Shown here: piece by piece, positions 1 to 64,000 of the stretch
How positions within the stretch are numbered: position 1 is the first letter of the stretch
How the letters are laid out: each line of letters begins with the position of its first letter
Assembly (NCBI GenBank): GCA_020137815.1
Contig: CM035355.1
Location: 3,100,001-3,164,000 of the forward strand
Origin: Hormiphora californensis
Taxonomy: Eukaryota; Animalia; Ctenophora
DNA: 64,000 nt
Direction of reading: 5' to 3'
Translations under genes and position numbers: made by a program
Notes under the pieces: generated by a model
What the model was told of the DNA's origin: nothing
Seen by the model: only the letters and a program-made list of their open reading frames with translations
Databases searched by the model: none

Positions 1-42
<42 letters not shown>

Positions 43-137
43 ATAGTCTTTGTTGATAGTTACAGCGAATGACAAAACTATCAAACACAAAGGATACGAT
101 TTGGGGAATCTACGGAAGTATCTACCTAACTCGAATC

Positions 138-207
<70 letters not shown>

Positions 208-443
208 TCTCTTACGGGATAGATCACCAATAAGCCCATCCACTAAGTGATACTCTGACTAACACGGTATTAGTTGGCAAACCCCAACCACCAACCTATA
301 AATCAAAGATTATCTCGTTAAGAGCAAGTGACGAGTGATGAATCTGAGTTGAACGCTCTCAGAGGGCGGAGTTCAGATGTTTTTAATTATTTTATTTGTT
401 ACAGTCTACAGGCATGTTTCTAATTATTTCATTTGTTACAGGC

Positions 444-3400
444 ATGGCCATGGCACGATCAGATAATGGTGTCCTAACTATGTACCTGGGTCCTGAAAGC
501 TGTACAGTTGGTGCACTAGCTGGCCTCAATAGGACTCTATTTGTGGACTTCAAAAACGATATCAAGCGAAATCTTCCTAAACAGGTGGGATTTTCTTTGT
601 TAAATTCGATCATAACATTTGATGACACTAAAATTGACATAAAATGACCTCTCTCCGTTTCTCTAGTTCCTCACATCACCCCATTCTCTCAGTCAGATCT
701 CCAGGAGTCGCTATGGGAAGGGAAAGTAGATCAAATCTCAAAGTGTGATCCGCCACCCGACTCCATAAACCCATATAAACCTGAGACAGCGCTACACTGG
801 AGTCAGATAGCATACGATAGTAAGAGGACTGTTGAGTTGGAATACTGTTCTGAATTTGGTAGTTACCACAGTGGTAGAGGAATGTTTAGGAACCAGGGTC
901 TGGGGGAGGAGATAGAGGACCGGTGTAGGAGAGAGGTGGAGGCAATGGACTGTTTTTCGGTAGGATATTATACATAGTTGACAGTTGACAATTTATCACC
1001 TGTAAATTTAGATCAACAAAATATACCAATTTACTCAATTTCAAATTACCAGGGAATGGCATTTGTGGCCGACAGAGATCAGTCAGGTTGGAATGGCGTG
1101 TTATCCTCTCTTTTCCCCCTTCTTGATGATGCCTACGGGAAACGATCCAAGTTCACCCTCTCCGTCGGAGGAAATGAGACACCTGGATTGTTTGAGTTTG
1201 ATTCTCTTTCCTCAGAATCAGTTTGCTCCTTCATAAACACATCTCAGCTGAAGGGTCAGTGTGCTCCTTCATAAATACATCCAAACTAAAAGTGCTCCTT
1301 TATAAAGTTTTCTTTCCCTTCCAGGTTTTACTGGACTACTAAACAAGGATATAACATACCACCGGGCTGCTCTAGTTTCCTTATTCCTCCGCCAATGTGA
1401 TGCTTGTTACAGTGGCACTCATTTTAAAGAAGTCCTATCTTATCTTTCTCCCCTCTCCCGGAATATTGTAACAAGCTTTCTTGGTAAGGAATCAATACCA
1501 CTTCTATCTATCTTGCAAAGTAAAGCGTTATCGCCGGCACTAGGAGAGTAGCCCCCCCCCCCCCCCGTCAGGAACTACCACAGGCAGGTTCACGTTATAA
1601 GTGGTGGGACCGGGATTGTACTCTCCTCCGAAAGTCGCAAGACTTTTTGTTCATGTTGTATTTATGTCCTAGCTCAGTGACTTATCCCTATGCGACAAGC
1701 AGGGATAAAGTCTTGTTTGAGCTCTCTATATCTTCCTGATTTTGGCTTTTGAGAATTAGTGCTCTCTCTAAATTTTTATGGCATCCGTATGTTCCCCATT
1801 AGTGAGTTGTTACACGCGATAAGCGACTTCAGAACACAAGGATTGTCGCTATATTTACCTGTTTAACAAAGTCATCTACTTTGGAATGGGTAAGGGTGGG
1901 GGAGGTGGAGGAGTGGGGTGGGTGGAGGTGTGGGTAGAGGCAAATAATAGAGACTAAATGTGGCTACATATTATGATTTGTTTAGTCGCTGGATATACCA
2001 TGGTCGGGAGTTCGCTGGGTAAACCCAAGATCGCTCGTAATACGAGATCGGCGAGCGGTGTAACAAGAGATACGTCTTGCTATGCAACTCTTATCATCTT
2101 ACGAGCAAAACTTCGCCGTAATTCCAATATCATTCTGTTGTAGTAGTATGGACAAATTGAGACTCGTTCAATTACAGGATCAATAATTACGGGAATTTTC
2201 GCCGTACAACGGCATCATCAGCTCAAATTGATATGTTTAAATTAGTGTTGAACAGTTTGAAACTGTTTCAAACTTTTCGAGCTGGACAACCAAACAATTA
2301 ATTCCAATATCGATACACATTGTCTTGTTTTCAGTTAATTACAATGGTATTTCACACTTCATGTCCACCAAATTCTCGTTACAGACTACAATTTGCCAAT
2401 ATTTGTGTGAGCTTTGGTTACTCTGGAGATGCTAGTATGACAGGGATAGCCCTATTAGGAGCTCCGACTGGGGGTTCGTGGGCTGTGAGTGTTTGGGGTT
2501 CTGCTGGACGAGTGGGCTGTCTCAGTGCACAAGCACGTGAAACACCTATAGGGAAGGATGAACTCGGGGGGATGAATCTTAGTACTCGATCTCGAAGACA
2601 ATAAAACAACACGGTTCACCACGGTATGAACATCAAAGTACGAAGTTTGGGACACAACACTAAAATAGATGGAAATAGGGACGGTCACACTTTTCACTCA
2701 TTCTTCGCTTCTTAAATACTCCTAAGATTCATTTACTACACATCACGTGACTGTCTAGTCTACCAAGCTTGGAACCGTGCTTCACCAGGTCCGAAGTTTT
2801 CCGGGTCTGCCGTGCCGACAGCTACCGCTAACTGTCAACAATCGGCTAGCCCGACCAGCTCATTTTCCCTATAACTCGGACCCGGTACTACCACTCGTCT
2901 CTGCGTCTCCGTAACTCAACAACAGCGATTTACACAACTCACAAGCATAAACCGTCAAGTACTGTTGTCTCGACTGGTGGACATTTACAGGACATGACAA
3001 CTGAAATAGTGCGACTGCGGTAGATGGCTTCTTCACACTAGTTCTGCTGGGAACCCAAGCTACCAGTCAAACAGATACCAACAATACAGAGACAGAGACA
3101 TAGACATATATTCAATAAGGGGGCTCTTGCATACTCCACATTTGTTCATTGTTCTTACTCCTCATTGTCTCTACCACAGAACCTCCTTGCCACACGTTTC
3201 ACTACGCCCCACAGAGCCTGCCTCATACTGGCTTGTACTAGGACAAGTACCCAACTAATCAGTGCGGCATGTATTGCTATTGGGAGCAAGAGGAACATGT
3301 ACAGCAATAGTGTTTGACTTCCCAGCCATTGGTAAAGGCGAAGGTAGATAGCCGGGAGTACGTCCCGGTTAATCGACCAGATGAAATTTTCAACATTTAT

Positions 3401-5367
3401 CACCATAGTGAAGGAGAAGCAGAAGAGATCGACAAGGAGTGTGGAGCAGACTATTCGAATAGTTAGGGCGATGTTTTCAAGTAGGGCAGCGTTACCACCA
3501 TCAACAAGGGGAGTGACCTCAGAACAGTTGTTGCTAAACCGTCGGTACAGAACACTTAGATATACCACCATGGCAACAGAGACCACGATAATCATAGCTT
3601 GTAAGAAGATAGATAGAGTCACCATAAAAAGTTTCGAGTAGTCAACTTTTACTCCGCAAAACTTTTTAAAGTAGCACACCTGCACGGTGACAGAAACAAC
3701 CAAGGCTCCAATCCAAATACACCAAATTAGGGTTTTCAGCCGGTGACGTTGGACTTCATCTCTATTGAAAATAGACGAGGGGCGGACGATACACAGAAGT
3801 CTAAAGAGGTAAATGGATAGTAGGAGTGCAGGCCGAGCAATAGCCAAGACATCTATCATTATGACCAAGAATGACTTCACCACATCTCCTGCGTTCCAAA
3901 TGGGAATGAGGAAGAGGATGTCGAGACACGCCATGATGTTCACAGCACAGATGTGTAGATAGAGGGTCGAGGTGATAGGGAGGTTACTCCACCGGTGACA
4001 TCGGGCAAAGATTGTCACCACCAGAAGTAGGCTGCTCACAAGGCCCAGGACGCACATCGTTATGGTTAGGGGTTTGAGAGCATACCGAGCAAAGTCGCTT
4101 CCCGAAGATGTTACTGTTTCTGGATCAGACATCGTCGCAAAGTTATTGTCCATGTTGACGAACACTGGGAGCAGACTTTCAGAAGTTGCTGCACTAACGA
4201 CGACCAAGAGGAAATGAAATGTTTAACTTCTCGTGATCGTATAGGCAACTGACGTTCAATAGTCTCGCCGTTCCTTCTCAGTTACAAGTTTCAACATTCA
4301 ACAAGGCACGATGCATTGTTGGTAATACTACTCCCCTACTATAACTCACTACCTAGGTTTACAATTTATCAATACCAATTCTTGGAATGTTCAGAAGATA
4401 GCCAAGCGTTTAGTTTATCACACAGCGACTCAATCCCTCCTTGTCACTAACTAAACCCTATCTTGTTTCAGGTGTCCCTTTTGACAGCGAAAAACACGGC
4501 CAAGATTTGGAGTCATTGCTTCAACCGAAAGTGTTTGAGCCACTTCTTACACCAATCTCACTGTACAGCACCAAGGTATTAAGTATATCTTTAGACTCCA
4601 AATTACTGCATTATATATGCTCTTTTTGTTTAATCATCAGTCTCTATAATCCTGTTTTAACATCCTTCCCTCCCCCTCCAGATCACCGCACCTCTACATC
4701 TCAGCTACCTCGCTATCTCCGGTCTTGATACCCTCCCAACCCCTGGAGCATTTTTCTCCGCTCTCTCAACGATTCTCCCAACATCTCCTCTCTTGGGTAG
4801 CGGGACACGTTACAGTTATAGTGGTGAATCTATACCCCTCCCTGAGCTGTTCCCTCAATTCTTTGGCGCTAAAGTCCTTGAAAACGGTAATGTTGTGTGA
4901 TCAATAAACTATTGAACTAGAGAGTGGAGAACTGATAAAAGGGAACACGTAACTTGGTAACAACAAGTTTATTAATCGAATGTTTCCTTTCAGGTGTTTT
5001 GAAGGCACCCAATCAGAAGGCAAGGAGCAGGCCCGTCAGTTCCTTACCCACTGCATCACTGCTACAAAACAGCAAACAATCAGTTGAAATCTTAGTAGAT
5101 AAGGTCGGAATTATTCTTCAACCACCACTCCCAAGCAAAGTGGGAGAAGTTTAAACACGCCCCTCCCCACTCCCAGTTCACCCCTGTTTTTATCTAACTC
5201 CCTCCCCTCGAGACAGCAGCTATAACAACACCAACCCCCAGGTTCTTGCTAAGAAGGTTGATGTAAATAAGAGTAGCGAGTTGCTGAACGCTGGGATTCT
5301 TCCTGAGGACATTACAGACATCAGACAGAGAATTGAGGAGTTACGGGAAAACTATCAGATGGAGTAG
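444..5367 (+). CDS. MSTO1: Misato (tubulin/FtsZ-like) homologue, multi-exon (approx. exons 444-583, 667-959, 1053-1253, 1325-1483, 4472-4575, 4682-4886, 4994-5103, 5242-5367)
   Basis: The spliced translation gives VLTMYLG, LWEGKV, EEIEDRCRREVEAMDCFSGMAFVADRDQSGWNGV..LLDDAYGKR, LLTPIS, FPQFF and a C-terminal NAGILPEDI..IEELRENY. These match the order and character of misato motifs. GT-AG junctions join the frames. Confidence 0.8.
3155..4153 (-). CDS. Intronless orphan 7-TM (rhodopsin-like GPCR-type) protein nested antisense in the long misato intron
   Basis: Long ORF with about seven hydrophobic segments, a TM3-end YLFRLLCIVRP (DRY-like position) and W in TM4. First ATG is at 4153 (MDNNFATM). 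Confidence 0.7.
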   Translation of the reverse strand: MDNNFATMSDPETVTSSGSDFARYALKPLTITMCVLGLVSSLLLVVTIFARCHRWSNLPITSTLYLHICAVNIMACLDILFLIPIWNAGDVVKSFLVIMIDVLAIARPALLLSIYLFRLLCIVRPSSIFNRDEVQRHRLKTLIWCIWIGALVVSVTVQVCYFKKFCGVKVDYSKLFMVTLSIFLQAMIIVVSVAMVVYLSVLYRRFSNNCSEVTPLVDGGNAALLENIALTIRIVCSTLLVDLFCFSFTMVINVENFIWSINRDVLPAIYLRLYQWLGSQTLLLYMFLLLPIAIHAALISWVLVLVQASMRQALWGVVKRVARRFCGRDNEE

Positions 5368-5711
5368 AGAGAGGGAGAGATAGAGAGAGGGAGAGACTGT
5401 GCACTTTTTTAAGAGACCACATCTTTAACAGAGGCATATCTGTATATTTTGTATTTGACTTCTTTTTTTTGTAAAACGTGCCTTCCAACTTTGTACTCAA
5501 GTCCAATTAGTGTGTTTAGTCCGATCAGTCTGATTAGTCTCCAAGTGAAGGTGAATACTCTAGCAACAATTTGGTGGGACTTCAAGAAGGGAACAAGCGG
5601 ATGACTATCTCTAACGAAGAGGCTGCAATACAGTGGTATAAAGTACAACATGTGTGCTAGAAAAACAGTGGTATCATTGTCATCATCTTGACTCTTTGAG
5701 ATTTGTACCTT

Positions 5712-5907
<196 letters not shown>

Positions 5908-5956
5908 TCTTACTACTCCATCTCTATACCCGACGCAAGCACACTCTCGCTTCGAA

Positions 5957-8900
5957 ATGGTTGGTTTTCGTTCCACCTTGATGAGCCTCTTTAAAAAGGT
6001 CTTTAAGATTCTTCTTTGTTCTGAGCTTTTTCGGAAATATATCGTCTTTAGATGGGTGAGTGTGAAAGAGAGTGAGAGAAAAAGGAAGAGATAGAGAGAA
6101 GGAGAAGGAGAGAGAGAAAGAGTCCCAATAACTTCAACTAAATTATTGTTCAGCTTGGTATCAAGGCTGATGATAGTTTACAGACTTCCCCAGAGCGACC
6201 CTTGTTACATTCTGTTGTCAAGGTAACATTCCCTCCTTAGTAACCACATTCCCTCCTGAGTAACAACATTCCCTCCTTAGTAACCACATTCCCTCCTTAG
6301 TAACCACATTCCCTCCCTATAGCAACCACATTCCCTCCCTAGCAACCAACCCTGATCCAACTAATAACCCCTGATATCTCCAGGCTAAAGGTCGGGTTTA
6401 CCATTTACCAGCGTTTGCCAACCAGTACCGTATAGACACCCTCCAACCACTGCGGCCAAGTGATGTTGTGGTGGTTACATACCCCAAATCAGGGACCCAC
6501 CTGTGTAGTTACATTGTAAAGTTACTAGCTGAACCTAGACAGAAGATAATGCCAGATAGAATGATGTTACCTTTCCTAGAGATGATGCCCCAGGTAGTTG
6601 GGGAATTTTTTTAGCAGATATCACGTGATTAGTTCCCAGATATCACGTGATTAGTTCTCAGATATCACGTGATTAGTTCTCAGATATCACGTGATATTAG
6701 TTCTCAGATATCACGTGATATTAGTTCTCAGGTATCCAGTGGATTCCCTTGGTAACTCCCATGTTAAACAAGGAGATGAAACTGGGGGGTTGGAGTTACC
6801 TCATATCTCAGTACGGCAAATAATATCTTTGTATCAGAATTCTCAGAATGAACAGTTGGGCTATAGCAGTTGATCACGTCATATTAATTGTTATCACGTG
6901 ATTAGTTCTCAGATATCACGTGATTAGTTCTCAGATATCACGTGATTAGTTCTCAGATATCACGTGATTAGTTCTCAGATATCACGTGATTAGTTCTCAG
7001 ATATCACGTGATTAGTTCTCAGATATCACGTGATTAGTTCTCAGATATCACGTGATTAGTTCTCAGATATCACGTGATTAGTTCTCAGATATCACGCGAT
7101 TAGTTCTCAGATATCACGTGATTAGTTCTCAGATATCACGTGATTAGTTCTTAGATATCACGTGATTAGTTCTCAGATATCACGTGATTAGTTCTCAGAT
7201 GTCACGTGATTAGTTCTCAGATATCACGTGATTAGTTCTTAGATATCACGTGATTAGTTCTCAGATATCACGTGATTAGTTCTCAGATGTCACGTGATTA
7301 GTTCTCAGATATCACGTGATTAGTTCTCAGATATCACGTGATTAGTTCTCAGATATCACGTGATTAGTTCTCAGATATCACGTGATTAGCACGTGATTAG
7401 AGAGTGGTGTATCATTTACCAGTTTCATTCATAGTGTAGTGTGGCCCAGGGCCCTGTAGTGGCTTAATTAAATGAGTTACCGAATACAAATGACTAGCAG
7501 ATAATATTGATTCTTCCTGCTAGGTGAGGATTGATGCAGTACCAAATGATGTTATCCGATATTTCAAGTCTCACCTTCCTTTTGATCTACTACCTATCAC
7601 ACCCCAGGTACCCCCAACTGCTATAGTTTTTTATTTAACGAAATCCATTAGTCACTAAATTTTCGAATCATGTAAATATTTTTATTTTTGGTCGAATAAA
7701 CATAATTCATTTACATACGTGTATTCTGTTCTACAATATCCATTGATAGGAATACAGTTCATTTTTTTTGACAGAAAACTCACTCCGAACATCTTGAGTT
7801 CCCTGTATGAAAAGTTGGTTCCAGAGAACTGTTTTAAACTGTTATTGGTGCTGGCATGAAATAAAGCATACACCAGGTGGAGCCGCTAGTACTTTTGGAT
7901 GAATTATAAGAGTCGATTACATGTCAATACCTTGTTGGGCGGTGCGCTCGAAACACAGTCTAGCTAGGCAATCAATACCCTACAAACACGATTACAACAA
8001 TGCTATTCAATAGCAGAGACTGTGTTTTCATTTGAAATGACCTGTTGGCTCCTTCTTCCGTTCTTTTATCGATTAGACACTCAGAGAACTTGCCAATCGC
8101 AACGTGTACGATCTCAGGATATATTGAATCGTCAAATAATATGTCACCTGACCTGTAGATTTCATTCAGAAACTCGATCATGGTGTCAGTGCTAAATTGG
8201 CGCTTTGACCGTCCACCGGCAGCTGCTGTTTTCATGACTTTCTCCCTCATCCCATCCCAAACTGGGGCACCGTCACATTGATCAGACTTGGAGGTTAGTG
8301 CACATAGCACTGATTGTGCAAAATCAACAAGAGGCAAGGGATCTTTGATAAAATCGTTGATCGTTTGCTTCAGCAGAAATTCACGTCCACATGTTTTTGT
8401 CGTTGATTTTCGGGCCAAGGCAAATCTGATGAGTGATTTTGTATAATCTTGCTTATCGAAACAAAACCTTTGTTTGTTAACTTCCGCAAAGAATTTCACA
8501 GTAGGATCACCAATCACTTGATCAGACCATTCAACATCCCCCGTGCAAAGATATTCCTTGACGAATCTTACTAAGAACTGCCTTTGTTGTTGGTTGAGAC
8601 TCCTTGAAGATACCTGTCCTGTCAGAATTACCACCAAGCATAATGTGGTGAATAGGGCCATCATTCTATAGATGTGTTTAGTTTTAAATTTAATAAAGTA
8701 AACTTTAAAAACTTGCCAGTGTCCCTGTTGAGTGTTGCAGCAAAAGATAAAACATTTATTTTGTACCAATATGAAATCACATTATAAGGAATAACACGAC
8801 GCGATAATATAAGTACGAACTCTGAGTAATATATAGTGGCTCTTGAGCTGAAAGTGAACAGCTGCCTTTTACTATAATCGTTTTTAGAATCCCGGCCTTA

Positions 8901-10304
8901 CTCGGGGATTACTCGGTTTTTACTCCCCACCTGTCCCTACTATAATCGTGGTTATTACTCAGGAATCAGGTGGCATATCATATATGCTGAGAGTGTTCAG
9001 TTATTTACTTTTAGTATTTTCTTCATAACTATCTACTCATCTTGGACCTGTCTGGCGCCGCGACCCATCTGAGCGCACTGTCGCCCAATTTGAGAATCAA
9101 ATGGGGTATGGCGCCGTCATACAGTCTTGGACGGGTCAAAATCAAAGTACACATTTAGGAAATACCATAGATTCGATCCAAAAAAGTATGTAATATATGA
9201 GAACGTGCACTATGTTGCCAGACCAACCGAAAGGAACCGAACCCCTGAACTAGTACATACCGTACTTTCGTCGTAGCCACGGAACGTCTATCTGAACCTC
9301 TTTACCATCCCCCCACCCAGGCCCAAACACCACAAAACGACCCTCCACGTCTAACACCGATACATTTTCCTCCAGAATAAAGTGGTATTCTGTCTGCGAG
9401 ACCCCCTTGATATTTGTCTCTCCTACTACAAATTCACCAAGACTCTTGACATCCTCACCGGTCAGTTAACCAACTATTGTATTTTGTTAGAGAGTTAGCA
9501 CTAAACACAGTGTTTATTCAGCAACCACTAAAACAATAACCACTCTGTCCCTCTAGGTACCGTTAACCACGTCCCTGTCCCTCTAGGTCCCGTTACCCTC
9601 TCCTTTGACGAGTGGTTTGAGGATTTTATAGCGGGTTACCAGTGCTACGGCGACTGGTTCGATTATATTCTTCCCTATTGGCAGAGTAACCTACCTAATA
9701 TACTGATTATAACATACGAAGGTAATAAAACGGGGTTGTACATTTAGCAGGGAAGTTTTTTTGGGGCCTGGGGGAGAGTGCTCCCGTATTAAAACCTTGA
9801 TCCCGAGAAGTTATAATCATAATCGTGGAAAATAGTGTACTCAAATATCAAACAATTTGATAATACCCGATAGAAATTCTGAGTGAACCGGAGCTAACGA
9901 TTGGAAAGATTGGGAAATTTCTCGGATTTGCACCAACACCGGCCGAGATATTGGAGATAAGAGAGAAAATCCGCTTTGGAAATATGAAAAAGGTAGATCC
10001 TCCTTTTCATTTGTAAAACTAATGTACTTGCTTATATCCAGTAAAATTTAGAATTTAATTTACCTTACCGTGCTCGACCCTCACCGCACCCTCTTGTAAA
10101 ACTAAAGGAGGGTTAGAATATATATTTACCCCCTCCCCACTGCAGGAGATGATCTCTAAGGGTACTGCCCAGGCAGCCAACATTATGGGATCAGGGAAGA
10201 GTGGAAGGGGACGAGACTCCCTGACTGACAGGCAGATGAGGTTGTTTACCGAGAAATTCAGGGCAAAGACAGCCGGGACTGGGTTCAACTTGTACAAATA
10301 TTAG
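5957..10304 (+). CDS. PAPS-dependent sulfotransferase (SULT family); approx. exons 5957-6055, 6154-6222, 6384-6593, 7524-7607, 9376-9460, 9587-9721, 9874-9992, 10146-10304
   Basis: 5'-PSB motif [12 protein letters not shown], catalytic KSHLP, 3'-PB motif [22 protein letters not shown], and a degenerate GxxG (GKSGRGR). Confidence 0.9.
6225..6348. repeat. Intronic ~20-bp minisatellite (taaccacattccctccttag)
   Basis: About six tandem copies visible. Confidence 0.85.
6617..7400. repeat. Intronic 22-bp minisatellite (gatatcacgtgattagttctca) interrupted by a 160-bp dispersed-repeat fragment
   Basis: More than 25 near-identical tandem units. The 6737-6895 insert matches 33449-33606. Confidence 0.9.
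7972..8664 (-). CDS. Intronless secreted, possibly GPI-anchored protein of unknown function, nested antisense in a sulfotransferase intron
   Basis: ~230-aa ORF from [20 protein letters not shown] (signal peptide), with six further Cys, an RSKR furin-type site and a hydrophobic C-terminus [14 protein letters not shown]. It lies inside intron 7608-9375. Confidence 0.7.
   Translation of the reverse strand: MMALFTTLCLVVILTGQVSSRSLNQQQRQFLVRFVKEYLCTGDVEWSDQVIGDPTVKFFAEVNKQRFCFDKQDYTKSLIRFALARKSTTKTCGREFLLKQTINDFIKDPLPLVDFAQSVLCALTSKSDQCDGAPVWDGMREKVMKTAAAGGRSKRQFSTDTMIEFLNEIYRSGDILFDDSIYPEIVHVAIGKFSECLIDKRTEEGANRSFQMKTQSLLLNSIVVIVFVGY
9048..9124. mobile_element. 77-bp mini-MITE with 8-bp TSD
   Basis: Termini ctgtctggcg...cgtcatacag with direct repeat tcttggac at 9040-9047 and 9125-9132. 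An inverted second copy lies at 61282-61359. Confidence 0.75.
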
Positions 10305-10509
10305 CTGCTGCCGGCTGAGGAAATAACAATTGAGTGGATAGGATGTTTGAACTTTTATTGCTTGATTAATCGAATATGTTTACATTCTTTATCTTATTTT
10401 AAAGCGATGGTCTGGATGGTTCTATGTGAACAAAATTAATGTCCAATAACATCTGGGTTCCTGTTATTCACAAATCAACACAAGATCCCTCCCTATCAGC
10501 TAGCAATAT

Positions 10510-13419
10510 ATGGCGCCCAAAGGATGCGGGCTAGTACAGAAACCCGTTGTCTACATATACGGTACGGGGTGGGGTTCTATAATTGCAGAACTCCTTGTGT
10601 TACAAGGGTTTGAGATAGCTGGAATGTGGAGTTATGATGAGCTAGAGTTGGAGAGGTTGAGGACTAAACTTAATATCGGGTAATTGTCCCTACTCACGAA
10701 ATACCCTGAACTGGGCCGAAACTACACTGTCAACAGTGTATTGTGCGAGAAGGACCAATCATTTTGTATGCCATCTTGTGAGTTGTGTTCTCACTCTGAT
10801 ACCCCTCGCACTTTCCATTTCTAATCAATTGATCCCCGAAGTCCCAACAGCCCTTTCAATATCTACAGATACTGTACAATGGATAAGGATGAGCTGCTAA
10901 GCTACCAAAACACACACCGGAGTAGGTCCAGTGTAGTGTGGATAGCAACACCTCCCTTCCAACTGGCTTACATTGCTAAAGAGATCCTGACTTTATCAAA
11001 CAATATTGTAGTAGAGACACCGGGAGGTAGGTGTCAGGGTGGTGTGGTGGGAGACAGGGGGAGGTAGGTGAAATGGGAAGAGGGAAGAGGTAGGAGAAAG
11101 GGGAGAGGGCCGAGAGGTTGGTAAGGGGGAAGGTGCAGAAGGGAGAAGGAAGAGATGAGGTATAGTTATTTCAACCTCCTTCACTTATGTTATCAGTTAC
11201 ACCACCTCCCCGACAGCGTCCAGTGTTGCAGAAGCTGAGGAGCTGTATAACGGTGCGTCCCAGTTCGCTACGTGGCTGTGTACGTGCCCCTACCAGCTCA
11301 GATACCTACCTGATGTGATTAGAATGAGGGACCTGATCAACGAACAGAGCTGTGGACTTGTCACCAGTGTCGAGGTAGGTTGGGGTGGGGAACAATGGGG
11401 CGGAGGGGGGACAATGAGGTTGATCTTTACTCTTTAGTTGATACTTTCAAATTTCAATTCCCATCGCTTTTCTAAATTCCTCCTCTTGTTCTAGGTGCGA
11501 CTCCACTGTAACAAGACTAAGGTTTGCGGCTCTAAGTACAGTTGGAAGTATGATAAGAGCAGGTGTGGGGGAGCACTAAACATGTTTGGGTGTCACATAA
11601 TTGATATACTCAACTACCTCCTAAATGAAAAGGTATTGATAGTTACTATATCATTCATTTTGCGTGTTCGGTGCGTCCTCTACTACTTTCGAAAAGGTCA
11701 TCCTCCAGACGCAGCAATCACCAACAAACATCATTCAGTGTGTGTTTAGTAAATAAATAACGAGGAAAATGATTACTTGAACCAACATTATTAAACTCCA
11801 ACCCCACCTAAATTATGCACTATATTGTGTACTACTAACACATTGAACCCTGCCCCAGGTTGAATCAGTGTTTGGTTCCCAGGAGTGTTTAATGAAACAG
11901 AATCTGGATGAGATTCACTCAGTAACAGCGGATACTGTGTGTAACTTTGATCTGAAATATCATCAGAGGTCGGCCAAGAAGACGTTCCTGGATGATAGTG
12001 TTGTCGCATGGGTGAGTGTAACTTGTTGTATGGGTGTTACATGTAGCCTGAGTAATACATATTATAAGTGTTATATTAGTAACGACGCCGTTTTTGTGAA
12101 AGCTGGGATCAGTTTGGTTATAGAGGGAGCTCCCGGGAGGGGGGTATTTGGTCGAACATTCAACAATTGTCTGTCTACCTTTTTTCTCATTCTATAAATC
12201 ATAATGGCAGTTAATAACCGCCCCCCCTTCTGTCAGGTGCATATCAACATGTGTTATCCTGACACGATATTTGAGCAGCGTATAACGGTCCTGACCACAG
12301 AGTGTGCACTTGTGTTAGAGAACAGTACTCTCTCAATTACACCTTTCGAGTAAGTAGCACGGAGAGAAAACCCTTTCTATGGGTAGTGATCGTTCAGGAA
12401 TGGCAGATTTACCGATCAAATCGCGATTGGATATCGGGCATATTAAGTTATTAAATCACGATTTAGCTGGCGTTTTTCGTTATCAATTGGTTAGCCACTC
12501 CATAACAGTTCCCACAAGTTAATAGTTCCTAGATATTCCTTACCACACATTTCCCAGGGACCACCCTCAGCACGCGGACCTAGTTGGAACCCTCACCCGC
12601 CACCACCAGCCCCTATTGGAGGGTCTAGAAACGGACCCTGGGCAACCTGCACCTTACATACTGGGAATGAAACATTTCATAGCAAAACTGCCATCATTTA
12701 TCGCTAAACTGCCCTCTCGACTACCCGCACCATCTGATGAGTGAGTTATCAAATCAGTTAGTAAATAAATCAATTAGTAAGGTATCGGAGCCCCATTTTA
12801 TGCCCTGAATGGGAAGTTTTACTGTACCTGATAATTCCTTCACCAATGTGTTCCCAAGGGTCTCTACTAACACCACAGAAAACCCTAAAATCGGGTAAGC
12901 GGTGCAACACCTTCATTTCCGGGTTATTGTGCATGCGCACCATGTGCGTTGGGCGAGAAACTGAAAATCGTAAAAATCTGAGTTTTGGACCCGTAAATTA
13001 TCTACCCCGACCGGAAACATCGTGTTAGTGGGAGTAGAGCATGTCAGATTTGCTAATGAGATAATTACATAATTAGTGGACTAATTATCGACAATTCTTA
13101 AAAATTGGAGTTTGGATCCGGAAAATGACCATACCCGGTAACCCTCAGAGCCTACTAAATAACCCTCCCAGATATACGTGTTAGTTTCAAGTCTCTGTGT
13201 CTATTCCAAATTGTGTGACTCTGTTGTTAATCCTTTCTTCCTCCCAGGAGTGGACCTAAAACTGGACTAGATTCCCTGCAACACATAATGAAGGTGATGA
13301 AGTTAATTAGGGAATCGAGCGAGAAGAAGACTCGGATGTATGTGAAAGAGAGAAAGTACACGGTGAATGACAAGAAAAACAATCACACGAAGAGTGTGCG
13401 ATCATCGAAGAATCCATGA
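10510..13419 (+). CDS. GFO/IDH/MocA-family oxidoreductase (GFOD1/2-like), multi-exon
   Basis: Rossmann VYIYGTGWG, VWIATPP, NIVVETP (EKP position), YQLRYLP and YSWKYDKSRCGGALNMFGCHIIDILNYL. About eight exons with GT-AG joins. Confidence 0.75.
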
Positions 13420-14024
13420 ACTCGACACAAATGTGATGTGGTGTCTCTTTTATTTATTTAAGTTGTTGTTTTTTGTTTAATATTACGAGAGTTAAGTATG
13501 TTTTCTATTTTATTTCTTCACCAAATCACCCAAACTGATGTTTACCCAGTGTCCCTGTCCCTGTCACACTTCTGGTCGGTATTGGTTGTAACGCGCAGTG
13601 CAAGACAAGGTAAGAATCACACAATTATGGTGCGCGGCAGACCTTCAGCGTGGGAAATGAATGGTTCTCGAGAAGTTTGGATTTTCCGCGCGCGCTCTGA
13701 CAAGCGACAATTGTCTCAGCCTTGGAAGATCCCTTGATTCCTGGATTCATGTTTCAAGAAGCCTCCCGGGTGTCTTAAATAATGGTCGGGGCGTCTCCCC
13801 AGATGATATATTCCGGACGCTAGCATGTACTTGATCGGTAGAAAATGATCGATTAAAAGCGCCATGATTGTCGGTGTCTGGGCTGTGGCGTGAGAATTTG
13901 TGAGAATGATCGAGTAAATGACATCTCCGCTCCCCGCCCTAGTAATCCTTGTTTCAGACGCCCTTGAAGAGCTGAACTGAGATTACAGAGTCAGAGAGAA
14001 ATAGAGAAACTTGAGAAAATGACC

Positions 14025-14178
<154 letters not shown>

Positions 14179-14460
14179 TGGGAACAGAGATAGCGAGAGA
14201 GAATTGTCTGACGATAATAATTTGCCCCTGCGTGATTCTCTATATATCATGCAGTAGAGGTGCACCACTTAACCTTTACTTCTCAGTTTTACTTTGTACC
14301 GTTGTATCATGGGCCTATTTCTCAAGGATCAAGGAAAAAGTGCCAGGTTTCTGATTCTGATCCTGATCTCATTCTCAGATTTGCTGACAAATAGATGGAA
14401 CTGGAGGTTGGAACTCAAGTGCTAAACATGTATTGTGTTAATTATACCAAAACTAATTAA

Positions 14461-14624
14461 AATTAGTAGGCCGGAAAGGTTGCCCTATGATTTGAGCTAC
14501 CTTTGCCACTGTAACATTCACGGGGTAGAGACAGGGTACAGATGCATCGTCCTATCTTCAAAAGGGGAATGTACCGGTACCAAAGGTAGCTCAAATCATG
14601 GGCAACCTTTCCGGCCTACAATTT
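14461..14624. mobile_element. Small hairpin/MITE-like element
   Basis: ~45-bp inverted repeats: gtaggccggaaaggttgccc(t)atgatttgagctacctttg and caaaggtagctcaaatcatgggcaacctttccggcctac. Confidence 0.6.
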
Positions 14625-15978
14625 AATAGTTTTGTATAATTTGCACATTTTTGGGAATCCATTTGTGTAGGCAAGGGGGGGCCCCCGGGGAGAATTTGGA
14701 GTGGATTTTGGGGTTTTTAACCCCCCTTTTACTGGTTAGAAAAAAGGGGGAAAAAAAAGGGGCCCCCCAAAAAAAAGGACTTAAAAAACCCCAAAAGAGA
14801 AAAAGGGGAAAAAGGGGGAAAGGGGGGGGAAAATGAAAAGGGAAAAGAAAAGGGGGGGAAAAAGGGGGGAAAAGGGGGGGGGGGAAGAAAAACAAAAAAA
14901 AACAAAAAGAGGGGGGATTTTAAAAAAGGGGGGGGAAGGGAGAAAAGAAAGGGGTTTTCCCCAAACAAAAAAGGCTATTTTTACCCCCTTTTTCGGGGGT
15001 TCCCCTTAAAATTTTGGTTTTTTTTCCCCCCCCCTTTTTTTTTCCCCCGGGGGTTTTTTTTCTTTTTCCTATCCAACAGGGCCCCCCCCTTTTCCCTTTC
15101 TTAAAAAAAGGGGGAAAATTCCCCAAAATTTTAAAATTAAAACGAAAAAGGGAAATTAAATTTTCCCTATTTTTTTCCCCTTTAAACATGGGCCCAAGGG
15201 GAAAACCCGGGGCTTTTTGGGGGGGTTTTGGGAAAAAATTTAATTTTGGGGGGAAAAATTTGTATTTTTGGAAAAAACCAAAAAAAATGGAAAGGGGGGA
15301 AACTAGGGGGGGGTTTTCCCCCAAAAATTGGGTAAAAGATTAAAAAGGGTTTTTCCCAAAATTTCCCACAGATTTTGGGCTCCCCGGGGTTAAATTTTTT
15401 TAAAAATTTGGAAAAAAAAAAAAAGGGGGGGGTTTTTTAAAAGAAAAAAGGGGGGTTTTAAACCCCAAATTTTAAAAAAATTCCCCATTATTTGCAAATC
15501 AATTATGATTAAAAAGTTTGGAAAGGGGCCCAAAGGGGGGGAAAAAAAAAAAGGGGGGAAAAAAAGGGGGGAAAACCCCGGGGGAAAAAAATTTTTTTTA
15601 AACACCCCCCGTTTAAACAACTTGGGGAAAAAAATTTTTTTTTTTTTGGGGGAATTTTTTAATCCCGGCCGGGGCCCCTTTTTAAACCCGTTTAAGGGGA
15701 TTTTTAAGGGAAGGGGGGGTTTTAAAAACCCTTTAAAATTTAAGCTTAAATTTTCCCAAAAACCCCGCCCTTTACACCCCTTTTAATTTTTTTAAAAAAA
15801 CCCAAGGGAGAGGAAGAGAGAGAGAGAGAGAGTGTGGGAAGGAGAGAGAGAGGAGAGAGAGAGAGAAGAGAGAGAGAGAGTGAGAGAGAGAGAGCGAGAG
15901 AGAGAGACGAGAGAGAGAGAGAGAGACGAGGAGAGAAGAAGAGAGAGAGGAGAGAGAGAGATGAGGTGAGGGAACGAG

Positions 15979-16068
<90 letters not shown>

Positions 16069-17656
16069 ACTACCCCAACATTTATGATCATGTTCCACGG
16101 CAATGTGGATATTTTACCCACAGGAATGCTAATTCCAAAAAGATCGAGCGAGAAAATACTGTTTTAGAGAGAGAGAAAAGATAGAGATAAAATTCTCCTT
16201 CTCCTCCTGGGATTTATAACAATGATCCCTGACCCCTAATCGTTTTCGTAGTGCGTCTTTGCGTCTACATCTCTCTGTCTCTCCATCGCCATCGTCAACA
16301 GCTTGATATGATACGAGATAGAAGAAGCTTGGAGTTGGAAAATGAGAGAGAGGTGGAAAATGGAAGCAGCCAGCTCTCTCATTCCCTCCTACAGCTAGCT
16401 ATCTCTTCTCCATATCTATCTCTCCTCCCTATCTATCTCTCCTCCATATCTCCTATTATACTAGCTCCTGACAACATTTGTTGTGTGATCAATTGAGTGT
16501 ATTGGCAATACATTGCTTGTCAATGCCCTGCAACCTAACCTCTGTACTCTCTCGGCCTCTGTTCTCTTTGCAGAGCTCTGGGCAACTCGCCATCAACCTA
16601 CTGAGACAAGATAATGCTTTCTGCTACTCATCTCTGTCTCCAGTCTCGACTAAACTGTGCTACTTCCCGACCCCTTTCGCTGTCTCAATTTCAGTAATTT
16701 TCTCTGCACTTGTCATTTCTTGTTAATTATCTTCGTGGTATGACTGCAGACTGATGAGAATAGCTTTTCTTTGATATGAAATTTAATTTCATACTTCTTC
16801 CCTAAGAACCCAAGGAGCATAGTCTTTTTTAAGTATTAGCACACAACTGCACCTATCACTGCTTCTAGAACCTGCAAAGTCACAAGTTCCCTATCTGTCT
16901 AGCTGCTCCCAGTTTTTATCACAGCTCATTATGCGGCCTCAGTAGCATGTTGGTCCTAGTTATGCGGCCTCGAGGTATGTGCATTTGTCACAAGATGAAG
17001 AGAGGGAAAAACATTCGACATACATCTGTCTTACATGGGACAGTGATCCGGTTACATATATGGGGTGCAGCTCTTTATAATTAAATATTAATAATAGAAC
17101 ATTGACTTTTTACATAGTTCCCTTTGATCTCTCTCTCTGGGTGCACTCATCTGTAACTTGCTGGTAACTCTGCTGTGATCCCGTGACCCCCCTCTTTATA
17201 TAAATAGGGTTATTGAATAAAGGGTTAAATATAGAATGCAGGTTCTATAGGGGGGTCTTATGTGAAAAGGTGTAAAAGTATCCCATATTAATTTATCTGC
17301 GTCATAATAATGCGGTGTTTCCTTTTCTATTCAGTTATATAGATCATCTTTCTCTCTCTATCTCTCTTTCTCTCCCTCGCTATATCTCTCTTTAAAAGTA
17401 CCTAGATCATTCCATGTCCTCTATTCCAACTACTGTCATTTGTATTATGGTGTCAATTTGATTTTCTCACCTCCTATCTTGGTCTTGTGTGAGCGTGGTC
17501 ATACATTACATAGCAGATCGCAGTTAGGGACCCCCACACCCCACCCCCCCCACCCCTCTCTACTCTCTTGCTGTATATGCTTGTAGGGCATTAATCAATA
17601 TAAATAGCGCCCACCAGTTAAATCTAGCTTTGCCAATGACAGATTAATTGTCCAAG

Positions 17657-26381
<8,725 letters not shown>

Positions 26382-26593
26382 TTGGGAGAATCCTTGAACA
26401 GATGATTGGGGAGTGGTTGGGAGAGACACGCACAGAGAAGGAAGGGATAAGGGGACGACTCATGAATGAATGAGAGTCAGACTTGCTGAATCAGACATGT
26501 ATTTCGGGCCCCGAAATTGAACTGAGATCAAATTCTATATATTGTGTCGTGCTGACAATAGATAAACCACGTGCGACTACTAAACAAGATAGA

Positions 26594-26653
<60 letters not shown>

Positions 26654-27774
26654 AAGAGAGAGAGTGAGTGAGAGAGTGAGAGAGGGTTTAGTTATTGAGT
26701 TTGACCATGTTGTACTGTTTTAAAATGACATGGTCAGGTAAAGTGATCTAGCTAAATGAAGGGTATCTTTCTTTTGTCTTACAATCTCATTCTCAGTCAT
26801 TCTCTCCCCCTCTCTCTATCTCTCTCTATCTAATCACTCAAGGAGGACAAATGCACTACGACGTAATTACTACATCATGACAGCTTCCTAGCTTAGAACA
26901 CTAGAATCGTGATTCATGATTGAAGTACCCAAATCATGATTGAAGTACTTCCAAATCGTGATTGCTTCACTTTATCATTCTGATCCAGGGTGACTACCGT
27001 TGAGTCTCCAGTTCAGTTATTCAGTCAGTCCTTTTGATTAGGCCCGGCCAATGTTGGCTCAATGGCGCATGTCTACACAAAGTTACAGACTCACTTACTG
27101 CAAACTTTAGTCACGTAATGCGTCATACATTGGTCTAATAATGACTGATTAAATGGCCTATTACCGTTGCTTTCTTTTCTTTAAGAAAATGTAATAGGCT
27201 TGCACTTATAATATACGTATAGTTACGAAAGTAAGGTATGTGTTAGTCAATCTGTCGTTTGAGTCAACTTTTGGCAAACACTCCGTCACTCCTAGATTTA
27301 CTCTTCGATAGAAGATACTTCTTTGTTGCCTTCATGCTTTACCATGTCTCTGTCAGAACATTGCACCTCACCCTATTCTCATTTCGTGGAGTGAGGGAGA
27401 ACCGTGACCAGAGCATTGACCTGACAGCCATATCTCCATGCCGTCAGCCGTGCGGGTCTAGAAGATATATTCACATTATCCACGCTATTGTAGCTACAGT
27501 CCCCTAATTATCTCCTGATATGTTTACACACACGTACTGCACTGTTACCAAGTTATTGCACACATTCCTGCTGAGTATAGCACCCGAACACAGTTACAAT
27601 TAGCGCTGAATTTGTTTTGTATCGCATCTTAGAATATTGTCAGTTATCTCCTGACCTCAATTTGGATTGCCAAGACAACGTAAAAGAGACAGTTTAAATC
27701 GTTATTTCCATTGTGAAGCAACTACATTATCGTCATTTTGGTATTTGGTGGACTCTAGCCCCGCTGGAAACACA

Positions 27775-29221
27775 ATGGCAACAATGAACTACAGTAGCCG
27801 TGTCTTACCAACCACTACATTTGAGGAGAATTTCCAGGTAAGTGTGGAATTGTCATGAGTAAGTTTCTCAACAAGTTTTGAGGAACTGTATGGGAACTGT
27901 ATCTGGGAAGTGGTCTTGAATCGGGAAAATGTTTCGAATACTGAGCATGGTTTGCGACTGGGGTTCAGAAGGGGTCAAGGGGACTGGGTCCGAGCCCCGA
28001 GGAGGGTCTGGAGAGCTGCCTAGCTCGCACTTCATCTCTTTCTTGTACATAGTTCTCTTTTGGAAATCCATTCAAATTGTTGAACAATTTATTTTTCCAA
28101 TCCGGATTTAGGTTGATCGGTTTATAGAGCAAATGAAGACGAATTGGGTGTGGACATTTCCCCTGTCCTTTGCTTACTATACCGCTGTACAATATGGACA
28201 GAAATACATGGAGAAAAAGAGCGCTTGGAACCTCAGAACTCCTCTCATCATTTGGAGTGGACTTCTTGCTGTTTTCTCGTGGCTAGGTACGGTATAAGAC
28301 GTGTCAATAAGGATTCGAATCCTTGAAAATTCATCTTCCCCTATCTTTGTCTACCGAACTTTGCGTGACTTTTTGCAAATAATATTTTCAAACATAACCT
28401 TCTTGACCATGTCCCTCCCCCCCAGGAACGGTACGGATAACGGTATTCCTACTTCTTGCTCTACGTCAGGATGGCCTCTTTGAGACGGTCTGTGGGATTC
28501 GTGACAAGTTAGATAACCCCGCCTGGTTGTGGCTATACCTGTTTGTCCTTTCTAAACTACCAGAGCTGGGTGATACATTCTTTATCGTGGCTAGGAAATC
28601 TAAACTTCACTTCCTACACTGGTACCATCATATCACGGTTAGTTTGGGGGTCTGGTATTACTGCAATATCTCCCCTCGCTCTCTCTAGTTAATCTAACAA
28701 ACTTACTATTGTTTCTACCACACTCTCTCCCTCGCCCCCCTCTCTCTCTCTCTCTCTCTCTAGTTAACCCAACAAACTCACTATTGTTTCTCCCATTAAC
28801 TAATACCACTCTCTCTCTCCCTCGCCCCTCTCTCTCTAGTTAACATAACAAACTCTCCCTACAGGTGTTCATCTACAGCTACTACATGTGTGCCTACCCT
28901 CAGAGCGGTATGATCTGGTATGCGGGTATGAACTACGCAGTCCACGCCCTCATGTACACCTACTACACTCTCCGTGCTGCACAGGTCTGGATCCCCAGAA
29001 AGGTGGCAATGTTTGTCACAACCTGCCAGCTCAGCCAGATGGTGGTTGGGGTGACTCTACAGTTGTCCCATGCTTATCTGCTGGTGACAGGGGTTCCGTG
29101 TGACGTGAGACCGAGAGACATTGCATTTGGTATGGTGATCTATCTGAGTTACATGGCACTTTTTGCACGGTTCTTTTATGATAACTATTTGGCGTCGAAA
29201 CGAAAACCTAAAAAGAGCTGA
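27775..29221 (+). CDS. Very-long-chain fatty acid elongase (ELOVL6/3-like); approx. exons 27775-27837, 28112-28287, 28426-28637, 28865-29221
   Basis: LSKLPELGDTFFIV, LHFLHWYHH His box, MNYAVHALMYTYY, TTCQLSQM and a C-terminal KPKKS dilysine ER signal. Confidence 0.92.
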
Positions 29222-29483
29222 GGACCGGGGGAATTAGCTTGATATAGAAGACTTTAGTTGAGGGTAGCGTATTTTTGTGTGAGTACATTGTGTGTCACTT
29301 ATTTGTCATACATATAATCTTATCAAATCGGTATTTTGTGTGTTGGCAAAACATAATTAATTAGCTATTCTTAACAAGTTAATTGGATAAAAAGATGTCA
29401 GCAGAGAGTCTTCCAATGGTAACCATGACAATACGTCATGTTACCATGACAACACGTCATGTTACCATGACAACGCACATACC

Positions 29484-40591
<11,108 letters not shown>

Positions 40592-40687
40592 CACTACAGT
40601 GTGGTTCAGTTTTATGTTCTGAAACAATCAAAATCCTATTAAACTCTGAGTCAGTATAAGCACTCATTTTATAAAACATATTTCAAT

Positions 40688-41161
40688 TTACAGTGACAAA
40701 AAATCAGACAAAGACACATTAGGGGATGATGGCTCAGCAGACTTCTTAAGTAACTGAGCCCGAAGTTTGGAGTGTGATGTCCGTGCCTTCTTCTTCGCTG
40801 ATTTACTCAGCGGCTCCTCCTTTTTTTGCGGAGGAAGTTCAACCTTTTTAGGAGTCTGTTCCACCACATGTTTCCTCTGTTTCACTAAACACGGTGATAT
40901 CACCTCGTGATTACACGTGCTACACATTACTGACAGTTTAGTTTTGTACCCCGACCCTGGGGTAGTTCTGACGATGAGGCGAGATGGGCATGTCTCAGCA
41001 CAGTATGAGCAGTGTGTAATTCCGGCTGGGGATATACCATGGAGAGATCGGTAGTAGTCCGTCAAGTATCTACGGAGGGAGGGATGGGTTGTGTTACTAA
41101 GGCAGTCTGTCAGGAATTGGCGGTGGGCGGCAGTGGTAGGGAGTTCCTGGTCCTCTGTCAT
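40688..41161 (-). CDS. Rpr2/RPP21-type zinc-ribbon protein (C18orf21/RMP24-like candidate RNase MRP/P subunit), single exon
   Basis: CSYC...CSTC zinc pairs, a Lys-rich tail and C-terminal SLSDFLSL; 157 aa. The family assignment is from motif recall. Confidence 0.6.
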   Translation of the reverse strand: MTEDQELPTTAAHRQFLTDCLSNTTHPSLRRYLTDYYRSLHGISPAGITHCSYCAETCPSRLIVRTTPGSGYKTKLSVMCSTCNHEVISPCLVKQRKHVVEQTPKKVELPPQKKEEPLSKSAKKKARTSHSKLRAQLLKKSAEPSSPNVSLSDFLSL

Positions 41162-41546
41162 TACATCTACAAATTAACAACAAGTTAGACAATGGATTTA
41201 TACGATTTAGCCACGGTCAGGTAATAGTTGGGGCAACTAATTGAATATTAGTATTACTGCAAAATCGTTGTTTCTCTCTAACTTACTTTAGGTTTGGGGT
41301 ATGTGATCAAATAACATGCCTACACGTGAGGTTTTTTTCCGATCACTGTCTTTTATTTTCTCTAGCTCTAGTGAATAGTGCTATGTTTTATTGGATTCAA
41401 GTGCTAATTCAATTATAAAATCATTTAGCACTTTTCGTACCTATTAACTTGGCAGCTGTCTACAATCACGTGACTAGCTAAACTAGATTTCTAATAGCTC
41501 CCCAGAGACAAAAGCTAGCAATATTTCTGAACTTTATTTTGACAAT

Positions 41547-42621
41547 ATGCTGCCACTGGTTTTGTTGCTTGTTATAGGAGGGGTTACGGGGCATTATACT
41601 GCCCATGACTGGGCCACCATGCCACTATCTGTCCAACAAGGTTTGTGGGGTTTAGATGCCTGATAGCTGGCCTTCCAAGATATTGTATATTCCTTACGTC
41701 TCTTATAAAAAACCAGGAACCGACCGAAACAAGTAAATACTGGTCCCTGATTGGCTGATAACCAGTCACGTGACCAAAATAACGAGTTCTGATTGGTTGT
41801 TTACTTGTTTCGGTCGGTTCCTGTAAATAACCTTTGTGTTTGGAGTTACGAATTGTTTTTTATGCTGACCCCATATTAAAACGGAAACTCATTGACCAGG
41901 TGAGTATGGGGTAGAGACGTGTGAGAATGCTACAATCTACAGCTATCACATTCATGTGCTGTTCTGGGGAAACAACAACACAGAACGGATCGCTTCCGCT
42001 TTTAAACTTCGGGATGACTTTATTGAAAGGTAGTACTAGTAGGCTCCTGATTTATTGCATCTACTTAGATGCAATAATTCAGGGCCTGGAGCATTGCCAG
42101 AGCCCTATTCCAAGCTGTGCTATGTTTCTTGATCTAGTCCGGTAAGGGGTTGAGAAGTGGTACACCGTGCGTCTATGATTTAAAGCCATATCAAGAGTAT
42201 TTAATTTATCATTCTACAGGTTCGATTTGAGTAAAAAGATTTGTGACTTCAACGCAGGTGATCCCATGCCAGGTCACGAGATGTGTGCCTTTCCTCCCAA
42301 TGATGCACACAAGCCCCTTCACAGTGGTCCCTTCCTTACTCAGCAGTATTCTTTCTTCGTTCCCCCATCACAAATGACGGTAAACCATTGTTGACAATGA
42401 GACTTCTCAACCCATATGATATGACCAAACATTATCCCCCCCCCCCTCACCAGGAAGCATCTAGTTGGATTCTACAGCGGCGAGGTGTGCACGATGTCTT
42501 CCTGCACCCCAACTCAGGTTGTGAGCACAATGACCACCTTCTGTGGAGTGCCTTTAGTGGACACGCCTGGCAGATTGATGACAGTGCCTTCACTTGTGCC
42601 TACCCCGGGTGTAAACCTTAG
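41547..42621 (+). CDS. Secreted DOPA 4,5-dioxygenase-family protein; exons 41547-41640, 41900-42029, 42220-42379, 42454-42621
   Basis: Signal peptide MLPLVLLLVIGGVTG, then YSYHIHVLF, GPFLTQQYSFF and WILQRRGVHDVFLHPNSGCEHNDHLLWSAFSG. Exon phases are consistent. Confidence 0.8.
41714..41823. mobile_element. 110-bp hAT-type MITE in intron 1 of the dioxygenase gene
   Basis: 24-bp TIR caggaaccgaccgaaacaagtaaa; 8-bp TSD taaaaaac/taaataac (one mismatch). Confidence 0.85.
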
Positions 42622-42939
42622 AGAGCTAGATGAGGGACTGAGGAAGTTATCTGTCCCGTGATACCGAATACAGAGACTGTCGACAGGAATTATTTTCTAA
42701 AAGAATTAGATTTAGAGATTTTCGATAAAAATGAAGATTAAATTGTTCGGTGATTAATAAATAATTAGATTATATTAGTCTGTTAACACTTTTCAAGCGC
42801 TCTCAGGTAGCTAAAATCATCGCTAAAACGTCAAAAACAACCCAATTTACAGGCGCGTTAGTTTTGGGGGAGAGCACTCCCGTAGGCCGTAAACAACATT
42901 TGATGCTGAGAGTTGCTTTGGGCATATGCTACAGCTAAC

Positions 42940-43560
42940 AGCAGTGCGGGATAATCCGGATTCCAGCGCTTTCCAAACAGCTGCTTTGGCAAATGCTGCT
43001 GCAGCGCGGGATAAGGCAGCGCTTTTAAAACTGAAAACAGCTGCTCAGTTGGCAAACGTTGCTGGCCCCCACGGGCTGGCAGCGCGGGATAAGGCAGCGC
43101 TTTTCAACAAGCTGCTCAGCTGTTTCAAAACTTTCAAAAATTCGATCCAGCGCGCTGGATCGGAAAACGTTAAAATCTGGGTGCCTTTCATTGCTAACAA
43201 TTCGTAGTTTTGGCGCGCACGACGGGTTAGGGCTATCCGTTAGGGTCTGGTTAGGGTTTGGTTTGGGGTTATCGGTTAGGGCTATCGATTCTCTAACTGA
43301 TACCGTTTAGTTTACTCAAATCGGCCATGTGGTTCCATGGCTATAGCCGTCTGAAAAAAGTCGGTCTAAGTATACTCTTTTGGTAGCGCGCACCTGTAAA
43401 CAGGCTGCAAGGCACCCAGATTATAATCGCGCCCCGCTGGATCGAATTTTTAAAAGTTTTGAAACAAAACGCGCATAAAACATCACACGCGCGGCGCGTT
43501 TTTTATTTGCGCGTCACAAATCAGCCATTTCCGGGATTCTTCACCCTACCCGGATTTGCA
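42940..43560. mobile_element. Degenerate MITE/repeat remnant
   Basis: Internal inverted repeat tgtttcaaaactttcaaaaattcgatccagcg (43121) / cgctggatcgaatttttaaaagttttgaaaca (43435), repeated gcgcgggataaggcagcgctttt units and a ggttag-rich core. Ends are not defined. Confidence 0.45.
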
Positions 43561-44186
43561 CCCATTCCGCAGCTGAATCCTGAAGCCGACGTTGGAAATA
43601 TAGAAAGGGTTTCCTCTCTGAAGAGAGCCAAATGCTATGCTTAGAAGAAGATAGGTAGAATTCGGGTCGGAAAACCTGAACGGTTCAGTGCAGACAGTGA
43701 TCTGTCGTCCTGCACTGTCGACTCTTGATCTCACACTAGGCAGAAGGCATAGCAGTATAGCACTTGGGACGACTGAAATTAAAACGAAACTTCTTTGGGT
43801 ATAGTGACATCCAAACAACTTCTAAAACAGATCCGATATTCCAGCTTGTTTTGAGTCAGTTTATAAAAATATACCTTCGCATCCCAACTCTTCCTAATAA
43901 CGAACACTCTGGATCTAACTTTTCTATTAATCTATTAGTTGCCTAAATATTTCTAGGGAGCCATAATAAAGATATTGTTCGATCAAATTAAGTTAAAAAC
44001 ATACTCCAATAAATACTACTATCAGAGACTAAGGGAGAGGGGAAACGAGAGATGAAAAACAAAACAAAAAACAGATCACCACGCCTATTTTAACACACCA
44101 ACAATTGTCAAGGTATCGCTCAGTGTAACAGTAATAATCAGGATGGATAACCGGTTCAAAGTTCACACAATGAATGATTGGGTTAC

Positions 44187-44326
44187 ATATCACATGACCT
44201 CAAGGGTCACATATCACATGACCTCAAGGGTCACATATCACATGACCTCAAGGGTCACACATATCACATGACCTCAAGGGTCACATATCACATGACCTCA
44301 AGGGTCACATATCACATGACCTCAAG
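44187..44326. repeat. 22-bp minisatellite (catatcacatgacctcaagggt) at the 3' end of the kringle-LamG gene
   Basis: About six tandem copies. Confidence 0.85.
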
Positions 44327-47300
44327 ATTGTATCCCTGAGGGGTGTAATGTTGGTTCCGTCTCACACAATACATTGTTACAGCCGTTAGGACAATGATGA
44401 CCCCCAGTGCTATGCTGATAATGATGATGGAGTTCCGATCTAGCATTCCACCGGCATCCTTGCCAGCGCCATTCCCGTCACCACTGGCTACTTCTTGGAG
44501 TTCTGAAAAAGATAGGACAGTTAGAAATTAAACATCCTACTTCTCTGTTTGAGAAACAGCTACAATTCTATATAATTTCCAGCAGTCTACTACACCGCCC
44601 CATCGCCCAGGTAATACCTGAGGTATGTTATGAATATGTAACCAATATATTCAAATCTTATCTGAGAGAGCCCCCTTTGCAGCAGCTTACTAAACAGTTC
44701 CACAAAGTGCAGCTCTACTAATTTGGGTAGTGTCACATTTCACATCGTATAAAATGCAGAACACAAAACTTGGTCATTCAAAATATATTTGAAATATATT
44801 TCGACCATTGTGGGTTCCCTTAGGTTCCTTATTCTCGTTGCCCTGCTTCAGTGCTTCCCTTTGTTTCCCATGCAGGCCTCGCCAGTAGCCATTTAAGTGA
44901 AACCTAGATTTGAGGTCATGGACAAACCTAGTCACACTCCCTTCTATAACTCTGTCCCAATTCGCTGCAGGTGCAGTTTTGATGGCTAGTTTGTTTCGAT
45001 CGGTCCCTCTCCGAGGGTACGAGATCATGGTGATTGTGATATGTGGTATGGTAGTGGCTGCAATTTTCCTTTGTTATGTGACCTGGAAACTGCGTTACAA
45101 GATTGTACTGCGAGTGAAAACGGTAGGAAAATAGAACTTTTAGTAAACCCCAGTCATTACTGTACACACTGTGTACTACACAGTTTACCATGGTAACCAG
45201 GCCATGACATAGTAACCAGGCCATGACATGGTAACCATGATAATATGATATCTTTGGCAACTGACAAGAACTACGGTATTTATACCTAGACTGTATTACT
45301 CGTTTTTACCTCCGGTAACCCTGTTTACAGACAGAACCGACAGTGGTTCAGAATTTAGTGGCACACTGGGCTGAGGCAAGTGCTTTAGAGTTACAACTGA
45401 AGTCAGCCAGAAGGATTACATCGATTCTGCCACCAGGTAAAATCATTAATTGATTAATCATACTAATTAGCAAGGTGTTGTTAAAATCTGTCACCTTCAA
45501 CAACACGGGGGCGGGGGAAGCAGGGTGTCCCCCCCCCCCCCGCCCATAATATATCATATTTTCAGGAGACATCCAGAGAGCCAGTGCTAGCGAGGAATGG
45601 AGGGATGAAGCACGGCTTTTACAACTTATTAGCAAAAAACGTATGGACTGAAGTCGCGAAACTACGTACTGAAATCAGAGTGCATTTTTCAAATGAGCAT
45701 AATTTATTTACCATGCAACTCAAAAACAGCCGATTGGTCAACTTATCGATTTTATAATTTATCCCGTTATCTAATATGCCAATACGAAGTTTCTAAAACC
45801 TCCTGTTTCAGGACTGAGTCTGCCGATGAACGACAGTTTAATACCAACAGTGTCCCCTAAACCTCGTCTCACCACAATATCATCAGTAGCAATACCTCCA
45901 GCAACCCCCGTGGTATTAGAGGGTCAAGTAAGGCGCTCTCTGTTTGACAGCCCTGTAAAGACTAATGAACTGGACATGTATTACAGTATGATTGATATCA
46001 GCCCAGCTGTTTCGTGTAACTCGGATTATAGTCGTGATACACTTATACACATGGACCCCCTCTATTCAATGGAGGATGGTGAATCAATAGGACATGATGG
46101 GCAGCCAGCCTATAGTGAATCAATAGGACATGATGGGCAGCCAGCCTATAGTGAATCAATAGGACATGATGGGCAGCCAGCCTATAGTGAATCAATAGGA
46201 CATGATGGGCAGCCAGTTTATAGTGAATCAATAGGACATGATGGGCAGCCAGTCTATAGTGAATCAATAGGACATGATGGACAGCCAGTCTATAGTGAAT
46301 CAATAGGACAGGATGGGCAGCCAGTCTATAGTGAATCAATAGGACATGATGGGCAGCCAGTCTATAGTGAATCAATAGGACAGGATCAGGACCTTGTCTA
46401 TTATAGTGAATCAATAGGACATGATGGGCAGCCAGCCTATAGTGAATCAATAGGACATGATGGGCAGCCAGCCTATAGTGAATCAATAGGACATGATGGA
46501 CAGCCAGTCTATAGTGAATCAATAGGACATGATGGGCAGCCAGTCTATAGTGAATCAATAGGACATGATGGGCAGCCAGCCTATAGTATAGGACAGGATG
46601 AGGACCTTGTCTATTATAGTAAATCAACAGGACATGCCCCTAACACAATGTACAGTGAGCCCTTGGAACCAACTAACTTGGGAATAGAACATAACCAGCC
46701 GATATACAGCGAAGCGATCCCTATATACGGTGAATTTAGAAACACCTATCAAATGGTAAAGATACAGGACAGGTACACCAACCAGGATCTTTCTGTTGCT
46801 GACATCCCAGGGACTCCACCGCAGCTTCCAACTACACCGCCACCCCGGCCTCCTAGAGTTACAACAAGACAAGATTGGGAGCCTTTACATTACACATCTT
46901 CACAAACTGTAAAACCATCTCCGTTCATCAGGAAATGATATTCAAGCCATCCCGTCTACCTACATTGGCTGTCGTAAGCTGCACTGCTATGTAGCATGAA
47001 TGCATGTTCTTACTACCTAAACCATTTTCCAACCCTAATCCCACTGTATCTCTCGATTTGACATACATGCAATTTTCTGTATCTCGAATCATCACTCTTG
47101 ACTCTTCTAAGATGTAATTAAATGAATGAAACAGGGGGATAATGGATATATATGAGTCTAACAAACAATAATTATCCTATTACCCAACTATCACCAGCTA
47201 TAACTCACCAACACTATTTTCAGTGACGTCAGGGATGGTATAACCCCCATCAGCAGCAGCAGCACGACTGTAGAAATCTGTTACAATGGTTGCTGGTGCA

Positions 47301-49776
47301 AACATGCACATTTTACTGATTGGTGTTCCCTTCCGCGTTCTCCGTAACGTGTACTCACTGATATCACGATCTGTGTGGAGTGGAGGTTTTAATAGAGGGT
47401 GTGGAGAGGAGACTTGTGGGGTGGAGGTATAATCAATAGGGTGTGAAGAGGGAGGAGCCAGGAGGCTTTATGGGGTCCGGGGGAAATAAACTTTGAATAG
47501 CTCGAGTTCTTTGATTACAATGTAAATAACTTACTGGTGAATAGATTGAATGGTTTATCAGTAAATAGTTTCACATCGGAGGCACGCTGGATCCAGGTTC
47601 CAACACTCAGACCGCTCATACAACCAGTGTACCTATCTCCGATCTTGATCTGATACGGCGACATGAGGAACGTTGTATCCTGAAAATGAACACAATTTTA
47701 GAAAATTATATTATGTAGGAGGAAATTAAGATTGATGAGATTTACAAACATTTAGCTATGAGCAACGTGTTGTATATTTAAATGGTACCGTGCCATAAAT
47801 GAATATATTTCCTATATCTTTCTCTCCTACAATTCGAGTTTTCTGTTGGGGAGAAAAAGGGAATGAAGGACAAATAGCACACGAACATATTGGCAGCCGG
47901 TTACAGAATTTCTCCGTTTCCTCCTCTCAATCTTATCGTGGTCAAATTTCCTCTTTCCAAGGGACTGGTTTTCATCGGTTTTAGGAGACGACGGTGGATC
48001 GGGGAGATTAGGTGTGCATAGATCCATTGGAAATTGGGCACGATAGCCGTCCTAGCATGTTGGTAGTAGGTTGGAATCGAGAGCACAAGGGAGAGGAAAA
48101 GTGTGTGTGTATGTGGATTGTGATTTGTGAATTGGAGAAAAGGAAAGAGAAATAATAAGTGGTAGTAATCTTTTGCTATTGCACACTGACATGTGTCCAA
48201 AAGCTCTGCAATTAGGCTAGCCAGGTAATCTATGTGTACACGTGTATTGTGTAAGGAATGATTAGAAATAGACACACAATCTTTTGTGTGGCTAACTGCT
48301 GGAAGCTTCTAATCCCAGCAACTATTGGCCGATCATATCAGCTAAACATCACTTCCAAGACTTCCCAGAGGTTCAAAATCACAGTTCAAAATCACTATTG
48401 ACCACACATTGGTCATTCAAAGCCATTGACAATAACATGCATGTAGATTGTATAAGTTCCACTAATTTCAATCAACTAGTTAGTTCACTAATTAATTAAT
48501 TAATCACCACTATAATCACCTGATTGTCGAGAGTAAAGTTGCTGTAGGTGTCGTTCAGTCTCATGGAGAGCTCAACACCTGTCCTGTTCACTGAGACATA
48601 ATGAACTGCACCTGTCTTCAATGGGCCGCCAAATACCACCTGGTAGAGGGAAATGAATAGAATATTCCGATAAATAGAGAGATTTGACTATTATTATGTC
48701 GAGAGTTTGTAAGTGTCGAGAGTTTGTAATCGTCTAGAGTTTGTAATTGTTTGTTTGTAACTAATTTCACATATTTACCCGTTCAGTGTTATACGAGTCA
48801 AGGCTGACGAGGAGCTTTAGAAAACCATTTTGTAGGACTACCGATAAGAACTGGTCAGTGGCATTTTCTTGAGCGGTGGCAACTTGAACTAAAGTAGCCT
48901 CGCTCTTATCAATCCTGTCGACCTGTTCATGGGAAATATCTGGTGAAAAGGAGTGAGGGGGAGGGGAAGGGTGCAATCCAATTCACTAGAGAACCTACGA
49001 GAGAATGAGATGTCTGAATTCTCCTAGTAGCAAATCAATCCAATATATTCCCTTTCCAATCTCACAAATATACACATGTTATTACATCTACATACAGACA
49101 GACACACAAACAGCTCAGACACAGACACAACTAAACGCGTACCCGGAAATAAAAGTTAATCTGCTGAGCGATGATTGGCTGGTTTCGGAGTGTCGTGTTC
49201 CGCACGATAATCAGGCTGGAACCATCGAAAAGGAGCGTGGAGGGATCACAAATAGGGACGTCACAGTTCCGTTTTTGGCCGCTGTAGACGCAGTACGGTC
49301 GTGACGACATCTCCTGGTAGACCCTGGAAAGATGTTACTTTTGAAGTAACGATCTTGGAAAATGCAATATCCCCTACCCTCCCGACAGCGTGTACTGCAG
49401 ATCTATCTCCATACCGAAAGCAGAATCTGCACTCTGGCAATAACCCCCCTTCTCCCAATTACTCCGTATCATGGTATACCTGCAGTAGTTGTGTTTGTAC
49501 TGGGGACCCGTGAGATCTGATATTAATTGTTGTTCGCTCCAAAGATCACACGGCTCCCCATTATCTGTCACGTTAATAAAACCAGAATACTGATCTCCTG
49601 GTGGGAGAGTGGACGTTATTAAGGGGCTCCTTCATAAAACATGTGATGAAAGATATTTATGAAGGAGCAAAAATATCTTTATGAAGGAGCAAAAGATACA
49701 TACCTGGTCCTTCATAACATAGCTCTTGTTGTGCTGAGGATGTCCATGCAAAAAGAACCAGCAAAAATATTTGCAT
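44312..49776 (-). CDS. Type-I membrane protein: signal peptide + kringle + laminin-G-like domain + TM, multi-exon
   Basis: MQIFLLVLFAWTSSA; kringle CYEGPGDQYSGFINVTDNGEPCDLW...HNYCR...PYC...CDVPIC; LamG-like FDGSS..INFYFR, FLSVVLQNGFLKL and YTGCMSGL; TM IIIISIALGVIIVLTAVTMYCV. The 3' end is uncertain. Confidence 0.7.
44982..46938 (+). CDS. Single-pass membrane protein with a Tyr-repeat cytoplasmic tail, nested antisense in a kringle-LamG intron; approx. exons 44982-45122, 45331-45436, 45566-45640, 45812-46938
   Basis: TM IMVIVICGMVVAAIFLCYVTW followed by KLRYK. In-frame GT-AG joins lead to a 370-aa ORF with ~15 (YSESIGHDGQPA/V) repeats and a Pro-rich end. Confidence 0.65.
46078..46622 (+). 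repeat. Coding 36-bp tandem repeat
   Basis: tatagtgaatcaataggacatgatgggcagccagcc x ~15; the length variants preserve frame. Confidence 0.9.
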
Positions 49777-50424
49777 TACATTTCATACTGAGGGAATGAG
49801 AATATAGGTTAGCGAAGTCAGCTCAACCGACAACAAAATCACTGTACAAATAATGATTCATCATGAGAAATTCATGACAGATTATCTATAACATGTGGCC
49901 ATATGGCCTAGGCAATTTTGTTAACTTTAAACAATTGATGTAATTGGAGTATGATCGAGAAAAAAGAACAAACTATACAGTAAAATAGTGTACTAAGCAA
50001 CTTAAACCATTAAACTCTAATGGACCTAGCCCTGACCTATCTCTAGTTATCTTTCTCTCACTCTCTCATTTTTCAACACGTGCCACTTCGAGTACCTATT
50101 TCCTCATCATGCTAGATGTAAGAGTCGGTCTTTACCATTTTTCAACCTCTCACTGGCCATGAATCTCTAGCGCCAGTTCGCCAGAACGCACGATATATAA
50201 TGGGAGACGAAGAATGATAGGCATGGCAGGGAGAAAGTGAGAGGGAAAAAAGAAATGCATGGCGAAAGTGATGAGATTAAATTAAAAAGACTGATACTAT
50301 AACATCAAGCTATATCGTACAAGTAGATCTCAAGTAGTAGTAGGGGCACACCTGTACAGACATACGAACGTGTATAGCTCTGGCGTGTGCAGTTACTCAG
50401 GGGAAGTACCTGATCTATCCTTCT

Positions 50425-50599
<175 letters not shown>

Positions 50600-53500
50600 C
50601 CAGGTTGTTCATCTCGTAATGATCAGCAAGACTAATCAGCCCTTCTAATTAGGCAGCAGCAGCAGCTCGCCGAGCACAGGGAGAAAATAAGGCGCCTAAG
50701 CAGAACGTCATCAATCCACTTCTCTCTCCCAATCTTTCTCGCACTTTTCAATCTCTCACTCTCACCCTTGCCAATGTTCTTCCAGCTCACCATTTTAAAA
50801 CTCAGCTCCAGACTATCTAGACTAGTACACAACACACGTGTACCAAGATACAAAACGAGACAAGCGCCTAGTTGAACAAGGCAATGAGAGCTAGCTATAA
50901 TGTTACCAACAGGATAGGGAGAGAGAGAAAGAGGAGAGGAGAGAGACGAGAGAGTTGAGAGAGAGAGAGAGATGAGAGACACTGAGAGGAGGAGCAGAGA
51001 GTTGAGAGAGAGAGAGAGAGAAGAGAGAGATGAGAGAGAGAAGAGAGACGAGAGAGAGAGAGAAGAGAGATGAGCATGAGAGAGAGAGAGAGATGGAGAG
51101 AGATAGAGAGAGATAGAGAACGAGTGTCAACAGGATGTATGGATAGCTGAGACTGCAGAGTAAAAGAGCCCATAACAGGTGACAGTGGCGTTCATCGTCA
51201 GCAGACTCTGAAGTCTGAAGTCTGTTAGTTTGATTAGGTCCAGTGATTAAAAAACGAGAGTTTGAAACTAGTGAGAGAAATAAAAAAGATCGGGTAAATT
51301 TAACAAATAAATGACTTGTGTAAGAGACAGTTTAAGAAGAAAAAAGAGTTGACTTATACAGAGAGAAGGACTAAGGAGAGAGAGAGGGAGAAATATATAA
51401 AAAGCAAAAATACCGCAAGATCATACATTATCTTCGCAAATATCGAATGGGATGGCAAAAGTTCCAATTTCTTCCTAGCAGAATGCATTTCATAGATTTT
51501 TTCAAAGAGCAGGAAATAAAAACTTTTATTTGTAGCGACAAAGCATAAGACACGGAAGAAACATATAAAATGGGATAGTAAAACAAAAAGAGGGACACAG
51601 CAGCAGTTGGCTAGTACACTGTAATATTCCATCAAGCAAAGACCATGAGCACGCAATAGATCTTTTTTCGCGTGTAGACGTGTAATAGAGGGAGATCGAG
51701 CACTTTACTATAGGTGTCTGGTAGGCTCGCTAGTCCCTTTTTTCTCTATCTCTCTCTATCTCTCGCTCTTAGATCTGTCAAGATGATCCCTTGTCCAGAG
51801 CCAACTGGCAAGCAATGGTCATTAGGATCGATAAAAAGGTGCTATAGAATGTGAGGAGGTGAGATATATCAGATGCATGCTTGGACAACTTGAAGAGGGG
51901 TCTACATTCGGGACCATACTCTCTCAAACTGCCGTGGTCTTCTTGAAAAATCAACAACAGTTGTATGTGACCATTATACTTGTAACCTGATCATCCGACA
52001 ATTAACATTAACGGAATGACAAAGCGACAGATAAGATGACAAAAACCTTGGTAGATCGTGATCCGATGATAGAGAAAGGGAGATCAGGGTATGAGAGAGA
52101 TTATGCAGAAGGCTCAGGCGGGGTCGCAAGGCAATAGGTGATCATGATAGGGCACACCGAACAAAAGGAATGAATACACACATAATAATAATAATAATAA
52201 TAAATTAATTTGTATCCCCAAAACGACACGACAGGGAACCAGATAAGTAAAACTGTAAAACTGTGACACTAGACGAGTTCAGAGCGGGTATACCGTCCGC
52301 GAAAAGTCGTCCTTATAGTTCCTCACACACTTTGAAAAAATGTAACTCCTAGTTCAGATGATTCTAATTAGATAACTGGTCCATACATAACGCTTAAAAC
52401 GGTTTAGGATGAAAAAAATTACAGACTTATATTAAATAAAGTGGGAACAACAGCCGGCAACAAGCCCACACACTACTTATCATCAAGCTCCAACAATACT
52501 CCTGATAAAAAAGCCCTGAAAGTGTAATGGTGGAGGGGACAGCCTAATAGATAAAGGAAAAAATAAAGTTTGGAAAAGGGTTAAAAACAAGAAAGAGATG
52601 AACCCTAGTTTTTGATAAGAGAAAAACAAAAGCGAGAAAAAAAATTTAAGAAAAGGAGAAAAAAAAAATCCCTAATAATCTGTTACTCATCAATGGATCA
52701 TCCAGATTAATATCCTGTCGGAAGATGAGAGATGAATTATTTAGTAGAGCTTAGCGACAGTACCATTAAATAATATATTAAATCACAGTAGTTATTCGGT
52801 ACGGTGTTCGACTATTCGAGCCCGAAATTCTGCAGCCCAGGCCAGATTGCAGCAGACTACAACCAAATATCAGGCAAATCACCTTAACAAATAAGAAAGA
52901 TAGGGTTCAGAATGACAAAAAAGGGAAAAAGACATTGGACTCGACTTTTGCTGACACCACGACGACAAACTAGGTGATCAAACAATTGCAAAATTCAAAT
53001 CAATACAAATTTCTCCAATATCTCCCCCTCTCTCTCTCTTTCTCTCTCTCTCTCTTTCTACCTAGCATCAAGACACGGTGTCGAGAGAGAGAGAGTGCAG
53101 TGTGTGTGTGTGCAACAGATGTATCGGATCGGGCGCACTTGCAAAAATGAGGCAAATACACATTACAAGGAAGCTGTGAGCCCACACTTTTTCCCAGTAT
53201 GGTCCGGGAGAATTACCATATATGGGCATTCGTGGGTTCAAGGGCGCGGGAGGACGTACCATCACAGACACACATACATTTCCCTCCCCTCTAGCCAAGA
53301 TATAGCTCAAGTACCGCTGTGAGAAATTGTATACTGATCATAATTATCAAACTGCAACAGAGACAGAGAAAAGAAGCAGCCAACAGAAAGTTGGGCGAGA
53401 TAAAAGATAAAAAAAAAGGAAAGGGGGGAAATGATAAAAAAAAGGGAAAAGGGGAAAAAAGAAAAAAATTTAAAAAAAGAAAAAAAAAAGGAGGGGAAAA

Positions 53501-54357
53501 AAGGGAAAAAAAGAAAAAACCCCCCCACCCGGGGGGAAGGAAAAAAAATGGGGGAAAAATTAAAACAAAAATTTTTTGGGGAAAAACCGCTTTGCCCCCT
53601 CCCCCCGGACACCCCCCACGATTTTTTGGCCCACTTAATGGATAACAAGGGTGGACCCAAACAAAAGGGAAAGGGAAGAAGAGGGGAAAGGGAAAAGGGG
53701 AGAAAAAAGAGGAGAGGGGAAGAGTGGAAAAGCAAAAAGGGAAAGAAAGAAGGAAAGGAGAGAAGAAGGAAGAAGAAAAAAAGAAAAAGGAGGGGGAAAA
53801 AACAAAGAAAAGGGGAGAAGAAGGGGGGGGAGGAGAGAGGGAATTGTGTCAGGACAGCAGCAATGGCTTGACGTGCTATGAAGTAGTCTAAAGATACTAA
53901 ATCGTTCCAAACTGCTCTGAGAATAAGGGAGACATGGAGAACAATAAGGGCACCAAATCCTGTCTGTTTGTCTGTCTGTCTTTTCGTCTGTCTGTCTGTC
54001 TCTCTGTCTGTATTTTCGTCTGTCTGTCTGTTTAATAGCTGTCTGTCTGTAGTTATATCGTGATTTCATAATATCAGGAGAAAAGGGTGGAGGTCAGGCG
54101 GTTTATTTGAACTGTAGCTATATTCATTATTCACAAGAAACATAAACATAAGCTTGCTGTGTTAGACAAACACACGTGATATAAACCACCACTATAATTA
54201 TAGCCATCCACTGTACATGGTCGTGACCCGTATTAGTAGTAACATTGTGTCACATACAATTTGTGTGAATAAGTTGTGTTCATCACGCCTGAATAGCCCT
54301 ATTTCTACTAGTTTTTCAAATTTCCAAACACATTCATATCTCCTGATCTACTACAAG

Positions 54358-57300
54358 ATGTTGCTGGCAACGCTTTTGACAGTGATGCTCATAGTGGGTG
54401 GGAACTCAGCTGCAGTCAACATATTTAGGACTTCAGTTACAGAGGAACAAATGACTTTGTGTCATACTGGCTACAGGTACACTTACAGTAGGACATCGAT
54501 ATACCGGGCACCTCGATCATATACCGGGCACCTCGATCATATACCGGGCACCCCGATCATATACCGGACACCCCGATCATATACCGGACACCCCGATCAT
54601 ATACCGGACACCTCGATCATATACCGGACACCTCGATCATATACCGGGCACCCCGATCATATACCGGGCACCTCGATCATATACCGGGCACCCCGATCAT
54701 ATACCGAGCACCCCGATTTATTTGTTACTCAACAACGATTTATATACCGGGCACCTCGATCATATACCAGGCACCTCGATCATATACCGGGCACCTCGAT
54801 CATATACCGGGCACCCCGATCATATACCGGGCACCCCGATCATATACCGGGCACCACGATCATATACCGGGCGGTGGGCGGACTCTAGTGCTAACGGACT
54901 CTTTATCTAAATCCAAGGCGGACTCTATATCTAAAAACGGACTCTTTATCTACAGTTAGATTTTGAAAAAAGTTTAGATAAAGAGTCCTCTCTGTGTAGA
55001 CTTTTTAGATAAAGAGTCCACCCTGTGTAGAATTTTTAGATATAGAGTCCTCTAGTACATTTTGGCGCCAAATCCTCCAACCCGGACTCTATGTCTAAAA
55101 TCCCAACCCAACCCAAAACCTAACCCTAACACTAACCCTAACCCTAACCTCGAACCCAAATAACGGCCCTAACACTTCTAAATTAGTATAGGGGTAGAGC
55201 AAACTCTCGTTTCCGGCCTAACGGCCGAAATCTCGAGTTCGCGGCGAAAGGCGGACACTATATCTAATTTAGATTTATGTAGATATAGAGTCCACTTTGT
55301 TTAGACTTTTTAGATAAAGAGTCCGCCCTGTGTAGACTTTTTAGATAAAGAGTCCTCCTAAAGTTTAGACTTATTTGGACTCTTTATCTAAATCTAAATT
55401 TAGATATGGAGTCCTCTTTAGACTTAGAGTGTAGCACTAGAGTCCGCACACCATACCGGGCACCTCGATCATATACCGGGCACCCCGATCATATACCGGG
55501 CAAAACCCTTTCCCCGAGCATCCCGGTAGATCTTCATTCGCCTGTTTATAACCCCCGTCTCTTCATCAGTAGTATGTAAAATAGCCCCGCTGTATCAAGA
55601 TTTTCGGTGTCACCTCTTTATTCCATATATGGGCATGTGATGTCATAATCACGTGTCACTTGACGTCATATGATGTCACGTGATGTCACGTGACGTTGAC
55701 GTCACATCGTGACGTCACGTGACGTCGCAAAATTAATTTTTCATACATTCCATATATGGTCATATTTCATGCGATGTCACATGATATCACATGATGTTTC
55801 GCGATTATGAAGTCATTATGTGACATCACTTGGAAATAACGCTGGCAAGGGATCTCATTGATTTTTTGGACTTAAACGACACAAAAATTGATTGTAATCG
55901 CTGACTTCACTCTAAATTATAAACAGCATCATCTCTCTCTCTCTCCCCCCTCTCTCCCTTTCTCTCCCTCTCTCTCTAGTCTCTCTCTCTCTCTCTCTGC
56001 TTCAAACTGATGACAGGTGAGTGGCCACTAGGAGCGTGTAGTAAACATGCTGAGCTACTGTTACACACTAAAATACATATTTCAGTAGAATAGAGCTCAG
56101 AGCTTCCAGACAGTCCTGCACGTGATGTGTTTCATTCACGTGCATAACGCATTTCTTTGTAGTACTGCTACGGTGCCGCTAGCTTACTCTCATTTCTCAT
56201 TAGTAGAGTCGATAAGAACACTCACCTCCTCCGATTTCAGTAAAACTTCTCACATGCTAAAATATGATAATGGAGGTACAAATACCGCTTATTTTAGGTC
56301 CAAAAAGTTTTTGGTTCGTTAATTATCGCTAATTGAAAAACGCCAAAAATGGGCTAAAATGGCCCTTAAGGTGGATTTGAAATTTTGGAGTTGGAACTCC
56401 AGACTTCGTACAGGTGTCCGCTAGGATGCCAATATGCACCACAGGCGGGCTCAGGCCTAAATTCGTCCGAATTTTTGCGTAAGACCGGATGGCGTAAATC
56501 TTGGTCACGTGACCTCGGCTAACTTCTGAACCGCTCAAGTAAGGGATGTTCATAACCTGCTTAATCGATGCAGAATATGATGAAAATGACACGTTTTGAC
56601 ATCATTTTTCATCCCAGACGCACAGGAAAGACACAAATCGCCTTACAAAATTGACGCCATCTAGTCTCCCGCTCTTTTTTTGCAAAACTCTAACTTCTGA
56701 ACCGTTGAAGTAAGGGAGGTTCATAGCCTGCTTAATCGATGCAGAAAGAAAAATAAATGAGAGGAAATGGCCTTATTTTTCATCTCCGGCGTGCAGGAAA
56801 GGCACAAATAGCAAAAAACTGATTTTTTGCCCAAATCACGTGACCAAAATTCACGCCATCCGGCCTTACGCAAAAATTCGGACGAATTTAGGCCTGAGCC
56901 CGCCTGTGGTGCATATTGGCATCCTAGCGGACACCTGTACGAAGTCTGGAGTTCCAACTCCAAAATTTCAAATCCACCTTAAGGGCCATTTTAGCCCATT
57001 TTTGGCGTTTTTCAATTAGCGATAATTAACGAACCAAAAGTTTTTCGGACCTAAAATAAGCGGTATTTGTACCTCCATTATCATATGTTAGCATGTGAGA
57101 AGTTTCACTGAAATCGGAGGAGGTGAGTGTTCTTATCGACTCTACTACATTGGATAGCGTATTCGTGTGGTTTGCTCTCATTGGGTAGCGCAGCTGTGAC
57201 TGCGTTAGTCAAAATAACGCACTTTTCTAGTTGCACGTGATGTGTTCCATTCACGTTTATAATGCGTTTCTTTGTAGTACTGCTGCGTTGCCGCTAGCTC

Positions 57301-60300
57301 ACTCTCATTGGATATCGTATTCGGTTGGCTTACTTTCATTGGATAACGCAGTCGTCAACGCGTTAGTCAAAATAACGCGTTATATGAAGTCATTATGTGA
57401 CATCACTTGGAAATAACGCTGGCAAGGGATCTCATTGAATTTTTGGTGCTGGCAAGCGCCCAATAAGCATTTTTAGCTGTCCCAAGAAATGTATTTCTGT
57501 GCAAGAGGTAGCGGGTTCGAATCCCGACCGGGCCCGGATGGCTAGTTTAAAGTTTGCTAATAAATCGACCTCTGAAAATTATTATATTATTATGAATAAA
57601 TTTGGCACTAACAAGCGCTCCAGCAGTGTATGGATGTCCCCAGCTGGCAAGGGCCACAGTATAATGTAAAATGGCCCCGCTGTACCACCTAAAAATGGGG
57701 TACACATTTGATAATCCAGTAAAATGTCTTGAAGCTTACATTAATGGGTGTTCTTAGCTGTTCCTAGCCATTCCTAGCTATTCCTTGTTAATTATAGGAA
57801 TCATAAAAGCGTTCCAAGTGTTCCTAGTATATTCTTCGTGTGCTCTATGAGTGTTCCCAGCAGTTCCTTGATCATTCAATCTATTCCTAGTGTTCCTAGT
57901 CTGTTATTCACCGTTATCTGTTGTTTCTCGCTTGTTACAGGCATCACAGGAACACACAGGAACATCATAGGAACACGGTCGAACGGTTAGAAACACCTAG
58001 GAATAAACATGAAATCGAAAGAACACCAAGGAATGAAAGGGTTCTTGAAATAAACACCGAGGAACACCCGGGAACGCTATAAAAGGGGGATGTTTTCCAT
58101 GATCATCATTTCCAACCATGTCTCATTCAAAGTCTTTTCTGAAAGCCATGCGCTTGAATGACAAAAAGCGAAATACCTCTGATTCTGACTCTGACACTGA
58201 TTCTGACCCGAAGGAATTATCCCAATTATCTGATGAAGAGATCGATTCACCAAATGTCGAAAGTGAAACGCCATACTCGAGCCTACTGCAGTGTTTTAGT
58301 TTGAAGCAAGATCTAATTAATGCAGATTTGACTGAGATTGAGCTGTCACCAGAAGAGGAGCTTCTAATAAATGCGATAAAGGATAACGAATCATTGATCG
58401 TTATTCGTGAATTGGTGCAACAAAATTTAGAATTGGTAGAAGATATCACGGAAAAGGTGTTACCGGAAGAGAACGAAGATTGTCCAAATTGTGGGAATAA
58501 AGAGGAACATTAAACACTAATGTAGGAACAGTGACGACTATAAAAGGAACACTTGTATTTTAGTTTATTATTGTCATTTGATTTTTTTCTGTAAAAATGT
58601 ATCCATGCAATTTGTGTGATAGTGAATTTACGACTGTTTATCTTCTTCTTCAACATGAAAAATATGATCACGAAAAATGGGGACCAACTGGTACTGACTC
58701 AGTTCAATCAATCAAAGGATTTGATGACAAAACAGAAAACGTTCCAAATGAGGAATCATCAATTAATTTCAAAAAGGATAATGAAGTAAATAATGATCTT
58801 GAAGATGAGGATGATGATATCGAGGAAGATGAAATTGAGGATAAATCTGATCCATTAAAGGATATTGACTTCAAGGCGTTGTACCGAAAACGAGATCAAC
58901 AAGCTCGGAAATATGAGAGATTATACAAATCAAAGTTGAGTGAAACAAAACAGCATCTTGAGAGAATGCTCTTGTTTGAGAAACAACTAGATGAATTTAG
59001 GACTAAATTTAATGACACGCAGTTCTATGAGTTCTCGGATACAATAATCAACTCTAAAAATATCCGGGACTATTTAGAACTACGAAGATTGATGGATATG
59101 AAAAGCTATGCTTCGATTGTACGTAGTAATAGACTGGTTAAAGCAATAAAAAGCCTATTTATCGGTCTAAAGTATGGAGCTGTTCCTCTAGTTGTTCCTC
59201 AGAGAAAGCGTCTAAGTGCAAAAGGTAGAAAACTGATCAATCTGGTTGATTGCAAAAGCCTAGAAGAAATCAAAAGACTACTTTTAAAGCATTCGAAAGA
59301 TTTTTATAATATTTTTCAAGTTATCGGGAGAACGCTATCCCTTGTTGCAAGTTTAGAATATGAAAATTGAGATGTATGTATTATTCTATTTGTAGCTCTA
59401 AAAAGCGTATTTTCTGACTAAATTTGTATTTTAAGCTGTTTTTAACCGTTCCTGTATGTTCCTGGGTGTTCGTGTATGTTCCTGTGTGTTCCAGTGATGC
59501 CTGGAACAAGCGAGAAACACCAGATAACGGTGAACAACAGACTAGGAACACTAGGAATAGATTGAATGATCAAGGAACTGCTGGGAACACTCATAGAGCA
59601 TACAAAAAAAATAGACTAGGAACACTTGGAACGCTTTTAAGATTCCTATAATTAACAAGGAATAGCTAGGAATGGCTAGGAACAGCTAAAAACACCCATT
59701 AATGCAAGCTTCAAGACATTTTACTGGATTATCAAATGTGTACCCCATTTTTAGGTGGTACAGCGGGGCCATTTTACATTATACTGTGGCCCTTGCCAGC
59801 TGGGAACATCCATACACTGCTGGAGCGCTTGTTAGTGCCAAATTTATCCATAATAATATAATAATTTTCAGAGGTCGATTTATTAGCAAACTTTAAACTA
59901 GCCATCCGGGCCCGGTCGGGATTCGAACCCGCTACCTCTTGCACAGAAATACATTTCTTGGGACAGCTAAAAATGCTTATTGGGCGCTTGCCAGCACCAA
60001 AAATTCAATGAGATCCCTTGCCAGCGTTATTTCCAAGTGATGTCACATAATGACTTCATAATCACGAGACATCATGTGACATCGCATGAAATATGACCAT
60101 ATATGGAATGTATGAAAAATTAATTCTGCGACGTCACGTGACGTCACGATGTGACGTCAACGTCACGTGACATCACGTGACATCATATAACGTCAAGTGA
60201 CACGTGATTATGACATCACATGCCCATATATGGAATAAAGAGGTGACACCGAAAATCTTGATACAGCGGGGCTATTTTACATACTACTTTCATCTAATAT

Positions 60301-62457
60301 ATCTATTTTCCCAATTGTGATCTAACATTGTCTAGAGACACTACGGGACGTTGTCATGGATACGTTAACACCAAGGACTCTACGGTGTACCCTGCAATAC
60401 CAGACAACTGCACCACCATTACGTGGGAGAATGCAACAGAGAGTAACAACTGGGGTAACTGTGTCAACATGACGATTGATGGAGATTACAGGCTAGTAAA
60501 CTACTAATATGACTAAAGATTCTAAAAAGCTTTCATTAAAGCCAAAGTACGCATTCTCCTAATACTATACTCGCTGGGGTATCTTTATCTTTATGTTGGT
60601 GACACAGTCACCCTTACAACTCACGCACGTAGCGCGCCAAAACGAAGCCGGGAAGCCCGCGTAGCGGGCTGAGTTGTAAGAGAGGTGACGGCGCCACCAT
60701 TACCAAATCTTTATGTACCCTTTTATCAAATTTTTGATTACTTGTTTATTGCTTTTGCAGGTATGTGACAAGTAACAGCGTACCTGACTTCTATATGAAT
60801 CCCTATTGCCCACTGGGGCTAAACCTTGGGTACTGCTCTAAAATAGAACGAGAATGTAAGTTTGTGAATAAATGTAGCATGAAACCATGTTGAACTCTCT
60901 CCTAGTTAAAGTAACGATCTCACCCTGCTCTCTCCTATTTAAATTAACGATCTCACCCTGCTCTCTCCTAGTTAAAGTAAAGATCTCACCCTGCTCTCTC
61001 CTAATCAAAGTAACGATCTCACCCTGCTCTCTCCTATTTAAAGTAATGATCTCACCCTGCCCTCTCCCCTATTTCACAGCGGGTACGTGCATGTTCCCCA
61101 ATTTGACGTGTGGAGAAGATAACGGACCCGGTTCAGTGCCTTATGGAGACGTTTGGGTACCTGCTACCGCCCACTACAAAATACCATTGGTACGTGATCT
61201 CGTGTTTTGCAAATGTTACTATACGTGACCAGTTTTGTACTTGAGGGTCTTAGATGTCAACCAGCAGCTAAACGTTGCCCCCTGTATGGCGGCGCCATAC
61301 CCTATTTAATTCTCAATGGCAACGACAGTGCGTTCAGATGGGGTCGCGGCGCCAGACAGCAGATGCCCATTATACAAGGCAGTATAACTACAATGATAGA
61401 TGATCTGACTTGCCTAGGTTGGTAACCCAACAAGGAGTGACAGGCCTGGTGATATGTACGATGCAGAGACAGTGGGTGGAGAGAAGAACATTGCAGCCTC
61501 TGCAGGTGTTGCGATCAATGGAGTAGGAATTCAGGTTAATATGCTATGTTGATGCTGAGTTTCCTAACAAAAATAAAAACAACTAAATTTGTCCGCATCT
61601 CCGAAGGCAGAGTAGAACTACGTCGCTGTTTGTGTATGTAATAATTGTGAAAACTTTCGAGCTAATGTTTTCTTCGCTCGCATATATCACCCTGCTCTCT
61701 CTCTCTCTCCTAGTTAAAGTAACGAGCTCACCCTGCTCTCTCTCTCCTAGTTAAACTAAAGATATCACCCTTCACTCACATACCTTTTTAGGGCCCTAAC
61801 GATGCGGGGGATGTTAGTATTGACGAGGCAGGACTTCAGTTAGCATGTGGGGGACACGTTACCCCTCCTCTAGGCAACATTCCCCCTGGCCCAGACCCTG
61901 GAGCCCTCGGACCTCCCATGTACCATTTCCACAAAGCAGCCGACTGTTTGGAGCCCTTCCGTAATGCATCAATCGGCGCTGCCCACGGAGCCAAACCGCT
62001 GATCCATGGGAAACTTGTTGGTTGGTCTATGGACGGTTTCGGGGTTTATACCTACCAAGATGTGGGGGGAGCTGCCCCTATAGTGGACGAATGTGGCGGT
62101 CACTTTGGACCAATTGATACGGGTGAGGTGGTATATCACTACCACAGTAGAACGTACGTACCATACCACATGGCATGTCAGGGACCTGCCCTGGGGAACT
62201 GTGCGGCCACCCAGCGGGGTACCAGTTACTGTCATCCGGGGTGTGGGGGATATGAGGTGTGCGTTCAACCTGGGACTAATGAGCAGGATCTTAGGGAGTA
62301 TCTGGGGCAGTGGGATCCGGAGTGGATAGATCAGTACACTATTAACCCATACCAGGAACGGGAAGAGAAGGATAACAATGTTAACCCCTACCAGGAACAG
62401 AAGGAGGGCAATGTTTTTGAAAAACTGGTGAAAGAGATCAAGGAGATGTTCCTCTAA
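54358..62457 (+). CDS. Secreted YHYH-domain protein; exons 54358-54476, 60336-60491, 60761-60855, 61080-61189, 61418-61534, 61792-62457
   Basis: Signal peptide MLLATLLTVMLIVGG, then YRYVTSNSVPDF, YKIPL, GVAINGV, CGGH..YHFH, LVGWSMDGFGVY and VDECGGHFG..YHYH..PY. All exon phases are consistent. Confidence 0.85.
54498..55502. repeat. 20-bp minisatellite (catataccgggcacctcgat) interrupted by a MITE
   Basis: About 20 tandem units at 54498-54872 and 55453-55502. Confidence 0.9.
54873..55452. mobile_element. Mutator-like (MULE) MITE
   Basis: TIR ggtgggcggactctagtgcta / tagcactagagtccgcacacc; 9-bp TSD ataccgggc; many subterminal ggactctttatcta repeats in both orientations. Confidence 0.8.
56201..57147. 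mobile_element. Academ-like non-autonomous element nested in the left Polinton TIR
   Basis: ~310-bp TIRs beginning tagtagagtcgataagaac; 3-bp TSD cat; internal duplicated segments at 56519 and 56690. The superfamily call rests only on TAG termini plus the 3-bp TSD. Confidence 0.65.
58077..58088 (+). promoter_or_regulatory. TATA box upstream of mini-Polinton ORF1
   Basis: ctataaaagggg about 40 bp before the ATG at 58118. Confidence 0.55.
58118..58513 (+). CDS. Mini-Polinton ORF1: acidic 131-aa protein with terminal CxxC
   Basis: Intact intronless ORF with a Ser/Asp-rich tract, CPNC near the end and AATAAA overlapping the last codons. Confidence 0.6.
   Translation: MSHSKSFLKAMRLNDKKRNTSDSDSDTDSDPKELSQLSDEEIDSPNVESETPYSSLLQCFSLKQDLINADLTEIELSPEEELLINAIKDNESLIVIRELVQQNLELVEDITEKVLPEENEDCPNCGNKEEH
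58538..58548 (+). promoter_or_regulatory. TATA box upstream of mini-Polinton ORF2
   Basis: ctataaaagga about 58 bp before aaaaATG at 58597; same ctataaaagg core as ORF1. Confidence 0.55.
58597..59370 (+). CDS. Mini-Polinton ORF2: C2H2 zinc finger + acidic tract + coiled coil + basic C-terminal domain (257 aa)
   Basis: YPCNLCDSEFTTVYLLLQHEKYDH is a canonical C2H2 finger. The ORF is intact, intronless and AT-rich. Confidence 0.75.
   Translation: MYPCNLCDSEFTTVYLLLQHEKYDHEKWGPTGTDSVQSIKGFDDKTENVPNEESSINFKKDNEVNNDLEDEDDDIEEDEIEDKSDPLKDIDFKALYRKRDQQARKYERLYKSKLSETKQHLERMLLFEKQLDEFRTKFNDTQFYEFSDTIINSKNIRDYLELRRLMDMKSYASIVRSNRLVKAIKSLFIGLKYGAVPLVVPQRKRLSAKGRKLINLVDCKSLEEIKRLLLKHSKDFYNIFQVIGRTLSLVASLEYEN
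60893..61068. repeat. 39-bp intronic minisatellite
   Basis: ctctctcctagttaaagtaacgatctcaccctg x 4-5; related copies at 61686-61770. Confidence 0.8.
61282..61359. mobile_element. Second (inverted) copy of the 77-bp mini-MITE at 9048
   Basis: Reverse-complement similarity to 9048-9124 over its full length. Confidence 0.65.
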
Positions 62458-62545
62458 GCTAGGAGACCATCAAATGAAAATAAATAAGCGAAGGAGTTTT
62501 TAAAAGTGAAAGAAAGTTCAAAAGATATTTAAGTCTCTTTCTTAA

Positions 62546-63934
62546 GGGTACGCTAACCAAAATTTTTTTTCGAGTGCAGGGAAATCTCTCACCGTAGGGT
62601 TGTAGGCCATGCCAAGGAGACCTCAAATATGCAATTTGAGCTCTCAAGTCGAATTCATATTTTTGCTACAGCTATTTAAAAAATGTCCTGTAAATACGTT
62701 TTTGGCATCTCAAAATTTTTTTTAAAAGATAGGAGCATGAAAATTTGGGGATTTGAAGAGGACATGAAGGGGAATAACCACAAAATTTTTTTTTGTAATC
62801 CGAGCTGATTTCCGGTCCTGAGATGGATTTCTTTTTTTCCACTTTAACGCCCTATTTGGCAAAGTTCCGAAAACATGTGAAAGCTGTAAATTGGTGAAAA
62901 GTTGCGTCTAACGATTATCTAAGTGGCCATAAATTTTGGGCGTGTCCTTATTTGAAATAAGATGTACAGAGTTTTTTTTGTGAAAGCCGTCATTTCAGAA
63001 ATAGATAAATTCCCTGTATCTCAAAAACGGCTGATCGTAGAGACCTGAGACTATGCTTAAACGATTCAGAAGGTCCGATTTTGGGGGGGTCTTCTGAGAG
63101 ACATTTTGCTCCTACTTCAACCGTTTTTGCTGTAATTGCGAAAAACAAATTCTATGGAAAGGGCAAAAGCTAAACTCCAATATCCTGTAATTAGGGAATT
63201 TTGGCTAAGAAAGGACCGAAACTATGGAAAAATGTGTAACAAGCTAATTCCTTCACTATTTGGTCCATATGGGTCCCTATAATCACCAAAAACAAAATCA
63301 CAAAAAATCCACGATGGCGAAGATGGGTTTTTGTTTTTCGCAATTACAGCAAAAACGGTTGAAGTAGGAGCAAAATGTCTCTCAGAAGACCCCCCCAAAA
63401 TCGGACCTTCTGAATCGTTTAAGCATAGTCTCAGGTCTCTACGATCAGCCGTTTTTGAGATACAGGGAATTTATTTATTTCTGAAATGACGGCTTTCACA
63501 AAAAAAACTCTGTACATCTTATTTCAAATAAGGACACGCCCAAAATTTATGGCCACTTAGATAATCGTTAGACGCAACTTTTCACCAATTTACAGCTTTC
63601 ACATGTTTTCGGAACTTTGCCAAATAGGGCGTTAAAGTGGAAAAAAAGAAATCCATCTCAGGACCGGAAATCAGCTCGGATTGCAAAATTTTTTTTTGTG
63701 GTTATTCACCTTCATGTCTTCTTCAAATCCCCAAATTTTCATGCTCCTATCTTTTAAAAAAAATTTTTGAGATGCCAAAAACGTATTTACAGGACATTTT
63801 TTAAATAGCTGTAGCAAAAATATGAATTCGACTTAAGAGCTAAAATTGCATATTTGAGGTCTCCTTGGTATGGCCTACAACCCTACGGTGAGAGATTTCC
63901 CTGCACTCGAAAAAAAATTTTGGTTAGCGTACCC
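62546..63934. mobile_element. Second copy of the TTAA foldback element
   Basis: Same termini, arms and spacer as 30132-31521, flanked by ttaa. Confidence 0.9.
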
Positions 63935-64000
63935 TTAAGTCTCTTTCTAAAGTCTAGTAATCATTAAATTTGTAATTATGGCAATGCAGTAGTTGTTCAT

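Follow-up and report, generated by a model that had tools for sequence, protein, structure and literature searches.

A non-autonomous Maverick family with two selected accessory genes in the comb jelly Hormiphora californensis

An element at positions 55568-60288 of the analyzed stretch of Hormiphora californensis DNA (64,000 nucleotides; referred to here as the window) represents a real family of non-autonomous Mavericks with selected accessory genes. We consider it probable that this 3-kb family originated in a single deletion, that its members are copied and integrated by a helper, that two genes have been kept by selection, and that the present copy is recent. The element measures 4,721 bp in total, or 3,144 bp without an insert in its left arm, and is laid out as follows.

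55562..55567, unstranded: left target-site duplication, TTCATC; empty-site joint with 6 shared letters
55568..55869, + strand: left arm, outer part, with AGTAGT terminus and 10-bp repeats rich in TGACGTCA
55870..57446, unstranded: 1,577-bp insert, in the left arm only
56201..57147, unstranded: nested high-copy MITE with 312-bp arms, TAG...CTA ends, and a CAT 3-bp duplication
57447..57976, + strand: left arm, inner part, closing with GTTCC/GGAAC 10-bp repeat arrays
57658..57687, + strand: internal terminus-like motif, with a mirror copy in the right arm at 59756-59785
57977..58117, + strand: leader containing GGAAC repeats, with a TATA box 40 nt 5' of ORF1, as in L002 to L004
58118..58513, + strand: ORF1, 131 aa
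58597..59370, + strand: ORF2, 257 aa, with its own TATA box 58 nt upstream
59371..59465, + strand: trailer with the junction of ORF2 and right arm, common to L001 to L003
59466..60288, - strand: right arm, 823 bp, without interruption
60289..60294, unstranded: right target-site duplication, TTCATC

Maverick ends are recognized by arms of hundreds of base pairs with 5'-AG short repeats. The element has the ends of this superfamily, namely, a 6-bp target duplication and long arms with 5'-AG termini. TTCATC flanks it on both sides (55562-55567 and 60289-60294), a 6-bp match with a computed chance of about 3e-4. The termini read AGTAGT, of the 5'-AG short-repeat type, and the two ends are identical across the first 60 bases shown, starting with AGTAGTATG. 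The arms pair in two blocks, 55568-55869 with 59997-60288 (95%) and 57383-57976 with 59466-60060 (97%); with the insert removed, they are 832 bp (left) and 823 bp (right) long and identical in 801 of 834 columns (96%). PMC3014272 gives 584 bp for the arms of an Anolis Maverick. A second terminus-like motif, with 3 mismatches in 25 and with flanks that are inverted and not directly duplicated, lies within each arm (57658 and 59785). The repeat arrays hold 33 to 37 GGAAC-type sites per kb, compared with 1.9 in the window. Rfam matches in the arms scored below gathering thresholds and reflect palindromes, and no tRNA gene was found. Another AGTAGT motif, at 39437, is a tandem repeat and was set aside.

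The unique core (57977-59465; 1,489 bp) contains the only two ATG-initiated ORFs of at least 80 aa in the element, at 58118-58513 and 58597-59370, both intact and intronless. Searches of Pfam and PHROGs matched neither ORF to a polymerase, integrase, ATPase, protease, or capsid family, and no protease match was found in the window. Autonomous Mavericks/Polintons (adintoviruses) resemble the element in their 6-bp target duplication, long arms, and intronless ORFs, but they are 15 to 25 kb long, compared with 3.1 kb here, and the element lacks their protein-primed polymerase B, retroviral-like integrase, ATPase, protease, and major and minor capsid proteins. A MITE identity for the element as a whole, which would mean no coding capacity, is ruled out by the two selected ORFs. 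An earlier, sequence-only reading had described AGTAGT termini, a perfect TTCATC duplication, a length of about 3.1 kb without the left-arm insert, and missing core genes, and had suggested a non-autonomous element, and all of this agrees with our analysis. It was also right about long arms and a unique core with two intact ORFs; its lengths for these, about 850 bp and 1.44 kb, need correction, the arms being slightly shorter and the core 1,489 bp.

The insert consists of a 64-bp duplication (55806-55869 repeated as 57383-57446) enclosing another arm segment and the separate MITE, the ends of which we take to be Academ-like. In other copies, the enclosed arm segment adjoins the inner arm, and two contig records join 56010/56027-56197 to the inner arm. 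Segments of the insert are present in run X1 with 0 or 1 differences. The template-switch-like join in the left arm indicates that exchange among family members happens.

Among contigs of DNA runs, an empty site joining 55561 to 60289, with 6 shared letters, is present in X2 (study P1; short side of 34 letters) and X5 (study P2; 26 letters). No RNA run is among the listed holders of the sequence. The insertion is polymorphic, and the element has been recently mobile. The ORF2-to-arm junction is shared by three of four related metagenome loci (L001, L002, and L003; 82 to 86% identical), in which the alignment continues unbroken through ORF2 into the arm; both arms are visible in L002 and only one in L001 and L003. 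The junction region is also spanned by overlapping contig pieces from X2 and X7. Arms differ within a copy at 1 of 126 positions in L002 and 6 of 135 in the window, compared with 16 of 126 between copies, which fits the prediction of self-synthesis. The likeness of the L002 arms could partly be an assembly effect. The summed contig depth of the core relative to the locus-specific bin 57211-57411 was 33-119x in X1 and X2 and 6-34x in X5, a ratio that is not a copy number and so only suggests tens of copies of the core. Homologues were found in Pleurobrachia bachei. ORF2 relatives at 50 to 61%, as well as more distant ones, also exist.

Selection was assessed in four close copies, all found via ORF2 in mixed samples possibly spanning species. 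For ORF2, dN/dS was 0.15 to 0.25 in all six pairs (upper bootstrap bound at most 0.42; dS, 0.25 to 0.47), with values of 0.05 to 0.14 across residues 88-257 and 0.49 to 0.80 in the linker. ORF1 gave 0.32 to 0.45, with an interval below 1 in two of three pairs and a weak result in the other (0.23 to 1.09). Indels relative to the window were multiples of 3 in 6 of 6 cases within the ORFs and in 3 of 17 outside them, and TATA boxes lie 5' of both ORFs in 8 of 8 cases. Among the variants listed, 9 are synonymous and 3 are not in the last 60 codons of ORF2; those listed for the whole core, 7 synonymous and 8 not, count against selection. Apart from that count, the dN/dS, indel, and variant patterns indicate that ORF1 and ORF2 are under purifying selection between copies. 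Defective elements usually lose genes because the products act in trans, and the "N" families of Repbase are non-autonomous Polintons. Like the element, non-autonomous and defective Polintons keep their ends, have lost core genes, and need a helper. The available portions of reports on degraded vertebrate copies (PMC8097293) and Caenorhabditis elegans remnants (10.1101/2024.01.15.575659) describe decaying remnants, whereas here both genes are intact and have been selected over a dS of up to 0.47 after a shared deletion.

The fourth locus, L004 (2.5 kb), carries both genes in order beside an adenain-type protease. Its layout comprises a GGAAC-rich leader, an ORF1 homologue (39%, E 7e-21), an ORF2 homologue (42% identical to that of the window, with dS saturated), and a convergent protease whose His, Asp, Gln, and Cys motifs align with adenovirus protease (matches individually weak, E 0.014 to 0.045). 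L004 may itself be defective, because it is small and no polymerase or integrase was found in its 2.5 kb.

ORF2 is predicted to comprise an N-terminal C2H2-type finger, an acidic linker, a long helix, and a helical domain resembling GasderminX. In a comparison of the ORF2 model with BFVD, an adintovirus GasderminX ranked first of 500 (probability 0.99, TM 0.66 by target, 25% identity), with a weak E of 0.094. The PDB fold search returned no match at E 0.001, the ESM Atlas gave nothing of use, and when the sequences of solved structures were searched, matches fell mostly on the zinc finger. Of the 335 matches in the ORF2 profile search, many were to the finger alone and were not used; 38 spanning the C-terminal domain were aligned. 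A protein-X-like tail is marked by a C-terminal Gly-Gly-hydrophobic site. ORF2 and 40 relatives (41 proteins) have no such site within their last 70 residues, the sole pattern matches being the KYGA motif of the family. GasderminX of Beta adintoviruses (PMC8502044) is the best viral fold match for the C-terminal domain, below significance; compared with it, ORF2 carries three additions (the C2H2 finger, the acidic linker, and the long helix) but no protein-X-like tail. ORF1 has an acidic, Ser-rich N-terminal half and a predicted helical C-terminal half with one C-terminal CxxC, and it has no family match or, in the viral fold search, any match at E 0.001. Acidic CK2-type sites are present in ORF1; of the oncoid features, its alignments show LxCF[SAG] in place of LxCxE and a single, unpaired CxxC.

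Homologues beside an adenain-type protease and a GasderminX-like ORF2 are further likenesses to autonomous Mavericks. Because of the L004 linkage and the fold match, each weak alone, we conclude that the internal sequence is Maverick derived and that ORF1 and ORF2 are Maverick accessory genes retained through internal deletion, not captured host cargo. Cargo-bearing nematode Mavericks (10.1101/2022.07.12.499685) also have extra genes beside the left arm, but those are near-complete elements whose host-like cargo contains introns, whereas the genes here are intronless, element derived, and all that remains. The sequence-only reading had expected a multicopy element of one two-ORF build, with cargo genes kept by selection. 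The common junction, the two arms of L002, the empty site, and the dN/dS among copies all bear it out, except that the selected genes are not captured cargo.

IMG/VR was scanned for a helper with alignments of ORF2, with the L004 protease, and with both terminal motifs, and GTDB with the outer terminal motif; nothing was found, and both collections are poor in animal DNA. The family probably arose by one internal deletion, and a full-size helper likely provides the polymerase and integrase that copy and integrate its members. By analogy with Maverick biology, excision would be followed by copying that is protein primed at the AGTAGT ends, in which one arm serves as template for the other, and by integration with a 6-bp duplication, all functions being supplied in trans. 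The most tentative step, drawn from domain anatomy, is that ORF1 and ORF2 may be early nuclear regulators rather than virion parts, which we place somewhat below an even chance. In this scheme, ORF2 would use its finger to bind DNA or chromatin and its long helix to dimerize, and together the two proteins would activate the helper or protect the producing copy from silencing. Selection would last if, in a given cell, most copies are silent; alternatively, spread via cells entered by few genomes would make each copy rely on its own proteins.

A possible but doubtful extension is that the element is a true satellite virus. A full-size endogenous virus would replicate, integrate, and package the 3-kb genome, comb jelly germ lines would be re-infected, and the two-gene module would wake or outcompete the helper; equally tentatively, ORF2 would help its own genome compete for packaging, with the GGAAC/GTTCC arrays, which are enriched in L004 as well, as possible binding sites. 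Like satellite viruses, virophages, and defective interfering genomes, the element is probably helper dependent and has genes of its own under selection. Re-infection bottlenecks would be expected to maintain selection after the deletion, as PMC8097293 argues for Mavericks and retroviral env. GasderminX is placed in virion modules in section 3.2 of PMC8502044. Against this, ORF2 and its relatives lack the Gly-Gly site, and 3 kb is a fifth of the usual genome size. Unlike those satellites, the element would descend from its helper's own family.

Less likely is that purification of the ORFs takes place in an autonomous Maverick that escaped notice, with recombination or gene conversion renewing them in the small elements, where they would be passengers. 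The join of arm variants in the left arm would suit such exchange, as would the established argument that trans-acting genes of defective elements decay. However, the junction of the small element is present in all three close loci, no loose end among the 18 listed (106 more exist) runs from ORF2 into other sequence, none of the cluster members listed lies on a contig longer than 2.9 kb, and the sole protease-linked homologue is the saturated one in L004. Still less probable is a benefit to the host, with the genes blocking the full-size virus in a dominant-negative or defective-interfering manner; ORF2 does resemble a virion-module protein minus its processing tail, but the insertion is polymorphic and unfixed, many diverged copies exist, and a benefit shared over tens of copies would not purify each lineage. 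Two further readings, that one deletion after insertion reduced a full-length Maverick to this relic or that the assembly is at fault, have only the disordered left arm in their favor. They are refuted by the empty site in two studies and by the recurrence of this junction at three further loci and in contigs from two organisms, along with the near-identical insert segments in X1. The first condition under which the sequence-only reading said that its proposal would fall, a single copy left by post-insertion deletion, is thereby ruled out.

In a non-autonomous Maverick family of this kind, two genes selected after the founding deletion are candidates for what a genome must supply for itself, and two uncharacterized proteins are thereby singled out for study. 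As sequence traces of the proposed self-synthesis, we point to the likeness of the two arms inside each copy and to the inner terminus mirrored between them. The element also provides a small, polymorphic, multicopy marker for whether animal Mavericks spread as particles.

The sequence-only reading had described a miniature Maverick with a TTCATC duplication, matching ends, long arms and two ORFs, and this structural description was correct. A copy of TTCATC lies on each side of the element, whose termini match each other and both start AGTAGTATG. With a 1,577-bp left-arm insert set aside, the terminal inverted repeats (arms) are 832 and 823 bp long and agree in 801 of 834 columns. Between them lies a core of 1,489 bp, and the whole element minus the insert measures 3,144 bp. 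Only two ATG ORFs of at least 80 aa occur within it.

55568-60288, the element
56201-57147, a separate high-copy MITE inside the insert, with a CAT duplication
58118-58513, + strand, ORF1, 131 aa
58597-59370, + strand, ORF2, 257 aa

A 64-bp duplication bounds the insert, and the part outside the MITE is a segment that, in other copies, adjoins the inner arm (contigs of sequencing runs X2 and X5). The insert would be a join of two arm variants, with the MITE added later. A further motif resembling the terminus occurs inside each arm; its flanks form a mirror image and not a direct repeat, as would be expected if sequence gained at one end had been copied to the other. A stretch that we take to be tRNA B-box-like (GGTTCGAATCCC, 57500-57545) is mirrored in the right arm; ARAGORN and Rfam called no tRNA there, and it may be what remains of a SINE that was copied to each arm. 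These arms are common to other elements, as seen in X5, where contig depth at 59470-59589 and 60190-60269 is far above core depth, and in X7, where the inner arm is joined to different interiors among the loose ends listed.

The empty site of the element is represented by a joint that links 55561 with 60289, six letters of which are compatible with either side. It was found in two of four runs, with 34 letters on the short side in X2 (study P1) and 26, below the caution level, in X5 (study P2); it was not listed for X1 or X7. Segments of the insert were recovered in X1 contigs with 0 to 1 differences, support that is not independent because X1 may be the source of the assembly.

Directly left of the element, a very high-copy repeat with inverted segments (54873-55532) contains 20-bp and 31-bp tandem units; loose contig ends number 44 to 64 per run at 55494 and 21 to 41 at 55532. 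To the right, 60289-62457 holds exon-like frames and an ORF (61792-62457) with a weak YHYH match, and the element may lie within or close to this gene. Elsewhere in the window are a fatty-acid elongase exon (28844-29221; ELO family, E 8e-28) and a 1.4-kb non-coding element present in two copies that are 97% identical (30128-31525 and 62542-63938), with inverted arms of ~608 bp and TTAAGGG ends, the second copy flanked by direct repeats of a TCTCTTT-like sequence.

Database searches identified 25 of 673 candidates as ORF2 homologues (48-94% identity) and 18 of 66 as ORF1 homologues (71-87%). A Pleurobrachia bachei protein (EukProt) belongs to an ORF1 cluster, which makes a ctenophore related to this species a likely host. 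A second ORF2 group (P0013-P0024, 57-61% identity), on contigs of 1.3-2.7 kb, may be a sister miniature family; no matching ORF1 group was found among the ORF1 homologues searched. A metagenome scan reduced 114 pattern matches to four loci (L001-L004). L001, L002 and L003 share 82-86% identity with the window and have the same ORF2-into-arm junction; inverted arms flank L002 on both sides, and a single arm is visible in each of L001 and L003. Since this junction is common to all three and the window, a single founding deletion probably predates their divergence.

ORF2 has a dN/dS of 0.15-0.25 among close copies (dS 0.25-0.47; six pairs, upper bounds ≤0.42), falling to 0.05-0.14 in residues 88-257 and reaching 0.49-0.80 in the acidic linker. 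For ORF1 the values are 0.32-0.45, with 1 included in one of three intervals. These ratios are well under neutrality, yet far higher than the ~0.001 reported for fish Maverick core genes in PMC8097293. All 6 indels within the ORFs, relative to the window, had lengths divisible by three, against 3 of 17 outside; these counts come from pairs sharing history and are not independent. Among the variants listed, the ORF2 tail has 9 synonymous and 3 nonsynonymous changes, the whole core 7 synonymous and 8 not, and neither has a stop. A TATA box lies upstream of both ORFs in 8 of 8 cases.

The only Pfam matches for the ORFs were sub-threshold C2H2 hits at residues 2-25 of ORF2, and PHROGs gave no notable hit. 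ORF1 had no family or fold match and did not pass the motif test for Oncoid proteins. A profile search placed ORF2 in a wide family of proteins with finger, linker, coiled coil and helical domain. The first viral match of its predicted structure (mean pLDDT 72.7) was the adintovirus virion-module protein GasderminX (E 0.094, prob 0.99, TM 0.66 by target). The protein-X-like tail described for GasderminX (PMC8502044, section 3.2) was present in 0 of 41 ORF2-family proteins examined. The family may be named as an Adintoc class in the gene maps of the PMC8502044 supplement.

The fourth locus, L004, spans 2,529 bp. Its leader is rich in GGAAC, like that of the element, and it carries homologues of ORF1 (39%, E 7e-21) and ORF2 (42%, without the finger); a supported clade (rough bootstrap) unites the latter, P0108, with the window's ORF2. 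A convergent protease on L004 best matches adenovirus protease in Pfam (E 0.014) and PDB (E 0.039), and its catalytic motifs align with that enzyme. L004 begins with a palindrome (1-55) carrying two opposed TATA-like boxes; on the protease strand, an open frame of 58 codons (2355-2529) runs to the contig end. We infer that the two genes were terminal in the parent element; L004 stops short of an end.

Non-autonomous Polinton families are contained in Repbase. In the literature searched, a collection with few subscription papers, no paper on a two-gene miniature Maverick or on ctenophore Mavericks was found. Sources for comparison were PMC8097293, PMC6431247, PMC3014272, PMC4028283, PMC11161782, PMC8504770 and the preprints 2022.07.12.499685, 2024.01.15.575659 and 2025.02.07.637071.

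Target-site duplications of six bases suggest that a Maverick integrase worked in trans. The two arms of L002 differ at 1 of 126 sites and those of the window's element at 6 of 135, against 16 of 126 when the two copies are compared. Such likeness within copies would fit copying with one arm as template for the other, and some of it could come from gene conversion or assembly collapse. The element probably relies on a helper, a full-size Maverick supplying replication and integration; scans of viral and prokaryotic collections found no helper with the same termini. That it is a true satellite, also packaged in helper particles, seems rather unlikely. For genes of a helper-dependent element to be under selection, a copy would need to profit from its own proteins, either as a single active copy among silenced ones or by passage through particles. 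A packaging role for ORF1 and ORF2 is less favored; we tentatively prefer putative early nuclear regulators, a possibility somewhat short of even. The most plausible reading of both genes is that they are accessory genes of a Maverick which a deletion left next to an arm, not host cargo.

Follow-up and report, generated by a model that had tools for sequence, protein, structure and literature searches.

A two-gene Maverick/Polinton-type mini-element of the ctenophore Hormiphora californensis encodes a conserved zinc-finger protein with a predicted GasderminX-like domain

Small helper-dependent replicons with selected genes of their own are known among the satellites of DNA viruses, such as transpovirons and phage-inducible chromosomal islands, and non-autonomous Polinton derivatives of the Repbase type exist as well. 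Autonomous Polintons/Mavericks measure 12.7-24.6 kb in vertebrates and are recognised by AGTAGT-type ends, long terminal inverted repeats (TIRs) and a 6-bp target-site duplication (TSD); their ‘pm’ gene lies between atp and pz (PMC8097293). Mobile polintons devoid of polB have been described (10.1101/2025.02.07.637071), and the small protein GasderminX has been proposed to be a virion core protein (10.1101/341131). Judging from its size and position, GasderminX is probably the PM protein of Mavericks. No account of the protein family described here or of ctenophore Polintons turned up in the literature searched, including passages of 10.1101/2025.02.07.637071, PMC11161782, PMC6431247 and 10.1101/2024.01.15.575659; the supplements of PMC8502044 may list the family under an ‘Adintoc’ name.

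The window analysed, 64 kb of contig CM035355.1 of H. californensis, contains a 4.7-kb Maverick/Polinton-type element at positions 55568-60288 (Table 1). Its first letters are AGTAGT and its last ACTACT, its TIRs are 95-97% identical across ~820 bp and TTCATC flanks both ends as a 6-bp TSD, so that the (AGT)2 motif, long TIRs and 6-bp TSD of Mavericks are all present. In one run X5 contig, 55561 abuts 60289 with the six letters shared, an empty site which makes the insertion polymorphic. The secondary insertion in the left TIR is bordered by a ~70-bp duplication (55800-55869 / 57376-57446) and encloses a MITE-like foldback (56201-57147); a run X5 contig was found without 56191-57147. ORF1 and ORF2 are the only ORFs of at least 70 aa between the inner TIR ends, and both are intronless, each with its own TATAAAA box. 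ORF1 gave no Pfam or PHROG match and always lies 5′ of ORF2 wherever a contig extends that far (loci L002, L003 and L004). This anatomy bears out the mini-element of the first-pass annotation.

Table 1 Features of the mini-element (window coordinates)
Feature	Position	Strand	Basis or remark
Left target-site duplication TTCATC	55562..55567	.	Empty-site joint 55561->60289 in run X5
Left TIR, outer part, AGTAGT start	55568..55869	+	95% identical to 59997-60288
Secondary insertion splitting left TIR	55870..57375	.	1.5 kb
Left TIR, inner part	57383..57976	+	97% identical to 59466-60060
TATAAAA box 34 nt 5′ of ORF1	58078..58084	+	Sequence; putative function
ORF1, 131 aa	58118..58513	+	Acidic, net -21; C-terminal CxxC
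TATAAAA box 52 nt 5′ of ORF2	58539..58545	+	Sequence; putative function
ORF2, 257 aa	58597..59370	+	Translated ORF
Single C2H2 zinc finger, ORF2 residues 1-25	58597..58671	+	Pfam (weak), structure model
Acidic disordered linker, residues 28-91, indel-prone	58678..58869	+	Composition, structure model
Long helix, residues 92-136, probable coiled coil	58870..59004	+	Structure model
Basic helical domain, residues 141-257, resembling adintovirus GasderminX / Maverick PM	59017..59370	+	Structure model
Right TIR, ~820 bp, ACTACT end	59466..60288	-	Inverted-repeat comparison
Right target-site duplication TTCATC	60289..60294	.	Matches left copy

No ORF of at least 100 aa from a complete Polinton, L007, matched the 64-kb window by tblastn, and by this search the element, with its two ORFs only, holds no pPolB, integrase, ATPase, protease or capsid gene. 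Since no L007 protein matches the window, the element is non-autonomous. In run X1 the summed depth was 220-680 over the ORFs against 5-12 on unique stretches, a ratio that is not a copy number, and up to 13 contigs carry one variant; depth and contigs indicate that many diverged copies exist.

Palindromes (TGACGTCA, TGATGTCA and CACGTG) are densely clustered near both ends of the element, at 55568-55869 and 60035-60288, and are possible host factor sites; adenovirus ITRs likewise hold such sites. At 57511-57524, mirrored in the right TIR, lies GGGTTCGAATCCC, which we take to resemble a Pol III B-box/tRNA T-loop; neither ARAGORN nor Rfam returned a tRNA there. The element seems to sit inside an intron-containing host gene, with a signal-peptide-like exon upstream (54217-54480) and exon-like frames downstream (60298-62457), which close with an ORF that matches YHYH weakly (E 0.005). 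The window also contains two copies, 96-98% alike, of a 1.4-kb MITE-like foldback (30128-31525 and 62541-63939).

The ORF2 finger, C4-x2-C7-x12-H20-x4-H25, fits C-x2-C-x3-F-x5-L-x2-H-x3-5-H over residues 4-25 and was modelled at pLDDT 87-88, and its matches to Pfam zf-C2H2 families (residues 2-25, E 0.015-0.047) are weak and fall short of the curated cut-offs. The linker contains 24 D/E and has a net charge of -18, with residues 28-84 below pLDDT 50 and hence disordered, and is followed by a single 45-residue helix. Finger and acidic tract were thus recovered as annotated on the first pass, and the coiled coil named with them is probable from the helix model. The C-terminal peptide singled out in the same annotation was found at residues 180-231, in a domain of about 141-257 that is larger than the ~165-257 then proposed. 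Modelled alone with 26 sequences, this domain reached pLDDT 90 and pTM 0.82. It matched no Pfam or PDB family, and no solved structure clearly resembles it. Its net charge is +11 versus +18 to +24 for the small Maverick-type proteins, and ORF2 as a whole is near neutral.

A Foldseek search of BFVD with the domain model returned as top match GasderminX of Terrapene adintovirus (TM 0.67/0.72, rmsd 2.8, 115 columns over the 109-aa target, 23% identity, probability 1.00, E 0.074), both structures being predictions; among the 50 rows of this search the next match had a probability of 0.11 and the highest other probability was 0.15. GasderminX again came first with the model of full-length ORF2, the Foldseek E-values of the two models being 0.018 and 0.074. 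The domain is therefore predicted to share the GasderminX fold, and the resemblance to a small basic Maverick protein claimed on the first pass was borne out by structure prediction, with weak profile tests. The pattern on which that claim was built fits ORF2 at 13 of its 20 positions, where 5000 shuffles reached 10 at best; as ORF2 was in view when the pattern was drawn up, this score is partly circular. For three natural proteins of the small basic Maverick type the figures are 17, 14 and 13. Among IMG/VR contigs the motif matched one, the complete 12.3-kb Polinton L007 (1-12321), where it lies within a gene for a basic 113-aa protein, between the ATPase and the ORF in the PZ position. L007 has TIRs, and its ATPase, integrase and protease were identified by Pfam; its polymerase and capsid genes we take to be those indicated by size, order and motifs. 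All its core genes share one strand, opposite to a PC4-like ORF (11373-11885, Pfam E 0.003). The ORF2 family profile scored 14.8 bits on the 113-aa protein, which had been pre-selected by the motif, a score reached by 0 of 2000 shuffles; on two relatives of that protein it scored only 4.1 and 2.1 bits (34 and 140 of 2000 shuffles), and profile-profile comparison (hhalign) with a 3-sequence profile gave a probability below 4%. Profile comparison of the kind proposed on the first pass thus argues weakly for kinship of ORF2 with GasderminX/PM. An intron-containing host gene as best match had been named as grounds for dropping the claim; neither a host gene family nor an intron was found. Overall, we regard the ORF2 domain as very probably homologous to the small Maverick protein.

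The C-terminus of all three small proteins consists of Q[TK]GGF followed by a hydrophobic helix, an ending that fits the adenain motif and a pX-like tail as described in PMC8502044 and 10.1101/341131. This QxGG-F protease motif has been lost from ORF2, in which KHSKDF stands in register with the QTGGF of a small protein, an absence overlooked on the first pass; an adenain-type motif occurs in the last 60 residues of 1 of 115 family proteins. From its sequence, ORF2 would be expected to resist the maturation protease.

ORF2 has 25 close homologues (48-94% identity) in marine assemblies, the named ones being Pleurobrachia bachei gene models (84% and 70%, and a more distant third); all four zinc ligands are kept in every full-length close homologue. 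Remote relatives, searched for with a profile of residues 85-257 (E<=0.001, clustering at 50% identity), form 114 clusters, 72 of which carry a C2H2 finger, within the first 40 residues in 71; the finger is found in 70 of the 94 relatives of at least 190 aa. On a midpoint-rooted domain tree, built from 95 of the 115 domains after removal of short ones, the finger-bearing condition is the parsimony root state, and seven of the ten members of ORF2's clade bear a finger. The fusion of finger and domain, at first noted as a peculiarity of this element, is therefore the norm of the family, given its frequency and the root state. The finger-linker-helix-domain layout is family-wide, with linkers 24 to 580 aa long; among 67 finger-bearing members the linker is net basic in 34, often with K/R repeats, and strongly acidic, like that of ORF2, in six. 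Within the G-x-[VI]-P-L-x3-Q motif, G194 is kept in 97%, P197 in 100% and Q202 in 99% of 115 sequences. Proteins P0138, P0159 and P0162 carry 6, 9 and 11 C2H2 fingers, respectively, ahead of the same C-terminal domain.

A link between the family and a Maverick core gene exists at a single locus, L004 (1-2529). It holds an ORF1 relative (39%), a finger-less ORF2 relative (42%) and an adjoining, convergent adenain-like protease (Pfam E 0.009, PDB adenain E 0.025, L007 protease E 2e-8), the ORF2 relative lying between the other two. A single X5 contig spans all three genes, and L004-type clusters also occur in runs holding the mini-element; this type of locus has low depth and was recovered from runs of both organism A (97% identity) and organism B (near 100%). 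No capsid similarity was seen within the ~530 bp 5′ of the L004 protease, and no autonomous element carrying the ORF2 family was obtained.

Selection was estimated against loci L001-L003 (dS 0.27-0.47). For ORF2 residues 85-257, dN/dS was 0.05, 0.12 and 0.07, respectively, compared with 0.56-0.64 for the linker and 0.34-0.45 for ORF1; the finger, with 27 codons only, gave an uninformative 0.24-1.45. ORF2 runs straight into TIR sequence in all three loci, and L002 is TIR-flanked on both sides. These junctions place the purifying selection among elements that already had the mini layout, barring a separate origin of each with identical junctions, and dN/dS values of 0.05-0.12 for helix and domain among such copies imply that the cargo is functional.

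The reading that we favour, tentatively and at slightly less than an even chance, makes ORF2 a longer relative of the small basic Maverick core protein (GasderminX/PM) that escapes cleavage and would, through contacts with core or packaging parts of a helper, work in favour of the mini-genome. Close to the DNA-binding adaptor suggested on the first pass, and rather unlikely in our judgement, is a role in regulating transcription or chromatin, in which the finger and the basic domain would grip DNA, such as the palindromes of the TIRs, and the acidic tract would activate; under such control would be the mini-element, the helper or host genes. The C2H2 finger, acidic tract, long helix and own TATA box agree with such a role, as do the 2-11 fingers of some relatives and the five copies of TGACGTCA in the element against one in the remaining 59 kb, although host bZIP/bHLH factors could bind these palindromes. 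The ORF2 finger, however, stands alone with an acidic rather than a basic flank; its positions -1/2/3/6 read T/Y/L/Q, and 2, 3 and 6 are variable across 71 family fingers, yet the family keeps N at +1 (46/71) and Y at +5 (53/71). L004 has no finger at all, and selection is strongest on helix and domain. Tandem fingers or a basic flank together with conserved contacts, the hallmarks of sequence-specific C2H2 transcription factors, are thus absent from ORF2; of the adaptor proposal the finger stands, and sequence-specific binding is at best weakly supported. We infer that the finger binds protein and not a DNA sequence.

A further unlikely reading is that marine invertebrates harbour a divergent Maverick clade, that this family is no more than its PM/GasderminX orthologue, condensing the genome as a core protein, and that the mini-element is a deletion derivative which kept it, with nothing specific to satellites. 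The 114 relatives, the protease neighbour in L004 and the net basic linkers of half of the finger-bearing members, suited to condensing DNA, point that way; against it, the ORF2 linker is opposite in charge, the protease motif is missing, and selection persists among mini-layout copies, which would not be seen in passive cargo. Very improbable, finally, is a chance match between small helical bundles, ORF2 being an unrelated host or mobile-element gene captured between Maverick ends. Such a match would account for the weak E-values and failed profile-profile tests, and the low-copy L004-type locus, 97-100% alike in two organisms, looks as a host locus might; it sits poorly with a full-length TM of ~0.7 at 23% identity, the common G-x-[VI]-P-L-x3-Q motif, an intronless ORF and a domain outside any Pfam or PDB family.

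According to the core-protein-relative reading, a helper Maverick would supply polymerase, integrase and capsid in trans and thereby mobilise the mini-element. ORF2, as a protease-resistant relative of what is presumed, as proposed in print, to be a core protein, would engage the core or packaging parts of this putative helper, and protein-protein contact with them would tilt the balance toward the mini-genome. As the element has no genes for copying or insertion and yet maintains a selected, core-like ORF2, this protein likely helps it to ride on a larger helper virus. Genes of non-autonomous elements normally decay; the two kept here under purifying selection imply a gene-bearing satellite and an active helper in comb jellies. 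A bolder version, which we consider quite doubtful, would have the Maverick system of this comb jelly split over several small TIR-bounded elements (ORF1 and ORF2; in L004 ORF1, ORF2 and protease) that complement or parasitise each other, ORF2 being a satellite-encoded, protease-resistant mimic of the helper core protein through which mini-genomes are packaged instead. If true, this would be an animal counterpart of phage satellites, acting through a widespread undescribed protein family. ORF2 also ties a family without annotation, 114 clusters strong at least and one in which the fusion flagged on the first pass is ordinary, to the uncharacterised PM/GasderminX, and offers a handle on the role of that protein and on whether Mavericks make particles.

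Compared with GasderminX (Starrett et al., PMC8502044)/PM, ORF2 has in common a predicted fold that covers all 109 aa of the viral protein, the G-x-V-P-L-x3-Q-x3-L motif and a basic helical domain. It differs in its 140 additional residues (finger, acidic linker and long helix), its lower basicity and the lack of QxGG-F, and whereas PM is a protein of ~110 aa encoded in the ATPase-PZ module, the 257-aa ORF2 lies between ORF1 and a TIR in a two-gene element. With Polintons/Mavericks the mini-element shares (AGT)2 ends, long TIRs, a 6-bp TSD and intronless genes, but it is without pPolB, integrase, ATPase, protease and capsid and measures 4.7 kb including the 1.5-kb insert. DNA-virus satellites have no gene shown in common with it, and the likeness is one of working only: the mini-element is small, with selected genes of its own and a putative helper, and sits in an animal genome. 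Like non-autonomous Polinton derivatives it is mobile without its own polymerase, presumably in trans; unlike them, it keeps two selected genes of its own, neither decaying nor foreign TE cargo.
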